Under the pieces are notes generated by a model. It did no database searches. It was given only the letters and a program-made list of their open reading frames with translations, and was not told the DNA's origin. From Candidatus Micrarchaeota archaeon (lineage in GTDB: Archaea; Micrarchaeota; Micrarchaeia; Anstonellales; Bilamarchaeaceae), in NCBI GenBank assembly GCA_043821365.1, contig JBDRCX010000003.1:1-64000 (forward strand): a DNA stretch of 64,000 nt. Reading direction: 5' to 3'. How positions within the stretch are numbered: the first letter of the stretch is position 1; every line of letters starts with the position of its first letter. The position numbers and the translations under genes are program-made. Below are positions 1 to 64,000 of this stretch, piece after piece.

Positions 1-81
1 GTGGCTGGTGTTACTGAAGTTACAATAAGAAACCGCTACAGAGAACTTAAGAAAGAGCTTGGGTTGAAAGTTAACCTTTGA
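1..81 (+). CDS. tfb: Transcription initiation factor IIB, C-terminal fragment (runs off window start)
   Basis: Frame 1 reads VAGVTEVTIRNRYRELKKELGLKVNL*, matching the TFB C-terminal helix motif VTEVTIRNRY. Confidence 0.9.
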   Translation: MAGVTEVTIRNRYRELKKELGLKVNL

Positions 82-99
82 AATCTCTAAGATTTCAAA
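77..99. repeat. TTGA...TCAA hairpin overlapping the tfb stop
   Basis: tttgaaatct-cta-agatttcaaa, perfect 10-bp inverted repeat. Confidence 0.8.
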
Positions 100-209
100 T
101 TTTACCAATTTTATTGGCAAATATATAATTTTTTTATTTTATAATTTATTTTTGAAAAGTTTCTTATTCTTAAAATTTCGAAAAGAAACAACATTTCGCT
201 CTCAATTCC

Positions 210-219
210 TTTATAAATA
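210..219 (+). promoter_or_regulatory. Putative TATA box for the rps17-spc operon
   Basis: tttataaata about 175 bp upstream of the rps17 start; position and consensus only. Confidence 0.4.
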
Positions 220-394
220 TATGTATCCTAATTACACCTGCTAATATTTAGCTAGTCAGACTGCTCTTTCTAAGAGTAAATGGCTGAGGATGGTAAACAC
301 CCCAAGACTCATTATCCTGGGATTTGCTATTTCACATAATAAAATGGTTCTGCAATTACACTCTAAGAGGTGGGACCATAGTCGGTGATATCCA

Positions 395-691
395 ATGGTA
401 GATAAATGTGATGATAAGAAATGCTTCAAACATGGTGGAGTTAAGTTAAGGGGCGAAATCCTAAATGGGAAAGTAGTCAGTACAAAGGGAAAACGTACTG
501 TTGTTGTTGAAAGAACTCAGACTCAATATTTCTCAAAATACAGAAAATGGGCAAGAGGAACTTCAAGAATTGCAGCACACAATCCATTATGTATTAATGC
601 CCAAGTAGGGGATATGGTTGATCTTGCCGAGACAAGAAAATTAAGTAAGACAAAAGCATGGACAGTTACTTCTATTTCGAAAGGTGAATGA
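395..691 (+). CDS. rps17: 30S ribosomal protein S17 (uS17)
   Basis: CDDKKCFKHG, GKVVS, AHNPLCINAQVGD, ETRKLSKTK motifs; RBS ggtga upstream. Confidence 0.96.
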   Translation: MVDKCDDKKCFKHGGVKLRGEILNGKVVSTKGKRTVVVERTQTQYFSKYRKWARGTSRIAAHNPLCINAQVGDMVDLAETRKLSKTKAWTVTSISKGE

Positions 692-1092
692 TCATGAAAG
701 GTCTGACAAGTAATATAACAAAAACAATGACAACCGGAACACTTATGACTTGCACTGATAATAGCGGTGCAAAGATGGTCTATGTAATTAGTGCCCTTCG
801 TTACAAAGGTACTAGGGGTAGAGGGCCACAACTTGGCATTGGTGATGTTGTTATTGCATCAGTGAGAAAAGGAAAGCCAGATATGGTAAAGAAAGTAGTC
901 AAAGCTCTCATAGTAAGGCAAAAAAAAGAATTCAGGAGAGCAAATGGCCAGAGACTTGCGTTCGAAGATAATGCAGCTGTTTTGGTGAATGACGATTTTC
1001 TTCCAGTTGGTACTGAAATTAAAGGAGTAGTTGCAAGGGAAATCGCAGAGAGATTTCCAAAAGTAGCTGCCATCTCTGCAGGGGTTGTTTAA
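688..1092 (+). CDS. rpl14: 50S ribosomal protein L14 (uL14)
   Basis: CTDNSGAK, IVRQKKEFRRANG, FEDNAAVL, GTEIKGVVARE. Confidence 0.97.
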   Translation: MIMKGLTSNITKTMTTGTLMTCTDNSGAKMVYVISALRYKGTRGRGPQLGIGDVVIASVRKGKPDMVKKVVKALIVRQKKEFRRANGQRLAFEDNAAVLVNDDFLPVGTEIKGVVAREIAERFPKVAAISAGVV

Positions 1093-1623
1093 ATGAAATC
1101 TGATACTGAAAGAAAAAGATTTTACACGGAAAAACTTCATAAGAAAAAGAATAGGCTACATGTTCATCTTTCAAAAGAACTAAGAAGCAAACTCAAAGTA
1201 AAGAAAAGAGCATTGCTTGTTCGTAAAGGGGACACTGTTCGAATTATGCGGGGTCCTGGAAAAGGAAAAGAAGCAAAGATCGGAAATGTGAGTGTTGTAA
1301 AAAAACTTGTTTTCCTAGAAGGCATTGTTGCAACAACAGCAAAAGGAAAGGAAGTTCCGCTTGCAGTCCAACCATCAAATATCCTGCTAATTTCTCTTGA
1401 ATCTACACCTGAGCGAAAACAAATCTTTAGTGAAGAAGCATTCAAGAAAAAGGAAATTAAAAAACCAGAAACAAAGCCAGAAGGAACTAAAACTGGAACA
1501 ACATCAGAAACAAAAACTGAAGTAAAATCAGAAGAAACTAAAACCCCAGCTACACCAGTATCAAAATCCGAACCACCTAAGAGCGAAACAGCTCCTAAGG
1601 TAGAATCTACTAAAGTTAGGTGA
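1093..1623 (+). CDS. rpl24: 50S ribosomal protein L24 (uL24) with long low-complexity C-terminal tail
   Basis: HLSKELR, VRKGDTVRIMRG, QPSNILLISL; position in the spc operon. Confidence 0.95.
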   Translation: MKSDTERKRFYTEKLHKKKNRLHVHLSKELRSKLKVKKRALLVRKGDTVRIMRGPGKGKEAKIGNVSVVKKLVFLEGIVATTAKGKEVPLAVQPSNILLISLESTPERKQIFSEEAFKKKEIKKPETKPEGTKTGTTSETKTEVKSEETKTPATPVSKSEPPKSETAPKVESTKVR

Positions 1624-1627
1624 TCAT

Positions 1628-2341
1628 ATGGCAAAAAGAGGAGGAACAAAACATTTGAAGAGGATTGCTTCACCAAAGGCAGTTCCAGTTCATAATAGAA
1701 AAGAAACAACTTGGATGATAAAAGCAATTGGCGGTCCACACAAGAAAAAACATGCAATTCCATTGGGTGTTTTAGTAAGAGATGTAATGAAAATCGCAAC
1801 AACTCTAAGAGAAGTTAGGAGAGTGTTGTCAAATAGGCTGGTTCTTGTTGATGGGAGTGTAAGAACTGATGAAAAATTTCCAGTTGGTTTGATGGATGTT
1901 GTTTCATTCAAAAAATCTGAAAAGAACTACCGTGTGGTTGTTGACAGGAAGGGAAGATTGGTTCCAATTGAAATCAACAAAGAAAAAGCAGAAATGAAAA
2001 TCTGTAGAGTTGTTAAGAAACATACTATCACAGGTGGCAAATTAAATTTCACTTTCCATGATGGTAAAAACCTAATTGGAGATAACCACGTAAGTGTTGG
2101 TGATAGCGTTCTAATATCGATTCCAGATGGCAAAATGAAAACTCATTTGAAAAGGGAGAAAGGTTCAAGATGCCTTATTATGGAAGGTACACACGCAGGA
2201 AAAATTGTTACTTTGAAAGATATTGTTGAAAGAAAGGGTGGCAAACCATCTGAGGCACACGTACTTGAAAATGATGAAGAATTCATCACAGTTGCAAAAT
2301 ACCTTTTCGTTGTTGATGAGAATTTCAAGGGTGAAAGCTAA
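1628..2341 (+). CDS. rps4e: 30S ribosomal protein S4e
   Basis: KHLKRIASP, GPHKKKHAIPL, VDGSVRTDEKFPVGLMDVV. Confidence 0.96.
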   Translation: MAKRGGTKHLKRIASPKAVPVHNRKETTWMIKAIGGPHKKKHAIPLGVLVRDVMKIATTLREVRRVLSNRLVLVDGSVRTDEKFPVGLMDVVSFKKSEKNYRVVVDRKGRLVPIEINKEKAEMKICRVVKKHTITGGKLNFTFHDGKNLIGDNHVSVGDSVLISIPDGKMKTHLKREKGSRCLIMEGTHAGKIVTLKDIVERKGGKPSEAHVLENDEEFITVAKYLFVVDENFKGES

Positions 2342-2853
2342 TGTCAGATAATAAAATGAGAGAAATACTTATAGATAAAGTTACAGTAAACATCGGTGTT
2401 GGCACACCTGGCGATAAGCTCGAACAGGCAAAATCCCTACTAAACAGACTTACGGAAGGTACACCAGTAGAAACACATGCACGTAGAAGAGATCCAGTAT
2501 TCAAATTAAGAAAAGGTCTTCCAATTGGTGCAAAAGTTACTTTACGTGGAGATTCAGCAAAGACATTTTTAGAAAAAGCACTTAGTGCAAAAAGACGCCA
2601 ACTTAAGTCATCAAATTTTGACAGGCAAGGAAATTTTGCATTCGGTATTCATGAGTACATTGATTTTCCAGGTGCCAAATATGATCCAGCAATTGAAATG
2701 TTTGGGTTTGATATTTGTGTATCATTAGCAAGAAAAGGCAGAAGGGTCGCGATAAGAAAGCTCAGGCCTGCAAAAATTGGCAAGCACCATCGCGTTACCA
2801 AGGACGAAGCAATGGATTTTGCTAAAACCAGTCTTAATGTAAAAATCGAGTGA
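2341..2853 (+). CDS. rpl5: 50S ribosomal protein L5 (uL5)
   Basis: [41 protein letters not shown]. Confidence 0.97.
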
Positions 2854-2858
2854 TCTTT

Positions 2859-3023
2859 ATGAAGAAACTTTCAGGTAGTGACAAATTTAAAGGAAAAGGA
2901 AAGCGGGTTTGCCGAAATTGCGGCAACACTAGGGCTTTGATAAGGAAATATCGGCTTTTAGTGTGTAGAAGATGCTTCAGAGAAATGGCTGAAAGCATTG
3001 GTTTCCGCAAATACGGAGGTTGA
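2859..3023 (+). CDS. rps14: 30S ribosomal protein S14 (uS14), not in the ORF track
   Basis: Hand translation [54 protein letters not shown] with CxxC...CRRC zinc motif, between rpl5 and rps8. Confidence 0.96.
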
Positions 3024-3027
3024 AAAC

Positions 3028-3411
3028 ATGACAGATCATTTAGCTGATGCTCTTAATACGATAAAGACCCACGAGATAGTTGGTCAGAATGTTTGTACTG
3101 TGAGAGCAACAAAAATAGTTGCAGATATTCTAAAAGTTCTCAAAGAACACAAATATCTTAAGGATTACAAAAAACTAGAGGATGGACGAGGTGGATGGTT
3201 CGAAATCCAGCTTGATGGAAGGATCAATGACTGCGGTGTTATTAAACCAAGAATGCCAGTCAAAAGAAACGAATGGGCAAAAAGGGAACAGGAATTCATC
3301 CCTGGTTTCGGTGTTGGCTTATTGATAGTTTCAACACCAAACGGGATTATGACAAATTCTGAAGCAGAACAAAAGCATGTTGGGGGAAGGCTCCTAGCTT
3401 ACGTGTATTAG
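3028..3411 (+). CDS. rps8: 30S ribosomal protein S8 (uS8)
   Basis: DHLADAL, GRINDCGVIKPR, LIVSTPNGIMT, GGRLLAYVY; start moved to ATG 3028. Confidence 0.96.
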   Translation: MTDHLADALNTIKTHEIVGQNVCTVRATKIVADILKVLKEHKYLKDYKKLEDGRGGWFEIQLDGRINDCGVIKPRMPVKRNEWAKREQEFIPGFGVGLLIVSTPNGIMTNSEAEQKHVGGRLLAYVY

Positions 3412-3420
3412 GTGTTATTT

Positions 3421-3906
3421 ATGGAAATTCCAAATGGTGTAACGATAACTGTTGATGGCCATAAACTAACTGCCAAAGGCCCACAAGGAGAAGTATCAAA
3501 GACTCTTGCAAAAACAGTATCAGTGAAAATAGAAGGAAATAAAATAGACGTTTCTGCTCCTTCTAAAGCACTTCTCGGTACAACCGAATCCATAGTAAGA
3601 AGCATGCTTAAGGGGGTAAGTGAAGGTTATTCAAGAAACTTCAAACTTCTCTATGCACACTTTCCTATTACTATTGAATCAAAAGGAAATGATCTTACTG
3701 TCAAAAATTTCTTAGGGGAAAAACAAGCAAGAAGAACAAAATCAATTGGTGTAACAAAGATCCAGATAAAAGGTCAGAATGTTACCATATCTGGGCCAGA
3801 CAAGGAAGCTGTTGGACAAACAATAGCAAATCTGATCTCAGCCATGAAAATAAAGGATAAAGATGGAAGAATCTTCCAAGATGGTATTTACGAGCTCGAA
3901 GGGTGA
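3421..3906 (+). CDS. rpl6: 50S ribosomal protein L6 (uL6)
   Basis: KGPQGEV, YAHFPI, NFLGEK, GPDKEAVGQT, DGRIFQDGIY. Confidence 0.95.
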   Translation: MEIPNGVTITVDGHKLTAKGPQGEVSKTLAKTVSVKIEGNKIDVSAPSKALLGTTESIVRSMLKGVSEGYSRNFKLLYAHFPITIESKGNDLTVKNFLGEKQARRTKSIGVTKIQIKGQNVTISGPDKEAVGQTIANLISAMKIKDKDGRIFQDGIYELEG

Positions 3907-3911
3907 AAATC

Positions 3912-4346
3912 ATGGTAACTAAAAAGAAAAAACCAAAATTTAATGTAATGAACTTGGGATTCTTCAAGGGTGTCAAAGCCAGATGGAGAAAACCAAGAGG
4001 AACTCACAACAAAAAAAGAATGAAATTCAAATGGGCTGGAGCATTGCCAAATATAGGTTACAAGAATGCTGCTGAGGTAAGAGGTCTAAGAGCAGGTATG
4101 AAGGAAGTTCTTGTAAATAACCTTAGTGAGCTTGAAGGATTGAAAAATGTTCTAGTTAGAATTGCATCTAAAGTTGGTGCAAAAAAAAGAAAAGTACTTG
4201 TTGAAAAGGCAAAAACACTTGGCTTGAAGGTAGTAAATGTCGGTAAAGAACCAAAAAAATTTATGCCAAAAGCCAAACTTAAAGCTCATAAGAGCAAAGC
4301 TGAGGCAAGTAAGCCAACGGCAAACAAAAAAGGTGAACAATCATGA
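3912..4346 (+). CDS. rpl32e: 50S ribosomal protein L32e
   Basis: KKKPKF, WRKPRG, PNIGY, RIASKVGAKKRK. Confidence 0.93.
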   Translation: MVTKKKKPKFNVMNLGFFKGVKARWRKPRGTHNKKRMKFKWAGALPNIGYKNAAEVRGLRAGMKEVLVNNLSELEGLKNVLVRIASKVGAKKRKVLVEKAKTLGLKVVNVGKEPKKFMPKAKLKAHKSKAEASKPTANKKGEQS

Positions 4347-4894
4347 CAATTGCAACTGTCAGAAGACTTGCAGCTGATATATTCAATGTAGGGGAGAATA
4401 AGGTTAAGATAAGCCCTGATGGTATGAAGGAAGCAGAAGGTGCACTTACAAGATCTGATGTCAAGAACCTTATTGAGAAAGGCATCATATCAAAGAAAAA
4501 GAATCTTGGGAGAGCAAGTACCAGAAAGCGCTTCAGAAGAGGTCATGGACACAAGAAAGGCAGCAGCACAATACATAGTAAAGAAGTATGGATGATGAAA
4601 GTCAGATCACAAAGAAAATTACTTAATATGCTTATTTCATCTGGTGCTTTAAACAAAAAAGCAAAAAGGGTTCTTTATGGCAAGGTGAAAAGTGGTATTT
4701 TCAGAAACAAAAAAGCATTTTTGCTTTATTTGAAAGACAATGAATTTATAGCGAAAGATTATGAGCTTGAAAAACCCATCTATGTTCCAAAGAAAACCAA
4801 ACAACCAAAAAAGTTAGGTAAAAAAACGACTGAAGTAAAAAAAGAACCAAAACAAGAGACCAAACCTGAACCAAAGAAAGGTGAAAAACAATGA
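4343..4894 (+). CDS. rpl19e: 50S ribosomal protein L19e
   Basis: RRLAADIFNVGENKVKI, ALTRSDVKNLI, RGHGHKKG, WMMKVRSQR. Confidence 0.93.
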   Translation: MTIATVRRLAADIFNVGENKVKISPDGMKEAEGALTRSDVKNLIEKGIISKKKNLGRASTRKRFRRGHGHKKGSSTIHSKEVWMMKVRSQRKLLNMLISSGALNKKAKRVLYGKVKSGIFRNKKAFLLYLKDNEFIAKDYELEKPIYVPKKTKQPKKLGKKTTEVKKEPKQETKPEPKKGEKQ

Positions 4895-4933
4895 CATTGA
4901 AAAATTTCAATAATAAAAAATGGTGATTTTTGT

Positions 4934-5431
4934 ATGACAAAAGCATTAGGTCCTAGTTTCAAAGTATATTACAGAAGGAGAAGGAATGGTAAGACAAATT
5001 TTGCAAAAAGACTAGCACTTGTACGTGGTGAAAAAACCAGAATGGTTGTACGCAGAAGCAACAAAGGTGTTGTAGTTCAATTCATTGATTTTGATCCAAA
5101 AGGAGATAAAACACTTCTAACAGTTAACGGTAGTCATCTTTCTAAAGCATATAACTGGCCATCTAAAAGAAATGTTTGGACTGCCTACCTAACTGGTCTT
5201 ATGGCTGGAAAACTTGCACAGAAAAAAGGAGTAAAAGAATTCATACTTGATATGGGTATGTACACAGCTTCAAAAGGATCGATAATTTTTGCTGCACAAA
5301 AAGGTGCGTTTGATTCTGGTATGAAAGTTGATTATGATAAAGCAAAGATGCCAGAAGAAAAACTTTCAAATCCACCTGATAAATACAAATCCATCTTTGA
5401 AGATGTAAAAAGTAAAATAATGGCAGGTTAA
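4934..5431 (+). CDS. rpl18: 50S ribosomal protein L18 (uL18)
   Basis: YRRRRNGKTNFAKRLAL, RMVVRRSNK, AYLTGLMAG. Confidence 0.93.
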   Translation: MTKALGPSFKVYYRRRRNGKTNFAKRLALVRGEKTRMVVRRSNKGVVVQFIDFDPKGDKTLLTVNGSHLSKAYNWPSKRNVWTAYLTGLMAGKLAQKKGVKEFILDMGMYTASKGSIIFAAQKGAFDSGMKVDYDKAKMPEEKLSNPPDKYKSIFEDVKSKIMAG

Positions 5432-5442
5432 TGGTGATATTA

Positions 5443-6069
5443 ATGGCTGAAAAAATAAAGATTATTGATAAGGAATCTTGGCAACCAAGAACAATCCTTG
5501 GGATGAAAGTCAAAAATGGTGAAATAACAACTCTTGAAGAAGTTCTTGAAACTGGAAAACCAATACTTGAACCAGAAATGATTGATGTTCTTTTGCCAGA
5601 TATGGAATCGGAAAATCTCCAAATAAAAACAACTCAAAGGGTTACTGATTCAGGAAAAAGAGCAAAATTCCGTGTTGTTTCTGTCATTGGAGATAGAAAA
5701 GGACATGTTGGTCTTGGGGTTGGGAAAAGTGATGAGCTTAAACCAGCTATAGATTATGCAGTTAGGGATGCAAAAAAACACATGATATCAATTAGAACTG
5801 GATGTGGAAGTTGGGAGTGTAAATGTGCATTCCAGCATTCTGTTCCTTCAAAGACAAGTGGTAAAGAGGGCAGTACAATAATCACATTAAAACCAGCACC
5901 AAGAGGACTTGGTCTGGCTGGTAATGAAATTGTTAGAAAAGTTCTTGGTATTGCTGGTGTAAAAGATGTTTGGAGCTCTATGCAGGGCGGTAAAAACATT
6001 TACAACATGGCAGTTGCAACTGTTAAGGCTCTTGATGGTCTGAACACATTAAAACCAAGTGCAGAATGA
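5443..6069 (+). CDS. rps5: 30S ribosomal protein S5 (uS5)
   Basis: WQPRTILG, QRVTDSG, GCGSWEC, PAPRGLGL. Confidence 0.96.
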   Translation: MAEKIKIIDKESWQPRTILGMKVKNGEITTLEEVLETGKPILEPEMIDVLLPDMESENLQIKTTQRVTDSGKRAKFRVVSVIGDRKGHVGLGVGKSDELKPAIDYAVRDAKKHMISIRTGCGSWECKCAFQHSVPSKTSGKEGSTIITLKPAPRGLGLAGNEIVRKVLGIAGVKDVWSSMQGGKNIYNMAVATVKALDGLNTLKPSAE

Positions 6070-6079
6070 GGGATTTATC

Positions 6080-6511
6080 ATGAAAATCGCAGTATTACGT
6101 ATAAGGGGGGTAAGGAAAATCAACCCTAAAATAAAAAAGACATTTGAACTTCTTCGTCTTGAAAGACCAAACCATTGTGTCTTGGTGAACGATTCTCCCC
6201 AGACCTTGGGTATGCTATCTGTAGTGAAAGACTACGTAACTTATGGTCCTGTTGATGAGCAAACAATCAAAGTTCTGTTATACAAGCGCGGCAGAAAAGG
6301 AGCTGCATTATTACGATCTTTGCTAAAAGAAGAAGAAATCACTGATGCTGCAAAAAGTATATTTGCAGGTAAGAAAACTTTGGATTATGCAAATCCTGTA
6401 TTCAGACTAAATCCGCCTTCAAAAGGGCACAAAAACATAAAAACAAATTATCCAGCTGGGTCACTTGGAAAAAGAGAGGATATGGGTCCAATTCTAAGAA
6501 AAATGATGTGA
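6080..6511 (+). CDS. rpl30: 50S ribosomal protein L30 (uL30)
   Basis: IAVLRIRG, LRLERPNHCV, KDYVTYG, FRLNPPSKG. Confidence 0.95.
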   Translation: MKIAVLRIRGVRKINPKIKKTFELLRLERPNHCVLVNDSPQTLGMLSVVKDYVTYGPVDEQTIKVLLYKRGRKGAALLRSLLKEEEITDAAKSIFAGKKTLDYANPVFRLNPPSKGHKNIKTNYPAGSLGKREDMGPILRKMM

Positions 6512-6515
6512 TCAT

Positions 6516-6944
6516 ATGAAAAGACAAAAAAGACAAAAAAGTAGTTATCTTGGTCATAGAACTCACGGTCGTGGAAATATAAAAAATAGAAGAGGCAGTG
6601 GTAACCGTGGTGGGCGTGGTATGGCTGGTGCATGTAAGCACAAAAACAGCTGGATTGCTAAATATGCACCTGGCTACTTTGGTAAAACTGGGTTTGTATG
6701 CCCAGTAAAAAAAACAGTTCATGCAGTAAATCTTTACGAAATAAATCAACAAGCACTTTTAGACAAACTTGAGAAAAAAGATGGTAAATATTGCTTTGAA
6801 TTTAATGGAAAAATTCTAGCAACAGGAAAGGTTACTGTTCCTTTGAGTATAAAAGCACTTAATTGGAGCAAAAACGTTGAGAAAAAACTTAGTGAAGCTG
6901 GCGGACAAATCGCAAAGATTGAAGTCAAAGGGAAATCTTCTTAA
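6516..6944 (+). CDS. rpl15: 50S ribosomal protein L15 (uL15)
   Basis: GHRTHGRG, RRGSGNRGGRGMAG, GYFGKTGF. Confidence 0.95.
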   Translation: MKRQKRQKSSYLGHRTHGRGNIKNRRGSGNRGGRGMAGACKHKNSWIAKYAPGYFGKTGFVCPVKKTVHAVNLYEINQQALLDKLEKKDGKYCFEFNGKILATGKVTVPLSIKALNWSKNVEKKLSEAGGQIAKIEVKGKSS

Positions 6945-7018
6945 TTTTTTTATATTAAAAATTAAGGAAAAAACAAAAAGGTTTATAAAAATTAAACGGA
7001 AACAAATAGCTGATTCTA

Positions 7019-8575
7019 ATGGGCTTAATGGACATATTGCATAAGATTGCTGGTTTTTTACCTGAAATAAAAACCCCTGCAAAACCTTTAGGTACTAAGG
7101 ATCGATTGATATGGACTGGCGTGGTCCTTGTATTATACTTTATGATGTATGAGACCACGGCATTTGGTGTTCAAATCAGCGATACTGCCGCAATTGATTT
7201 TCTTCAAACAATTACTGCATCTCGTACTGGTAGTTTACTAACTACAGGTATAGGTCCCATAGTCCTTGCGAGCATATTTCTGCAATTATTTTCTGGTGCA
7301 GGTATTATCAACATAAACATGCGTGATAAAAAAGACCGTGCTAAATTTCTTGAAACGCAAAAAATACTTGCAATCACTCTTGCACTTGTTGAAGCAATTG
7401 TGTTTGTGGTTTTTACTCACATGGTTCCAGTTCAACCTATTTTCTCCAGTCTTGGTGAAGGGATTATTACAGATCCAGTTACTGGTGTCCAAAGTTTATA
7501 TGCTCCATATACCATGGCACTTGTTGTTATCCAGATAATGTTAGGTTCAGTGCTTGTTTTATTCTTAGACGAGATTGTAACGAAATACGGAATTGGTAGT
7601 GGTATAAGTTTATTTATCGCAGCTGGTGTTTCGTTAGCAGTTTTCATAGGTGTCGTACATATAGTTTTCGATGCACCAAATGGGTTTATTGCAATGATGA
7701 GCGAGGGTGGTGCAGAAGCACTTCCAAATGCCATTTTGACCCTGCTGCCGTTTGTATTTACAATCTTAGTGTTCCTTGCCGTTGTTTATGCAGAGTCATT
7801 AAAGGTTGAAATTCCTATTGCATTTGAACGTGTTAGGGGTATGGTCCCAAACTTGCCGCTTAAATTCTTCTATGTGTCTAATATCCCTGTTATTTTTGCA
7901 AGTGCTCTTATCATTAATATGCAGCTTTTCTCAGGTGGATTACTAACAGGTGCATATTGGTCCAAATCTCCTGTTGATGGTACAACAACTGCAGTTGCAC
8001 AATATGAAGATCTTCTAGAAACAAGACATTATGACTTTGATCGTGATGGTTTCTTACCATTGATTGGTTATACCACTGCTGATGGAAGGCTTACTGATGG
8101 TCTTCTATATCTATTCACTCCACTGTATGGTCTTGGGCAGGGGACACAATATTATTCATTATTAGCTACCACATCAACTCCTTTCCTAGGAATTCCTGAA
8201 TGGGTGCATGCAATTGTATATATTTTAATGCTATCTCTTGTTTCTGTTGTCTTTGGTTTATTTTGGGTAGAGACATCTAACATGGATGCAAAAAGTGTTG
8301 CTGCCCAGCTTTCAGAATCAGGTTTACAAATTCCTGGTTTTAGGAGAGATCCAAGAATGCTTGAAACTATATTGAATAAACATATTTTCCCGCTTACAGT
8401 TATGGGTTCTTTTTGTGTTGGTCTTCTTGCTGGACTTGCTGATCTAACTGGAGCTTTAGGTACAGGAACTGGTATATTGCTTACTGTTGGTATATTGCAT
8501 AGAATGTATGAACAGCTAGAACAAATGAGAACCTTTGAAATGTATCCAAGCTTTAGTAAGCTTCTCGGAGAATGA
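7019..8575 (+). CDS. secY: Preprotein translocase subunit SecY
   Basis: GIGPIV, DEIVTKYGIGSGISLFIA, YVSNIPVIF, QIPGFRRDPR, GTGILLTVGI. Confidence 0.97.
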   Translation: MGLMDILHKIAGFLPEIKTPAKPLGTKDRLIWTGVVLVLYFMMYETTAFGVQISDTAAIDFLQTITASRTGSLLTTGIGPIVLASIFLQLFSGAGIININMRDKKDRAKFLETQKILAITLALVEAIVFVVFTHMVPVQPIFSSLGEGIITDPVTGVQSLYAPYTMALVVIQIMLGSVLVLFLDEIVTKYGIGSGISLFIAAGVSLAVFIGVVHIVFDAPNGFIAMMSEGGAEALPNAILTLLPFVFTILVFLAVVYAESLKVEIPIAFERVRGMVPNLPLKFFYVSNIPVIFASALIINMQLFSGGLLTGAYWSKSPVDGTTTAVAQYEDLLETRHYDFDRDGFLPLIGYTTADGRLTDGLLYLFTPLYGLGQGTQYYSLLATTSTPFLGIPEWVHAIVYILMLSLVSVVFGLFWVETSNMDAKSVAAQLSESGLQIPGFRRDPRMLETILNKHIFPLTVMGSFCVGLLAGLADLTGALGTGTGILLTVGILHRMYEQLEQMRTFEMYPSFSKLLGE

Positions 8576-8678
8576 AATTAAATCTCCCTAAGAATACTGA
8601 TTCAGATCTAGGAAATAATTCTTTTTTAATTTCGTAATAGATTAAAATACTTCTTCATACGTTAACTTTGGTAATACT

Positions 8679-9209
8679 ATGATAATTGTTATGGGACTTC
8701 CAGGTGCAGGAAAAACGACTGTTCTAAAAGGATTGAAAACAGATTACAGGATACTTAATTACGGAGACTTAATGCTTGAAATAGAAAAAGAGCATTTTGG
8801 TGTAAAAGATAGGGATGATATGAGAAAACTCCCTATTGAGAAACAGAAACAGGCACAGAAAATGGTTTATGAAAAATTATCCCAAGAACAGGGTAAATTT
8901 ATACTAGATACCCATTGCTCAGTCAACACTCCAAAAGGTTTTTTCCCTGGATTGCCATTTGATTATTTGAAGATGTTAAAAGTTGATGCCGTTGTTTTAA
9001 TAACAGCAGATCCTAAAGAAGTTGCAAAAAGAAGAGCATCTGATCCAACAAGAAAACGTGATGCTGATGACATTTTCTTACATGACAACCTAAACAAATC
9101 ATATTTGGCAGCTTACAGTGCATTTACTGGAGCCCCAGCAATTGTTATTCTCAATCAACAAGGCAAATTAGAAGAAGCAGTTGCTAGATTACAATCTATA
9201 CTCGTCTGA
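8679..9209 (+). CDS. adkA: Archaeal adenylate kinase
   Basis: GLPGAGKTT P-loop, DRDDMRKL, DTH, GFFPGLP; follows secY. Confidence 0.93.
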   Translation: MIIVMGLPGAGKTTVLKGLKTDYRILNYGDLMLEIEKEHFGVKDRDDMRKLPIEKQKQAQKMVYEKLSQEQGKFILDTHCSVNTPKGFFPGLPFDYLKMLKVDAVVLITADPKEVAKRRASDPTRKRDADDIFLHDNLNKSYLAAYSAFTGAPAIVILNQQGKLEEAVARLQSILV

Positions 9210-11628
9210 TAGGATTTGTTTCTCTTTTTGTAATTTTTCTATCTCCAGCAACAATTCTAAGAAACTCCCTATATCTCTCTCTCATATCCCTTGAAACTGA
9301 AATTCCACCTTCATTCCCAATCATCATATTTGATAAAGCCTGATCTAATCTTCTTGGAATTTGTGCACTTTCAACTTCAACCAAATGTGGTTTTCTTGGG
9401 TGCATATTAAATCCAACCAAAACTTTACCTCTGAGTTCTAAAAGTGCAATGTCATTTCCTTGCGAATCTCTACTCACCTCAATTTTTCTTAATACAACTC
9501 TATCATCTGTAATAGTTGCATCTGGTTTCCACATGGCAACCATAGGGACTGCAGTTCTAAGCATCTCTAAATCATATGAAACAACATCTGATTTTGGCTC
9601 TATTCTTTCTCTACCAGCTGGTATTTTTGGGTCAGAACTAAATAATTTTGCAGTTTCTGGAACTGCTTCAACATCTCTAACCTTTCTTAATTCAATTACT
9701 GCACTTTCAGTGACTAATTTTCCACATTGTTTGCCTTTTTCAGGTGTTAAAGTTAAATGTCCGGCAGTTGTAGCTTCAAATCCAAAACTATCCAAAACTG
9801 TCAGTACATCGCTTGTATATGGATAGCCTAAGGAAGAAGTAATTAGAATTCTTGTAGTCTCATCTGAGCTTCTGTTAAGTCGTACTAACATTTCAGCTGA
9901 TTGACTTGTTGTCAACCAGTGTGCAAAAGAAAGTAATAGAATTTGTTTTCTTGGTTCACCTGGAAATTTACCACTAAATATATCATCAACAAAATGATGT
10001 GTTAATGAAATTCCCGGAACAAGTGCAGCAACTCTTTCTGGCAGAGTTTCATGAAACATTGAGACAACTGCAGTGTCTGTACAAACACTTGCTTTTGCAA
10101 GTGTGACTATCTCTCTGAATCCCCAAAGCTGTTCCAGTCTATTGCCAATTAAATTATGCAATACATCACTTCTAGAAGCTCTCCAGACTTGCATTGCAAG
10201 TGCTATGCTTTGATCTACTGTTATCACATGTTCTGAAACTGCTCGCCTAAGAAATGCTAATTCTGGATAGTTATTCATATACCTGCGTAATGTTGTTGCA
10301 GAAATGCGCCTCCATTGATTTGCAAGATTTACTATTGCATCATAACCTCGTTTTTCTCTTGCTTCAAGAACTCTTGCATCAGTTCGTGATGAAAATTTAT
10401 GATCAGTTATAGTATTAAGTATCTCCCAGTCTCCACATTTTCTTATCCATTCTAGTTGTAATGAAGCAAGATCCACCCACCTCATTATTGCAGAAGCTTG
10501 AATCGTTATTCCGTGTCTCTCAGTTATCCATCCAACGATTGCCGGTGCAGTTGGATATTCTTTTTTATGTGCTTCTACTACCCTCAATATTATTCTTTCA
10601 AGTTTATCATGTGCTTTTTTTCTTACTCCATCATCTTCAACACCAGTAAGAACTTTACCTTTAAAATATTTCAAAAAAACACTAGATTTGCAACTGTCAA
10701 GCCAATTAGACTGGAGTTTTGATATATCAAGTTGTGTAGTTAATGTGCCACATGATATTCGTAAGCCATATTTACCCTCCAGGATATCTGCTATTTTTGG
10801 TGCCGCTGGAAAAACATCTGGATTTTCTTTTAATGCATCACTCACCATGGTTCTGAGTCGTTCTGTTACTAGTTTTTTTATTGAAGGATCAACTCTGCTG
10901 AATCTTCCATTCTTGAGTTCTTGTAAGAATGCAGTTCCATCACATTCTTTTATCCATCTTCTTTGGAATTTTTTAAGATCAGTTGTATTCTGAACTGCAG
11001 TTTCATTAAAATCAATATCATGTTTTTCTTTTATCGAACTTGCTACATTATATCCACTTGGAAAAATGTCTGGCTTCTCTTGAAGAAGATCGCCAACCAC
11101 TTCAGTGAATCTTCTTCTTATTGCTCTTCCTATTCTTCTAGAATCTCTTTTACTATTTATTTTACTGTTTTTCATGTTCCACAAAAGTGCGCGGGGTTCA
11201 CACCCCGCGATCCAGGTTAATTGCATGTCTGCTGTTTCTATGTATGTTGCAATAGTTGGAGCACTAATTCTTACCCCGTATGTTTCATGTAAATAATTAA
11301 CAATGCCCATATCTGTGGGGCACAAGCTTGGTCTTTTTGCAATTTCTCCATCAACTATCTTTCTTAATCTTTTTTCAACTGTAGTTTTGATTATGTCTAT
11401 GCCGGATCCAAACTCATTTTTACTTAATGCAACTAGGAATCTTTGTTCATTACTTGTTTTTATCCATCTAATCAAATATGGTGTTAAGAATGTCCTATTG
11501 AAACCATGTTCATGTCTTACCTGATACCCTCTTTCTCTGAGTCTAGATAAGACAGCAGTTGAACTAGGGCATAAACCAGGATCTTCCATTGCTATCTCTG
11601 TCAATCTAATTCGTTCTACCCTGTCCAT
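9196..11628 (-). CDS. 810-aa hypothetical protein with five tandem ~85-aa HTH-like repeats
   Basis: Long open frame; self-alignment shows repeated P-x4-I/V...E-x-Y/H-G-I-x-I...Q-x2-W-I-x2-C units at aa 17-440. Confidence 0.85.
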   Translation of the reverse strand: MDRVERIRLTEIAMEDPGLCPSSTAVLSRLRERGYQVRHEHGFNRTFLTPYLIRWIKTSNEQRFLVALSKNEFGSGIDIIKTTVEKRLRKIVDGEIAKRPSLCPTDMGIVNYLHETYGVRISAPTIATYIETADMQLTWIAGCEPRALLWNMKNSKINSKRDSRRIGRAIRRRFTEVVGDLLQEKPDIFPSGYNVASSIKEKHDIDFNETAVQNTTDLKKFQRRWIKECDGTAFLQELKNGRFSRVDPSIKKLVTERLRTMVSDALKENPDVFPAAPKIADILEGKYGLRISCGTLTTQLDISKLQSNWLDSCKSSVFLKYFKGKVLTGVEDDGVRKKAHDKLERIILRVVEAHKKEYPTAPAIVGWITERHGITIQASAIMRWVDLASLQLEWIRKCGDWEILNTITDHKFSSRTDARVLEAREKRGYDAIVNLANQWRRISATTLRRYMNNYPELAFLRRAVSEHVITVDQSIALAMQVWRASRSDVLHNLIGNRLEQLWGFREIVTLAKASVCTDTAVVSMFHETLPERVAALVPGISLTHHFVDDIFSGKFPGEPRKQILLLSFAHWLTTSQSAEMLVRLNRSSDETTRILITSSLGYPYTSDVLTVLDSFGFEATTAGHLTLTPEKGKQCGKLVTESAVIELRKVRDVEAVPETAKLFSSDPKIPAGRERIEPKSDVVSYDLEMLRTAVPMVAMWKPDATITDDRVVLRKIEVSRDSQGNDIALLELRGKVLVGFNMHPRKPHLVEVESAQIPRRLDQALSNMMIGNEGGISVSRDMRERYREFLRIVAGDRKITKRETNPIRRV

Positions 11629-11718
11629 CCATACTCATCTGTGTTTATTAGTATATTAATATGTCTTTAAAAAGACTTTTCTCTCATTATTTTAATTACT
11701 TCTCTTCAAAGCAAGTTT

Positions 11719-12996
11719 ATGATAGATATCCATATACTTAGGGGAAATCCAGCTATTGTCGAAGAATCATTGCGTAAAAGGCATTATTCTGAGGATTCAT
11801 TTGCATTATTATCAAAGATTCTAGAGCTAGATACTCAATGGAGAACAATAAAAAAAGAAGAAGAGCAGTTAAGGTCTGAGAGAAACAAATTAAGTGCTGA
11901 TATTAATGAGAAGAAGAAAGCAGGAGAAAGTATCGACGCAGAAATTGTTCGTTCTGGAGAAGTGAGTAAAAGGATAAAAGACATTTCAGTTGAAACAACA
12001 ACATTAGAAGAACAGATAAATGATCAGGCTCTTCTACTACCAAATATTCCTCACGATTCAGTTCCTATGGGTTCTGATGAGTCTGCAAATGTTGAAATAA
12101 GAACATGGGGAGAACCAATCAAACATCCAAATGATGTACTAGATCATCATGCACTTGGAGAAAAAACAAAATTAATTGATTTTGAAAGAGGAGTCAAACT
12201 AGCTCACCACAGATTTAGTATTCTCTATGGTGATCTTGCCAAACTTGAGAGAGCAATAATCAATTTCATGCTTTCCATACATGTTTCTCGCGGCTATGTT
12301 GAAGTTGCACCACCCTACCTTGTAAATACAAAAACAATGACTGGCACAGGCCAACTTCCAAAATTTAGAGACGAATTATATCAGTGTAAGGATGATGACC
12401 TTCTTCTTATTCCAACTGCAGAAGTTCCAGTAACAAATCTTTATTCGGGTGAAATAATCGAGGAAAAAAACCTTCCAACTAAATTTGCTGCATATACTCC
12501 ATGTTTCAGAAGGGAAGCAGGTGCATATGGGAAAGATATCAAAGGTCTTATCAGACAGCACCAGTTCAATAAGGTTGAACTAGTGAAATTCAGCCACCCA
12601 GCAACAAGCTTCCAAGAACTTGAAGGTCTTACTAAGGATGCTGAGCGTATTCTTGAACTTCTTGATATTCCTTATAGGGTAATTGAACTATGCACTGGAG
12701 ATCTTGGTTTTGCAAGTTCAAAAACCTATGATATAGAAGCGTGGATACCATCTCAAGATAAATACAGGGAAATATCTTCATGTTCCAATTGCACTGATTT
12801 CCAAGCAAGAAGGGCAAATATACGTTTTAGGGGCTCAAAAGGAGTTGAGTTTGTCCATACACTTAATGGCAGTGGCCTTGCAGTTGGCAGGACAATGGTT
12901 GCCATACTTGAAAACTATCAAGAAGACAAGAAAACAGTAGTAGTCCCAAAGGTTTTACAAAATTTCATGGACCAAGAGACAATTGAGCTTGAGTGA
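11719..12996 (+). CDS. serS: Seryl-tRNA synthetase (standard type)
   Basis: N-terminal coiled coil, PTAEVP, CFRREAG, GLIRQHQFNKVE, HTLNGSGLA. Confidence 0.98.
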   Translation: MIDIHILRGNPAIVEESLRKRHYSEDSFALLSKILELDTQWRTIKKEEEQLRSERNKLSADINEKKKAGESIDAEIVRSGEVSKRIKDISVETTTLEEQINDQALLLPNIPHDSVPMGSDESANVEIRTWGEPIKHPNDVLDHHALGEKTKLIDFERGVKLAHHRFSILYGDLAKLERAIINFMLSIHVSRGYVEVAPPYLVNTKTMTGTGQLPKFRDELYQCKDDDLLLIPTAEVPVTNLYSGEIIEEKNLPTKFAAYTPCFRREAGAYGKDIKGLIRQHQFNKVELVKFSHPATSFQELEGLTKDAERILELLDIPYRVIELCTGDLGFASSKTYDIEAWIPSQDKYREISSCSNCTDFQARRANIRFRGSKGVEFVHTLNGSGLAVGRTMVAILENYQEDKKTVVVPKVLQNFMDQETIELE

Positions 12997-12997
12997 T

Positions 12998-13732
12998 ATG
13001 GGCAAGAAACAACGTGTTCCATTTTGCAAAAACCACAAAGGTTCGATTAGATACACTTCAGACGGTAAATTCATCTATGCAGAAAAAGATGGAATTGACG
13101 TCAGGCTTGATATGTTTGATAAACATTATTACAAACTCCGACCAGTTAATGGAGTACCAATCCTTGAAATTGATGGTCTAAGGATGCAACTGATAAAAGA
13201 TTTCAAGACCCCTCTTGATTATGCCAAAGAGGTTGTTCACCAGTTAAAAATTCCTAAAAATGGTGAGTTTACCATTCTAGATACCTGCATGGGTTTGGGA
13301 TATACTGCAATTGAAGTTGCCAAACCCAAATCAGTTAAAATTGTAGTAACCTGTGAACTTTCAGAAGCAGTAGTAACATTAGCACAGTGGAATCCTTTTA
13401 GTGATCCATTATTCTCTAAAGATAGTAAAATAATACTTATGAATGGAAATTCATCTGATCTAATCAAAACATTTGAATCAAATATGTTTGATTTTCTTAT
13501 TCACGATCCACCAAGATTTTCGCATGCTCCTGATCTTTATGCTACTGAATTTTATACTGAACTTTATAGGGTTTGCAAACCAAAAGCTAGAATCTTTCAT
13601 TATGTTGGTTCAGTTGGTAAATCATCCGGGAGAAAAATCGAAATTGAAGTAGAAAAACGATTGAAATTAGTTGGTTTTAAGAATATAAAATACCTATCAA
13701 AGTTACAAGGACTTGTTTTTGAGAAGCTATAA
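12998..13732 (+). CDS. Predicted archaeal SAM-dependent methyltransferase (COG2521-like)
   Basis: LDTCMGLGYTAI motif I, IHDPPRFS, FYTELYRV. Confidence 0.8.
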   Translation: MGKKQRVPFCKNHKGSIRYTSDGKFIYAEKDGIDVRLDMFDKHYYKLRPVNGVPILEIDGLRMQLIKDFKTPLDYAKEVVHQLKIPKNGEFTILDTCMGLGYTAIEVAKPKSVKIVVTCELSEAVVTLAQWNPFSDPLFSKDSKIILMNGNSSDLIKTFESNMFDFLIHDPPRFSHAPDLYATEFYTELYRVCKPKARIFHYVGSVGKSSGRKIEIEVEKRLKLVGFKNIKYLSKLQGLVFEKL

Positions 13733-13756
13733 AAATCTCCGTGGCAATAGCTTTGT

Positions 13757-14683
13757 ATGGGTAAAGCAGTAGTGGTATCTAACATTTCTAAAGTATATTC
13801 TAGTGCTGGAGAACAGGTAATAGCATTAGATGATGTTAGTTTGACTATTGATTCTGGTGAAATTTTTGGTTTACTCGGACCAAACGGTGCAGGTAAAACC
13901 ACTTTGATCAGTGTCCTAGTTGGGATTCTAACACCTGATGACGGTAAAGCGGAAATTCTTGGTTTTGATTGTATAAAAGATACTAAAAAAATGCAAGAAA
14001 TCATAAATCTTGTTTCTGGTTTTACTGGTGCTTTATTTCGATTGTCATGTGAAGAAGCACTAATGTATTATTCACTTCTATATAACGTTCCAAATCCAAA
14101 CGAGAAGATTAAATCAGTACTTGAACTTGTTCATTTGGAAAATGCAAAGAATCTTGCAGTGGAAGATTTTTCAGCAGGTATGAAACAAAGATATTTGATA
14201 GCAAAATCACTTCTTAATGACCCTAAAGTTCTTATACTTGACGAACCAACCGTTGGTCTTGATGTTGAGTCAGCAATAAATATCCGAGAGATTATAAAAC
14301 GTCTTAGAAAAGAGGGAAGAACTATAATCTTAACAACACACAATATGTTTGAGGCAGAAGAGCTGTGTGATCGGATTGCATTCATCAACAACGGAAAGAT
14401 TCAGAATGTAGGTACATTTGCAGAACTCAAAGAAAAAGTTATTCATAAAAGAATAATTGAAATAAACTGTTCTGATGGCCGTCTAATTATTGAGGCACTC
14501 AAAGGAGTAAAAGGTATATCTGTCTTTTCCCATTCATCAAAACTTGTCCACATCGAAGTTGATAAATACGAGAGAATTAAGGATTTGATGAAATCACTTT
14601 CAAAAACAAAATCAGAAATATTTAATATCAGTGCACTTGAGCCAACACTCGAAGAAACCTATCTTAAGTTGATAAAAAGATGA
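13757..14683 (+). CDS. ABC-2 type exporter, ATP-binding subunit
   Basis: GPNGAGKTT, FSAGMKQR, LILDEPT, TTH. Confidence 0.95.
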   Translation: MGKAVVVSNISKVYSSAGEQVIALDDVSLTIDSGEIFGLLGPNGAGKTTLISVLVGILTPDDGKAEILGFDCIKDTKKMQEIINLVSGFTGALFRLSCEEALMYYSLLYNVPNPNEKIKSVLELVHLENAKNLAVEDFSAGMKQRYLIAKSLLNDPKVLILDEPTVGLDVESAINIREIIKRLRKEGRTIILTTHNMFEAEELCDRIAFINNGKIQNVGTFAELKEKVIHKRIIEINCSDGRLIIEALKGVKGISVFSHSSKLVHIEVDKYERIKDLMKSLSKTKSEIFNISALEPTLEETYLKLIKR

Positions 14684-15462
14684 ATAATATGAAAAGAATC
14701 CTAACGCGCATTTATTCTCAGGTTCATAAAAGTATGTCTTCACTTAAAAGAAATACTTTCAGGCTATCGGATATATTCATCTGGCCAATGATTTTTCTAT
14801 TTACATTAACTTTTTTCGTTACCTACCTTGGTACTGATAATGTTTATTTGCATATGATCATACTAGGTATGATGGGTTGGAGAATGATCTATTTCCTTAA
14901 TCTTGAGATGGTCAGTTCATATACTGAGGAATATTGGTCAAAGGCTCTGGCCCATTTAATGATATCTCCAATCACTAGGCTTGAAATGGCACTAGGAACT
15001 GCAATAAGCGGACTGTTAAAAGGAATTTTTGTCATTATTATTTACTTAATAGCAACACATTATCTATATGGCTTTTCAATTACAAACTGGTCCATCTTTC
15101 TTATTGCACTTGTATTCTTTGCCTTAATCGGTTTTTCCATGGGTTTGTTCACACTTGGTCTTGGTTATTTTATGAAGGAAGAGGCCTTCAACATAGCATT
15201 CATTTGGCCTGATGTTATAGTCTTGCTTTCAGGTGTATACTTTTCCGTTGATGCAGTTTATCCTGCATCCATCTTACCCTTAGTAAGATTATTGCCAAGT
15301 ACCCAAGCATTTGAATTGTTAAAGTCTATGAATGGACTTGGTAATCCAGATATGGTTATTTTAGTTTCCATGACTGCGTTGTGGCTTGTTTGTGGCTATA
15401 TCTTTAATGGATTCATGTATGAAAAAGCACGCAAAGCAGGTAAATTAGCAAGACTTGGTTAA
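14680..15462 (+). CDS. ABC-2 type exporter, permease
   Basis: About six hydrophobic segments, LSGVYFSV, LLPST; overlaps the ATPase stop. Confidence 0.88.
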   Translation: MNNMKRILTRIYSQVHKSMSSLKRNTFRLSDIFIWPMIFLFTLTFFVTYLGTDNVYLHMIILGMMGWRMIYFLNLEMVSSYTEEYWSKALAHLMISPITRLEMALGTAISGLLKGIFVIIIYLIATHYLYGFSITNWSIFLIALVFFALIGFSMGLFTLGLGYFMKEEAFNIAFIWPDVIVLLSGVYFSVDAVYPASILPLVRLLPSTQAFELLKSMNGLGNPDMVILVSMTALWLVCGYIFNGFMYEKARKAGKLARLG

Positions 15463-15468
15463 AGTTGA

Positions 15469-16680
15469 CTAGAAAACGCCCAAGACATAATTTATCTTCT
15501 CAATTGTTTCTATTATCAAAATACTATCATTTTTTGTTAATTTATTTTCATTTGTCATTTTTTCTATTTTGTTAAAAATTACAAAAATTCTTCTATAGGC
15601 AAGTTTGGTGTTCAAGTCATCATCCATTGCATTTGTAAAACCTTCCAATAGTTTTTTGCTCATCTTATTTCCTTTTTCAGAGTTTCCTTTATTTTTTATT
15701 TTTCTAAGTTTTGTTATTAATTTCCTTATTTTTTCACATTCACAAATTCTACTTTTGAATTTTTCTACTGTAAAATCAAGTGGATTTCTGTATTTCTCTG
15801 ATGTTAAATAGAATCTAAGACACTTTGGTGGAATCCCAGCTTTTTTCAATGGATCAACATATAGTACATTACCAGTTCTCTTTGACATTTTTCTTTTTCC
15901 AATGGTAAGATGTTTGGCATGAAGCCAAAAATTAGCGAATTTTTTTCCAGTAGCACACTCACTCTGTGCAATCTCATTTTCATGATGTGGGAAGATATTA
16001 TCTGTTCCACCACAATGTATGTCTATTGTTTCACCCAGATAATGCATTGCTATTGCACTACACTCTATATGCCAACCTGGTCTCCCATCTCCAAACTTAC
16101 TTTTCCAAAATACTTTCCCATCTCCTCTTGACCAGAATTTCCATAATCTAAAGTCCCAGTGCCCTTCTTTTGCATAATCATCTCTTGCAATTTTTCCAAA
16201 ATACGTGTTTCTTATTTTTTTAAGCCTCCCATATTTCTTATATTTTTTAATATTAAAATAAATCCCGTCTTTTTCTTTTTTGCAATAGCCATTTTCACAT
16301 AATTTTTCTATCAATTTAACCATTTCCTCTATGTGTAGTGATGCTTTGACTATCTTATTTGGTTTTAACATCCCAAGTTCTTGAAAATCTGATAAGAATT
16401 TTTTTATCTTATTTTTTTGTATCGTTTCCATGTTTTTGTTTTCTTTTTTTGCCTGTGCCATTGCTTTATCTTCAATATCAGTTATGTTCATAATTCTCTT
16501 GACACAAAAACCTTTGAATATCAAATATCTAACTAATATATCCTCGAAGAGGTAGGTTCTGAAATTCCCAATGTGGGAGTAGGCATATACAGAAGGACCA
16601 CAAGTGTATATCTTGGCGGTTTTGCCATCGATTGGCAGAAATCCTCTCTTCTTTTTACTCATAGTGTCAAACAATTTCAT
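15469..16680 (-). CDS. cysS: Cysteinyl-tRNA synthetase-like protein, C-terminally short
   Basis: YTCGPSVY, HIGN, GRPGWHIECS, FPHHENE, KMSKR; ends LGVF. Start set at MKLFDT. Confidence 0.88.
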   Translation of the reverse strand: MKLFDTMSKKKRGFLPIDGKTAKIYTCGPSVYAYSHIGNFRTYLFEDILVRYLIFKGFCVKRIMNITDIEDKAMAQAKKENKNMETIQKNKIKKFLSDFQELGMLKPNKIVKASLHIEEMVKLIEKLCENGYCKKEKDGIYFNIKKYKKYGRLKKIRNTYFGKIARDDYAKEGHWDFRLWKFWSRGDGKVFWKSKFGDGRPGWHIECSAIAMHYLGETIDIHCGGTDNIFPHHENEIAQSECATGKKFANFWLHAKHLTIGKRKMSKRTGNVLYVDPLKKAGIPPKCLRFYLTSEKYRNPLDFTVEKFKSRICECEKIRKLITKLRKIKNKGNSEKGNKMSKKLLEGFTNAMDDDLNTKLAYRRIFVIFNKIEKMTNENKLTKNDSILIIETIEKINYVLGVF

Positions 16681-16933
16681 TGGAAAATACCCGTTGCCAC
16701 ATGTTAAATACTTTTTGCTACTAATATATATCATGGTTTTAAAAACCAAAAAACCAAAAATTTATCTTCTAAAAAATCTTGGCTGGGTCGAAGTAAAGGA
16801 TTCGCTATCTCTCAACTGTCTTCATAATTTCAATCCTCTTCGTTGTCTAAAAAAACTATTGCTATCGTTAAAAGATCGTATAGATTCCTGTTTTCATACA
16901 GAATATTAATTCTTTCCATTCTATTACTTTTTC

Positions 16934-17269
16934 ATGATAACTGAATTAGATACTGATCCAAAATCTGCTATTAAGGATATTGATTTGGCTGTTGTTGTGT
17001 TCTATGCACCTTGGTGTGGGGATTGTAAAACTTCTGAGGAATTTGAATCAAAACTTATTCAAGAATTTTCCGATATTATACAATTTTACAGACTTGATGC
17101 CGTTAATCTTGAAGACATTGCAGATTCATATGGAGTCGAAAGATACCCCACCTATGTATTCTTCAAAAAAGGAAAAGCACTACGTGGAAATCTAGTTGAA
17201 CCTGTTGAGTATGGAGAAGCAAAAAATTGGGTTGAGATTCAAATAGAAAAATCAAAAAGATTAAGATAA
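16934..17269 (+). CDS. Thioredoxin-family protein
   Basis: FYAPWCGDC, YGVERYPT. Confidence 0.9.
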   Translation: MITELDTDPKSAIKDIDLAVVVFYAPWCGDCKTSEEFESKLIQEFSDIIQFYRLDAVNLEDIADSYGVERYPTYVFFKKGKALRGNLVEPVEYGEAKNWVEIQIEKSKRLR

Positions 17270-17312
17270 TTTACCGTTAACCCAGACGGAAAATTGTTCT
17301 ATTGTTATAACC

Positions 17313-19502
17313 TTACTCCATGAAAAATGCAGCTGTTGGTGGGTCTGGTCGTTCACCCTTTCTCTCACGGATCTGTCTTACAACTTTAGCAACAAGTTCT
17401 TTTGGCATCATATGATAACCTGCATACTCTTGATACCAAATTGCTCTTCCTTGTGTTGCACCACGGAGTTCATTTGCAAAACCAAACATCTCAGCAACTG
17501 GAAGCAGTGTTGTTATTGCTGCATTTTCACCTTCTTGTTGCATATCAACTAGTTGGCCTCGTCTACCGTTTGTTAATGTAATAACATTCCCTGCATAATC
17601 CTGAAGTGTGTTTATAAGTACTTTTTGTTTTGGTTCAAGTAAACTCACACCGGCAGTAAGCATAGCAGCATAGATGGCTCTTTTTGTAGTTGGAATCATC
17701 TGTGCAGGGCCACGGTGTATGTTATCCTCGTGGAGTGTTGCGTCCATAAGTTTTACCTTCACACCACTCATCTTTTCTTTTGCCAGTGGTCCTTGGTCCA
17801 AAGCTTCTTCGAAACCCTGTATCATAAGTTCTTCAACTTCATTCAAATATTGTATACCCTTGGTGCAGTCTATGAATACACTGCCATTATGGATATCATA
17901 AATGCTCTTTGCTTCTTCTCTTTCCATTCCTAATTCTATGAATTTTTCCCAAACTTCACGTCCTTTTGGTCTACCTTCTTTGACAACCCCTTCTTGGATA
18001 GCCTTTATAATTTCTGGTTCAAGAGGTTCAACCATGACTTTCAATTTGTTGTGTTTATTTGGTGATTTTCCTTCAACTACAGGAGAGTTACCAAGCAAAG
18101 CTTCTCTATAAACAACAATTGGGGATGATGTGATGATTGGTACTTTTTTCTCATTAATTATCTTGTATTCGATAATCTCCAAGTGTAATTCACCATTTCC
18201 ACTGATAAGGTTTTCACCTGTTTCAGCCAGTTGAACTTTGATTGTCGGGTCTTCTTTTGAAATACTTCTCAATGCCTCAATTAATTTTGGAAGATCTTTT
18301 TGGTCTTTAACTTCAATTGATTTTGTAATCACCGGTTCTGAATAGTGCTTAATTTGTTCAAATGGCTCTATTGGTTCAAGAGAAATTGTTTCCCCAACAT
18401 AAACATCTTTCATACCAACTATTGCACCAATATTACCTGCCATAATTTTATTGGCAGCTACTCTGTCCGGCCCCATGTAAATACCGACTTGCTGTACTTT
18501 GGCATATATCTTTTTCGATGCAATGTAAAGTTGCACGCCCTTTTCTATAGTTCCTGAGAATAATCGCATTACTGCAACTTCCCCAGCATGTTCGTCATAG
18601 ACAACACCAAAACAAACACCAACAACTTTTCCTTTTGCGTCACATGCAAGCATTGATTTTCCTTCGTCAGTTGTCAAATCCCCATGTCTCCACAGAACTG
18701 GAGTACGGTAAGCCTGTGCAACTTTTGGAGATGGTAAATGTGTAATTATTATCTCAAGTAGAACATCATCCAATGGGCTTTTCTCTACTAAGTATTTATG
18801 ATCTTCTTCTACACATTTGTTATAAATTTCAGGAAAAGTGATATTGAATTTTTTCATTGATTTGATTGAAACTGCCCATTTATTGAATGCAGTTCCAAAT
18901 GCAACATTTCCCTTGTTTACTGAAATTAACCAATCATCTTTTTTGTCTGGAGGTGCATTAGATTCTATAATCTTGTTTACTTGTGTAATAATTTTTACGA
19001 ATCGTTCTTGCATTCCTGCAGAATCCAATTTAAGTTCGTTGATTAGTCTATCAATTTTATTGATGAACAAAACTGGTTTTGCTCTTTCTTTTAATGCTTG
19101 TCTAAGGTTTGTTTCTGTTTGTGGCATAACTCCTTCCACAGCATCAACAACAAGGCAAATCCCATCAACTGCTCTCATTGCACGTACAACGTGGAAACCA
19201 AAATCAACGTGTCCTGGAGTATCTATTAAGTTGATAAGGTGGTCTTTCCCTTCAAAATTAAAACCTAATGAGATGTTTGCTGATTTGATTGTGATACCTC
19301 TTGCCTGTTCTTGCGGGTCAAAATCAGTCCATCTTTGTTCTCCAGCAAGTTCTTTTGATATAAGTCCTGCTCTTGCAACAAGTGAATCAGTTAATGTGGT
19401 TTTACCATGATCTACATGAGCAACAATAGCAACATTACGCACATATTCTGTGTGCTCCATCATCTTCTGTACTTCATCTACAACAAATTCTTTTCTTGCC
19501 AT
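17313..19502 (-). CDS. fusA: Archaeal elongation factor EF-2
   Basis: AHVDHGKTT, RGITI, DTPGHVDF, NKID, HRGPAQ diphthamide loop. Confidence 0.98.
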   Translation of the reverse strand: MARKEFVVDEVQKMMEHTEYVRNVAIVAHVDHGKTTLTDSLVARAGLISKELAGEQRWTDFDPQEQARGITIKSANISLGFNFEGKDHLINLIDTPGHVDFGFHVVRAMRAVDGICLVVDAVEGVMPQTETNLRQALKERAKPVLFINKIDRLINELKLDSAGMQERFVKIITQVNKIIESNAPPDKKDDWLISVNKGNVAFGTAFNKWAVSIKSMKKFNITFPEIYNKCVEEDHKYLVEKSPLDDVLLEIIITHLPSPKVAQAYRTPVLWRHGDLTTDEGKSMLACDAKGKVVGVCFGVVYDEHAGEVAVMRLFSGTIEKGVQLYIASKKIYAKVQQVGIYMGPDRVAANKIMAGNIGAIVGMKDVYVGETISLEPIEPFEQIKHYSEPVITKSIEVKDQKDLPKLIEALRSISKEDPTIKVQLAETGENLISGNGELHLEIIEYKIINEKKVPIITSSPIVVYREALLGNSPVVEGKSPNKHNKLKVMVEPLEPEIIKAIQEGVVKEGRPKGREVWEKFIELGMEREEAKSIYDIHNGSVFIDCTKGIQYLNEVEELMIQGFEEALDQGPLAKEKMSGVKVKLMDATLHEDNIHRGPAQMIPTTKRAIYAAMLTAGVSLLEPKQKVLINTLQDYAGNVITLTNGRRGQLVDMQQEGENAAITTLLPVAEMFGFANELRGATQGRAIWYQEYAGYHMMPKELVAKVVRQIRERKGERPDPPTAAFFME

Positions 19503-19618
19503 AAATTTCATCTCTTTTTTCTTATAGAAATTTATAATTGAACGGAACGCCGTTCAATACCATAAATTTCATCTCTTTTTTCTTATAGAAATTTATAATT
19601 GACCGAGACTCGGTCAAT
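19500..19618. repeat. 61-bp-period tandem duplication of the EF-2 start/leader with hairpins
   Basis: 42 identical nt at 19500-19541 and 19561-19602, each running into a different self-complementary segment ending tcaat. Confidence 0.9.
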
Positions 19619-19903
19619 GTCATTATAACACCTATACATAATCAAATCTCAGACTAGTTTAGACTCCAGCACCACAAAAGTGACACTACAAGCAACCATA
19701 GGTTGCTTTAGCATAAAGAGTAAATTTTATCTAATGAGAAAGTAATATAAATATAGGTGAGTGTACCATTTCCTATATCTAAAAACTAGATTGTGGTTTT
19801 TTTACATAAAAATCCATTTTTTTTGTTAGTAGTATTTGATTTTCTCATTTTTCCTGTTTTAACCACATTATTTATAAATCTTATTATGGATAATTATAAG
19901 TAC

Positions 19904-21253
19904 ATGGCTGGAACAAGGACCCGGGAGAGAATTCAATCACCAATTAGTGTTGGTATCTATCATGCACCAGGTCCAGTAAGAGACAAACTCAGAAGTGCAC
20001 TATTAAAATCAGGTTATGATGTTAGTTGCGAGGTTCCTTGTGGCGTTCCTTTAGATCCTACTAATGCTGCTCTAAATGCAGATGCATGGCTTACAAAATG
20101 GACATTTGGACTTAATGGTCGGACCTTAAGAGAATTACACCCAAGATCAGCTTTAGTTACAATGAGTGTTGGTACTGACCATATTGATCTTGCAGCTGCA
20201 AAATCTGTTGGTCTTGATGTATTCAATTGTCCGACTTATTGTTCTGTATCTGTTGCTGAACATGCACTTGCACTTGGGTTCCGTGCTATCTATGGCCCTA
20301 CAAAATTACCCTCTTTTGCATCTCAAACAGTTATATTTGATCATTTTTCAGATGGATTTGCCGAATCAGCTGTTGCTCAGATTCTTATGCGTTCAAGACA
20401 GATGGAAGAGTCAATAACACGAGCAAAAGAATATGATTATGAGCGTGGTGATGCACCATGGAGAAACCACCAACTAACTGGAAGCACAGTTGCAATAATA
20501 GGTCATGATAGAAAAGTGTCTAATTTAGCTAGGATTTTGCGTCTGGGGTTTCAATGTAATTTAGTTGGTTTTGATTTTGACAGAAACCTAGAAGCATTTG
20601 GTGTCCTATCAAGACCACTCGAACTAGTCAGTCACTGTAATTATATTTTCAATTGTTCTGGTGAAGTTGATATTGAAGGTACGAGGATTGATTCAAGATC
20701 ACTTCCAAAACCAGAAAAAGAATTTACTGGAAGCAATGTTCTAGTTTTAGGGGCAGGGGGAATTGGTTCTATTATTGCAAGAATAAGCAAATTAGGTTTT
20801 GATTGTTCTACTGCTAGTTTGAGTAGAACTGAAAAAAATCCACTTAGTGCTATTGGAGTTAGATATACGTCTAGAATAGAACCTCCACTTGTTGATTCAG
20901 ATTTTATTTTTATTTGTCTTCCACTTAATGAAGATACAGTTGGCATACTTAGCCAAACCAGATTTGCTGTAATTGGTAGACGTCCAGTTATAGTAAATGT
21001 AACAAGAGATGAAATAGTTGATAATCAGGCACTTTACATTGCACTTCAGGATGGTTTGGTACGTGCATATGGTACTGATGTTCTACCTGATGATAAGGTT
21101 CTTTGGGCACGGGGGAATCCAAAAGAACTTACTACAAGGTTTTTAGGACTTGGGAATGTGGTTGCAACTCCACACGAAGCAGATTGTTCAAGACAATCTC
21201 TTCATAAACTTGTTTCTGAAGTTGAGCAAAGATTAACTAGACTTAATAGATGA
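19904..21253 (+). CDS. D-2-hydroxyacid dehydrogenase-like protein with duplicated NAD-binding segment
   Basis: SVGTDHIDL, SVAEHAL, GAGGIG, LPLNEDT, NVTR, TDV, TPH motifs; TATA-like tttataaa near 19871. Confidence 0.85.
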   Translation: MAGTRTRERIQSPISVGIYHAPGPVRDKLRSALLKSGYDVSCEVPCGVPLDPTNAALNADAWLTKWTFGLNGRTLRELHPRSALVTMSVGTDHIDLAAAKSVGLDVFNCPTYCSVSVAEHALALGFRAIYGPTKLPSFASQTVIFDHFSDGFAESAVAQILMRSRQMEESITRAKEYDYERGDAPWRNHQLTGSTVAIIGHDRKVSNLARILRLGFQCNLVGFDFDRNLEAFGVLSRPLELVSHCNYIFNCSGEVDIEGTRIDSRSLPKPEKEFTGSNVLVLGAGGIGSIIARISKLGFDCSTASLSRTEKNPLSAIGVRYTSRIEPPLVDSDFIFICLPLNEDTVGILSQTRFAVIGRRPVIVNVTRDEIVDNQALYIALQDGLVRAYGTDVLPDDKVLWARGNPKELTTRFLGLGNVVATPHEADCSRQSLHKLVSEVEQRLTRLNR

Positions 21254-21258
21254 TATTT

Positions 21259-23250
21259 ATGGGCAAACCAAATACAAGACCAGTTTTTAGAGAAGGAAGG
21301 CATGGGGAGCGTGCTGTTCATGTAGCTAGAATTAATGGTGTTGTTTTTGACAAAACAGATGTTGGCCAACGAATTGCACATTATAGTAGAACACCCTTTG
21401 GTAACCCTAGGCCCATAATAGAGGGGCGTTTTGGTGATCCAACATGTTATCCTGGTTTAGGTCCCTATTCTGGTGTTGAAAGACATGAAGCTAGGGCACG
21501 TTTCTATCCACCAAATGTTCATTCTGGTTATGTGATGGGTGGTGATCCAACATTAAAAGAATGGTTACGTCAAGGTAGGAAAAACGTTGAGGATAAAATC
21601 CAGGTACCTGATGGGGTTGGAGTATATATAACTGCAGGTGTTGCCGGTGCATTGCGCTTAATAAGTGATGCAACTTTATTTCCACTTGCTTTAGATTTTA
21701 ATCAAGATCATCTTAATGCGCTTAGAACTAAATTAGATCGCGGTACATTCGATGCACAGGACCAAACCGAACTAAGTGCTCTTCTAAGGAGATTGCACCA
21801 AACCACTCCTGATAATGTTGTAGTTCCAGAATGGACATACCCTTCTCATCTTGCTGAAACCTATCGTGCACATGGACAAGTAAAAATATGTCCTATTGAT
21901 AAAAATGGACAGGTTGATCTTGCTAAACTTAAAAAAACCATAGATAAAAATACACGAACAGTTCTATTTGCTACTGTTGGAAATCCACTATCAGTTGCAA
22001 TGGAACCAGAACGTTTTGATGAAATCCTAAGAATTGTAAGTGCAAAAATGAAGGAATATGGACACCCAATCATATTAGTTGCTGATACTATTTACGAACC
22101 ATTTAGGAGACCTGGATCAGTTCGTATCGATCCAATTCAAAGAGCACTTCGTTTGAATAGAGAATTAGATCCACCTGCCATAGTGATACAAACTTCAAGT
22201 TTTTCAAAAATGATGGCAATCCCAGGTCAACGTGTGGGGTATTTCTGTCTTTATTGGGAAGAAAATTTATTTCCAAATGAAAGATTCAATCTTCTTAAAG
22301 CACTACAGCTTCTCTACAGTCCAACACTCTGTCCAGTATCCCAAAAAACACAGTGGGCTCTTGGTATGCTATATAGTGGAATTAATGCAAATGTTCCGTT
22401 GGATGAAAAGTTTGTTCCAATTGCAGCTGCTCTATCTGCACTTAAAAGATTAAAAGACAGAAAATCATTAGATCCAGAAGCACCAGAAGGATTTTATTCT
22501 GTTAATACTGACGTATGTGTAACTGCATTTGCTGAGATGAGTGACGAACTTGTAGATGGGGATTATGGATTAAGAGCGTCATTTCGTGTACAGAAGTTTT
22601 TAGATTTATTGAAAGATGTAGTATTTCGTGGAAAACCACTTATCGAAATTAAGGAAGTTGGAGATAAGAAATTCTATAAATTAGTTGCAGATATCCCGGA
22701 TCTTCCAGTTGCAACAGAAGACTCTGGTGGCATTCCTTACAATATAACTGGTATAAAACGTAGACTTTATGGTACGGTATATCATTCAGATTGGTATGCA
22801 ATTGCTCTTGCTTGTGGTATTCCTACTGAATGGAATAAATATGAGGACCACAAAACCTATATGAGAGAAACGGTATTTTCTAGAACTATGGAATTTGTAA
22901 ATGCACTTGATGAATTGAGATCCGAAGGAATTTACATTCATCCTGCTTACTATGTGGACGGCGATCCAAGCAAGGGACTTGATCCAAATAAGATAAATGC
23001 ATTCTATGTACTTTGGGGAATTGATAAGCTCAGGAGATATGTTCCAGATGGACTTTCACAATCTGCTAGGTTAGTAGAAGAGTGCGTAAAAGTCGGTGGA
23101 CCAATGATTGCAAATACTCCTGGAGAGCTTTTCTTACCACCAGAATATCGTAGTGATCAAACATCTTATCAAAGGCATGTTGCACTTTTAGACTCAGCAC
23201 ATAATAGATTAATGATTGAAACAATAAGAAGAGTGGCAAGACAATTATAA
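21259..23250 (+). CDS. Class I/II PLP-dependent aminotransferase-like protein with two insertions
   Basis: FGDP, YITAGVAGAL, PEWTYPSH, VGNP, ADTIY, SFSKMMAIPGQRVG (PLP lysine). Confidence 0.85.
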   Translation: MGKPNTRPVFREGRHGERAVHVARINGVVFDKTDVGQRIAHYSRTPFGNPRPIIEGRFGDPTCYPGLGPYSGVERHEARARFYPPNVHSGYVMGGDPTLKEWLRQGRKNVEDKIQVPDGVGVYITAGVAGALRLISDATLFPLALDFNQDHLNALRTKLDRGTFDAQDQTELSALLRRLHQTTPDNVVVPEWTYPSHLAETYRAHGQVKICPIDKNGQVDLAKLKKTIDKNTRTVLFATVGNPLSVAMEPERFDEILRIVSAKMKEYGHPIILVADTIYEPFRRPGSVRIDPIQRALRLNRELDPPAIVIQTSSFSKMMAIPGQRVGYFCLYWEENLFPNERFNLLKALQLLYSPTLCPVSQKTQWALGMLYSGINANVPLDEKFVPIAAALSALKRLKDRKSLDPEAPEGFYSVNTDVCVTAFAEMSDELVDGDYGLRASFRVQKFLDLLKDVVFRGKPLIEIKEVGDKKFYKLVADIPDLPVATEDSGGIPYNITGIKRRLYGTVYHSDWYAIALACGIPTEWNKYEDHKTYMRETVFSRTMEFVNALDELRSEGIYIHPAYYVDGDPSKGLDPNKINAFYVLWGIDKLRRYVPDGLSQSARLVEECVKVGGPMIANTPGELFLPPEYRSDQTSYQRHVALLDSAHNRLMIETIRRVARQL

Positions 23251-23264
23251 TAAAAATAAAAAAA

Positions 23265-23600
23265 TTATAATGTGTTCATTAACTCCTGTGTCTTGTAAGT
23301 CATAAACAGCATACCGAGACCAAATGTTACTAGACCAACCACGAATAGAATTGTTGCTCCTAATGGGTAACCAGCTGAACCTTTTTTCTTTGCTGCTTCT
23401 TCTACATCACAGAAGAATTTCCATAAGATGTATAGGTTTACAAGCGGAATAAAGCACAACACCAATTGAATAATCGGATTATATGTTGCATTTGTAGATG
23501 CTTTAAATTCCTCGAACCATTTATACAAAAGATACAGTCCTACAAATGGTATTACCATCATAACTACTGCCATTACAGGGCTTCTAGCCATTATTATCAC
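23265..23600 (-). CDS. Small membrane protein with two-fold internal repeat (DUF4234-like)
   Basis: IPFVGLYLLYKW / IPLVNLYILWKF repeated hydrophobic units. Confidence 0.6.
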   Translation of the reverse strand: MIIMARSPVMAVVMMVIPFVGLYLLYKWFEEFKASTNATYNPIIQLVLCFIPLVNLYILWKFFCDVEEAAKKKGSAGYPLGATILFVVGLVTFGLGMLFMTYKTQELMNTL

Positions 23601-23700
23601 CTGGTTAGCACTCTATGATAAAATTTATTAATATTTCTAGATTGCAAAGAATGAGAAATAATAGAAAAATAAAAATTTATCGAGCTGATCCTGCCATGTC

Positions 23701-23804
23701 CTTGAAGCCGAAGCGGTTTCAAGATAGTCAAAAAGTGCTACCTTGCACTTGTCGTACTTGAAACGTCGCGTTTCAAGACGCATCTGCACGATCAACGTGC
23801 AGAA
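23701..23804. repeat. Cluster of four hairpins at the rps7 3' end
   Basis: cttgaagccg-aag-cggtttcaag; aagtgc-tacctt-gcactt; cttgaaacg-tcg-cgtttcaag; tctgcacg-atcaa-cgtgcaga. Confidence 0.8.
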
Positions 23805-24397
23805 CGTGCCATACGTTCAGTTTCGTCTCTTTTCTTAATTGCATAACTTGCTTGCATGTCTCCCTTTGCTGTAGACATGATTTCATCTGCAAGTGATTGT
23901 GAGAGAGATTTTGCTTTATTGAAAGAACTCATTAATGCAGCAAGAGCCATGTTTCTCAAAGCCATATCTAATCGTCTTGTTGCTGATACGTCAACTGCAA
24001 TCTGATAGCTGACACCACCATGAGAAACTCTTGTAACATCTTCTCTTGGAGCAGCATTTTCCAATGCCTTTATAAGAACTTGAACTGGGTTTTCTTTTGT
24101 CTGTTCTTCAACTATTGCAAATGCATCTTCGACAACTTTCAATGCCTTGAGTTTTTTACCTTGCATTCTTCCTTTTGTTCTAATAACTTTACCAGAGGTT
24201 TTTTCACCTGTACCTCCTCTCATAAGTTTGTTTGCAAGTCTCTCAACAACATTTACTTGTGTTTTACCCAAAACCTTTTTTGCGTTCCTACCAAATGTGT
24301 GTGGAACCATAATTGGGTTAAGAGATATGTTCTGAGCAAGGCTCATGTCCTTTATCACAATATCATTCAATGAATATTTACCAAATAATTTATCCAT
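23792..24397 (-). CDS. rps7: 30S ribosomal protein S7 (uS7)
   Basis: VERLANKLMR, NPVQVLIKALENAAPRE, AVDVSATRR, SYAIKKRDETERMARSAR. Confidence 0.97.
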   Translation of the reverse strand: MDKLFGKYSLNDIVIKDMSLAQNISLNPIMVPHTFGRNAKKVLGKTQVNVVERLANKLMRGGTGEKTSGKVIRTKGRMQGKKLKALKVVEDAFAIVEEQTKENPVQVLIKALENAAPREDVTRVSHGGVSYQIAVDVSATRRLDMALRNMALAALMSSFNKAKSLSQSLADEIMSTAKGDMQASYAIKKRDETERMARSAR

Positions 24398-24401
24398 TCA
24401 A

Positions 24402-24830
24402 TCATCTCTTTGCTTTTTCTTTCTTGCCCTTTCTGAGCATCTGTAGGTCTGTGTTGTTTACTGCAACGACTTTGTATCTAACACCTGGAATAGAACCCAT
24501 CTGCCCTCTTTGAGATCCACCAAGACCAGCAAGTAGGACTTCGTCGTGCTCATCAATAAATGTAATTGCCTTGTCTCTAACAGCGTGTGCAGTCACTACC
24601 TTTCCATTTTTAAGAAGCTGACACTTCACACATTTTATAAGTCCAGAGTGAGGCTGCTTTTGCTCAAGAACGACTTTTTCAAGTACGATTGCTTTCGCCT
24701 GTGGAGCTCCTTCCAGAGGATCAAATTTTTCTTTTAATTTAAGCGTTCGTCTTTTCCATCTTTTGGAGAGCCACTTGTGCTTTCTTCTGTTTCTTTTTAA
24801 GTTTCTACCTGCGAATTCACCATTACCCAT
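24402..24830 (-). CDS. rps12: 30S ribosomal protein S12 (uS12)
   Basis: [39 protein letters not shown]; RBS ggtgtg before ATG 24830. Confidence 0.96.
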
Positions 24831-25033
24831 ATACACACCTGTTGGTGAATGACCTGATTTGTTCAGGGATCCACCATTATCCATTAATTTACCTGTAGTA
24901 ATACGACTATAATTCTAACCTAGCATTTGATAATAGCTAGACTTATTAAGCCATGAACTATCATTGAAGCTTTGCTTCAAGACATTAAATGGTACTGAGA
25001 AGGATTTATAAAGTTTATGAAGTCCTTCTAGCA

Positions 25034-25186
25034 TCACTTTTTAGCTCTGATTTCTCTTCTTTTTGGTCTTAAGTACTTAGACCCGCATTTTCTGCATTTA
25101 TCAACTGTCTTTTTATTTCTCGTCTTGCACTTTTTGCATACGTTAATGCCAGCGAGTTTCAAGTCTGCTTCTGGAAATTTTCCCAT
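25034..25186 (-). CDS. rpl40e: 50S ribosomal protein L40e, not in the ORF track
   Basis: Hand translation MGKFPEADLKLAGINVCKKCKTRNKKTVDKCRKCGSKYLRPKRREIRAKK*; RBS aggtg. Confidence 0.92.
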   Translation of the reverse strand: MGKFPEADLKLAGINVCKKCKTRNKKTVDKCRKCGSKYLRPKRREIRAKK

Positions 25187-25283
25187 GTTTTTAACACCTA
25201 GAGTAGTATTAATAGGTTTAACCTATGCTTAGCATTGTTTTTAAATTTGCTGATCCAGTTTGTTATGCTATGGTGTGCTCATT

Positions 25284-25712
25284 ATGATAGAAGAAAAATC
25301 ATGTGGTCTGATCCTGTTTAGGGAAATAAATAAGATGCGTCTTTATCTATTACTTAATTATGAGGAAGGACATTGGGGGTTCCCCAAAGGTCATGTTGAA
25401 AAAAATGAAGATGAGATTGAAACTGCTCTTCGTGAAACAATGGAAGAGACAGGAATTACTGAAATAACTATTTTGCCTAATTTTCATGAATCACTTGTTT
25501 ATCAATATAGGAAAAATGGCCAGAAATTCCATAAAACTGTCTATTTTTTTATAGGAAAGACAAAAACCGAAAGAATTCTCCTTTCACATGAGCATGTTGG
25601 TTCGATGTGGTTATCCTATCAAATGGCACGGAAAAAACTCACATTTGATAATACTAAGACGATTCTTGATGCTGCTGATAACTTCCTTAGTAATCTAGTG
25701 GGTAATAAATAA
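25284..25712 (+). CDS. Nudix hydrolase (Ap4A-hydrolase-like)
   Basis: HWGFPKGHVEKNEDEIETALRETMEETG Nudix box; LSHEH. Confidence 0.92.
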   Translation: MIEEKSCGLILFREINKMRLYLLLNYEEGHWGFPKGHVEKNEDEIETALRETMEETGITEITILPNFHESLVYQYRKNGQKFHKTVYFFIGKTKTERILLSHEHVGSMWLSYQMARKKLTFDNTKTILDAADNFLSNLVGNK

Positions 25713-25727
25713 CCTATCCATCATATC

Positions 25728-26252
25728 ATGTATATGCGATTTGAACGCATTACATCCGAATCCTTCGTATTCGATGCAGTAAAAGAAATTTACGAATCTT
25801 CTTTTCCTCCTGAAGAAAAAAGAGAACTTAACAAAGATCTTTTTGATAGGAAGAACTATTCTTTGTTAACTGCAATTGAGGATGAACCAGTTGGTTTTAT
25901 CTCTGTTTGGGATTTTGGTAATTTTGTTTTTATTGAACATTTTGCAGTTAAAAAACAACTTCGTGATCAAGGCATTGGAACTAGAATGCTTAGTAAATTT
26001 TTAGACGATCATCCAGATGTAATACTTGAAATTGAAAGACCAAAAACAGAAGAACAGTATATGCGGATAAAATTCTATAAGCAAATAGGGTTTCATCTGA
26101 ATAATTACCAGTATGTACAACCACCATATGGTCCTGAGAAACCACCTGTAAATATGTTCATAATGAGCTATCCAAAAGCATTATCTGACAACGAATTTTC
26201 AAATATAAAAAAGAGAATATATTCTACTGTTTATGGTATTGTTTCAAAATAA
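25728..26252 (+). CDS. GNAT-family acetyltransferase
   Basis: FIEHFAVKKQLRDQGIG, LEIE, FYKQIGF, YVQPPY. Confidence 0.9.
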   Translation: MYMRFERITSESFVFDAVKEIYESSFPPEEKRELNKDLFDRKNYSLLTAIEDEPVGFISVWDFGNFVFIEHFAVKKQLRDQGIGTRMLSKFLDDHPDVILEIERPKTEEQYMRIKFYKQIGFHLNNYQYVQPPYGPEKPPVNMFIMSYPKALSDNEFSNIKKRIYSTVYGIVSK

Positions 26253-26278
26253 ATAACACTAGAAATTATAAATGTCGG

Positions 26279-26659
26279 ATGTATTTACTTACTAGTGGTC
26301 TTGTGAAGTCTATTTTATTTATTTTTCTAATTATTGGAGCGGTCTTTGCTAACGCAGATCCATGCTGGGATCAGACTAGACCGTGTGCACAATCTTGTTG
26401 TCCAAAAATAGGTGGAACATGGTCTGATTTTGAAGATGATTGTTTGATAGATGAAAATTATACTGATGAAGAAACATTACAATTATTACAACAACATTGC
26501 CCCAATTGTTTCAATTCATATGCTATTTGTATTAACAATACAGAAATAGATTATTCTAGCATCCCCTCGCCAACTACTAATTGTTGTGGACCAGCATTTA
26601 TTTTTGCCAGTCTGGTTATATCCATTTTCTTCGTGAAAAATGCAGGGAGCAGGATTTGA
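26279..26659 (+). CDS. Small secreted Cys-rich protein with CGP-CTERM-like C-terminal anchor
   Basis: Signal peptide, 10 Cys, ends CCGPAFIFASLVISIFFVKN; 3' end overlaps tRNA-Leu. Confidence 0.7.
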   Translation: MYLLTSGLVKSILFIFLIIGAVFANADPCWDQTRPCAQSCCPKIGGTWSDFEDDCLIDENYTDEETLQLLQQHCPNCFNSYAICINNTEIDYSSIPSPTTNCCGPAFIFASLVISIFFVKNAGSRI

Positions 26660-26726
26660 ACCTGCGCAGGTACTAAACCACAGCGTCCTAAGCGCTGCAC
26701 ATTTGACCAGACTCTGTCATCCCTGC
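26641..26726 (-). tRNA. tRNA-Leu(UAG)
   Basis: GCAGGGA/TCCCTGC acceptor, CAGCG-CTTAGGA-CGCTG anticodon arm, long variable arm, GCAGG-TTCAAAT-CCTGC, A73. Confidence 0.96.
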
Positions 26727-26866
26727 ATCGTGAAAATCAGCAGATTTTCGCGAATCTTAAACGGCGAACCGTTCAAGTACTAATTAAAATTTCCAAAGGA
26801 AATTTTGACTGCTTTAAAGTCCATAGGTTTCAAAGACTACTTAGAGTCTGAAGGACTTTGGGTACA

Positions 26867-27982
26867 TTACTGACTAGTATCTTTTTTATTATGTTTCTCC
26901 AAGTATTCTAAAGTTTTTTCTGGTCCTTCTATCAACTTTTCAAACAAATCAGCACCGTCAAACATGGTTATTTTTTCCTCTGTTTTTTTCTTAAGTTCGC
27001 GAATTGCAACTTCTCTAATTGATAAATTCACATCTCTGGCATTTTTTATTCTTTCAATTTTTGCTGCTAAGTTTTCCTCATTTAATCTATTTTCAATGTA
27101 AACATTCTCATATCCGTCTAACCTGATATCCGAGTTATTTAATCCCTGTTTTAATTTCCCATCAATCTTTACTGCAATTATGGCATCCTTATGGTCCTTT
27201 CTTATACTATCAATGACTTCTCTTACTTTTTCTCTTATGTCCATTTCACTAGCTTCTTCAAATTTCAACTCTTCATAGAAAAATTTCCTGGTTGGTACTT
27301 GTACAAATTCTGATTTTTTCGTTTGTGTGTCATATATATAATATCCTTTTGGTGCAGTTTCATCCTTTTTTAGTTGTGTTATTACTGTGCTTCCTGGGAT
27401 CAAAAACCGTCCATCTAATTTTGTTATTGTTTCGTGTATGTGTCCATTTATTATCAAGTGAAAAGGAAGAGTTTCAAGATATTCTAAAGAAAGCTCTTCA
27501 GTTGCTCCAGGTGCAAGTTCTTTTATCGATTGATGGAGAATTAGAACTCTACATGCATCATCCTTTTTGGTGAATTTTTGCATAACTGTTTTAAGTGCAG
27601 TTTCTGCATATTCTTCTGGAACACTTCCCATACCAAAAATCTGTATTTTTTCATTATCTTTTTCAAATAACTCTTCAGAACCATGCAATAGTCTCAATCT
27701 GGTTCCTGAAGCAAGTAATTGCACTGGGTTTACCATGTCTTTTGCACGTCTTTCATGATTGCCATGAATTGCATAGATGGGTACATTTGTTTTATTGAAA
27801 ATTTCCATTGCTCTTTTTATTGTTTCTAATTTTGGAATTTTAACGTCAAATATATCTCCTGCACAAATTATAATATCAGATTTTCCAGATGCATCTAAAA
27901 TCACTCTTTCTGCTTGAATATAGCTATCCTCTTCGAATCTTGCATATCCTAAGTGCGGATCAGAAAAAATAGCTATTTTCAT
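26867..27982 (-). CDS. mre11: Mre11 DNA repair exonuclease
   Basis: SDPHLG, AGDIFD, IHGNHE, LHQ, NGHIH, PGS. Confidence 0.9.
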   Translation of the reverse strand: MKIAIFSDPHLGYARFEEDSYIQAERVILDASGKSDIIICAGDIFDVKIPKLETIKRAMEIFNKTNVPIYAIHGNHERRAKDMVNPVQLLASGTRLRLLHGSEELFEKDNEKIQIFGMGSVPEEYAETALKTVMQKFTKKDDACRVLILHQSIKELAPGATEELSLEYLETLPFHLIINGHIHETITKLDGRFLIPGSTVITQLKKDETAPKGYYIYDTQTKKSEFVQVPTRKFFYEELKFEEASEMDIREKVREVIDSIRKDHKDAIIAVKIDGKLKQGLNNSDIRLDGYENVYIENRLNEENLAAKIERIKNARDVNLSIREVAIRELKKKTEEKITMFDGADLFEKLIEGPEKTLEYLEKHNKKDTSQ

Positions 27983-28014
27983 GTAAATAGAATAAATGTA
28001 AAAGAAAATAAAAA

Positions 28015-28920
28015 TTATACTACGATTGGTTCTCCAGGAACTCTTCTAAATAACTGTACGTCTCCTATGTGTTTGGCCCCAGTGACATACCTGGCCAATC
28101 TTTCAACACCAAAACCACCCCCGGCAGATGGAACTAGTCCTGTTTTAGCAAGTTCAAGGTATGGTTCATAGCGAGTTTTATCCAAACCATGTTTGTCTAT
28201 TTTTTTTATTATTGTATCGTACTCATATTCTCGTTCAGCGCCAGATAATCCCTCGCAAAATCCTTCTGGGTAAACCATATCATAATTGACATAATGGCCT
28301 GGTCTATCAGGATCCTCTTTATCGTAAAATTCCCTGCTATGGTCAAGCACCCAAAATGGTTGTTTTGTTTCAGTTGATGCCAAGTATTCCCAATCCTCTC
28401 CATATTTGTCTTTTAGTTCATAGGTTGTATATCTTTTGAAAGGCCCATCTATGGTTGAGAGGTGTCTATCTAAAAGATCCAACTCTTCTGAATGAAATGT
28501 TTTGGTATAATCAATTGCTCCCTTCAAGAAACCTTCCATTAGTCTAAAAACATCCTCTTTAGTTCCATGGGCAATTTCAAAATCAACCTGTGAAAATTCA
28601 AACAAGTGTTTGCCGCTATCTCTGCGTTTAGGGTCTTCTAACCTTACGTTTGGAGATATTATGAACAATTTTTCTATTCCTTCTTTTATGGCAATCTGCT
28701 TATGCAAAATCATTGACTGAGTTAAGCTTAATCTCTGCCCGAGGTAGTCAATTTCCCCTGTTTTGATTACTGTACTTCCTGGGTCAGGTCCAAGGGGGTC
28801 GGTTACTGAAGAAAGAATTATTGGCATAAGTTGGGTAAAATTATTTTTGTGGAAGTAATCACTAGTGTAACGCAACAAACCAGATACAATCTTCAAATGG
28901 GTTTTTCTAATGTCTTTCAT
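28015..28920 (-). CDS. asnA: Archaeal asparagine synthetase A (AspRS-related)
   Basis: VTDPLGPDPG, LTQSMILHKQ, SPNVRLE, HLFEFSQVDFE, SAGGGFGVERL; no anticodon-binding domain. Confidence 0.93.
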   Translation of the reverse strand: MKDIRKTHLKIVSGLLRYTSDYFHKNNFTQLMPIILSSVTDPLGPDPGSTVIKTGEIDYLGQRLSLTQSMILHKQIAIKEGIEKLFIISPNVRLEDPKRRDSGKHLFEFSQVDFEIAHGTKEDVFRLMEGFLKGAIDYTKTFHSEELDLLDRHLSTIDGPFKRYTTYELKDKYGEDWEYLASTETKQPFWVLDHSREFYDKEDPDRPGHYVNYDMVYPEGFCEGLSGAEREYEYDTIIKKIDKHGLDKTRYEPYLELAKTGLVPSAGGGFGVERLARYVTGAKHIGDVQLFRRVPGEPIVV

Positions 28921-29033
28921 AATTTCACCTATATGGTGAGTGTAAAATCTAGTATTTATATTTTATCCATTATTTTTTGTATAATTTACAAAAATCACAA
29001 GTTTTTTAAATATTTATTGGAAATTATCCAACT

Positions 29034-29486
29034 ATGGAAAAAAAGATAGACGAAACAGATATGGAACTACTTAAAATTCTAGAATCTAATGCAAAAGCCA
29101 GAATACATTCCATTGCCAGGAAAATAAATCTCCCAGCTTCAACTGTCCATCACAGGATAAAAAGACTTGAAGAAGAAGGCATTATAAGTTCTTGGACAAT
29201 AAAAAAGAATTTTTCTTCTCTTGGCCTTACTATGAAAGCACACATACTCACGTTCGTTGATCTGACTATGTTAACACAAATGAAAAGAACCCAAAAAGAT
29301 ATTGCAGATGATATCAAAAAAATAAATGGTGTAGAATCTGTTGACATTGTAACTGGAGATTCTGATCTTCTACTTACAGTTCGTTGTAAAGATATGAAAG
29401 AATTTCAAGATCTGTTGCTTAAGAAAATCCAATCAATAAAGGGAATTACAAAAACTAAGACTATGATCGTTGTGGCAGAGTGCTAG
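29034..29486 (+). CDS. Lrp/AsnC-family transcriptional regulator, divergent from asnA
   Basis: N-terminal HTH (STVHHRIKRLEEEGII) plus RAM domain (VTGDSD). Confidence 0.93.
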   Translation: MEKKIDETDMELLKILESNAKARIHSIARKINLPASTVHHRIKRLEEEGIISSWTIKKNFSSLGLTMKAHILTFVDLTMLTQMKRTQKDIADDIKKINGVESVDIVTGDSDLLLTVRCKDMKEFQDLLLKKIQSIKGITKTKTMIVVAEC

Positions 29487-29525
29487 AGATTTTAAAACAT
29501 ATGGTACTATATTCCCCTATTTCCA

Positions 29526-29643
29526 GGGCCCGTAGCTCAGCCAGGCTAGAGCGTTCGACTGATAAAAACTTTTTTGGAAAAAAAGTTTTACAAAAAACTT
29601 ATCAGTGATCGAAAGGTCATGAGTTCAAATCCCATCGGGCCCA
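29526..29643 (+). tRNA. tRNA-Ile(GAU) with 43-nt intron at 37/38 (29565-29607)
   Basis: GGGCCCG/CGGGCCC acceptor, TTCGA-CTGATA|A-TCGAA, TTCAAAT T-loop; CTGA/TCAG helix at the junction; one A-C mismatch in the T-stem. Confidence 0.93.
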
Positions 29644-29711
29644 TTTTTGTTAAATTCAAAGAACTGAGGTTCTTTGTAATCTCCCCTCATGGTACTAATA
29701 TTACATTGGGT

Positions 29712-30416
29712 CTATCTACTAATGATATAAGCCATAATAATTCCAACAAGAATAATTTGGTGAGTTAAATATATCGCCAGCGAATGTCTTCCTAAAATTG
29801 CCAGTCTATTTGCCCACGTATTTTTGAATTCAAATCTCTTATTTTTATAAATCAATTCACAAATAGCCATACCAGTCAAAACAACTCCAAACCAGGGTAA
29901 TATTGGATAAAAGTCAAGTGCTTCATATTCTGGATAAATAAGCCCAAGCCAAAACAGTGACCTTGAATCTGTTTGATGCAAATTGAACCATATACCTACA
30001 ACTATCAATACTATCCCAATCAACAAATTCCATTTTTTGAATCTAAAGAAAAGCGGTGCAATAAATGTGGAAAGCGCAATCATATGTATTATTCCAAAGC
30101 TAATGAAACCTTTGTGAGGGTAAATCCACGTAACTGCTGTTATTAAAATTGCAAAATTTGTCAGTTTAAACCCTCTCCACATGTGCTTTAGGTATCCATT
30201 TTTGTTTTTATTCTCACTCAAAACTAAAGATACACCAACCAAACCAACAAATAAAACTGCTATAACTCTCTGAAAAATTATCATTAATGGATTACTCATA
30301 TCAAAATTCGCAAGTCCAAAATAATTAAGGTCAAATATGAAATGGTATATTATCATTAACACTATGGCTAGACCACGTAATGCGTCTACTTCCAAAATTC
30401 GTTTATTCTCTTGCAT
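29712..30416 (-). CDS. DUF1624/HGSNAT-like membrane acyltransferase
   Basis: RILEVDALRGLAIVLMIIYH, FGIIHMI, DFYPILPWFG, LGRHSLAIYLTHQ. Confidence 0.88.
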   Translation of the reverse strand: MQENKRILEVDALRGLAIVLMIIYHFIFDLNYFGLANFDMSNPLMIIFQRVIAVLFVGLVGVSLVLSENKNKNGYLKHMWRGFKLTNFAILITAVTWIYPHKGFISFGIIHMIALSTFIAPLFFRFKKWNLLIGIVLIVVGIWFNLHQTDSRSLFWLGLIYPEYEALDFYPILPWFGVVLTGMAICELIYKNKRFEFKNTWANRLAILGRHSLAIYLTHQIILVGIIMAYIISR

Positions 30417-31230
30417 ATTCTGCTCTTTCAACAATTTTCTTTGCCGTTGCTATTGGAATACCAGTTAATTCAACTAGTTTATGTGGGTTCTCAGGTATGT
30501 CTGCTACCACAACTATTTCTCTTGATAATAACCTTCTCAATGTATCATTGTTCATATTCAAGACTGTGACTGGGTAGCACTTTGTTTTGTCTATTCTTTC
30601 TTCAAGGCTATTCTTTATTGGATATCTCCAACCAAGAAGCGGTATCTCCATACATTGTGCATAGGTAAGAACATCCTGTGAGAATTTAGTATTGGTTACT
30701 AACCATGGGTTTACAAAATTTTCACAATACCCGTTTTTCACACCTTCTTTCAGATCCAAATATCTTGAATAAACATAAAGTATGCTTTGTACTCTGCATT
30801 TTGTTCCTGGTTGGTTGTGAAATTTACATTCTATCATGTGGGTTTCATTATTTTTCGATGCTACAACATCTATTTCATGTGTTATGCACTTTCCTCTTAT
30901 TATATTTCTGAGACTTGTTTTGTAGCCTTGTATAGTTAGTAATTTTGATATAAAAGTCTCAAAGTCGTATCCTTCTGGTCCTATTTCAAACAATGCTCTT
31001 TTCAGATTGTATCTATGGGATAACGTCGGTTTTCTACTTTCTATTAAATTATAAAGCATTGCGTATATTTTTTTTGTTGTAATTCCATTGTACAATCGTG
31101 ATTCCAAAATATCAAGCAATTCTTCTGCTTCTTTTTGTCGTAGTCCTGTTCGTTTTAATGCCTTTCTTACTTTCTTGGCACTGAACTTTTCTTTCTCGCC
31201 ACTTTCCTTGACTACCCAAAATTCCTGCAA
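30403..31230 (-). CDS. ATP-cone plus Mrr-like restriction endonuclease domain protein
   Basis: VVKESGEKEKFS ATP cone; GYDFE, HEIDVVA, MIECKFH PD-(D/E)xK motif. Confidence 0.85.
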   Translation of the reverse strand: MQEFWVVKESGEKEKFSAKKVRKALKRTGLRQKEAEELLDILESRLYNGITTKKIYAMLYNLIESRKPTLSHRYNLKRALFEIGPEGYDFETFISKLLTIQGYKTSLRNIIRGKCITHEIDVVASKNNETHMIECKFHNQPGTKCRVQSILYVYSRYLDLKEGVKNGYCENFVNPWLVTNTKFSQDVLTYAQCMEIPLLGWRYPIKNSLEERIDKTKCYPVTVLNMNNDTLRRLLSREIVVVADIPENPHKLVELTGIPIATAKKIVERAEYARE

Positions 31231-31289
31231 TTTAACACCAAAACATATGCGAAGCTAAGAGTTTTATGTTTTTGTGCTTCATTCTAGTC

Positions 31290-32351
31290 ATGGCGGGTTA
31301 TTTTGATGGTGAGAATGAAAACCCCACCATAATTTGTGATGAAAAGATTCTTCTCCCAGATTATCTGCCAGATATACTATCTCAAAGAGAAAAAGAGCTT
31401 CAATACATAGCAGATTGTACAAAGCCATTACTAAAACGGAACACCTCTCAAAATCTATTTATCTATGGTTCTTCGGGAACAGGCAAAACAACCTGTCTAA
31501 AATATTTGATTCGTGAATTGTCTGAACAATCTTCTGCCGTGCTTCCAGTTTATATTAACTGCTGGGAAAACCAAACTCAGCTTTCAATTTACAATAGAAT
31601 TGTTGAAGAGATGCGACTTCCAATTCCAAGGCGTGGTCTGGCACCTGATGAAATATTCGATAAGATCCTTCAGTTTGTTAAAAACTACAAAAAACCAATC
31701 CTGCTTATTCTTGATGAGATGGATGCCATACGTCGCGAAGAAATTTTATATGCTATTTCGAGATCAAATGAAAAAATGCTTACATTCGGAATAATCGGCA
31801 TATCTAACAACAAATCATTACTCTCAAAACTTGATCAGAGAATCAAGAGTTCACTACGGTTTTCTGAAATGGAATTCAAAGAATATGGCGAGGATCAATT
31901 GTTTTCGATTTTGCGTTTACGAGCTGAAAAAGCACTTCTACCAAATAGTTTTGATGAAAAACTTCTTAGGAAAATTGCGCGTTCTGTTGAAGATGGTTCT
32001 GCAAGAGTTGCAATAGAAAGATTGTGGAAATCAGCTAAGCATGCAGAAAAACAAAGAAAAACAAAAATTATGATACAGGATTTAGAAGATATTCTGCTAC
32101 TAACTCCTGATTTTAAAAAACAGGAACTAAATCTATCAAAAGAGGAAAAATGTATCCTGGAAATTCTTAAGAATGGCCAATTAAGTTCCACCGAAATTTA
32201 CGAAGATTTCTCCAAAAAATTCAATAAATCAAAACGTCAAATAAGAAACTATCTTGATTCACTAGAAAAGAAGCGTCTAATAGAATCAGAAGAAATTACA
32301 TCTGATGTCATGCTTAAATTAAAGAAATTTAAATTGATTAATCGGAATTGA
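31290..32351 (+). CDS. cdc6: Orc1/Cdc6 replication initiator family protein
   Basis: PDYLPDILSQRE, GSSGTGKT, YINC, LILDEMD, RIKSSL, C-terminal winged helix. Confidence 0.92.
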   Translation: MAGYFDGENENPTIICDEKILLPDYLPDILSQREKELQYIADCTKPLLKRNTSQNLFIYGSSGTGKTTCLKYLIRELSEQSSAVLPVYINCWENQTQLSIYNRIVEEMRLPIPRRGLAPDEIFDKILQFVKNYKKPILLILDEMDAIRREEILYAISRSNEKMLTFGIIGISNNKSLLSKLDQRIKSSLRFSEMEFKEYGEDQLFSILRLRAEKALLPNSFDEKLLRKIARSVEDGSARVAIERLWKSAKHAEKQRKTKIMIQDLEDILLLTPDFKKQELNLSKEEKCILEILKNGQLSSTEIYEDFSKKFNKSKRQIRNYLDSLEKKRLIESEEITSDVMLKLKKFKLINRN

Positions 32352-32356
32352 TTAGA

Positions 32357-33154
32357 ATGGATTTTGATGAAATTCAAGGAAAAAACGAACATGTGTATGT
32401 ACAAAGCGGCCAGTTGTTCTCAGAGCAGTGCCAACTTCTAGAAAATTCGATCTCACTATCATTTCAAATCTGTTCTATCCTCTTTAATAAAAATCTAAAT
32501 GAAAAACAAAAATACCTTCTTGCATTTTTTCACAGAAATATAATCTATTCATCTGCATCATATCAAATGATACGTATGGGCTTTCTTGATCCTGCAGGGA
32601 ATAACATGAGAACCATATTTGAGACTATCATATGGCAGTATGCATATCTTACTGAGGATGAAGTATATTCAAATTTCAAAGAAATTGAAGATCTAGAATC
32701 TCAAAAAATGAAATCAATTACTGATAAAAAATGGTCTAATACTCAGGAGAGGAAACTCGAAAACTACCGGAGAAAGTATAGTTTCCAGAAAATGATGAAA
32801 AAATTATATTCTAAAAAAACATTTGAACAATTTTTCTTTAATCAATATTGGGTTCTATGTCAAAAATCACATTCAAGCATATTTGGTCTTAACTATAATA
32901 CACCTAATTTTGAGGGAACAACAACAATTGAAAAAAGGCCAAGTGAAATAAAAGACAATCTTATTGCCCTTTTGTATTTAGAAACAGAAAATCTTATTTG
33001 TTTCCTAAATTGTTTTTCTGATTACCTAACCCAACAACAAATAGACAAAATTCTAATCTTTATAAATAATGTAAATTCAAAAATTCCTCCAGCATTAACT
33101 CTTGCTCCAGATACCAAAGAACTTAAGTTCAACTTAAGATTCAAAGAAGTGTAA
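32357..33154 (+). CDS. Helical hypothetical protein (DUF5677-like)
   Basis: NNMRTIFET and YWVLCQKSH motifs; family assignment from memory only. Confidence 0.5.
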   Translation: MDFDEIQGKNEHVYVQSGQLFSEQCQLLENSISLSFQICSILFNKNLNEKQKYLLAFFHRNIIYSSASYQMIRMGFLDPAGNNMRTIFETIIWQYAYLTEDEVYSNFKEIEDLESQKMKSITDKKWSNTQERKLENYRRKYSFQKMMKKLYSKKTFEQFFFNQYWVLCQKSHSSIFGLNYNTPNFEGTTTIEKRPSEIKDNLIALLYLETENLICFLNCFSDYLTQQQIDKILIFINNVNSKIPPALTLAPDTKELKFNLRFKEV

Positions 33155-33775
33155 TCAATCCATTCTTATCAGGAATGTTGTTCGATAAAGTCTCTTTCCC
33201 TGGTCTCTTCCAACTAGTTTCTTAGTTATTACGGTCGTTATACCAAGATCAGATACAAGCCTTACGATTGGTTTTGATCTTCCAATATAAATATCAATTC
33301 CTTCGTCTTTTTCTTCAGTTTTTGTTAGAAAAGTAACATTTTCTAATTTGCTGATTAACATAATTGCAGTTTTTTCTATTTTTTTTCTATCCCCTCTAAG
33401 CTGGATTATGCCTTCATAATAACCACCACTAATACGTGAACAATCTTGGCAAATTGTTTTTTTCAGTTCAAGTGGTATTGAACGTTTTACCTTTGCACTG
33501 CTCGACATAATAAAAGTTGCATCCTGACTTTCAAAATCATATGTTGAAGATTCGATGTCACCTTTACACTTACCTAAAATATAATCACTTAATTTTCTCT
33601 TATTGTATGGTACCCATTCTCCGCGGAATTTTATTTTCTCACAACGCGTACAAGTTTCAAATTCTATTTTCTTCGGTATTTCTATCTTTATTGGATAGCA
33701 ATCTGGACAAAATGCTTCTATGAATTCAATTTGATTATTAGTTCTCCCGCATTTGGGGCAAATAAGGTTCGACAT
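33155..33775 (-). CDS. nmd3: Archaeal Nmd3 ribosome export/maturation protein
   Basis: CPKCG, CPDC, CTRC, CQDCSRISGGYYEGIIQLRG. Confidence 0.93.
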   Translation of the reverse strand: MSNLICPKCGRTNNQIEFIEAFCPDCYPIKIEIPKKIEFETCTRCEKIKFRGEWVPYNKRKLSDYILGKCKGDIESSTYDFESQDATFIMSSSAKVKRSIPLELKKTICQDCSRISGGYYEGIIQLRGDRKKIEKTAIMLISKLENVTFLTKTEEKDEGIDIYIGRSKPIVRLVSDLGITTVITKKLVGRDQGKRLYRTTFLIRMD

Positions 33776-33860
33776 ACATTTTAAACCATTGAGAATGATA
33801 TTAAAAAACGATGACATTGAAATTCTGGAAAAATTTCAATAATAAAAATCAGGGATTTTT

Positions 33861-35621
33861 ATGACAAAGAACATTAATCAAGCCATAAACTTGACATCTT
33901 ATTTTATCACACTGCCAGAATCACGTTTTATCGTCAGTGGAATCGTTCTCATCGGATTTATCTTTGGTTTGCTCATGAATTTAGATGATCCAAACATCAT
34001 TGAAAGTGCTGTTATTGATGGGATGATGTTGCTTGTTGCCCCTGCACTTTTATCTTCTTTTGTTATCAAAGTTTTAGTTAGAAAAATGCCTTACCGTAGG
34101 ATTGCCGCAACTGCTTTTGCTGGGGAGGTAGTTTATGCTACTGCGTATGTTTCGAGTATGCTACTTTCCAATATTAATCAATTCTGGGCACAACTAGTGA
34201 TTCTAATTGGAGCTGCTATTGTTTTTGTTTTTTGGTATGTAATTGCAAGATTTGTATTTATACTCAAATACCGTTCAATCCTGTTCTCCATAATCCAGCT
34301 TCTATTCTATCTGATATTTTTGTTGAGTGATCAGGCGCTCTATACTTCAAATGCACCATTTTGGGATATTGCAGCCAAATTCTACATATCTTCATTTGTT
34401 CTCTTGGGTGCAATAGTGATCTTCTTTTTTATAATAAATGCACCAATGAAGAAGAATCTTGGTTTAAGTAGTACTGATGCCGCATCTTATTTGTTCAGTG
34501 CATGGTTATATCACAATAAAGATATGGAAAATGCATTTGATCAGGTTGGTGAGGATGCAAAAACTCTTCTAAGTCTAAGTGGATTTAAACGTAAAAATGA
34601 TACTATTTTCTTTGTCACTCCATATGTGCATTATGGTCCATTTGGGAATCTTGGTGGTAGTGAGTTCTCGCATCTTATCGCTGATGCAATGGATAAAAAG
34701 TACAAATCAACTTCGTTTATTTTCCATGGTACTGTTACTCACGATCTAAATCCAGTTGCGACTACAGAAATTAAGAAAATATTGGATGTAGTGGACGAAT
34801 CTATAAAATCAGCAATTTATAAAGATGCAAAAGTGTCCATCTCATTAGGTAAAGAGGCAGAATGCAAAGCTCAAGCACTTAGAATAAACAACTCTGCCAT
34901 AGTGGGTCTAAGCCGCGCTCCAGAAGTTACTGAAGATATTAACCTTGGCCTTGGTATGGCATTGATGTTTGAAGCAGAAAAACACGTAGATAGGGCAATG
35001 ATCATTGATCAGCATAATGCAGAGACTGGTGATATAACTAGTTTTGAACCAGGAAGTCCAATTGCTTTTGGTTATATCCATGCAATTAAGGATGCCATTT
35101 CCAAAAAACCTAAATTCAAAAAACTCAATGTTGGTGTCGCTACACGTTCAATCGATTCAAACACAATAGGGAAAGCTGGCATTAAAGTTGCAATATTCTC
35201 GTCAATTCCAGAATATGTGATCGTGTTAATTGATTCAAATGGTGTTACACCTGGATTCAGAGATCAGATAGAATCATCAATACTTGAACTTGGTAAAAAG
35301 CATAAAAGGAATTTTACAGTCGGTGTGTTCACCACAGATACTCACCAAACAAATATGGTGCGGGGGGTATTGAATCCAGCCAAGGATCAAGAAACAACAC
35401 TTGAACTTATATGTGAGGCGTGTATTGTTGCCATGAATGATATGCAAGAGGCAAAATTCTTTTCAGATACTCGTTGGTTTGATATTAGGGTCATCGGTGC
35501 AAAACAGTCAATTGAAGTCATATCAACAATAAATTCAATTGTTGCAATATCAAAAATTACATTACCATTAATCCTTTTGGGTGGGATACTACTTTTGATA
35601 GGTGTTGTATCGACGTTCTAG
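33861..35621 (+). CDS. DUF2070-family membrane protein
   Basis: N-terminal TM helices then VHYGPFGNLGGS, HGTVTHDLNP, IDQHN, DSNG, TTDTH. Confidence 0.88.
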   Translation: MTKNINQAINLTSYFITLPESRFIVSGIVLIGFIFGLLMNLDDPNIIESAVIDGMMLLVAPALLSSFVIKVLVRKMPYRRIAATAFAGEVVYATAYVSSMLLSNINQFWAQLVILIGAAIVFVFWYVIARFVFILKYRSILFSIIQLLFYLIFLLSDQALYTSNAPFWDIAAKFYISSFVLLGAIVIFFFIINAPMKKNLGLSSTDAASYLFSAWLYHNKDMENAFDQVGEDAKTLLSLSGFKRKNDTIFFVTPYVHYGPFGNLGGSEFSHLIADAMDKKYKSTSFIFHGTVTHDLNPVATTEIKKILDVVDESIKSAIYKDAKVSISLGKEAECKAQALRINNSAIVGLSRAPEVTEDINLGLGMALMFEAEKHVDRAMIIDQHNAETGDITSFEPGSPIAFGYIHAIKDAISKKPKFKKLNVGVATRSIDSNTIGKAGIKVAIFSSIPEYVIVLIDSNGVTPGFRDQIESSILELGKKHKRNFTVGVFTTDTHQTNMVRGVLNPAKDQETTLELICEACIVAMNDMQEAKFFSDTRWFDIRVIGAKQSIEVISTINSIVAISKITLPLILLGGILLLIGVVSTF

Positions 35622-36454
35622 GCTCCTATCATCATTCTTAATATGTCTCTTATACCCGGTGCAAATCCCATTATTATAATTACTAATGCAATGTAATGTT
35701 TATCTTCTATTGATATTTTTTCTTTGTTTATTACATCTGCAGCTAAGAATGCTATTCCTGTTTTTATAAGGTAAAAGAACAAATATGTTCCACCTATTGC
35801 TCCTATTGCTGCTGAGAATACATGTTGTTCAAAATATCTAATACCAGATATTGTAGAAAAATAATCAATTACAAAAAATGTCGCAGCTCCATCAAGTGCC
35901 TGGCCAGCTACGACTGTGGCCAGTATTTCATTTTTGAAAAATTTCCACGCTATATAGGTTGGTATGGCTGCCAAAATCAATATTGGTATAGAGTAAATCC
36001 AATATTCCATGAATGGTATCAATATCAAGAAATGGGGGAGCCAGAGTGCCAATCCAACATACTTAACCAAGTCCATTCTCTTCAATTTATTGAATACTGC
36101 GATGGATGCTAGAAGTATTGCTGCAGTCAATATATACACTCCTGGGGTTACTGTAACATATCCATAATCCCAAAGATGACTGTTAAGCACAAATTCATGT
36201 ATTGGGGTTACTGGAGCAAAAACATTTGAATCAATTGAATCAGTTACAACTCTTACTGTTGATCCGAATAATACGAAAGCCATAATTCCAAAAATAAAAT
36301 TTTCATCAATTTTCAATTTTATTGTTTTGAACCATCTATGTATGAAAAAAATCGCTACCATTGCAATTACTGCGTATGTAATCGTATTCACTATATTGTA
36401 TCCGCTATGATCCCAAATAGGCTTGATAAAGTATTCGTATATAAAGTTTTCCAC
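35618..36454 (-). CDS. DUF63-family membrane protein
   Basis: GYNIVNTITY, TVTPG, QALDGAAT, YFEQHV, GFAPGIRD; GTG start. Confidence 0.85.
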   Translation of the reverse strand: MENFIYEYFIKPIWDHSGYNIVNTITYAVIAMVAIFFIHRWFKTIKLKIDENFIFGIMAFVLFGSTVRVVTDSIDSNVFAPVTPIHEFVLNSHLWDYGYVTVTPGVYILTAAILLASIAVFNKLKRMDLVKYVGLALWLPHFLILIPFMEYWIYSIPILILAAIPTYIAWKFFKNEILATVVAGQALDGAATFFVIDYFSTISGIRYFEQHVFSAAIGAIGGTYLFFYLIKTGIAFLAADVINKEKISIEDKHYIALVIIIMGFAPGIRDILRMMIGA

Positions 36455-36466
36455 CGTACCACTTCC

Positions 36467-36766
36467 ATGGATAGTAGACTGAAAAACATTATAAAATCAA
36501 GTGTGCGTTCATCAATTGAAAAATTATTAGATCAATCACGTGATTCATACCTACATAAAAACAAGGCCAGATCTATTCGCTATGTAAAAATGGCGTTTGA
36601 ATTATTAAAAAAGCACAAAATCAAATTGCCAAAACATCTAAGAAATAGTTTCTGCAGAAAATGTTATCTTATTTGGATTCCAGATAAAACAATAAAAATT
36701 CAATTTGATAAGAGAAGTAATTGTTTACGGGTACAATGTAATTGTGGGCATTCAAAAAGACTTTAA
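36467..36766 (+). CDS. rnp4: RNase P protein subunit Rpp21/Rpr2
   Basis: ARSIRYVKMA, FCRKC...C-NCG zinc motif. Confidence 0.85.
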   Translation: MDSRLKNIIKSSVRSSIEKLLDQSRDSYLHKNKARSIRYVKMAFELLKKHKIKLPKHLRNSFCRKCYLIWIPDKTIKIQFDKRSNCLRVQCNCGHSKRL

Positions 36767-36826
36767 TATACACGAATCCAAGTCCTTTTTAAATCCCATT
36801 TGGTAATATTTTTGTAAGGTAATTCT

Positions 36827-37813
36827 ATGGATTTTTGTCCTCATATTAAACCATACTTAAATCAAGTAGAAGAAACTATCGAATCTGAACTTTCAAAGGA
36901 AGATCAGAATACTTATGGTATGCTTGCTCCATTTATCAAAAGAGGAGGGAAACGTATCCGTCCAGCATTAATATTTCTGTCAGCTGGTGCCACTGGTGGA
37001 AAATATGAAGATGTTTTACAACCATCAATTATACTCGAGTTATTTCATAATTTTACTCTAATACATGATGATATAGAAGACAATTCTCAATTTAGAAGAG
37101 GAGAACCAGCAATACACATATCTCATGGTCTTCCAATTGCATTAAACTCTGGTGATGCACTATATACTTTTCTTTGGAAAAAAATCGTATTTCTTGATAT
37201 CAAACCATCAAAATTACTCAAACTTCAAAGATTGTATGCAACTTCTTTCAAAAGAGTTGTGGATGGGCAAGGTGCTGAGCTTTCCTGGATACAATCAGGT
37301 AAATTTGATGTAACTGAACTAGAATATATAACTATGATAAATGGAAAAACATCCGCACTGATAAGTCTTGCCTGCGAAGTTGGTGCATTGGTGGGTGATG
37401 CACCAAAAAAGATCAGAACTGCATTGAATGTTTATGGTGAGAAAATAGGCGCTGCTTTCCAAATACAGGATGACATCCTGAATCTTACTGGGAATTTTGA
37501 TAGTTATAAGAAAGAGATTGGTGGGGATATAACAGAAGGAAAAAGAACACTGATAGTTGTCCATTGTCTAAATAAGGCTAATGGTCAAGACAAATCACGG
37601 CTAATCGAAATTCTATCTTCACATTCAGCTAATCAGAACGATGTTTCTGAAGCAATTTCAATTCTGAAAAAGTATGGATCAATAGAATATGCAAGAAAAT
37701 ATGCACAGAATTTAGTTGATCAGGCAAAGAAGAAACTCAATGTTCTTCCTGACTCAATTGATAAAACAGCAATGATTAATTTGGCTGAATATGTGGTTAA
37801 TCGTGAATCTTAA
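36827..37813 (+). CDS. idsA: Polyprenyl (geranylgeranyl) diphosphate synthase
   Basis: GGKRIRP, HDDIED, RRG, GKT, FQIQDDIL, GGDITEGKRT. Confidence 0.93.
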   Translation: MDFCPHIKPYLNQVEETIESELSKEDQNTYGMLAPFIKRGGKRIRPALIFLSAGATGGKYEDVLQPSIILELFHNFTLIHDDIEDNSQFRRGEPAIHISHGLPIALNSGDALYTFLWKKIVFLDIKPSKLLKLQRLYATSFKRVVDGQGAELSWIQSGKFDVTELEYITMINGKTSALISLACEVGALVGDAPKKIRTALNVYGEKIGAAFQIQDDILNLTGNFDSYKKEIGGDITEGKRTLIVVHCLNKANGQDKSRLIEILSSHSANQNDVSEAISILKKYGSIEYARKYAQNLVDQAKKKLNVLPDSIDKTAMINLAEYVVNRES

Positions 37814-37889
37814 TTATCTTCTCTCTCGTATCCTCGTCGTTTGAATTCAATGAAAAAGTATTTAAATTAGAGTTACAAAATTATTGTCG

Positions 37890-39989
37890 ATGACCTCCCT
37901 CAAATCAGTAGCGTTCCTACTGTTATTTTCAAGTTTGTTTTTCGCTCTTAACTTGTCACCTTATTTTTTGACAACTGAGGCGAATGTTACTGTTACTTAC
38001 ACTAATTTTTCTATGGATGGCAATAATTATTCCATAGTGAAATTAAATTCCATCAAGACATTTCTTCTGAAAAACGATACAATCATCACAGATCAAACTG
38101 AGTTTGATTCCACACTTTATTCTTACTACATGCAACTTTATTATCCTACAGAAGCTGAAATCGATGAACTTATGGATGCAATAACAACATTCAATGATAG
38201 TAGAAATGATGGATATGATTTCAAGAATAAAGAGGAATATGTCTGTCGTGATGATGTTTTGCTTTCAAATGGAAAAATCTCTGTTTTTAATGAGCCAGTC
38301 ATATGCAAGGATACTGAATCTTGCACCAACAATGCAATGTTATTATTTAGTGTATACGGGCAGGGCCTTGGACTTGGATCGATATCTGTTATTATTGATC
38401 CTCTTATGAACTTTACTCCATCAAGCCTCAAAATGGATTCGCTTCTTGAAAACTATACTGCTAAGCTTGATGATCTAGATGAAGATAATCTTATTTCAAC
38501 ACTTGATTACATAGCAACAACATCACCAGAAATAGAAACATTATCTGAAATGATTGAATATACTATATTCCGTACTCCAAAATTGAATAGCAGCACTGAC
38601 AGGAAAGCATGCGAATACAAGTGCTGGGCAATTTGTCCCTCATTTGATCTTGACCAGGATGCAGCAGAGGACATAGCATCACTATCAGATGCATTGGCAG
38701 ATAAAGTGGCTCCTTTGGATGATTTTGATTCTAATGCTGCTGCAATGTACAATCTCACTATGACGAGGGTGAATTATGCACTCAACACTGCAATTGCTGA
38801 AAATTATACTAATCAATTCAAACCACTAAATAGTTCTGGGAATAAAACAATGGCAGCTGCAAAAGACATTTTGAAACATGTTCTAAATTCTACACTTACA
38901 TTAAAACTCAACCAATTACAAGCACTACACACTTCGATTCCCAATTCAATATCTCAAAGAAACTTCTCCAATCTTAGTAGTGATTTCTTCAACTACCAAA
39001 AACTTGTTATTGAAGTTTCAAATCTTACAAATATTTCTGTTGATCAGTACAACAAAACATTAACTGCCAAAAACCAAGAAAATTCCTTGATAATGTTACT
39101 TGAAACAAAAGATCTTGATCCAATTACTGTTTCTTCACTTGAAGTTTTGAAAGCACAAACAACTGATCTTAACACTCAATTCAGAGATGGATTAACTTTA
39201 GATGAATTGGCAGCTTTAGAAAGCAATTATACAAAAATAACTGAAAGTGCTCAGGATCTATTACGTTCTGAAGGGGAGAGTCCAACAAAGAAAGCAACAT
39301 CTATGTTTAGGGGGCTTGCAAGAAGAGTCAATGTTGGGATTGCTGCTTTGGCAGACAGTACCAATTTTATGCCACGCTCTGAGATTCCAAGTAACCAAAT
39401 GGTGCTTGCTGGGTTTTCATTAGTTATTTTCCTTTCTTTTGCTTCATTAATCGTCTTAGTTTTCCTTTATTTATTTGCACTTAATAATTTCAAAGTTCCA
39501 AAAACACCTCAGATAATGGCAGTAGCCATGTTCTCGATCTTAATCATTCTGTTTATGTTCAGTGCATTTTTGTTTATATTTTTAGATAAGACAGCAACAA
39601 GTGCAACCCTAACTGAGTTTGTGGCTGACTTTGGTCCAAAACAATCTACTGCAATACTGGTAGATCTTAGAAATACTACTCTATCTGATGCTCAAGCTAT
39701 GCAAGATTGCGCAAACAAATTCGCTGATCTTCTTTCAGACCAAAACAAAACATGGACAATTTATTCAGTTTCATCTACCTTCTGTACTGTTTATTATCAT
39801 TCTGGGACCAATTCAAGTTCCACACCAACTGCATGCGAATCCAATGCATCTATCTCAGATTCATCATTTGTACTTGGTTATTCAGATATAATAGATACTA
39901 ACTTCTCAATTATTTATGAAAATAAAGCAGAAATCTCTGCAGATGGAGATTATTATGAGTCCTGCCCGTTAGTTGCTATGTTTGGTTGA
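37890..39989 (+). CDS. Large secreted/membrane hypothetical surface protein
   Basis: Signal peptide, N/T/S-rich ectodomain with many NxS/T sequons, helical stalk, two TM helices, C-terminal Cys-containing domain. Confidence 0.75.
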   Translation: MTSLKSVAFLLLFSSLFFALNLSPYFLTTEANVTVTYTNFSMDGNNYSIVKLNSIKTFLLKNDTIITDQTEFDSTLYSYYMQLYYPTEAEIDELMDAITTFNDSRNDGYDFKNKEEYVCRDDVLLSNGKISVFNEPVICKDTESCTNNAMLLFSVYGQGLGLGSISVIIDPLMNFTPSSLKMDSLLENYTAKLDDLDEDNLISTLDYIATTSPEIETLSEMIEYTIFRTPKLNSSTDRKACEYKCWAICPSFDLDQDAAEDIASLSDALADKVAPLDDFDSNAAAMYNLTMTRVNYALNTAIAENYTNQFKPLNSSGNKTMAAAKDILKHVLNSTLTLKLNQLQALHTSIPNSISQRNFSNLSSDFFNYQKLVIEVSNLTNISVDQYNKTLTAKNQENSLIMLLETKDLDPITVSSLEVLKAQTTDLNTQFRDGLTLDELAALESNYTKITESAQDLLRSEGESPTKKATSMFRGLARRVNVGIAALADSTNFMPRSEIPSNQMVLAGFSLVIFLSFASLIVLVFLYLFALNNFKVPKTPQIMAVAMFSILIILFMFSAFLFIFLDKTATSATLTEFVADFGPKQSTAILVDLRNTTLSDAQAMQDCANKFADLLSDQNKTWTIYSVSSTFCTVYYHSGTNSSSTPTACESNASISDSSFVLGYSDIIDTNFSIIYENKAEISADGDYYESCPLVAMFG

Positions 39990-39993
39990 TTAT

Positions 39994-40557
39994 ATGAAAA
40001 AGAGTAAGAAAAATTCTACTAAAAAAGTTGTCAAAAAGGTTCTTGATAAACCTACAATGGATGTTAAGCCAGAAGTGGTTAAGTCTCAAGATAAAGGCGG
40101 TAAACTTAAGCTAGTAGCTGTGGCAATTCTGTTTTTAATCTCTGTTTATCTAGCTCTTTATTTTATCACTGGGTCACAATTCATACCTGGAACTGAAATT
40201 ACACAAGATGAATTCAAGGATGTTTTTTCTTCTGCTGATACTGTGTATATTGTCATGGATGTTAGACAAATAGTAGATGCAACTACTTCTAATGGTGTTC
40301 TCCAATGTGGTGTTGATTTTGCTGCCAGTAATGGAATGGGTGGAAAAACTGTTATTCCTTTGTCTATATCTGATGATGGCTGTATTATTCAATCTGGTGC
40401 AACTCCAACAAATGATTGCATTTCAATGCTTAAGGGTGGCTCTACTATCTATGTCAAAGGTGGAACTGAGCAAACTAAATATTATTCAAATGGAATGGTA
40501 GTTAGTGTTAGTGGTAATTATACATTAGGTACTTGTGGAATTAAAGTATTAAACTGA
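39994..40557 (+). CDS. Single-pass membrane protein sharing a domain with the upstream gene
   Basis: Basic N-terminus, one TM helix, extracellular domain aligning with the last ~130 aa of 37890..39989. Confidence 0.7.
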   Translation: MKKSKKNSTKKVVKKVLDKPTMDVKPEVVKSQDKGGKLKLVAVAILFLISVYLALYFITGSQFIPGTEITQDEFKDVFSSADTVYIVMDVRQIVDATTSNGVLQCGVDFAASNGMGGKTVIPLSISDDGCIIQSGATPTNDCISMLKGGSTIYVKGGTEQTKYYSNGMVVSVSGNYTLGTCGIKVLN

Positions 40558-41760
40558 TTACCTACTTCGATATCTTAGAAAAGCTCCTATCCCACCAAAA
40601 CCAGTTAGGAACTGTGCGCCTTCAACAGTGTTTGTTGAGATGATTTCAACTGGTATTTCCATCTGTTTTGCAAGTGCATCAAGATCATCTATTAATAGTT
40701 CTTTTGACTGAAGCTTCATTTGTCCATTACAAGTCTTGCACTTTATTGTATCTTCAGGATCTTTTGATGCTTTTTTTTCTTCTATATTACATGCCGGGCA
40801 AGTGTATATCCCAGTTAAATAAGTAAGTCCTTCTGATAGTAAAACTTTTTCTGCCTGTTTGGTCATTATGGTTTCTCGAACCTGTCGTTCACCATATGTT
40901 GCAAGCCCATCACTTACAACGTCCCTTATGAATCTATCAACTAATATCTTTTCTTTAATTGCTTCTTGCTGTGCCAGTATACCATCACTTTTTGATAATA
41001 CTTCTCTGACACCATACTCATCAGTATATCCAGTGTCAACAACTCCCAATACTTTTAATTGGTAGTTAAAAGGACTCATTTTCATGAAGAATTCTTTTGT
41101 TGGTCCGGGTCCACCCACTATAATTCCTTTTACTCGGTTGAGGAATCCTGAATCCATAGCATTTCCAACTCGCTTATAGTAAACTTCAATTTGTTCCTCT
41201 ATCAATCTTTCATATCTACGAGCGCTCTGGCCTCCCTTTCTAATCTTAGCATGTGCAGTTGAATTAAGTTTTTTTATGACAGTTATATTTGTTCCTTTAA
41301 CAATTGCTATGGTTGCTTCTCTTCCATCCATAACTACTATTCCATAGGAATCAGTTGATCCCATCATACTTTGAAGTGGCTCAAGGAAAAATTTACTATC
41401 ACACCTATAGGCTCCAATGTTGAGTGGCTCAGGTGGCTCTATTGTGAATAATTGTATGTCATTTTTAGCTGCATTGTCAGATACATTCCCTGCAAATACT
41501 GCAACTCCATTTTCTGGAGTTTTTTTATAAATTTTAAGATGATTTATGATTCTTTCAAGTGCTCCTAGGACATTTAGTTTGGTTGACTTTGATTTTATGT
41601 TGCTTGCCTGGCTCATTTCTTCCCTTAATTTACCGTTCATTTCATGCACTGCAGATCCTGAAGGAATGTAAACTGATATAAGTTCAGTTCCACTACCGTG
41701 AAACTGTTCCAAAACACGCAATTGTTTACGTAAACGATACATTTTTTCAGAGTCAGCCAT
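40558..41760 (-). CDS. prf1: Peptide chain release factor aRF1
   Basis: GTELISVY, NIKS, YRCD, GGQS. Confidence 0.97.
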   Translation of the reverse strand: MADSEKMYRLRKQLRVLEQFHGSGTELISVYIPSGSAVHEMNGKLREEMSQASNIKSKSTKLNVLGALERIINHLKIYKKTPENGVAVFAGNVSDNAAKNDIQLFTIEPPEPLNIGAYRCDSKFFLEPLQSMMGSTDSYGIVVMDGREATIAIVKGTNITVIKKLNSTAHAKIRKGGQSARRYERLIEEQIEVYYKRVGNAMDSGFLNRVKGIIVGGPGPTKEFFMKMSPFNYQLKVLGVVDTGYTDEYGVREVLSKSDGILAQQEAIKEKILVDRFIRDVVSDGLATYGERQVRETIMTKQAEKVLLSEGLTYLTGIYTCPACNIEEKKASKDPEDTIKCKTCNGQMKLQSKELLIDDLDALAKQMEIPVEIISTNTVEGAQFLTGFGGIGAFLRYRSR

Positions 41761-41846
41761 TTCGAAACCACATCTGTCTACATATGAGGTTTCGGCTTCC
41801 TTCCTGAGATATACTCAGAAAGATACCAATACCCCGTCAATCAATA

Positions 41847-42284
41847 CTATTGTTTTAATTTTTCTTTGAAATCAGAAAGTTTTGCTAACAAATCTTGGTC
41901 ATTTAAAGCTAAAATCTGTATTGCCAAAAGTGCAGCATTCTTTCCCATTCCAATACCAACACATGCAACTGGAACATTTGGTGGCATCTGTGCTATTGAA
42001 AAAAGGGCATCCATACCATTTAGTGCTGCATTAACAGGAACTCCAATAACTGGTTTTGTCGTCCTTGATGCTACCATTCCAGGTAAAGCTGCACTTAGAC
42101 CTGCAATTGCAATAAATACTCTCGCAGTTGATTCAGAAATCAATGCCTCTACTTTATCTGGATTACGATGTGCTGACGCTACTTCGTATCTTGCAGATAC
42201 TCCAAATGCAGTAAAAACATCAAGAGCCTGTTTTGCAATTTCCTCATCACTTTTACTTCCAGATAAAATCAGTACTTTTTCCAT
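41847..42284 (-). CDS. purE: N5-CAIR mutase PurE
   Basis: [35 protein letters not shown]. Confidence 0.9.
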
Positions 42285-42327
42285 ACAATCATTCTCCCTC
42301 AAAATAATTAAAAAGAATAGGTAAAAG

Positions 42328-42888
42328 TTAATCTATTATGTCAACTCTGCCATCTTCAAAATAATATTTCATTGCAATAAGTTTCAACTTTCCTTCTTTC
42401 TCCAATTGTCGAACTACCTCACTTCTACCTCGAATTTCTTCAAGAACCACCTTCGTATTTATGCACACTGCTTTTTCGATATCTTTCTCACCCATATGGA
42501 CAGGTAATTTTAGCTTATCAATTATTGACTGGATGTTTGGTGGACAGACTCCTCCATGACATGCAGCTGTTATTGCACCACATTTTTCGTGACCCAAAAC
42601 TACTAATAGTTGAGTGTGTAAGTGATCAACTCCATATTCAATAGAACCTAATGTAATCGTGTCAACTATATTTCCTGCTGTGATTATTGTGAATACTTCC
42701 CCTATATTCAAATCAAATATATATTCAGGAACTACTCGTGAATCACTGCACGAAACTATAGTTACAAATGGTTTTTGACCATCTTTGGTTGCTTCTCTGG
42801 CTGCCTTATGATCCTTTGGAGATATGTCTCCGGATGCAAATCTTTTATTGCCCTTTATCAATTTTTCTAATGCTTCTTCTCCATCCAT
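42328..42888 (-). CDS. Beta-class carbonic anhydrase
   Basis: [35 protein letters not shown]. Confidence 0.94.
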
Positions 42889-43088
42889 TAAATCACCTAA
42901 GCATCCCCAAATAAAATTAGTCTTTAACATTTATATTGTTGTCTTTCTTCAACCATATTAATTAAATTTTTAAAACCATCCGAATACATATAAAATCAGT
43001 TAAGTTTAGAAGGGGTTAGAGGTAATTTAAGCATTTTAGATGTCTTTTTAAACTCTTCTTACCATATATTATAACATAGGTGAAAATT

Positions 43089-44270
43089 ATGGCTGGTTCA
43101 ATTGTAGCTAGATGTCCAGAAGCTTTAGAAAAAGTTAGAAAACACCAAAAATTGACTGTTCCTGAATCTATTAGTGTATTAGCTGAAGGTTTTATGAGAT
43201 TCCAACAAAGAACAACTCCTTCTTCTATGAATGGCGTAAGTTTTTTGAGAGTTGCTGGGCAGGCGGCATGCTTGGATGAACCATTACCAAGAAGTGAAAT
43301 AAAACGATTACTTGAAAAAATAAAACCAGGAGGAGTTTTCTTAATTTTTGGGCATGGCCATATTGCAAAATGTGGTGCTGTTGCTGCAAAACAAGCAGCT
43401 CTTGGTTTACCCGAAGGAGAACATCTTCATGAACCAGAGGTCGTTCTGAAACTATTAGACAGTCTCCCCAAGGATGTTCGCGGCCTAGAGTCACCAGATG
43501 CAGAATTGGTTAATGCAAGATATCAGGCAACCAGGGTGTTTGAAGATCCTGAATTAAGAGAAATAATCGATAAAAAGAATCTAACTGTTGCTTATGCTGT
43601 TTGTTCAGATATTACTCCATTTACCTATCATCTACTTAATCGTACCTGGAACCAGGATAAGATTTTTGAAAGACATCCAAAACTAATTGCATTAAGATTA
43701 CAAATGCCAAAAGCATTGGGTAAGGTAATCGATGCTAATAGAGAAGGGCTTGATTCTCATTATGCTCATGCTGCATTTTTGTATGATCCACTTGACATGA
43801 GAACTGTTTTGGATCCGTTTACCTCTGCATTGGATGTTGGTGGAATTTGTTGCGTTGATGCAAGAGTAACTCCAAATGTGCCTGATAGCCCAAAATATCT
43901 TTTTAGAATACCTCCAAATCAATCATTCATGGTAACAATGGCAATAAATGGCGGTGCACAATTAAGCACTGAAAATCTAGGTTCATTGATTTATTCTTAT
44001 GGGCATGTTGCTGGTATAAATAGCCTTAATCAGCATGGTGAACCAGGTTCAGGACACACAGTTGTTTTGACATCTGGGTCAGATCTTGACCGTGCTTTAG
44101 CAGTAAGGATGGCTCTTGTTCAGCATGAAGTTGTTAACCAAGCCACATCGCATGGAGAGAATATATCTATGGCAGTTTTTGATGGAGAAAAACTACGTTT
44201 ATGGAATCCAAATCATGGAATTGATATGGTAATCCCATACACTCCACAGATCAATATTCTTTCTATTTAA
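43089..44270 (+). CDS. Divergent two-domain beta-carbonic-anhydrase-like protein
   Basis: LAEGFMRF, FLRVAG, FGHGHIAKCGAV in the N-half; CCVDARV, LGSLIYSYGHV in the C-half. Confidence 0.7.
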   Translation: MAGSIVARCPEALEKVRKHQKLTVPESISVLAEGFMRFQQRTTPSSMNGVSFLRVAGQAACLDEPLPRSEIKRLLEKIKPGGVFLIFGHGHIAKCGAVAAKQAALGLPEGEHLHEPEVVLKLLDSLPKDVRGLESPDAELVNARYQATRVFEDPELREIIDKKNLTVAYAVCSDITPFTYHLLNRTWNQDKIFERHPKLIALRLQMPKALGKVIDANREGLDSHYAHAAFLYDPLDMRTVLDPFTSALDVGGICCVDARVTPNVPDSPKYLFRIPPNQSFMVTMAINGGAQLSTENLGSLIYSYGHVAGINSLNQHGEPGSGHTVVLTSGSDLDRALAVRMALVQHEVVNQATSHGENISMAVFDGEKLRLWNPNHGIDMVIPYTPQINILSI

Positions 44271-45134
44271 TTATTCTAAAAATTCTACAGTATCTACCTG
44301 CCCATCTCCATTCTCGTCAAATCCTTCAACTACTCTAGTTTCTTGAATCTTATCTATGTTCTTGATCATTGCAAGTACTGCTGCCCTTGTTCCATGTTGG
44401 TTTAGACCTCCAATAACTAAAACTTTTCTTGAGCTGGCAAAAGGACTTTTAATAAGTTCAATCACTCCTATATTTCCGCTATAGGCTTTTCCTGCATTGG
44501 TACTATACACCTCAGCATTATCCCTGGTGAATCTAATTGGCAATTTATTATTAATCTCAGCAACTAATGTGTTTACTTTTGGTCCACCCGCGAGTATGAG
44601 GTTTTTCTTTTTATCGAGTTCAGTGATTTGTGTGTCTAATTTGTAGATTGGAAAGATCGGTGCAGCATATCTTCCAAATAACATGGAAAGTTCTAACATA
44701 CCAAATTCACTTGCTCTCGCTCTATGTTTTCCATGTGGTTCTGGTGATCCAACAACCATAAGCCCACTGAAAACACCTTCTTCGAAAAAGGGTTTTAGGA
44801 TCGGTGGTGTATCTTTCAATGGTGGTGTAGAATCTCTCCAGCCATTATCATCTACAACCATAGCAAAACTCTGAGCTTTGGCAATGTATTTTTTTGCTAT
44901 TCCGCCATTTTTCTCTTCATAATCTACAAATCCTATCATTCCAGCTTTTTCAAGTACTTTAATGTGGTAGTAAGTTATTTGAGGTTGAAGACCAATTTCA
45001 CGTGCAATCTCAATTGCATATGCAGGTCTTCTACTAAGATATTTCAGGATCTTGAGACGTTCTCCTGAAATTGCTTTCAGTTGTTCTATTCTCATACAAC
45101 CAATTGCTTTTCCATCATCGTTTATTAGCATCAT
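44271..45134 (-). CDS. ArsR-like HTH regulator with C-terminal S-layer-C-like alpha/beta domain
   Basis: RLKILKYL..AIEIAREIGLQPQITYYHIKVLEKAG HTH; KNLILAGGPKVN. Confidence 0.75.
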   Translation of the reverse strand: MMLINDDGKAIGCMRIEQLKAISGERLKILKYLSRRPAYAIEIAREIGLQPQITYYHIKVLEKAGMIGFVDYEEKNGGIAKKYIAKAQSFAMVVDDNGWRDSTPPLKDTPPILKPFFEEGVFSGLMVVGSPEPHGKHRARASEFGMLELSMLFGRYAAPIFPIYKLDTQITELDKKKNLILAGGPKVNTLVAEINNKLPIRFTRDNAEVYSTNAGKAYSGNIGVIELIKSPFASSRKVLVIGGLNQHGTRAAVLAMIKNIDKIQETRVVEGFDENGDGQVDTVEFLE

Positions 45135-45229
45135 TTCAGCATACCTCAGACCCTTACAATTTTTTTTGAATACTAATAAAAATATTTTAATAGTAGTATT
45201 AAAAAGGCTATCTATTATCATTCTTTTCT

Positions 45230-46951
45230 ATGTGTGGCATTATTGGCTATGTTGGTTACCAGAAAGCAGATGAAGTTCTTATTTCTGGCTTGGAACGTTT
45301 GGAATATCGTGGTTATGATTCTGCAGGTATATGTGTTTGTGATAAAAAATTACAAGTACATAAAGTTGTTGGAAGAGTTGAAAATCTAAAAACAATTGAT
45401 TTCACTGGAAATATTGGTATTGCTCATACAAGATGGGCAACACATGGGAAACCAACTGTTGAAAATGCACACCCTCATATGAGTGCTAATGGCAAAATTG
45501 CAGTAGTCCATAATGGTATTGTTGAGAATTATTTATCATTAAAGGAAGAATTGAGAGGAGTGACTTTTAAGAGTGAGACAGACACAGAAATAATTGCTCA
45601 TTTGATAGAAAAATTTTATTCTGGTGATCTTAAGGATGCAGTTCTAAAAGTAATTAACAAAATGCAAGGATCCTATGCAATTTGTGTTTTAATGGAAGGT
45701 CATGATGAACTCATTTTTGCCCGAAACGGCAGTCCATTGATATTAGGGGTTGGGAGCAATGAAAATTTTGTTGCATCAGATGTTGCTGCATTTGTCGAAC
45801 ACACAAAAAAAGTAATCTATCTTGATGATCTTGAAATGGGTGTTCTACACAATGATGGTTTTGAAATTTTCGATAATACTGGTAAAAAAATATCAAAAGA
45901 AGTTTCTATTGTTGATTGGGATTTAGCACAAGCTCAAAAAAGCGGCCATCCACATTTTATGTTAAAGGAGATTCTTGAGCAACCAACTGTGGTTGAAGAA
46001 ACACTAAAGGTCAATATCGATCTAGATTTTAGTGCAAAAAGAATATTTATGGTTGCATGTGGGACTGCTTCCTATGCTGGTTTTGTGGGCAAGTATTTAA
46101 TAGAAAAAATTGCCCGCATCCCGGTTGAATGGATGCCAGCATCTGAATTTCGTTATTCTGATCCCATCATTGGTAATGATGATCTTATGTTTGTAATATC
46201 ACAAAGTGGGGAAACTGCCGACACTCTTGCTGCCCTAAGACTTGCAAAAGAGAAAGGTGCACGTGTTGTTAGTATAGTCAATGTTGTTAACAGTACTATC
46301 GCGCGAGAATCTGATTCAGTTATTTATACCCGTGCTGGTCCTGAAATAGGTGTTGCAAGTACAAAAGCATATCTGGCACAATTGGTGATTCTTTATAAAA
46401 TAGCTGAGAAAATGGGAGGAAAAAAACTAGGTTTGGACAAACTCCCATCAGCTATCAAAGAAATTCTTTCGAATAGAGAGAAAATAAAAGAAATTGCAAA
46501 AAAATATTTCTTATGCCACAATCTCCTTTTCATAGGCCGCGGTATCAATTATCCAATTGCTATTGAGGGTTCACACAAACTAAAAGAAATCAGTTATATC
46601 CATGCAGAAGCTTATGCTGCAGGTGAATTAAAGCACGGTGCTATTGCATTGGTTACTGAGGACACACCAACTATAGTAATTGCTACGGATAGCAAGATTA
46701 AGGAAAAACTTTTCAATAATATCCAGGAAGTAAAAGCAAGAAACGGGAAGACAATTGCAATTGCCAGCAATGGTGATGAATTAATAAAAAAATACTCTGA
46801 TGATGTTTTCTATGTTCCTAAAGTTGATGAAATACTAACCCCAATTCTAACTATTATCCCACTTCAACTTTTTGCATATTATATTGCTGATATGAGGGAA
46901 TGTGATATAGATAAACCAAGAAATTTAGCAAAATCAGTTACTGTGGAGTAA
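45230..46951 (+). CDS. glmS: Glutamine-fructose-6-phosphate aminotransferase
   Basis: MCGIIG, EYRGYDSAG, HTRWATHG, SQSGETADT, ELKHG, RNLAKSVTVE. Confidence 0.98.
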   Translation: MCGIIGYVGYQKADEVLISGLERLEYRGYDSAGICVCDKKLQVHKVVGRVENLKTIDFTGNIGIAHTRWATHGKPTVENAHPHMSANGKIAVVHNGIVENYLSLKEELRGVTFKSETDTEIIAHLIEKFYSGDLKDAVLKVINKMQGSYAICVLMEGHDELIFARNGSPLILGVGSNENFVASDVAAFVEHTKKVIYLDDLEMGVLHNDGFEIFDNTGKKISKEVSIVDWDLAQAQKSGHPHFMLKEILEQPTVVEETLKVNIDLDFSAKRIFMVACGTASYAGFVGKYLIEKIARIPVEWMPASEFRYSDPIIGNDDLMFVISQSGETADTLAALRLAKEKGARVVSIVNVVNSTIARESDSVIYTRAGPEIGVASTKAYLAQLVILYKIAEKMGGKKLGLDKLPSAIKEILSNREKIKEIAKKYFLCHNLLFIGRGINYPIAIEGSHKLKEISYIHAEAYAAGELKHGAIALVTEDTPTIVIATDSKIKEKLFNNIQEVKARNGKTIAIASNGDELIKKYSDDVFYVPKVDEILTPILTIIPLQLFAYYIADMRECDIDKPRNLAKSVTVE

Positions 46952-48592
46952 TTATCTTCTTGGTTTTCTTTTTCTTATCTTAACCCAAATTTGCCATAAT
47001 AAAATAACTATCACTATTATAGCACCAACGAGCACAAATGGACTAACACCAGTTGAATTTACTGTTATTTTTTTAGTTGCTTCAATGAATCCAATCTTAT
47101 TAACTGCAATTGTATATTCTCCTGGTTCGTTTATTGTTATGTTTAGGGTTTTATCCACAAAATAACTTTGTCCATTCACACTTATGTTAATTCTATCTAC
47201 TGGTTCTCCATTTTCAAGGTCATTCACAAATACAGTGAATGGAGTTCCCTCTACTACGTCTGATGTTGTAGTAATAACAAAACTATTCAAAGGTATTGTT
47301 GAATCGTAATTTATCGCAATTGTTGTGTACGTTGTTCCACTCTCTTGTCCATAATCATCAACCACTAAACATGATATTGTATTAAGACCAAATATCAAAT
47401 TTTTAGTTGGGTCAACATATTGATTCCAACCATCTTGTGTTGTGTTAGTGTAATCCCATTCGCCACCGTTTATGCTCATAAGCACATATGCATTACTTCC
47501 TTCTGCAACATACTTTCCACCAACTACTAATTCTTTCTGTCCAATTAATTCAGCTTCAAGTGGATTTGTTATCGAACATGCTCTTTCAGTGCTATATGCA
47601 TGTACAGAACCATCCTGGGCACCAAACATGATTTTATTTTGATAGAATAACGGATCACCTACTGCACCACCTATAACTGTTTTCCAGACAATTTCTCCAT
47701 TGTCCTTTGCAATTGCATAAATGCTTTTGTCTGTACTTCCAACAAAAATAACTTCTCGCCCACCCATAAATCCTGTTTCAGGCATTGTTTGTACTGCTAA
47801 TTGTGTTTGGGCAGACCATTTCATTTCGCCGTTTCCTGCATCGACAGCATAAACATTACCATCATTACCGCCAAAATAAATTATACCATTGCTTATATGT
47901 GGGGTACTCATTATCCAATTTCTTAGTACTACCTCCCAGACTACTAATCCATTGTTTGCAACATAGGCGTGCATTTTATTGTCTAATGCACCAACATAAA
48001 CCACTCCGCTTTCTATTACTGGTCTAGATGTCCAAAAAGTTCCACCATCAAGTTTTACCTTCCACAAAATAACTCCATTTTCATTCATTTTTACAAGTTC
48101 GTTTTCTTTCCCATAAATAACATAATCTGATCCTGCAGCTGGCAATCCGACAATAGATTCATTAAAGCTGCTTATTTTTTTGATACTAAAACTCTTATCA
48201 ATAACGTAAATTCCATTACTTGCAGTAACAAAAATTTCATCACTGTTTGCACTCATACCATACACATATGTTGCATTTTGGGACGTTAGATCAATTGTCA
48301 ATGATACTACTCCATTATTTCCAATCTTCTTTATCTTCCCGGTTGTTGTTGATACAAAAACCGAGTTTTCAAAAATAAGCATATCTGTTGGTTTTTTTTC
48401 TAATGTTGTTTGCCATTTTTTCAATCCACTATTGGGGTCTATGGCATATAGTTTTCCGTCATCAGATGCACTGACTATCATATTTTGGTATGCAACTGGT
48501 TTTAGGCTAATTTCACCGCCAGTACTATACTCCCATACTAGTGAAGCATAGGAAAACGAAAGAAGCAAGATAAATAGAAAAGCTTTCCTCAT
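46952..48592 (-). CDS. PQQ-like (BamB-type) beta-propeller surface protein with C-terminal TM anchor
   Basis: Repeated YAIDPNSG..W / YAVDAGNG..W / YAIAKDNG..W blades, Ig-like segments, terminal TM plus basic tail. Confidence 0.85.
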   Translation of the reverse strand: MRKAFLFILLLSFSYASLVWEYSTGGEISLKPVAYQNMIVSASDDGKLYAIDPNSGLKKWQTTLEKKPTDMLIFENSVFVSTTTGKIKKIGNNGVVSLTIDLTSQNATYVYGMSANSDEIFVTASNGIYVIDKSFSIKKISSFNESIVGLPAAGSDYVIYGKENELVKMNENGVILWKVKLDGGTFWTSRPVIESGVVYVGALDNKMHAYVANNGLVVWEVVLRNWIMSTPHISNGIIYFGGNDGNVYAVDAGNGEMKWSAQTQLAVQTMPETGFMGGREVIFVGSTDKSIYAIAKDNGEIVWKTVIGGAVGDPLFYQNKIMFGAQDGSVHAYSTERACSITNPLEAELIGQKELVVGGKYVAEGSNAYVLMSINGGEWDYTNTTQDGWNQYVDPTKNLIFGLNTISCLVVDDYGQESGTTYTTIAINYDSTIPLNSFVITTTSDVVEGTPFTVFVNDLENGEPVDRINISVNGQSYFVDKTLNITINEPGEYTIAVNKIGFIEATKKITVNSTGVSPFVLVGAIIVIVILLWQIWVKIRKRKPRR

Positions 48593-48644
48593 TGGATTTG
48601 AATATCCAAATGCTGAAGAATTCTTATGAAAATTTTTCATAATG

Positions 48645-49115
48645 TCATCCTTTTAACAATGAGTCGTGCTTTCCTTCATTTACCTCCTTTATAACTTCTC
48701 TTGCATTTTTGTTATCAATTGTCACGCCCATACTAACGCATGTACCAAGAACCTCTTTAAGTGTTTCCTTTAAGTCCTTGCCCAAAGAATTTCTTTTAGA
48801 CTTTGAAACAACAACTAATCTTTCCAAAGCAACATTGCCAGCTGGTGCATCTTTTGATCCAGCGCCCTTTTCAATGCCAGCTTCTTTTTTTATGATCTCT
48901 GCGGTTGGTGGGCTGCCAACTTCAACTGTAAATTCCTTTGTTTTTGGATCAACACTTACCTTTACCGGTACTTTCATACCTTCAAAATCTTTTGTTGCTT
49001 CGTTTATCTTCGAAACTACTTGACCAATATTAACTCCCATGGGTGCTAATGCCGGTGCCAAAGGTGGACCAGCCGAAGCTTTGCCACCGTCTACTATAAT
49101 ATCTATCGTTTTCAT
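48645..49115 (-). CDS. rpl11: 50S ribosomal protein L11 (uL11)
   Basis: GGKASAGPPLAPALAPMG, GMKVPV, VGSPPTA, GTCVSMG. Confidence 0.97.
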   Translation of the reverse strand: MKTIDIIVDGGKASAGPPLAPALAPMGVNIGQVVSKINEATKDFEGMKVPVKVSVDPKTKEFTVEVGSPPTAEIIKKEAGIEKGAGSKDAPAGNVALERLVVVSKSKRNSLGKDLKETLKEVLGTCVSMGVTIDNKNAREVIKEVNEGKHDSLLKG

Positions 49116-49242
49116 TCAAAAACCTCTATTACCTATCTTTTGTAATTATTCGTAGAAGAATGGATTCAATTGGTCTGGTTTGTTTTTTAAATTTAACTTG
49201 TTTGGTTTACTAAGAGTTTTGATGAAACTTTTAGTAAAAGTT

Positions 49243-49950
49243 TCAACCCCATCCTTCCATTTTGATTCTTTTTGTATCAACTTTAAGTTCAATAAGAAAT
49301 TCTTTCATACTTTTAATCATACCCATCGATCCACACATCCACCAGTCAGTGTTTTTTGGATCTTGAATGTATTTTGTTATTAATTCTTTGTTTATTCTCC
49401 CCTTTTCTCCGTTCCATTCTGATTCTTCTCTTGTTAATGTTATAATTATTTTTATTTTTGGATTTAATTTTTGTATTCTTTCAAATTCTTCCTGGTAAAT
49501 TATTGTTTCTTTGGTTCTAGTACTATATAGTAAAACAAAATTTCCATCTAGTTTTTTCCCTGCAATATCTCTAAGTATGCTTAGCATCGGGGCAACCCCT
49601 GTTCCAGATGCTATCAACCCTACATTTTTTTGTTCATTATATTGAAAATGACCCAATGGCCCCTCAATACCAATATCTGTTCCAATCATTAATTTTTCTA
49701 GTTTGCTGGTCATGGCTCCATTAACCATCTTTATGCAAAATTCCAAATAATCTGCACTCGGAGATGAGGCTATTGAATATGGTTTTTTTATTATTGTATT
49801 TCCTTGTTCATCAAAAATATGTATGTATACAAATTGCCCTGGTTTAAACTCTAATTTTTTTTCTATGGGTTCCATTCTGTATATATTAACACTGTCAGTT
49901 GACTTTTCTATGCTTGTTATTTTGTATTTAATAATTGACAGATGGTTCAC
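49243..49950 (-). CDS. FAD/NAD(P)-binding oxidoreductase (ferredoxin-NADP reductase fold)
   Basis: FKPGQF, KPYSIAS, GPLG, ASGTGVAP, MCGS, EGW. Confidence 0.92.
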   Translation of the reverse strand: MNHLSIIKYKITSIEKSTDSVNIYRMEPIEKKLEFKPGQFVYIHIFDEQGNTIIKKPYSIASSPSADYLEFCIKMVNGAMTSKLEKLMIGTDIGIEGPLGHFQYNEQKNVGLIASGTGVAPMLSILRDIAGKKLDGNFVLLYSTRTKETIIYQEEFERIQKLNPKIKIIITLTREESEWNGEKGRINKELITKYIQDPKNTDWWMCGSMGMIKSMKEFLIELKVDTKRIKMEGWG

Positions 49951-50004
49951 CTAAGAGATCTAAGTTCCGATATGAATTAAAAGATAGGTTGCTTTGAATT
50001 TATT

Positions 50005-51441
50005 ATGTTCTCTATAAAAAATTTCTCACTTTTATTTTTGATTGTAAGTGTCTTTCTACTGTTTGGTTGTTTTTTTCCAAACACGCCTTCAGATAATGGA
50101 CTACCTTCGAATCATCTAACAAATCAATCTAAGAATAATACTATGAAACCGCCACTACCCAATACTAGTATTAAATCTAATATTGTTGATGTAAATATTC
50201 CATCGTCAAGTGGTAATGGGACAATTGCAGTTCGTCTTCAAATACCAAACAAAACTAGATATTCTGATGGTGCACCAGTTGTCATATGGATTTCTGGTGG
50301 CTATGATGGTGGCGGACTCAATCATGGTTTTGCTTCAGAATTAGACGATACAGCAGTAATTACATTTCTTTTTCCTGGTATAGAGGATCCATGGGCAGGA
50401 ATTAAGTCTGATGGTGTTTATGATTATCGTGGTGAGAATTGTATTATCTCACTTAAAGATGTAATTCTCTATGCAGCTGGAGAAAAAACAGACAATCTTA
50501 ACCGTACTATTGATGAAATTTCAAACATTGATATTCTTCATAATAATATTGGGTTAGTTGGTTCATCAAATGGTGGCAACATAATAGTTGCTCTACCTGC
50601 GTTTTATGGTGATGAACTTGTTGGTCATTTGCGCTATGTTATCCAATGGGAAACACCAGTTTCAAGTCAAATAGCGAATCGTGATTTTGGTAGAGTCTGG
50701 CTTAAACCAGCAACTGGACAAGGTGATTATTTCAATCCACGTTATTCTGGTTATGGCCCACTTATTCTTGGTTCAAATTATAGTGATCTTACTTACAATC
50801 CGAGTTATTCATATTACACTATATTCCATGATGGTAATGGTGATGGTCAATATACTACTGTCTCAGTAGCTGGTAAAGACCTTCCTGATCTTGATGGAAA
50901 CGGAAAACTTGAACTTAATGAAGATTTCCCACTTGATTACTATCCTGGTGGAGAGAATGGTACAATCCTCTTCTATTCCCGTCCAGTAACTTATGCAATG
51001 GAAGAAATGAATATCTTCAATGGTTCTTGGCCTTCAAATATTGCAACACCAGAGCAAGCAGATGAGTATTGGGATTTGAGAGAGTCAGTTGTTCTATATG
51101 ATGATGCAATTGCAAATATGCCAGATCTTGAAGCCATGGTTTTAGCAGGCGAAGTTGATCATGTTCAATCCTCATATGATAAGTTCAATATCCAACAAGC
51201 TTTTGGTGGATTAATGAAAGCAAATGTATCCTGGGTTCAAATAAATCCAAGTAGTAGCTATCTTACTTCAATTAACCCGCTTTACAGCAATAGGAATGAT
51301 CTTCCAGATAATCAGCCATTCACATCGCCGACAAATTGGAAGAATTTCTCATCATACACCATTCCTGCTGATGTTTTCAAAGGATTTTATCAATCTGCAT
51401 CAGTCTGGCAGATGGCTGATAGAGCGCATAATAACAATTAA
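50005..51441 (+). CDS. Secreted lipoprotein, alpha/beta-hydrolase-like
   Basis: Lipobox-like LLFGC, PVVIWISGG, GLVGSSNGG nucleophile elbow, DxDGNG loops. Confidence 0.65.
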   Translation: MFSIKNFSLLFLIVSVFLLFGCFFPNTPSDNGLPSNHLTNQSKNNTMKPPLPNTSIKSNIVDVNIPSSSGNGTIAVRLQIPNKTRYSDGAPVVIWISGGYDGGGLNHGFASELDDTAVITFLFPGIEDPWAGIKSDGVYDYRGENCIISLKDVILYAAGEKTDNLNRTIDEISNIDILHNNIGLVGSSNGGNIIVALPAFYGDELVGHLRYVIQWETPVSSQIANRDFGRVWLKPATGQGDYFNPRYSGYGPLILGSNYSDLTYNPSYSYYTIFHDGNGDGQYTTVSVAGKDLPDLDGNGKLELNEDFPLDYYPGGENGTILFYSRPVTYAMEEMNIFNGSWPSNIATPEQADEYWDLRESVVLYDDAIANMPDLEAMVLAGEVDHVQSSYDKFNIQQAFGGLMKANVSWVQINPSSSYLTSINPLYSNRNDLPDNQPFTSPTNWKNFSSYTIPADVFKGFYQSASVWQMADRAHNNN

Positions 51442-51496
51442 GTGGTGAAATTCTGTTTAGGCTAAGCCTAATAAATTATGCGTTCATATTTTGATT

Positions 51497-52234
51497 ATGC
51501 ATGATAAATTAGCAAGATCATTCAAGTATGCTTGGGAATTTTATCTAAAAAGATGGGGTATTATTGTTGCTTTTTCAATCCCATTCATTGTTGCATTTCT
51601 AATTCCAACACTTGTTCCAGCACCAACATACCTAGCCCTTGGTGCTGTTTTCCTAAGAACCGGGAGTCTTCCCGATCTAACTCTTTTCGACATAGTAATT
51701 ACAGCACTAGCATACGCATTATCTGTTTTCATAATCGCAGACACCATAGTCAATATCAATATAGTTGTACGATCAAAAAGAACACTAACATCTATTCAAT
51801 ACGAAGTTGTTCATGCATTGGGAACCTACGGTACAAGGATATTCTACATATATACAATGGTACTATTGCTGATGTTTATTTTCCAACTTTTGACCTATGA
51901 TAATCCTCTTCAAACTTGGATATACCCACTTGCATCATTTATACTGTCATTCTTACTATTCTTTATTCCACCTGCAGTTGTAATTGATAATTCAGATACT
52001 CCAACTGCAATAAAACGTTCAATTAAGATGGCAATGAAGAATCCACATTTCATTTTAGTGTGGGCAGTTGCATCTCTGATATTATTATCTGTGGTTAAGA
52101 TATTCGCTGATCTTATATTTTCAGATCCATTTTCAGGATACTTTGTATTATTGGTGAATTCATTACTGATACTTCCCTATCTTACAATCTTACAAACTCA
52201 AATGTACATGGAGAAATATCCACTAGCAAGGTAA
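51497..52234 (+). CDS. Hypothetical multi-pass membrane protein
   Basis: About six hydrophobic segments; PPAVVIDN. Confidence 0.65.
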   Translation: MHDKLARSFKYAWEFYLKRWGIIVAFSIPFIVAFLIPTLVPAPTYLALGAVFLRTGSLPDLTLFDIVITALAYALSVFIIADTIVNINIVVRSKRTLTSIQYEVVHALGTYGTRIFYIYTMVLLLMFIFQLLTYDNPLQTWIYPLASFILSFLLFFIPPAVVIDNSDTPTAIKRSIKMAMKNPHFILVWAVASLILLSVVKIFADLIFSDPFSGYFVLLVNSLLILPYLTILQTQMYMEKYPLAR

Positions 52235-52238
52235 TTCA

Positions 52239-53228
52239 ATGCCAAAAAATCAGACAGAGTCCAGAAAAAAAGACCATGTTGATCTAGTTGTTGATGATGG
52301 AGCACAATATGCAAAAACAACTGGATTCGAACGTATGGATTTTGTCCATAATGCATTGCCAGAAATATCTCTTCAATCAGTTGATCTTTCAACAAAGTTC
52401 TTCAATAAAAAAATCAAATATCCAATTCTAATAACTGGAATGACTGGTGGGTATTCTGATGCTGAAAAAATCAATAGACAACTAGCAGCAGCTGCACAGA
52501 AATACGGTCTTGCATTTGGTGTTGGTTCACAAAGAGCAATGATCGAAAAACCAGAATTAGCAAAAACATATAAAGTTCGTGATGTTGCTCCAGATATTCC
52601 ATTACTCTCCAATATCGGTGCATTTCAACTTAAGAAATATTCAACCAAACAAATTGAATCATTGGTTCAAGATATCGAGGCAGATGCTCTTGCAATCCAT
52701 CTTAATGCACTTCAAGAGGTTATCCAACCAGAAGGCGATACTGATTTTACTGGAATTTTAGCTGCAATAGAGAAAACATGTGACGGATTGTCAGTTCCTA
52801 TTATTGTTAAGGAAACTGGTGCAGGCCTTAGTCAGGATGTTGCAATTGCATTGAAAAAAGCAGGTGTGAAATATTTGGATGTTGCAGGAGCAGGTGGAAC
52901 ATCCTGGAGTGTTGTTGAATATCTTCGTGGTGGTGGTGTTCCTGGTTTTGAAAACTGGGGGATTCCAACTGCTGAATCAATAATCCAATGTAAGGGAGTT
53001 CTGCCAATAGTTGCTACTGGTGGAATCAGAACTGGTGTTGATGGTACAAAAGCAATAGCTCTTGGTGCAGATATGTGTGGTGCAGCCTACCCATTCATCA
53101 AATCATTAAAGAAAAACAAACTAAATCAATTTATAGAGATTTTTGAGAAGCAAATGGCAATATCAGCTTATCTTACTGGTTCTAAAACTATTTCTGATCT
53201 AAAAAAGGCCAAACTTCGATTTTTGTAA
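52239..53228 (+). CDS. fni: Type 2 isopentenyl-diphosphate isomerase
   Basis: RKKDHV, MTGG, GVGSQR, NIG, HLNALQE, VKETGAG, DVAGAGGTSW. Confidence 0.97.
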   Translation: MPKNQTESRKKDHVDLVVDDGAQYAKTTGFERMDFVHNALPEISLQSVDLSTKFFNKKIKYPILITGMTGGYSDAEKINRQLAAAAQKYGLAFGVGSQRAMIEKPELAKTYKVRDVAPDIPLLSNIGAFQLKKYSTKQIESLVQDIEADALAIHLNALQEVIQPEGDTDFTGILAAIEKTCDGLSVPIIVKETGAGLSQDVAIALKKAGVKYLDVAGAGGTSWSVVEYLRGGGVPGFENWGIPTAESIIQCKGVLPIVATGGIRTGVDGTKAIALGADMCGAAYPFIKSLKKNKLNQFIEIFEKQMAISAYLTGSKTISDLKKAKLRFL

Positions 53229-53342
53229 CACTTATTTAAAAACTTACTACCATATTCTAACATTCAATGTACCTTAGTGGCTAAACTCTTAGATTTAGTG
53301 CTAAAAGTAGTATTTAAATAATGTTATAAACAGTGTATATAC

Positions 53343-54962
53343 ATGCAAAGAGTAGAAAAAATGCTAGCTCAGCGATCGCATTGGCCTCCTCAGCTTCAAG
53401 CATCAGCTAGAAGGTGGGCTGATTGTTATGCCAAGTTCGGTGGCCAAGATGCATTTTCCCATCCACTCCGTGTTCTTGACCGTGCAATAGACCATGATAT
53501 GGTTGAACTGCATAAAATTGGGGATAGGCGGGTAGATCCTAAACAACTTAATCTTAAACTAGCGAACATCATACTCGGACATATATTTAGACATGGAAGA
53601 AATAATCGGAGAGATTTCCCATCAGAAGACTTTGAAAGAAGCCAGCTGACCATGAGTGGATTTGAAATTTTTGATGCATTAAGGGAGAATGATCTTAGTG
53701 CAATGTCACGGGCTAGATATGGTGAACTTTTAGAAACTCCATCGCTCGGCACATTAGCAAGATGTATTGATGTTGCACAATATGGGCCAGATGGACTTAC
53801 TTCTGAAGGTGAACTTGCTAACTTAGATCCAAATATTTTCTACCGATTCAGTCCATATACAGGTAAAAGTGAATATGAACATATAGCTCGCGTTGCAAGA
53901 ATGGTTTATGCACCTCTATGTGATCTTTTCAGTTATAGAAAATTAGCTGGAGATTTGATGCAAATGTCCTATTACCATCTTGATCGTGGGATTTATGATG
54001 ATGTAAATCTGTATTTAAAACTTCTAGAAACTAAAATTGCTGCAACTCAGAGACTTATGGAGGCAGTACTTCTCCAATTAAAAGAGAGACTGGATAGTGC
54101 TGGTTATAGGTATGATATAATCTTTAGAGAACAAAAACATCCTGGGAAAGTTATGGAGAAGGTTGACAGGTATTCGCGTGGTGATGGCCTTTCAACCGAA
54201 ACACATATTGAATCGCTTAGTGATCTTGTTGCTTTTACTGTTGTTTTACACTCAAAAAAAGATGGTAATGGTGGTAAGGTTATTACACAAAATGATCTTG
54301 ATGATTTTGAATTTGTAGCAAAATCTATAGTTGAAATCGTATCGGGATTGAAAAAATTACGTAATAATAATTACAGCGCTAGTCTTTTTACTGATAGAAT
54401 CACTAATCCTAAAGAAAGTGGATACCAGTCCTATCATGTTGACATGGCATTTGAAGACCATAGTTTAGTTGGGCTTGAAGCAATAGTACGAAATACCATA
54501 ATGCATACATATGCCGAACGAGGTGGTGCAGCCCATCATCTATTCAAAGGAGGGGCTGGATTAACAAAAACAGTTGAAAAAGCTTACAGGAATATCAAAG
54601 ATGCAATTGCAGGGGGTCAAAATCCAAATGACACTGACCGATCAGTTTCTTATCAAAGAATTCAATTTGTTGTTCCAGGTTCTGAACCATATCTGCGCAT
54701 TGTTCCGGGAGGTGCATCAGTTGGAGAAGCTCTTATTTGCGGTGGCATCAGCCTATTTGATAGACTTTCCATTGATCCACCAAGATCAATTTTTGATCAA
54801 ATTCGTGGTACTTCAGAATTACGTTTAGTTACGTCTGGTTATCCTCTTGTTGCTAATGAACAAATTCTAAGAGAGCTTCAAATGATGGCAATTAATCCAT
54901 CTACTGCACGTGAAATTCATGGTTTAATAAGAGAACTAAGACTTACTCCTAGATCTCCTTGA
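53343..54962 (+). CDS. Long RelA/SpoT homolog-like protein (degenerate HD, synthetase, TGS-like)
   Basis: HPLRV, YAPLCDLF, REQKHPGK, SDLVAF, DRITNPKESGYQSYH, EAIVRNTIMHTYAERGGAAH, VPGGAS. Confidence 0.85.
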   Translation: MQRVEKMLAQRSHWPPQLQASARRWADCYAKFGGQDAFSHPLRVLDRAIDHDMVELHKIGDRRVDPKQLNLKLANIILGHIFRHGRNNRRDFPSEDFERSQLTMSGFEIFDALRENDLSAMSRARYGELLETPSLGTLARCIDVAQYGPDGLTSEGELANLDPNIFYRFSPYTGKSEYEHIARVARMVYAPLCDLFSYRKLAGDLMQMSYYHLDRGIYDDVNLYLKLLETKIAATQRLMEAVLLQLKERLDSAGYRYDIIFREQKHPGKVMEKVDRYSRGDGLSTETHIESLSDLVAFTVVLHSKKDGNGGKVITQNDLDDFEFVAKSIVEIVSGLKKLRNNNYSASLFTDRITNPKESGYQSYHVDMAFEDHSLVGLEAIVRNTIMHTYAERGGAAHHLFKGGAGLTKTVEKAYRNIKDAIAGGQNPNDTDRSVSYQRIQFVVPGSEPYLRIVPGGASVGEALICGGISLFDRLSIDPPRSIFDQIRGTSELRLVTSGYPLVANEQILRELQMMAINPSTAREIHGLIRELRLTPRSP

Positions 54963-55413
54963 ATTCAGTAAGTCTAGTTATAACATTCAAAACCATGTTT
55001 GTATTTGTTTTTTCTACACCAGAAACTGCAAGTATCTTTTTTACTGTTGAACTGAGTTCACCGCGTGTTTTACACATAACAACTGCAATTGCATCATATC
55101 CACCAGTTGTATCCCATACTGCTGCCACATGTGGTATTTTTGCCACCTTTCCTTCTATCTGCAGTAAATCCTTTCCTGAGATGCTTATATCTACAACTGC
55201 CATAAATTCAAAGCCTAGTTTGTTGTAATCCAGTTTAGCCCCATACCCAGTTATGTATTCTGATTCTTCGAGAGATTTTACTCTTTCTATTATTGCAGTT
55301 GTTGACATTCCAATATCCTTTGCAAGTTTTCGATAGGAACGTTTTGAATTTTTTACTAATTCCCCAAGTAGTCTTTTGTCCATTTCGTCCAGTTTTCTTG
55401 TAATATTTTTCAT
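54949..55413 (-). CDS. Lrp/AsnC-family transcriptional regulator, divergent from glnA
   Basis: LDEMDKRLL, SYRKLAKDIG, ERVKSLEE, TTGGYD. Confidence 0.93.
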   Translation of the reverse strand: MKNITRKLDEMDKRLLGELVKNSKRSYRKLAKDIGMSTTAIIERVKSLEESEYITGYGAKLDYNKLGFEFMAVVDISISGKDLLQIEGKVAKIPHVAAVWDTTGGYDAIAVVMCKTRGELSSTVKKILAVSGVEKTNTNMVLNVITRLTEFKEI

Positions 55414-55555
55414 ATAAACCAAACATTTGTATGTAATATTTATATATTTATTGGACATTTGTTTGGTTAAAAACCATTTCACAAGCTTTTTAATCTTTGT
55501 TTTCTTATTTTAACAAATATTTGGGAGTTTTTAGTTTAATTTGGGAGGTTTTATT

Positions 55556-56899
55556 ATGGAATTTAAAGAAGTTACTGACGAAGAAATATTGGAAAGAGTT
55601 GCGAAAGACAATGTAAAATTTGTGAATCTGCAATTCACTGATCTTTTTGGTGTTGTTAAGAATGTTACAATTACTTCTGAACATCTTGAAGATTCACTCG
55701 AAAGTGGAACCTGGTTTGATGGCTCTTCAATCGAAGGGTTTGCAAGAATCCATGAAAGCGACATGTTTTTGAAACCAGATAAAGACACGTATGTTTCAAT
55801 CCCATGGTTACATTCTGCTGATGGTAATACTGCGAGGTTGATTTGTGATATATATAACGCAGATGGAAAGCCGTTTGAGGGAGCTCCAAGAACAATTCTA
55901 AAAAAAGTATTAGCAGAAGCAAAAGAACTTGGATATGAATATAATACTGGACCAGAACTAGAATTTTTTCTTTTCAAAAAAGAGAATTGTAAATTGCAAC
56001 CACTTCCACATGATAAGGGTGGCTATTTTGATTTAAGTATGGATCATGCCTATGAAATAAGAAGAGACATGGCCATAGCATTAGGAAAATTTGGTATAGC
56101 TGTTGAAGCACTTCATCATGAAGTTGCGGTTGGTCAGCATGAGATTGATTTTAGATATGGTGATGCTCTAAAAACTGCTGATAATGCAACAACAATGCGA
56201 TATGTAGTGAAAGCTGTTGCAGAAAAACATGGTTTACATGCTACTTTTATGCCAAAGCCAATTACGGGTATAAATGGCAGTGGTATGCACATCCATCAGA
56301 GTCTTTTCAAAGATGATGTCAATCTATTCTTTGATGGGTCTGATTCTCATAACATGTCTTCACTTGCAAAAAATTTCATTGCCGGACAATTGAAACATAT
56401 TCGTGGTATGTGTGCGATAACTTCACCCACAGTCAATTCATACAAAAGGCTTACTCCGGGGTATGAAGCCCCAGTTTATTTAAGCTGGGCAAGAACAAAT
56501 CGTTCTGCATTAATTCGTGTGCCTGCCATCAAGAAAGATAAGCCAAAAGCTGCTCGTATTGAATTACGTTGCCCAGATCCATCCTGCAATATTTATCTTG
56601 CATTTGCAATAATGTTAAAGGCTGGCCTGGATGGAATAAAGAATAAACTTGAACCACCAGTACCTGTAGAAGAAGATCTTTATGAGTTTGATGATAATAA
56701 ACTTTCAAAACTCAATATTGCACAACTTCCCTATTCTTTATTTGAGGCAACAAAAGAAATGAAAAAGAGTGAGCTTGTAAAAGATGTTCTGGGAGAAACA
56801 ACTTTCAACAAGTATATTCATGCAAAGATTTCTGAATGGGATGAGTACAGATTACAAGTTACCGAGTGGGAGCTTGATCGCTATCTGGAAAGTTATTGA
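55556..56899 (+). CDS. glnA: Glutamine synthetase type I
   Basis: FDGSSIEGF, GPELEFF, HHEVAVGQHE, TFMPKP, NGSGMH, NRSALIR, RIELRCPD. Confidence 0.98.
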   Translation: MEFKEVTDEEILERVAKDNVKFVNLQFTDLFGVVKNVTITSEHLEDSLESGTWFDGSSIEGFARIHESDMFLKPDKDTYVSIPWLHSADGNTARLICDIYNADGKPFEGAPRTILKKVLAEAKELGYEYNTGPELEFFLFKKENCKLQPLPHDKGGYFDLSMDHAYEIRRDMAIALGKFGIAVEALHHEVAVGQHEIDFRYGDALKTADNATTMRYVVKAVAEKHGLHATFMPKPITGINGSGMHIHQSLFKDDVNLFFDGSDSHNMSSLAKNFIAGQLKHIRGMCAITSPTVNSYKRLTPGYEAPVYLSWARTNRSALIRVPAIKKDKPKAARIELRCPDPSCNIYLAFAIMLKAGLDGIKNKLEPPVPVEEDLYEFDDNKLSKLNIAQLPYSLFEATKEMKKSELVKDVLGETTFNKYIHAKISEWDEYRLQVTEWELDRYLESY

Positions 56900-57784
56900 A
56901 ATAGTTCAGTGGTGAAATATCTCTCTCCATTATCTGGAAGTAGGGAAATCACTATTCCTTTTATTTTTTTCGCAGTTTGAATTGCAGCCCACATTGATGC
57001 CCCACTACTAATGCCAACCAATATACCTTCTTTTTTTGCTAAATTTCTTGCAGTTTCAAAAGCATCATTGTCACTAACATAGATTATTTCATCTACTTCT
57101 TTTCTATTGAATATTTTTGGAACAATTGATGTTTGCATATTTTTTAACCCCTGAATCTTATGGTTTGGGTATGGTTCTGCTGCAATAATTTTAATTTCTG
57201 GATTTTTTTCTCTTAGTAATTTTCCAACTCCCATAACTGTTCCTCCAGTTCCAATACCAGAAACAAATGCCCTTATTTCACCGTCAGTCTGTTCCCATAT
57301 TTCATTTGCTGTTTGTGCATAATGTGCCAATGGGTTGTTTTCATTGGAATATTGATCTGGCATAAAATATTTTTCTGGATTTTTTTCTAATTTTTTATTT
57401 GCAAGATTTATGGCCCCATCAATCCCAAGTTCTGCTGGTGTTAATGTTATCTTTGCACCAAATGCAGTCATTGCTTTTCTTCGTTCCAAACTTGCATTTT
57501 CTGGCATAACTATTTCAATTTGGTACCCTCTCACTGCACCAATCATGGCAAGAGCTATACCAGTATTTCCAGATGATGCTTCAATTACAATTCGATTTTT
57601 TATCAAATCCAATTTTTCTGCAGCTTCAATCATTTTCTGAACAGGACGATCTTTTATGCTGCCACCAGGATTTCTACCTTCTAATTTTGCGTATAATTCG
57701 TTTTCACTTAATCTATTTATTCTAACTAACGGAGTCCATCCTATTGTCTCCAGTATGTTAGCAGGCCAACCACCTATTTTTCAT
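56893..57784 (-). CDS. cysM: Cysteine synthase (CysK/CysM); annotated frame lacks an in-frame ATG
   Basis: NILETIGWTPLVRI, EGRNPGGSIKDR, SSGNTG, DQYSN, GTGGT, DNGERY; the RBS-led ATG at 57784 is out of frame by one A. Confidence 0.85.
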
Positions 57785-57870
57785 TTTTACACCTCATAAA
57801 AATTCTGATTTTTATTAAGTAAAAATGTACGACATTTTTACACCTCATAAATTTTTATTAAATAAAAATG
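57782..57870. repeat. Tandem duplication of the cysM RBS/start region, each unit bounded by inverted repeats
   Basis: catttttacacctcataaa..tttttattaa(g/a)taaaaatg at 57782-57827 and 57833-57870. Confidence 0.85.
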
Positions 57871-58024
57871 AAATTTTGAAGTTTATAAACTAATGTAACA
57901 ATTTTGTTTTGGTTAGATGAAACTTGCTTCGCAAGTTTGAGGATTCGGGAGGGGTATTATGCTTTGTGATGTTAATAAAATAAAAGGGATGTGTGAAACC
58001 GTAGGTTTCACAAACAAACAAAAA

Positions 58025-58150
58025 CGGGCCCAGAGGGATTTGAACCCTCGACCTGCGGATTCCACCTTTTACCAAAAAGTGGAGCCAAAAGTGGCTCTCC
58101 ATTTGATAAAATTAAAAGTCCGACGCTCTACCAAGCTGAGCTCTGGGCCC
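58025..58150 (-). tRNA. tRNA-Lys(UUU) with 52-nt intron at 37/38 (58061-58112)
   Basis: GGGCCCA/TGGGCCC, GCTC/GAGC, TCGGA-CTTTTA|A-TCCGC, GAGGG-TTCAAAT-CCCTC; intron folds into a long hairpin. Confidence 0.92.
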
Positions 58151-58198
58151 TGATTTGTATGGTAAATTATTTACATTCGTTTTAAAAACACCACTTGT

Positions 58199-58222
58199 GT
58201 CAACGCTTTTAAAAGCATTGAC
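58199..58222. promoter_or_regulatory. 24-bp near-perfect palindrome between divergent tRNA genes
   Basis: gtcaacgctttt-aaaagcattgac, one mismatch, central ttttaaaa. Confidence 0.55.
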
Positions 58223-58281
58223 GCCTATTTACATAACTTCGGGTTTGATTTGAACTGTAGTAGTCTAAATCATCTCGATTC

Positions 58282-58527
58282 GCCGGGTTGGCAGATCGGT
58301 TATGCATCCGCCTGCAACCGCTTTTATGAGGTTTTGTCTTTAGACAGAATCAATGATAAGCTGAAAGCGGAATAGAGGGGTTCAATGTACCTTTTTAGGA
58401 AAACGTTCTTGAACGAAACATCGTTCAAGATGCGTATGGAACGTCTTGACGTTCCATGACGAGGTACACCCAAAAACTGGGTTGCTATGTCGAATAAGAA
58501 GGTAGCGAACAATTCCTCTACCCGGCT
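58282..58527 (+). tRNA. tRNA-Cys(GCA) with two introns: 37/38 (58318-58365) and T-loop 58/59 (58386-58512)
   Basis: Spliced: GCCGGGT TG GCAG ATCGGTTA TGC A TCCGC CTGCAA|A GCGGA ATAG AGGGG TTCAA|TT CCTCT ACCCGGC T; U73 discriminator; BHB with GTTC/GAAC helix and two AAT bulges. Confidence 0.9.
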
Positions 58528-59899
58528 CTCTCTTTTTAGTTAGTTTGTGTTTTGTATCGAGGTAAAAGCCTTTCTATGCTTTTTGGTAGTTAACCAAAAC
58601 TCTTTTTTATGTAAGAACTTTCCTAAATACACTAATCCTAACATTACTGGAACTTCCCAAAACAATCCCATTGTTGTTCCTAGGGCAGCTTGTGAACTTA
58701 AACCAAAAAGAGTTATGGATGTAGCAATAGCGATTTCGAAATGGCTGGAAGAACCTATTATTACAGAAATTATTGCTTCTTTATATTTAAGTTTAAACAG
58801 TTTTGTCATGAAAATATTTATGGCAACAATGATCACAAAACCAAGCAATAATGGAACAGATACAAGTAGCATTTTTCCTGGATTTTTGAGTAGAACATCC
58901 CCATTTAAAGTAAATAAAACTATTAGTGTAAAAAGTAGTGCAAGAATTGAGATTTTACCAACAATTGGTTTGTATGTTGTTTCAAACCAATCTAATCCTT
59001 TTTTAGCAACAAGTACTTTTTTCGAGATATGCCCCATAATCAACGGTAATCCTATGAAAACAAGTACTGAAAGTAATAATGCAGTTACATCTAGGGGTAT
59101 CCCCTGTATTCCTGTAAGGAGTACAACAACAGGAGCATACAAAAACATAATTGTTAATGTGTTAATGCTTGTAGTTATCACATTTTGCTCTTGGTTTCCT
59201 TTTGCTAAACTTCCCCACACAATTACCATGGCAGTACAGGGACTTGAACCCAACAGTATCAAAGCAATAATTAACTGATCGTAACCTTTCAAAAAAATAT
59301 TTGCTAGAATAACCGTAATAATTGGAGCAATAATCCAATTAGATAAAAGTGTTAATAATATTGGTTTGGGTGCTTTTATTAGTTTTTTTACTTCTTTAAT
59401 TTGAAAGTTCAAAAGAGCTGGGTACATCATTAGAAATAAACAAATTCCAATTGGAATAGAAACATTTCCAATTTGCCAACTATTTAACAAAACGCTTAAT
59501 CCTGGGATATATTGAGAAAAAAGGATACCAATCAACATACAGGTAAAAACCCATACATACAAGTATTTTTCAAAATTATTTAATACCTTTTTCATACTTT
59601 AACCTTTCTATCTAATTCCTTATGAATATCCTAAGATCCAAAGAATGCATCAAATATTGAAATGTGTATTCTGCTTTTTTCTGTATTGTTTAATCTGGGC
59701 ATGGATGTCCTTCCGACCTATCCAAAGCAATTCTCCAAGAATATACTTATAATGGGGGTGGTGAGAAAATTATTCTGTGGTATGTTGATCGTTAACTGTC
59801 CTTTATAAAAGCTATCCGCTGAAATGTTGAAAAAGCCTCCAAATCACCTGGCGTCAAAGTAAACAAACACACTATTTTCTCTATGGCGTCTACCCGGCT
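58528..59899. mobile_element. Putative integrated mini-island at the tRNA-Cys 3' end carrying acr3
   Basis: 11-bp direct repeat tctacccggct at 58517-58527 and 59889-59899; no integrase inside. Confidence 0.5.
58540..59595 (-). CDS. acr3: Arsenite efflux transporter Acr3
   Basis: IGICLFLMMYP, LLSNWIIAP, LGSSPCTAMV, SSHFEIAIA, EVPVMLGLV. Confidence 0.93.
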   Translation of the reverse strand: MKKVLNNFEKYLYVWVFTCMLIGILFSQYIPGLSVLLNSWQIGNVSIPIGICLFLMMYPALLNFQIKEVKKLIKAPKPILLTLLSNWIIAPIITVILANIFLKGYDQLIIALILLGSSPCTAMVIVWGSLAKGNQEQNVITTSINTLTIMFLYAPVVVLLTGIQGIPLDVTALLLSVLVFIGLPLIMGHISKKVLVAKKGLDWFETTYKPIVGKISILALLFTLIVLFTLNGDVLLKNPGKMLLVSVPLLLGFVIIVAINIFMTKLFKLKYKEAIISVIIGSSSHFEIAIATSITLFGLSSQAALGTTMGLFWEVPVMLGLVYLGKFLHKKEFWLTTKKHRKAFTSIQNTN

Positions 59900-59938
59900 A
59901 ATATTTATTTATTCCATTCTTATTCTCTTTGTGATATT

Positions 59939-60712
59939 ATGAAATTACTTGCGTCTATCCTAATTATCTTTTTAATGTTTAATCTTATTTTTGCTTCTTC
60001 TCAAGGACAAAATTATGGGCAAAACCAACAACTTAATAACTCAAATCAACAGTCCGGCACCAATCCGAGTGCTCAGGTAGAAAACCAAACAATGGCTCAA
60101 GTTCAAAACCAGTCTAATATTCAAAATCAAGCTTCCAACCAAACCAAGAACCAACAACAGTTTGCAAATCAATCTCAAGGTATTTCTGCACAGGTTCAAC
60201 AGATAGTTGAACAAAGAAAAAATGGTTCAATTGTAATGCCCCAAGGTATTTTAGTTAGAATTGAAGCACAAAATCATGTGATGAATGTTGGCAATGAGAC
60301 CTCACTTCAAATAACTGAAAAACTCCAACTAAACTTGACTGTCAATGGTAAAAATAAGTCATTCATAGTTGAACCAGGACTTAATCAGGTAAATATGACT
60401 GATGGAAATGTATCAATTACAACAAATGAAACTTTGGACATTTTAAATGGTTCATTATCAGTTAACGGCAAAAATGTTGGTCTAATGCCTTCTGATATTC
60501 CAGCATTAGTTCACTCTAAAGAACTAAAATCAGTGTATCTAAAAAGCGAACCAGGCGGAGTTGTCTATCATATTAATGCAACTAAAAAGGCTAAAGTTTT
60601 GTTCTTTTTTGATGCAGATATGGATGTGGAAATTCAACTTGATGCAACTAATGGTGAGTTGTTAAAAGAGAACAAACCATGGTGGGCATTTCTAGCCAGC
60701 ACCCAAGATTAA
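59939..60712 (+). CDS. Secreted Q/N-rich hypothetical protein
   Basis: Signal peptide, Q/N low-complexity linker, C-terminal IQLDATNGELLKENKPWWAF. Confidence 0.7.
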   Translation: MKLLASILIIFLMFNLIFASSQGQNYGQNQQLNNSNQQSGTNPSAQVENQTMAQVQNQSNIQNQASNQTKNQQQFANQSQGISAQVQQIVEQRKNGSIVMPQGILVRIEAQNHVMNVGNETSLQITEKLQLNLTVNGKNKSFIVEPGLNQVNMTDGNVSITTNETLDILNGSLSVNGKNVGLMPSDIPALVHSKELKSVYLKSEPGGVVYHINATKKAKVLFFFDADMDVEIQLDATNGELLKENKPWWAFLASTQD

Positions 60713-60752
60713 AACCATATTCTTTATTTATGTATCTATCTAAACTTCTATT

Positions 60753-61019
60753 ATGGCCGGTATTCGAAGATTGATATTAGATGTGGTTATCCCATCAACA
60801 ATGCCCTCAAGTGAATTGGCAGTTAAATTAGCCAAACTTGGTGGCGTGGATGGAGTTGATATAATAACTCAGGAAGTTGAACATAGAGTTGATAAGATTA
60901 AAGTAACAATAGAAGGAGACGACATTAATTTTGAGTCAGTAAAAGTCGTACTTGATAAATTGGGTGCTTCACTTCAAGGTGTTGACCGCATCAGCTGCGG
61001 CAAGAGGTTAGTAAATTAA
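60753..61019 (+). CDS. DUF211-family protein
   Basis: GIRRLILDV, GVDGVDI, IKVTIEG, DRISCG. Confidence 0.8.
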   Translation: MAGIRRLILDVVIPSTMPSSELAVKLAKLGGVDGVDIITQEVEHRVDKIKVTIEGDDINFESVKVVLDKLGASLQGVDRISCGKRLVN

Positions 61020-61612
61020 TGCTTGGATTTTTTAAGAAACACCATGAAAAATTTCATTATTACGATAGGATAACTGGCATGACTAAAATCATGCGCCGTT
61101 ATTTTGTAATGAATTCGTTTGATGGGGCTTTAACTATTTTTGGACTTTTAATTGGATCTTTTACAGCAAATGTTACTGATCCAACATTAGTCATAAGCAT
61201 AGGTATAGGTACTGCAATTGCAATTGGATGTTCTGGACTTACTGGTGCTTTTGTAGCAGAAACTGCAGAACGGGCTAGCGAATTAAAAAAACTAGAGCGG
61301 GCATTACAAAGAAAATTAGATAATACAGACTACAAATCTGCACATGATTTCGCAAGTTTGATCACTGCTATTGTGAATGGTCTGATACCTGTTCTATCTG
61401 CGTTAGTTCTACTTTTTCCTTTCTTTTTTATGTCAATTCCAGAAGCCTATTACGTTTCATTTGGTAGTGCTTTGGTTATATTTTTTGGGTTGGGGGTTTT
61501 CCTTGGTAAATTCTCTTCAAAAGATCTTTTCATATCTGGTATGAAATTACTATTATCTGGTATTGGATGTATGGCTTTGATATTGTTCATTGAAGGCTTA
61601 AAAGGCGGTTAA
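61019..61612 (+). CDS. VIT1/CCC1-like membrane protein (TIGR00267-like)
   Basis: RRYFVMNSFDGALT, GAFVAETAER, ELKKLERAL; coupled to the DUF211 gene. Confidence 0.8.
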   Translation: MLGFFKKHHEKFHYYDRITGMTKIMRRYFVMNSFDGALTIFGLLIGSFTANVTDPTLVISIGIGTAIAIGCSGLTGAFVAETAERASELKKLERALQRKLDNTDYKSAHDFASLITAIVNGLIPVLSALVLLFPFFFMSIPEAYYVSFGSALVIFFGLGVFLGKFSSKDLFISGMKLLLSGIGCMALILFIEGLKGG

Positions 61613-61630
61613 TTATATTTACCAAATAAA

Positions 61631-61873
61631 CTAACTACTACACCTATAATCAATGCAACCTAGTCCTTCTCTACAATCCTCTTCATAAATACAATATTCT
61701 CCTTCTGCAGATTTGATTGATTCAGCTGTCATAAAATTTATTCTATCAGTTTGATTTTGAATATTTTTGCTTGTTTCTTTAGCTGATCCCATTAGTTGGT
61801 TTGCTGCAATTGCAACAACTGCCAGAACAACAACAATCAAAATCAACATTTCAGCTGATAACTGTCCTTTCAT
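61631..61873 (-). CDS. Class III signal peptide (pilin-like) protein with Cys-rich C-terminus
   Basis: MKG/QLSAEMLILIVVVLAVV prepilin motif; CIYEEDCREGLGCIDYRC. Confidence 0.8.
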   Translation of the reverse strand: MKGQLSAEMLILIVVVLAVVAIAANQLMGSAKETSKNIQNQTDRINFMTAESIKSAEGEYCIYEEDCREGLGCIDYRCSS

Positions 61874-61891
61874 ACCTATCCCCTTCGAATA

Positions 61892-61960
61892 GAATAAACA
61901 AGCTGGCGAGAGGTGTGGGGACAGTTATGTCCGATCTGTTCCCGCCAAGCCTGCCCATTC
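61892..61960 (-). ncRNA. Putative structured RNA upstream of the pilin-like gene
   Basis: About 19-bp outer stem with several G-U pairs on the minus strand, inner GGACA-UAAC-UGUCC hairpin; locally GC-rich. Confidence 0.5.
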
Positions 61961-62131
61961 CATCCCCTAATAAGAGCATAAAATTTGATTATTTATATTT
62001 TTTGTAATTTTTTATATGTTAATCCACACCAAATCAATCTATTTATTGTTATTTCCCACTTAACTATCTTCATTTTCCATCAGTTTAAGCATTTCCTTCA
62101 CAATTAAATAATTTCTTTACTTGAAATAAAC

Positions 62132-62545
62132 ATGAAATCAAAAACAGTGTATCTAACTTTTAAAACTGATAAAAAAATAGATATAATCAGAATAACTGAC
62201 AAAATCAACCAGGCAATAACTGAGAGTGAAGTAAAAGAAGGACTTGTTTTGATAAATCCAATGCACATAACTGCAGCAGTGATAGTAAATGATAATGAAT
62301 CTGGATTACATAGCGATTATTTGAAAGTTTTAGAAAGATTAGTTCCCTACAAAGAAGATTATCGCCATAATGATACTGGTGAAGATAATGCTGCTGCTCA
62401 TATATGGCGCCAGTTAATCGGTCACCAGGTGGTGATGCCAATAACAAACGGAAGATTAGATCTTGGAACTTGGGAACAAATTTTTTATTTTGAATTTGAT
62501 GGCCAAAGAAGCAAGAGAGTATTGGTAAAAGTTATGGGTGATTAG
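62132..62545 (+). CDS. YjbQ/UPF0047 family protein
   Basis: [36 protein letters not shown]. Confidence 0.92.
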
Positions 62546-63309
62546 TAGGGTTCTTCGAGTGGTTCTGCTTTTGTTAAATTTGCCTTCCATCCATTTTTCT
62601 TCAACCATCTTCTCTTTTCCTTGTGATCTGGTATTATCTTTTCTACAAGTCCCCAGAATCGTGGGCCGTGACTCAAATATTTAGTGTGTGCAAGTTCGTG
62701 TACTATCACATACTCTAAAATATCTGATGGCATTAGGAGTAAACGAAAATTAAGTGTAATTCCTCCATGAGTAGAACAACTTCCCCATCTACTAACAGAA
62801 TCTTTTATTTTCACGCTGGATATTTTTGATTGAAAATATTTCTGATTTAGTGTGTTTATTTTATCCATAAGTTCTGGCATTACTACTTCTGATATTTTTT
62901 TCATTACTAATTTTGATGTGGTATTTTTGTCTGTATTATCACCTGCATAGACTTCTACTTTCCTTCCAGTTATTCTCACTCTGGATCTTCTGGATTCTAT
63001 AAAGCACATTTGAAACTCATTACCCAAAACAATAATTGTTTCTCCATCTTCGAACTCCAACCGTTTTCCAATATCAACATTCCATCTTCCATTTTCTATT
63101 GATCTTATCGCTCTTTTTCTAAGATTCGATTTTATCTTTTCTCGTTCGTGAACAGGCCATCTTGACGGGAGACTTATTATTATGGTATTATCCCTAAGTC
63201 GTGCTGTAGCATTTTTATTATTGCAAACTACTTCTTGCACTGTAAAAATCTTCCCATTAATTTCTATTGCTTCCACAAAATTTCTAATAAAAGAAACTAT
63301 TTTAATCAT
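62542..63309 (-). CDS. YgjP/DUF45-like zinc metalloprotease
   Basis: [27 protein letters not shown]. Confidence 0.9.
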
Positions 63310-63345
63310 AAGGTACTTATCAGTCTATCCCATGCAGAGGTTTAT

Positions 63346-64000
63346 ATGTGTCCATTCCATGCTATAAGAAAAAATGAAGGGCTTAGGCGCCTTTTATTTA
63401 TAAATTTTCTATACAGTTTCATGGTGGCAGCTTTGACTGTTCTGGTTCCTCTTTATCTTATAGAAAATAATGTTGATCTTGCACATATTGGTCTGCTACT
63501 TGCCATAGCACCACTTACTTTCATGATTGTTCGCATTAATTTTGCTAGTTTTGCTGATGAACTAGGTACAAAAATAATAGATATAATATATTCCTTATCA
63601 AGTTTCTTCTCAATTCTCCTCTATCTTGTTGCATCAAATACTCTTTTACTTGCACTTGCAATTTTCGGAGAGAGTATACGAAATTCTGCTTTCTGGGCAG
63701 TAGTAAGAACTGAGATAATTTATGATACTGGGAATCCTCAGGGTGCACTTGCATTCTTCTCAGGTGTACGTCAATTTGCTGATGCACTTGGAAGAGTTTC
63801 AATTGGGTTTATACTTGCTTTTTTTGCTTTTCAAAATTCATTTCTATTACTTTCATTAATCTCTCTAGTAATGCTTTATCTTGCACTGAAATCTACTAAC
63901 GACAATCACAGACCATTACAATCAGTGAACTATCGCCAGGATGTTTTAAGCAAAATAACAAAAAAACATCCAAAAACATTCTGGCAGGCATCTTTACTTC
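63346..64000 (+). CDS. MFS transporter, N-terminal part (runs off window end)
   Basis: Hand translation MCPFHAIRKNEGLRRLLFINFLYSFMVAALTVLVPLYL..ASFADELGTK; RBS gaggt; open to 64000. Confidence 0.8.
   Translation, partial: MCPFHAIRKNEGLRRLLFINFLYSFMVAALTVLVPLYLIENNVDLAHIGLLLAIAPLTFMIVRINFASFADELGTKIIDIIYSLSSFFSILLYLVASNTLLLALAIFGESIRNSAFWAVVRTEIIYDTGNPQGALAFFSGVRQFADALGRVSIGFILAFFAFQNSFLLLSLISLVMLYLALKSTNDNHRPLQSVNYRQDVLSKITKKHPKTFWQASLL

Follow-up and report, generated by a model that had tools for sequence, protein, structure and literature searches.

RelA/SpoT homologs (RSHs) are typically encoded by bacterial genes. Among the long enzymes of this superfamily, E. coli RelA, which is of the 'hS' type, retains a dead yet conserved HD fold in front of its synthetase and becomes active on the ribosome (PMC7797070); being monofunctional, it depends on a second enzyme for hydrolysis. 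Small alarmone synthetases (SAS) and their toxic counterparts (toxSAS) occur either as single-domain proteins or as fusions with unrelated antitoxin or delivery modules, and lack the HD fold, the long-RSH linker and the TGS domain. As for archaea, the current literature holds that alarmones of the (p)ppGpp type are undetected and that the stringent system is absent (PMC8646023; PMC13728122), and the reference RSH census records no long RSH there (PMC3153485). Li et al. (2021; PMC8407392) listed RelA/SpoT genes in Diapherotrites, Woesearchaeota, Pacearchaeota and Nanoarchaeota on the basis of automated annotation and read these DPANN genes as transfers from bacteria; their survey does not list Micrarchaeota and contains no domain or active-site analysis. 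The text of the supplements of Jimmy et al. holds none of the terms Micrarchaeota, Archaea or DPANN.

Here, we analysed P0001, the product of an RSH gene on a Micrarchaeota contig, within a window comprising the whole stretch of 64,000 nucleotides. The initial annotation of this DNA had assumed that archaea carry only scattered small RSHs, a view that is outdated at the level of genomes: besides the DPANN genes mentioned above, a second Micrarchaeota family encodes a 652-aa Rel of canonical HD-SYN-TGS-ACT order (f21; L023:1065-3020, minus strand; Pfam HD_4 146, RelA_SpoT 133, TGS 59 and ACT_4 43 bits). The f21 Rel belongs to the same phylum, class and superfamily as P0001, but nests among bacterial Rel/SpoT in our tree and aligns with P0001 only over a 53-residue motif (40% identity in BLASTP); on present evidence, the P0001 family does not descend directly from it.

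With the bacterial long RSHs (B. subtilis Rel 6yxa/8acu, T. thermophilus Rel 6s2u, E. coli RelA 5iqr, A. baumannii SpoT 7qpr), P0001 shares the succession of domains and their folds as far as the point where the helical domain begins, as well as the Mg2+, phosphate and acceptor-stacking residues. It differs from them in being about 200 residues shorter, in its low identity (about 15%) and in falling into a separate clan of the tree, in lacking the HD/ED catalytic residues, the CCA-stacking His, ZFD/CC and ACT/RRM, and in a fixed triad of substitutions (S247K, R269T and Q325I in RelSeq numbering). RelA itself keeps R269, Q325, the TGS His432, ZFD and RRM, whereas none of these regulatory elements is found in P0001. 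What we describe is a native, genus-conserved gene, derived from a long RSH and with a near-complete catalytic core, in an archaeal lineage.

A long-RSH layout that ends after the TGS-like domain

On P0001, the Pfam model RelA_SpoT (PF04607) scores 41.5 bits, above its gathering cut-off of 27 (E=1.8e-10), and it recognizes all 28 aligned family members; NCBIfam TIGR00691 (spoT_relA) scores 48.3 bits on P0001, below its trusted cut-off of 499.2. In none of the 28 members did Pfam yield an HD, HD_4 or TGS match at E<=1, and the assignment of these two domains rests on structure and global alignment. When a profile of 28 homologs was aligned to a profile of 37 canonical long RSHs (hhalign), residues 19-539 corresponded to E. 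coli SpoT 1-487 with a probability of 100% and E=1.3e-49, and in HMMER the best PDB matches of the family profile were long RSHs, linker included. In the AF2 model of P0001 (pLDDT 84.6), residues 3-394 superimpose on the NTD of B. subtilis Rel over 313 of 331 residues (Z 20.8, rmsd 4.0 Å). The alignment and the model bear out the earlier proposal of a multidomain long-RSH homolog in an archaeon, and the Rel NTD-like fold of the AF2 model answers the concern that an RSH fold might be missing. All motifs on which that proposal was built are found in the translation, namely SHPLRV (39-44), GHIF (79-82), YAPLCDLF (189-196), R262-x2-K265, SDLVAFT (293-299), DRITNPKESGYQSYH (351-365), EAIVRN (379-384), MHTYAERGGAAH (387-398) and the TGS-start motif VPGGAS (454-459), a co-occurrence far beyond chance. 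The domain order given there (HD, synthetase, TGS, no ACT) likewise agrees with both global alignment and structure: P0001 has the layout of a long RSH that ends after TGS, with an HD fold, a linker, a synthetase, a TGS-like domain and one helix (Table 1), and ZFD/CC and ACT/RRM are absent.

Table 1. The RSH gene, the domains of its product and the conserved surroundings, in window coordinates
Feature	Position	Strand	Residues	Basis
Type-2 IPP isomerase-like FMN enzyme (fni), upstream conserved neighbour	52239..53228	+		Pfam FMN_dh, synteny
A/T box TATTTAAATA, about 27 nt upstream of ATG	53311..53320	+		Direct reading
CDS, truncated long-RSH homolog (P0001)	53343..54962	+	539 aa	ORF, Pfam, profile, structure
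Pseudo-hydrolase domain	53349..53876	+	3-178	Structure comparison, residue mapping
Central helical linker with long-RSH signature YAPLCDLFSYRKLAGDL	53877..54098	+	179-252	HMMER, hhalign
Synthetase (RelA_SpoT, nucleotidyltransferase fold)	54099..54617	+	253-425	Pfam, SAS structures, residue census
TGS-like beta-grasp domain	54645..54842	+	435-500	Structure, hhalign
C-terminal helices, equivalent to first helix of long-RSH helical domain	54843..54959	+	501-539	hhalign, structure
Lrp/AsnC-family regulator, convergent conserved neighbour	54949..55482	-		Pfam AsnC_trans_reg + HTH_AsnC
Glutamine synthetase (glnA), divergent from Lrp gene, conserved neighbour	55541..56899	+		Pfam Gln-synt_C, 441 bits

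Folded alone, the HD-fold domain reached a pLDDT of 89.6. When this lone domain was compared with 48,161 chains using an exhaustive structural aligner, the ten best matches were all RSH hydrolase domains (120-142 residues aligned, rmsd 3.5-4.5 Å), with Z-scores from 9.0 to 5.9 that are moderate for a helical domain (Rel 9.0, SpoT 8.4, SAHs/Mesh1 about 7.4). Foldseek returned nothing at E<=0.001 for the isolated N-terminal model, and the first 175 residues, compared on their own as a profile with canonical long RSHs, gave no significant match (E=0.26, in the wrong region). The linker carries the YAPLA-x-RLG-type signature of long RSHs (HMMER and hhalign), and profile positions 178-252 align to RelA 168-240, SpoT 160-230 and T. 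thermophilus Rel from residue 163 onwards (HMMER). Alignments of small alarmone synthetases, which have no such linker, begin at model residue about 214-222. P0001 falls outside the definition of a SAS as a stand-alone synthetase, since structures of that class extend over no more than model residues about 214-425.

At the other end of the protein, model residues 435-536 match chain 6htq_x (residues 391-489) over 93 residues with an rmsd of 2.9 Å and a borderline Z of 8.2. The 432-539 segment alone aligned at the correct place in hhalign (SpoT 385-482, E=0.0067), and the isolated 432-500 segment had no significant profile match to canonical long RSHs. Alignment and structure thus support the earlier call of a TGS domain without ACT. 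The C-terminal helices align to SpoT 450-487, the protein stopping at the equivalent of SpoT residue 487 (hhalign), and RelA chain 5iqr_8 could be aligned as far as chain residue 501. A search of the genome (87% complete) with the CTD of the f21 Rel recovered no split C-terminal half. Within the TGS-like domain, G468 sits at the position of RelA H432, the residue that, like Rel H420, stacks on the tRNA's 3'-CCA end (PMC7797070). Canonical sequences have His here in 35 of 37 cases; in the family the position is Gly (19 sequences) or Asp (9), with no His within +/-6 residues.

Catalytic residues of the two domains

SpoT H72/D73/E76/D77 correspond to H80/I81/H84/G85 of P0001, and only H80 and D143 (SpoT D139) are kept. 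Throughout the family, the Asp of the HD dyad is replaced by Ile or Val and the ED motif reads R-H/G (R83-H84-G85 in P0001). By these residues the hydrolase is clearly dead, as the initial annotation had claimed. Its description of the region as HD-domain remnants, however, does not hold: the domain is not decaying. No other part of the protein is as well conserved, the constraint on it exceeds that on the synthetase, and H40, D65, H80, D117 and D143 show little or no variation. A dead HD domain under such constraint bears on how pseudo-hydrolases regulate synthetases. Loss of the HD/ED residues does not speak against membership of the superfamily, since it matches the 'h' state of RelA-type enzymes. 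As the family does not group with RelA in the tree, the loss is independent of RelA's.

The synthetase domain keeps the canonical residues R262, K265, K273, R276, D294, K357, Y361, H365, E379, R383, H398 and K402, which are the ATP-phosphate, Mg2+, ribose and acceptor-stacking residues of SaRelP (PMC5794853) and RelSeq (PMC13299517). All 30 family sequences retain R262, K265, K273, D294, K357, E379, H398 and K402, and 29 of 30 retain Y361, H365 and R383. Given a mean column identity of just 53%, this near-complete conservation indicates a functional nucleotide site maintained by selection. No departure from the canonical form is seen in the acceptor-stacking loop (PK-x-NGYQS-H).

Three residues, K269, T299 and I381, are specific to the family and form the triad introduced above; canonical enzymes are nearly uniform at all three of these positions. 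When set against eleven canonical site residues of RelSeq (R241, K243, K251, D264, R269, K304, Y308, H312, E323, Q325 and R327), nine are conserved; R269 has become Thr in 29/30 and Q325 Ile or Leu in 30/30 family sequences. The former substitution costs the enzyme one arginine of the pair between which the ATP adenine is sandwiched (PMC5794853) and the latter a product-phosphate contact (PMC13299517), named the catalytic glutamine in one modelling study (bioRxiv 10.1101/2021.04.30.441581). The RelSeq pppGpp contacts K297 and Y299 are not conserved in the family either. The third change adds a lysine, K269 of P0001, which is invariant in the family, lies at the alpha-phosphate position and looks compensatory rather than degenerative. 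The altered motifs reported earlier are therefore real and at the named places (DLxAxR to DLVAFT, EVQIRT to EAIVRN), whereas a pseudo-enzyme as their meaning has become less likely, since the Mg2+, phosphate and acceptor-stacking residues are intact. Judged from these residues, activity, donor and acceptor could all differ from those of canonical enzymes. With the adenine-sandwich Arg and the Gln beside the catalytic Glu replaced, and a Lys added at the alpha-phosphate, the family amounts to a natural experiment in RSH enzymology.

Proposed activity and competing readings

What might this protein do? We consider it probable (roughly 60%) that P0001 is an active, hydrolase-dead alarmone pyrophosphokinase with a putative product and without RelA-type regulation. 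Descended from a long RSH and remodelled to a pseudo-hydrolase, a synthetase, a TGS-like domain and one helix, it would transfer the beta,gamma-pyrophosphate of ATP to a purine nucleotide that stacks on Y361 and offers its 3'-OH as acceptor, with Mg2+ held by D294 and E379, the phosphates by R262, K265, K269, K273 and R276, and the ribose by H398. The most economical prediction for the product is (p)ppGpp. The pseudo-HD and TGS-like domains may serve as allosteric or regulatory modules, comparable to the dead HD domain in RelA. Control along the bacterial route, in which deacyl-tRNA at the A-site of the ribosome acts via the TGS His, ZFD and RRM, seems unlikely for P0001 because all three are missing. 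Archaeal alarmone production, and its triggering without the bacterial ribosome sensor, would become directly testable with a defined protein. Should the enzyme turn out to be ordinary, it would still be the first characterised case in which an archaeal clade has fixed a long RSH that is truncated and hydrolase-dead.

Under the proposed activity, a separate enzyme would have to degrade the product: here possibly a 140-aa hydrolase of the same genome, in most relatives something different. The candidate is an HD_4 small alarmone hydrolase on another contig (L014:1483-1905), with PYFIHP, LHDVIEN and CDMIDN motifs and an intact HD. This hydrolase occurs in only 8 of 39 other genus genomes (30-39% identity) and was not found in the genome harbouring the closest RSH ortholog; in a sample of 21 genus genomes, HD_4 was present in 3 as compared to 18 for the RSH. 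We therefore rejected a synthetase-hydrolase pairing as a general rule. The genome (87% complete) yielded no Ppx/GppA homolog. In bacteria, an unopposed (p)ppGpp synthetase runs contrary to the rule (PMC3153485). Five Nudix matches were seen in the genome, with no link to alarmones.

Alternatively, the S247K/R269T/Q325I triad might retune the enzyme to another acceptor or donor, which we regard as unlikely. The changed residues do belong to the ATP-adenine sandwich and to the site for the product phosphate (PMC5794853; PMC13299517), K/T at position 299 co-varies with I at position 381 across the wider clan, and the small hydrolase of this genome resembles a (p)ppApp hydrolase (7smg, E=8e-10) about as closely as it does any (p)ppGpp hydrolase. 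Moreover, Rel fragments consisting of the TGS and helical domains bind tRNA CCA ends on their own (PMC7797070), and the tandem paralog pairs seen in some relatives loosely resemble two-gene modules. Yet the acceptor-stacking loop is unchanged, the CCA-stacking His is gone, and the neighbours are housekeeping genes that include no conserved small gene as a possible antitoxin. SAS and toxSAS share the synthetase fold with P0001, but Rel (20.8) and the housekeeping SAS RelQ/RelP (Z 12-13, aa 222-425) are nearer in structure than CapRel (10.4), Tas1 (9.6) or FaRel2 (7.7). Of the defence and toxin models, PADLOC matched only PDC-S33 to P0001 (E=0.0013, 16 bits), and none went beyond E about 1e-3.

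Still more doubtful is a P0001 in which both catalytic domains are dead and which, as a sensor or scaffold, binds a nucleotide or alarmone-like ligand without transfer. The lost hydrolase would fit, as would the replacement, in 28-29 of 30 family members, of R269 and Q325, which are almost invariant in active synthetases; the lack of a consistent hydrolase partner in relatives, too, would be easier to tolerate if no alarmone were made. However, the Mg2+ carboxylates and phosphate-binding basic residues have stayed invariant in an otherwise variable family, D294 and E379 would be unnecessary in a pure binding module, and the invariant K269 seems compensatory.

The suggestion of a host-directed effector, secreted by an episymbiotic DPANN cell to act on the nucleotide pools or translation of its host archaeon, finds no support. 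It draws on the way of life usually attributed to DPANN archaea (PMC8407392) and on the unusual active site, but the P0001 sequence has no N-terminal signal or hydrophobic segment, the conserved synteny is of the housekeeping kind without secretion-system neighbours, and no defence or toxin model applies (no PADLOC defence match), making it highly improbable.

Genomic setting and descent

The order fni-(paralog)-RSH-Lrp-glnA is kept across the genus in at least eight genomes, with a second RSH paralog between fni and the RSH gene in some relatives; the same RSH-Lrp arrangement was seen at L004, L006, L008, L009, L010 and L011. The RSH itself was present in 22 of 24 sampled genus genomes. Upstream of its start codon, the A/T box is a probable archaeal TATA box for a leaderless or near-leaderless mRNA, and a box of the TTTAAATA/TTTATATA type recurs at a similar distance upstream of the orthologs at L004-L008, L010 and L011. 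Paired palindromes upstream of the gene do not keep their position in the orthologs. The codon usage of the RSH gene resembles that of its neighbours (GC3 0.207), and intron-bearing tRNAs are found in the window. Synteny, genus-wide presence, codon usage, the A/T box, reproduced junctions to archaeal neighbours and the intron-bearing tRNAs together establish that the gene is native to the archaeon and vertically maintained. Mis-binning or mis-assembly of bacterial DNA into the archaeal contig, for which the typically bacterial nature of RSH genes and the GC content of this one (0.383, towards the upper end of the window's range, z=1.9) might be cited, is excluded: contigs from two independent studies reproduce both junctions without a single difference, synteny is kept, GC3 and codon usage match the neighbours, an archaeal-type A/T box is present, and the ten strong matches among 185,579 species representatives are, without exception, Micrarchaeota MAGs.

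The family is so far known from Candidatus Micrarchaeota only, its named members being Bilamarchaeaceae, and sits within a wider, divergent clan comprising about 75 clusters, which is separate from the canonical Rel of the other Micrarchaeota family. In a SAS-rooted tree, built by a quick method with SH-aLRT support only, all HD-SYN proteins stand apart from the SAS (support 100); support for clan monophyly is not strong (83), and the tree contains long branches. A search with the synthetase domain alone brought up no SAS-sized relatives, a word-index-dependent result that is not proof of absence. The gene has been duplicated and diversified within one archaeal lineage.

The conserved Lrp/AsnC and glnA neighbourhood weakly suggests a link to amino-acid or nitrogen status. 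A more far-reaching and rather unlikely idea is that Bilamarchaeaceae-type Micrarchaeota possess an archaeal alarmone system of their own, based on a radiation of synthetases derived from long RSHs, whose messenger would differ from bacterial (p)ppGpp in product, donor or trigger and which would combine the re-engineered K269/T299/I381 site, a repurposed, ligand-sensing pseudo-HD and ribosome-independent control, possibly tied to nitrogen or amino acids via Lrp-glnA. Most named members of the family are currently annotated as 'hypothetical protein'. At the locus itself, the 3' end of the Lrp gene overlaps the RSH gene by 14 nt.

A truncated long RSH with an inactive hydrolase domain

What kind of protein does this divergent RelA/SpoT homolog (RSH) represent? 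We find it to derive from a long RSH, to be hydrolase-dead and truncated at its C-terminus, and to be native to, and conserved within, a Micrarchaeota lineage. The gene lies where the initial annotation had placed it (53343..54962, forward strand, 539 aa), and all motifs cited there occur in its translation. Pfam recognises RelA_SpoT as the sole domain (PF04607; aa 264-403, E=1.8e-10, 41.5 bits vs a gathering score of 27) and neither HD nor TGS; with TIGR00691, the NCBIfam long-RSH model, the score is 48 bits where the cut-off is 499. Searching 5.8 billion proteins through a word index yielded 30 full-length relatives (476-562 aa, 32-59% identity); those named come from Candidatus Micrarchaeota MAGs, and most of these proteins bear the annotation 'hypothetical protein'. 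The family alignment has 53% mean column identity, and conservation spans its whole length, including the parts without Pfam assignment.

Against PDB sequences, the profile of this alignment ranked long RSHs best (RelA, 6e-17; RelSeq, 1e-14); Tth Rel chain residues 163-355 aligned to profile positions 182-388, and the alignment extended back across the YAPLA-x-RLG helical linker, which to our knowledge is restricted to long RSHs. When compared by hhalign with a canonical reference alignment (E. coli SpoT and RelA plus 35 canonical hits), family residues 19-539 aligned to SpoT 1-487 (probability 100%, E=1.3e-49), a span that takes in the HD domain, linker, synthetase and TGS as well as the helix that opens the helical domain. 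For the AlphaFold model built from the family alignment (pLDDT 84.6, pTM 0.72), the best Foldseek matches were full-length SpoT, Rel and ribosome-bound RelA, over ~550 columns. With a second aligner, the B. subtilis Rel NTD matched model residues 3-394 (Z 20.8, rmsd 4.0 Å, 313/331 residues), and small alarmone synthetases reached Z 12-13 at most, over residues 222-425. Residues 391-489 of ribosome-bound Rel (6htq_x) matched 435-536, that is, the TGS domain and the helix after it (Z 8.2, rmsd 2.9 Å, 93 residues). The hhalign and structure alignments support the domain order originally proposed: HD, synthetase, TGS-like, no ACT.

Taken in isolation, the N-terminal 175 residues gave no significant profile match to canonical long RSHs, and the C-terminal 108 residues a weak one at the correct position (E=0.0067). 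Residues 1-178 folded alone (pLDDT 89.6, pTM 0.88) had no Foldseek match; in an exhaustive alignment to 48,161 chains, the top ten were all RSH hydrolase domains, with generic HD phosphohydrolases ranking below (Z: Rel 9.0, SpoT 8.4, Leptospira SAH 7.4, Mesh1 7.4, RelH 7.1, (p)ppApp hydrolase 5.9). For a helical domain such Z-scores are moderate, but their ranking is specific, and we accept an RSH-type HD fold as the predicted fold of the N-terminal domain. The absence of an RSH fold, which the initial annotation had considered, is contradicted by both the Rel NTD match and this ranking.

In the alignment, SpoT H72-D73 and E76-D77 correspond to H80-I81 and H84-G85, and SpoT D139 to D143. As had been noticed from the sequence, the hydrolase is dead: the HD dyad has lost its aspartate and the ED motif is missing, which rules out hydrolysis of (p)ppGpp through the known mechanism. 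Of the earlier term 'HD-domain remnants', the catalytic loss holds and the implied decay does not, conservation within the protein being highest in the pseudo-HD domain (mean majority fraction 0.66; synthetase 0.63, TGS 0.54). By this measure it is best read as a constrained pseudo-enzyme domain rather than a relic. Because the sequence stops where SpoT residue 487 would lie, the gene that follows is convergent, and no separate RSH C-terminal half was found in the window's genome, ZFD/CC and ACT/RRM are absent.

Native origin and distribution of the family

The gene order—membrane protein, fni, RSH, convergent Lrp/AsnC gene, glnA—recurs in relatives, some with a second RSH paralog inserted upstream, and the RSH-Lrp-glnA trio is kept in most relatives with sufficient flank. 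GC3 (0.207) and codon usage of the RSH gene resemble those of its neighbours, which does not support reading it as compositionally foreign. At ~27 nt ahead of the ATG there is a TTTAAATA-type box, as in most orthologs. Contigs of two independent studies bridge the fni-RSH junction (51500-53550; 52927-53748) and likewise the RSH-Lrp junction (54729-55748; 54697-55088), all with zero differences. With the junctions reproduced, and given synteny, GC3, codon usage and the A/T box, contamination or chimerism at the locus, bacterial contamination having been the initial annotation's own caveat, is excluded. The window is also archaeal in its tRNAs, because two of its three Rfam tRNA matches are long (118 and 126 nt) and were missed by ARAGORN under bacterial settings, as expected of intron-bearing archaeal tRNAs; both are consistent with intron-containing archaeal tRNA genes.

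Coordinates of features in the window and in related loci
Feature	Coordinates	Strand	Remark
478-aa ORF	50005-51441		N-terminal hydrophobic segment; no Pfam match at E<=0.001
Lrp/AsnC gene	54949-55482	-	convergent with RSH gene; 3' ends overlap by 14 nt (54949-54962)
glnA	55541-56899		divergent from Lrp gene
Cysteine-synthase-like ORF, 246 aa	56893-57633	-	
Rfam tRNA match, 118 nt	29526-29643		
Rfam tRNA match, 126 nt	58025-58150		
Upstream RSH paralogs (relatives)	L006:61-1446; L008:58-1443; L004:3-1394		directly upstream of RSH ortholog
Upstream RSH paralog (relative)	L009:3079-4446	-	directly upstream of RSH ortholog
Canonical Rel of family f21, 652 aa	L023, about 1062-3020	-	genome G123; also G083, G193, G295; adjoins DJ-1/PfpI gene
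Small-alarmone-hydrolase-like gene, 140 aa	contig C6 ~568403-568825 (L014:1483-1905)	+	window's genome (G000), outside window; Pfam HD_4, 43.8 bits

The RSH gene is present in 22 of the 24 genomes sampled from the genus; in 16 genomes from 11 further families of the order it was not found. An exhaustive family-profile search of 1.84 billion cluster representatives gave 41 clusters at E<1e-30, and scores then fell sharply from ~800 to ~85 bits at ordinary bacterial long RSHs (700-780 aa). Additional relatives that carry a name belong to Candidatus Bilamarchaeaceae. A collection of 185,579 species-representative genomes gave ten strong matches, every one a Micrarchaeota/Micrarchaeia MAG. Within the phylum, 51 of 301 sampled genomes matched the family profile, concentrated in the window's family (36/64) and a few others, with none in the two largest families (0/75 and 0/54). 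The matches are heterogeneous, comprising ~530-aa orthologs, 620-700-aa forms, and 450-490-aa paralogs that stop behind the synthetase and whose HD dyad is likewise dead (HS/HT/HP). In several genomes of the genus, the paralog directly upstream of the ortholog (455-463 aa) is divergent, dead in the HD dyad, and carries RelA_SpoT without TGS. Two genomes (G013, G017) harbour two or three tandem RSH copies; the window's genome has a single RSH gene.

A quick maximum-likelihood tree of 122 rows and 241 columns, with SH-aLRT as its only support measure, was rooted on three SAS of the RelP/RelQ type from phage-collection records. The SAS stood apart from all HD-SYN proteins (support 100), and the RSH protein fell in an 18-row clade (97), itself part of a clan of 75 divergent clusters with moderate support (83). 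The canonical, bifunctional-type Rel of another Micrarchaeota family, f21 (HD_4 146 bits, RelA_SpoT 133, TGS 59, ACT_4 43), shares with the RSH protein only a 53-residue motif in BLASTP and looks like a separate acquisition, since the tree nests it among canonical bacterial Rel/SpoT. Atkinson et al. found no archaeal long RSHs (PMC3153485), and Li et al. listed RelA/SpoT annotations in four DPANN phyla other than this one, read as transfers from bacteria (PMC8407392). We found no prior description of the present family in the literature searched.

Predicted activity and regulation

Could the protein still synthesise alarmones? In SaRelP, the ATP adenine is sandwiched between Arg78 and Arg112, Lys80, Ser84, Lys88 and Arg91 hold the phosphates, Asp107 and Glu174 coordinate Mg2+, His190 contacts the ribose, and Tyr151 stacks the acceptor (PMC5794853); in RelSeq, D264 and E323 are essential, and pppGpp contacts include K297, Y299, H312 and Q325 (PMC13299517). 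With roles mapped from both enzymes, R262, K265, K273, R276, D294, K357, Y361, H365, E379, R383, H398 and K402 are kept in 29-30 of the 30 family sequences; RelSeq K297 and Y299 show no conservation in the family. Because the Mg2+ carboxylates and all phosphate, ribose and acceptor-stacking residues are invariant in a family otherwise about half conserved, we infer, with a probability of roughly 0.6, an active, synthetase-only alarmone pyrophosphokinase.

The altered synthetase motifs pointed out earlier are real: with the canonical residues in RelSeq numbering, R269 has become T299 (29/30) and Q325 I/L381 (30/30), and S247 is likewise replaced by K269 (30/30), such that canonical sequences read S-R-Q vs K-T-I in the family and its nearest relatives. 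This triad maps to the ATP-adenine and product-phosphate region, and product or donor may therefore differ, or catalysis may be lost. We regard an altered product or donor as unlikely, and loss of catalysis as slightly less likely again.

How an active synthetase might be controlled is a separate matter. A TGS histidine (RelA H432, Rel H420) stacks on the tRNA CCA end, and activation of RelA/Rel by A-site tRNA requires this CCA-sensing histidine, the ZFD and the RRM (PMC7797070). The stacking position is His in 35/37 canonical sequences, and Gly or Asp in the present family, with no His within ±6 residues. Since histidine, ZFD and RRM are all missing, regulation would have to differ from that of RelA and Rel, with the conserved pseudo-HD and TGS-like domains as the likely regulatory modules. 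The Lrp-glnA neighbourhood weakly hints at a nitrogen or amino-acid link.

A candidate hydrolase and minor observations

The sole other RSH-superfamily gene in the window's genome follows, after 6 nt, a gene for a class-I tRNA synthetase of the Tyr/Trp type and encodes a 140-aa HD_4 protein with PYFIHP, LHDVIEN and CDMIDN motifs and an intact HD motif. In the PDB it is closest to a Leptospira SAH (7qoe) and a (p)ppApp hydrolase (7smg), and it could degrade the RSH product. As a conserved system, the pairing is rejected, because the hydrolase has only distant, sporadic homologs, in 8 of the 39 other genomes of the genus, and the genome carrying the closest RSH ortholog has none. Ppx/GppA was not found in the window's genome; Nudix genes number five.

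Directly upstream of the RSH A/T box, two related palindromes, TTAGTGGCTAA and TTTAGTGCTAAA, occupy window positions 53274-53304; in nine relatives, they were not found at the corresponding position before the ortholog. The cysteine-synthase-like ORF, as listed, seems to lack ~50 N-terminal residues, because the Pfam PALP profile is matched only from position 52 (ORF residue 8). The membrane protein and fni genes separate the 478-aa ORF from the RSH gene downstream.

Follow-up and report, generated by a model that had tools for sequence, protein, structure and literature searches.

The 64,000-nt window analyzed here, part of contig C3 of assembly G000 (1.2 Mb in 6 contigs, 36% G+C, 87% complete), in all likelihood carries a functional tRNA-Cys(GCA) gene, probably the sole copy of the genome, whose two bulge-helix-bulge (BHB) introns are cut out by the splicing endonuclease EndA and whose second intron is a copy of a repeated module into which a further cassette was later inserted. 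The three-exon gene spans 246 nt, positions 58282-58527 on the plus strand. GenBank records sharing its 5' exon are all Candidatus Micrarchaeota / Micrarchaeia MAGs, some of them labelled Bilamarchaeaceae. From the structure of the gene, the conservation of its splice motifs, the presence and absence of its introns among species and the enzyme genes encoded in the genome, we infer that both introns are spliced.

Exon 1 (58282-58317, 36 nt) provides the 5' strand of the acceptor stem, the D-arm (3 bp plus G13.A22), the 5' strand of the anticodon stem and the loop CTGCAA, which holds the anticodon GCA (58314-58316) and A37. It is followed at canonical position 37/38 by intron 1 (58318-58365, 48 nt). 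Exon 2 (58366-58385, 20 nt) consists of A38, the 3' strand of the anticodon stem, the variable loop ATAG, the T-stem 5' strand AGGGG and the T-loop residues TTCAA (54-58), where intron 2 (58386-58512, 127 nt) interrupts the T-loop at position 58/59. Exon 3 (58513-58527, 15 nt) contributes T59 and T60, the T-stem 3' strand CCTCT, the acceptor 3' strand ACCCGGC and the discriminator U73, with no encoded CCA; all five segments lie on the plus strand. The initial annotation had proposed a hidden tRNA-Cys with two introns, and the joined exons bear this out: they form a 71-nt cloverleaf that ARAGORN calls tRNA-Cys(GCA), with a 7-bp acceptor stem, a 3-bp D-stem plus G13.A22, the pair G53-C61, the T-loop TTCAATT and U73, and with a T-arm that is the uninterrupted T-arm of the closest sister species. 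Both tRNA-Cys identity marks are thus in place, GCA at 58314-58316 and U73 as the T at 58527. Removal of intron 2 alone suffices for ARAGORN to detect the gene, then with a 48-nt anticodon-loop intron, while the unspliced region returns no tRNA from ARAGORN or from Rfam (at the gathering threshold and at E up to 10). No ORF of at least 70 aa overlaps 58282-58527. Position 37 is A in this gene versus G37 in nearly all orthologues. A T5 tract on the same strand at 58533-58537, 6 nt 3' of the gene, is likely an archaeal terminator, and T-rich tracts trail almost all orthologues.

Inspection of the T-loop junction reveals a near-strict 3-4-3 BHB motif, in which the cut is placed by the rule of a 4-bp central helix, two bulge bases and then the cut. 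Its 5' half (58374-58386, plus) comprises the outer helix strand AGAGGG (58374-58379), the central helix strand GTTC (58380-58383) and the bulge AAT (58384-58386), cut after 58385; its 3' half (58507-58519, plus) comprises the central helix strand GAAC (58507-58510), the bulge AAT (58511-58513), cut after 58512, and the outer helix strand TCCTCT (58514-58519). The outer helix has 6 bp and the central helix pairs at four of four positions, which comes close to the textbook motif at 58/59 that had been described from these same strands and bulges. As had also been anticipated, the T-stem must adopt a shifted register in the precursor, its strands sliding by two such that 52:60, 51:61 and so on pair in place of the mature 53:61 and 52:62. 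The inner helix is drawn from the two ends of the intron, either as G58387-C58506 or as a 10-bp helix joining 58388-58397 with 58495-58504. Folding of the 246-nt precursor gives a minimum free energy (MFE) of -101.4 kcal/mol (z = -8.5; none of 200 shuffles was as stable), and the MFE structure contains the acceptor stem, the intron 1 hairpin and a domain made of the T-arm and intron 2. A fold constrained to the BHB lies only 0.3 kcal/mol above it; left unconstrained, the molecule prefers, by just this amount, to form the 10-bp helix and a 3x3 internal loop in place of the two bulges.

A multi-helix fold with so negative a z, in a region where standard tRNA finders are silent, could also be expected of a different RNA class, such as a reduced RNase P RNA or an unknown RNA occupying the ~250-nt structured region. 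This reading is already contradicted by the comparison of exons and introns, and we regard its probability as close to nil: the exons assemble into tRNA-Cys, orthologues with the same exons form a continuous range of sizes, the shortest being intron-free tRNAs of 71 nt and the longest genes of 265 nt, and neither RNase P nor any other Rfam family matches at E up to 10. Likewise, covariance models of self-splicing group I or II introns and of RNase P RNA find no match in 57900-58800 at E up to 10, and direct reading of intron 2 finds none of the UGAUGA or CUGA boxes of a box C/D guide intron.

Intron 1 has a more relaxed BHB, as it does in most orthologues. Next to a 5-bp anticodon stem, its central helix CTGC/GCTG forms three of four pairs with a U33.U mismatch, the bulges are AAC and AAA, each cut after the second A, and no clear inner helix is seen; the junction is fixed by the intron-free orthologues L024-L026 and L064. 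Within this intron lies a kink-turn-like motif (58326-58364, plus), made of AUGA, a 9-bp hairpin (58330-58351), AAU-GA-U and then CUGA. A core of the same kind, YUGA followed by a covarying stem of 3-9 bp and NNU-GA-U, occurs in ~15 of 33 distinct orthologues with a CGCTTTT-type intron 1 (L002-L057), and is missing from those intron 1 sequences that belong to the module type described below. The core could be an L7Ae-binding site. The intron offers no space for a methylation guide, as it has a single kink-turn-like core (UGA...GA) with the CUGA only 4 nt beyond.

To place these introns in an evolutionary context, the gene was compared with its counterparts in relatives. A tRNA-Lys(UUU) gene with a 53-nt canonical intron lies divergently upstream (58025-58150, minus), and this head-to-head tRNA-Lys(UUU)/tRNA-Cys pair is syntenic in nearly all relatives of the genus, so the tRNA-Cys loci compared are orthologous. 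In the closest species, G015, whose neighboring PLP enzyme and downstream ORF share 81% and 89% protein identity with those of the window, tRNA-Cys has intron 1 and lacks intron 2. Its T-arm and 3' end reproduce the predicted spliced product letter for letter, and it scores 37.9 bits against the Rfam tRNA model (gathering score 29). G024 and G008 likewise lack intron 2, and the uninterrupted T-arms of G015 (L002) and G024 (L004) are the same as that predicted for the window gene after splicing. Three genomes of other families carry intron-free 71-nt tRNA-Cys genes, one orthologue has only an 18-nt canonical intron, and another (L064) has intron 2 without intron 1.

Where the T-loop intron is present, its splice motif is preserved to a striking degree. 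Thirty distinct orthologous T-loop introns were found, 24-154 nt long and drawn from unrelated sequence families, and the register seen in the window recurs exactly in 29 of them with a four-of-four central helix, GTTC being paired with GAAC, GGAC, GAAT or GGGC. Such a comparison of orthologous introns had been called for at the outset, and it favors the proposed BHB. A central helix of this kind together with an inner helix of at least three of four pairs is present in 25 of the 30, versus none when the register is slid by 1 to 4 nt in either direction and a mean of 0.14 of 30 (maximum 3) in 1000 shuffles of the introns; the inner helices covary with the widely different intron sequences. The length of intron 2, which the initial annotation had taken to be exceptional, proves not to be so: at 127 nt it ranks fourth in the set, behind introns of 131, 134 and 154 nt in the same clade.

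The assembly was also searched for a second tRNA-Cys, since an intact copy elsewhere would have spoken against the gene as initially annotated. Rfam tRNA matches in G000 number 19, and neither ARAGORN with long introns allowed nor BLAST of the three exons over the 1.2 Mb returned another tRNA-Cys, a further copy or a fragment in this 87%-complete assembly. The sole other candidate, an ARAGORN "tRNA-Cys" at C6:765007-765208 (minus), was rejected, its G73 and an intron-free orthologue in G023 identifying it as tRNA-Arg(GCG); the gene is mislabeled because its 126-nt canonical intron, which starts with the module-like CCCCGTTTTTAGGAAG, is misplaced by ARAGORN. The window gene is very probably the only tRNA-Cys of G000; as the assembly is incomplete, "only copy" is probable rather than proven. 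The same incompleteness leaves room for a decaying pseudogene killed by its insertions, with the working tRNA-Cys in the unassembled 13% of the genome, and A37 in place of the usual G37, the relaxed motif of intron 1 and a T5 tract within intron 2 would suit such decay. We nevertheless consider it very unlikely, because the spliced tRNA retains every stem intact, no other BHB in the set is as good as that of intron 2 (6+4 bp), the T-loop intron is kept in the syntenic tRNA-Cys of 30 species, and 1.2 Mb of sequence holds no fragment of a second copy.

Splicing of such a gene would take an endonuclease that accepts non-canonical sites, together with a ligase, and G000 encodes both, in the form of an epsilon2-type EndA and of RtcB (470 bits). 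The 393-aa EndA, encoded on C6 (C6:408560-409741, minus), aligns over its full length with 4fz2, the structure of the ARMAN-2 epsilon2 enzyme (E 3.5e-132), and the GTYK loop with Y160/K161 is conserved in it. In ARMAN-2, mutation or deletion of the Y160/K161 loop impairs cleavage, especially of a T-loop intron substrate (PMC12397907), and the ARMAN-2 pre-tRNA-Cys(GCA), with a 13-nt intron at 59/60, is cleaved in vitro by the ARMAN-2 enzyme (PMC3239211, PMC12397907). Beside the epsilon2 enzyme, G000 has a second tRNA-intron endonuclease catalytic domain of 163 aa (C6:480404-480895; L036:1291-1782), which among enzymes of known structure is closest in sequence to 1a79 of M. jannaschii, an alpha4 enzyme (E 2.4e-9). 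The RtcB match (C6:673872-676544) falls into two pieces ~1.4 kb apart within one 910-aa open frame, which suggests an intein or other insertion in the ligase gene. CysRS is present as well, as two CysRS-family genes; both give strong matches to the catalytic domain (310 and 404 bits), at window 15754-16635 (minus) and at C6:32816-33697.

Dissection of intron 2 indicates that it is a composite of repeats. The three hairpins and the alternative GTACCT/AGGTAC pairing that the initial annotation had placed in this intron are all present, and the body of the intron can be divided into four segments on the plus strand. The first (58387-58403) is the 5' arm and loop of a module hairpin, GTACCTTTTT-AGG-AAAA, which doubles as the 5' strand of the BHB inner helix with 58495-58504. 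The second (58404-58461) is a 58-nt double-palindrome cassette with hairpin A (58407-58430), a spacer and hairpin B (58436-58457). The third (58462-58490) resumes the module with its 3' arm AGGTAC, the tail hairpin ACCCAAAAACTGGGT (58468-58482) and the motif TGCTAT, and the fourth (58495-58506) is a distal partial copy of the module 3' arm, TAAGAAGGTA-GC, which pairs with 58388-58397 as the BHB inner helix. The module itself is a hairpin-plus-tail unit of the form NNNN-T4-6-loop-A4-6-NNNN', followed by a small CCAAAAAC-loop hairpin and TGCTA, and is represented in intron 2 by the first 17 nt together with 58462-58490. Some 45 intact copies of it occur in G000, one of them near-identical and located inside another tRNA gene (C6:214442-214476), with further copies in other tRNA genes. 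A T5 tract (58392-58396) lies in the module hairpin of intron 2, and T4-T6 tracts lie in most module hairpins within tRNA genes. Because oligo-T signals termination in archaea, either these tracts are kept from terminating by their hairpin context, or some of the transcripts are lost.

Comparison with G006 separates the layers of this composite. The tRNA-Cys intron 2 of that genome is 70 nt long and collinear with the window intron over its whole length, its distal arm copy being AGAGGTGC, and it lacks 58404-58461 only; in the window the cassette splits the module hairpin between AGGAAAA and AGGTAC. Together with the absence of a T-loop intron from the closest species, G015 and G024, this upholds the earlier suggestion that the intron grew by capturing hairpin elements. 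The cassette consists of two palindromes of the GAACG...CGTTC family, of which G000 holds ~25, including 4 tandem pairs, and which form intergenic arrays in relatives. Of 40 genomes, only one besides G000 was found to have the full cassette, namely in the T-loop intron (59/60) of the G015 tRNA-Asp(GTC), at the same module position and with 84% identity. Since tRNA-Asp of G000 and tRNA-Cys of G015 both lack a T-loop intron, presence and absence in the Cys and Asp genes are reciprocal between the two species. These introns thus have the character of transposed, mobile tRNA introns, in that related introns sit in different tRNA genes and relatives retain empty sites. In L048 (JAZDMN010000002), a third genome, intron 1 of tRNA-Cys has this same two-hairpin block in its module, at the mirror-image position and inverted. 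That the insertions occupy one site of a palindromic target and face either way speaks for an event at the DNA level rather than the RNA level. Treating the cassette as an intron nested within intron 2 was considered and dropped, as neither sequence nor fold yields a BHB at its ends, and the cassette is counted as part of intron 2. Metagenome scans with the cassette core and with the exon-intron junction returned 0 matches each. As for the tRNA-Asp(GTC) genes themselves, that of G000 (C2:126019-126133, minus), called tRNA-SeC by ARAGORN, has a D-loop intron of TTGAACG-type palindromes, and its counterpart in G015 is interrupted several times, one of the introns being the cassette-bearing T-loop intron.

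The structure of intron 2 might instead be maintained for its own sake, that is, the intron or its nested cassette may be a functional RNA, for instance one that binds protein or regulates, circularized after excision and persisting, with its hairpins conserved on that account. In favor of this are the great stability of the fold (z = -8.5) and the known circularization of BHB introns excised in archaea (PMC12558985). In addition, the differences between the G000 and G015 copies of both cassette hairpins are paired and preserve the stems, the loop of one hairpin being the reverse complement of its counterpart. From the general pathway, excised intron 2 would indeed be expected to be circular (PMC12558985). 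Still, we judge a function of this sort unlikely. The intron is missing altogether from the closest species, and in others the site is filled by sequences unrelated to it. The cassette can face either way with respect to transcription, no Rfam family matches at E up to 10, and the same palindromes populate intergenic arrays that do not look transcribed. The paired changes between G000 and G015 fit symmetric DNA palindromes just as well as they fit a selected RNA structure, so that a lack of function is likely rather than certain. Returning to the reading of a module copy with a later cassette, we infer that the module arrived before the cassette and that intron 2 has no function of its own.

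Dispersed palindromes, often in tandem pairs or arrays, are typical of bacterial REP elements with their RAYT transposases and of mini-elements derived from IS200/IS605. The palindromes of the cassette resemble these in being 22-24 nt long and dispersed, in forming tandem pairs and arrays and in their paired stem changes. G000 has a single Y1 (IS200/IS605-type) transposase gene (C3:96659-97006), and ~130 nt upstream of it lies a tandem palindrome pair, an adjacency that is suggestive in that chance is unlikely by position alone. The Y1 transposase was nonetheless rejected as mobilizer of the cassette. The association is not reproduced in relatives, where none of 11 Y1 loci has a tandem pair within ~1.5 kb, and a Pfam search finds a Y1 gene in only 8 of 40 genomes, the cassette-carrying G015 not among them; for these reasons the cassette is not classed as a transposase-dependent element, and in this respect it differs from REP/RAYT systems.

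The initial annotation had further pointed to the T-loop as a region commonly used by integrases, a suggestion that finds no support at this locus. No integrase lies near the gene, whose neighbors are a glutamine synthetase, a PLP enzyme, an SBF/Acr3-type transporter, VIT1 and YgjP, and an integrated element at intron 2 was discarded on these grounds; the only att-like repeat is 3' of intron 2. This repeat consists of the last 11 nt of tRNA-Cys (TCTACCCGGCT, 58517-58527), which recur 1.37 kb downstream at 59889-59899, the two copies flanking the SBF/Acr3-type transporter gene (58540-59595, minus). In G015, a mere 238 nt separate tRNA-Cys from the orthologue of ORF 60753-61019 on its 3' side, and the ~2 kb of extra DNA in the window has the look of an old integration event at the 3' end of the tRNA, without an integrase. 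A separate element is found upstream of the gene in many orthologues, between a TATA-like box and the 5' end of tRNA-Cys, and consists of CCGGGTTG, a GAACG-type palindrome and CACCCAGC. It lies in the upstream 50 nt of L004, L005, L010, L011, L016, L019-L021, L048, L052 and L057, with a degenerate copy at ~58230-58281 of the window. Its two ends are similar to the 5' and 3' acceptor strands of tRNA-Cys, and it may be a leader minihelix or a duplication scar.

A T-loop intron in a Micrarchaeota tRNA-Cys is established biology and has been validated biochemically (PMC3239211). The ARMAN-2 (Candidatus Micrarchaeum acidiphilum) pre-tRNA-Cys(GCA) shares with the window gene the phylum, the tRNA, the arm and a three-unit endonuclease (PMC3239211, PMC3488258, PMC12397907; Fujishima et al. 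2011, Hirata et al. 2012). Its intron differs in being 13 nt long at 59/60 with a relaxed hBH/BHL motif and the only one described for the gene, whereas intron 2, located at 58/59 and 127 nt long, has a near-strict 3-4-3 motif, consists of repeats and shares its gene with a canonical intron. The window gene adds to the known multi-intron tRNA genes of epsilon2-bearing Micrarchaeota, and what is new is above all the composite, nested repeat structure. In Thermoproteales, near-identical introns in different tRNA genes and positions, present or absent between species, are described as transposed tRNA introns (Fujishima et al. 2010, as reported in PMC4090602), and the same combination of near-identical introns in different tRNAs with presence/absence between species argues here for intron gain at the DNA level. 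Thermoproteales differ from the present case in phylum and endonuclease type, and the introns described here are set apart by being modular, with palindromic cassettes nested in either orientation and with the same palindromes in intergenic DNA. Like intron 2, the haloarchaeal tRNA-Trp intron is ~100 nt or more in length and excised at a BHB, with circularization known for the box C/D guide RNA that it forms (PMC12558985, and works cited in PMC4090602) and expected here; unlike it, intron 2 has no C/D boxes and is not conserved even in sister species.

Taken as a whole, these results point to the following probable pathway. A precursor of ~250 nt or more would be transcribed and cut by the epsilon2-type splicing endonuclease at its two BHB motifs, relaxed for intron 1 and near-strict 3-4-3 for intron 2. 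In the latter, the central helix would pair G53-C56 with the last bases of the intron, and the inner helix would come from the two ends of the intron. RtcB would then join the three exons into the 71-nt tRNA and close the excised introns. Intron 2 would have originated as a lineage-specific copy of the hairpin-plus-tail module that forms many tRNA introns in the genus, and would code for nothing; the 58-nt REP-like GAACG...CGTTC double palindrome would have entered it later, at the DNA level. Such insertions may be harmless because the broad-specificity endonuclease removes anything that lies between two bulges.

More tentatively, and as a possibility that we put somewhat below even, this pathway may extend to how the introns were gained. 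A mobile DNA hairpin module may have landed in the conserved GGTTCRA T-loop sequence, bringing with it its own helix beside the cuts, and may then have offered AAAA^AGG as a landing pad, usable in either orientation, for a second, REP-like double palindrome, with the whole stack hidden from selection by epsilon2 excision. The mechanism by which archaeal tRNA introns are gained is still called unknown (PMC4090602), and this model, if true, would supply a concrete and testable one.

For the organism itself, with only 19 tRNAs found in G000 by standard tools, genes such as this tRNA-Cys need to be recovered by hand before coding capacity is judged. For the family, a single orthologous site presents a graded natural series that runs from no intron, through introns of 24-45 nt and a 70-nt module intron, to that same intron with a nested 58-nt cassette. 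The series provides defined substrates, and states before and after insertion, with which to test models of DNA-level insertion and the tolerance of the epsilon2 endonuclease for long, structured cargo.
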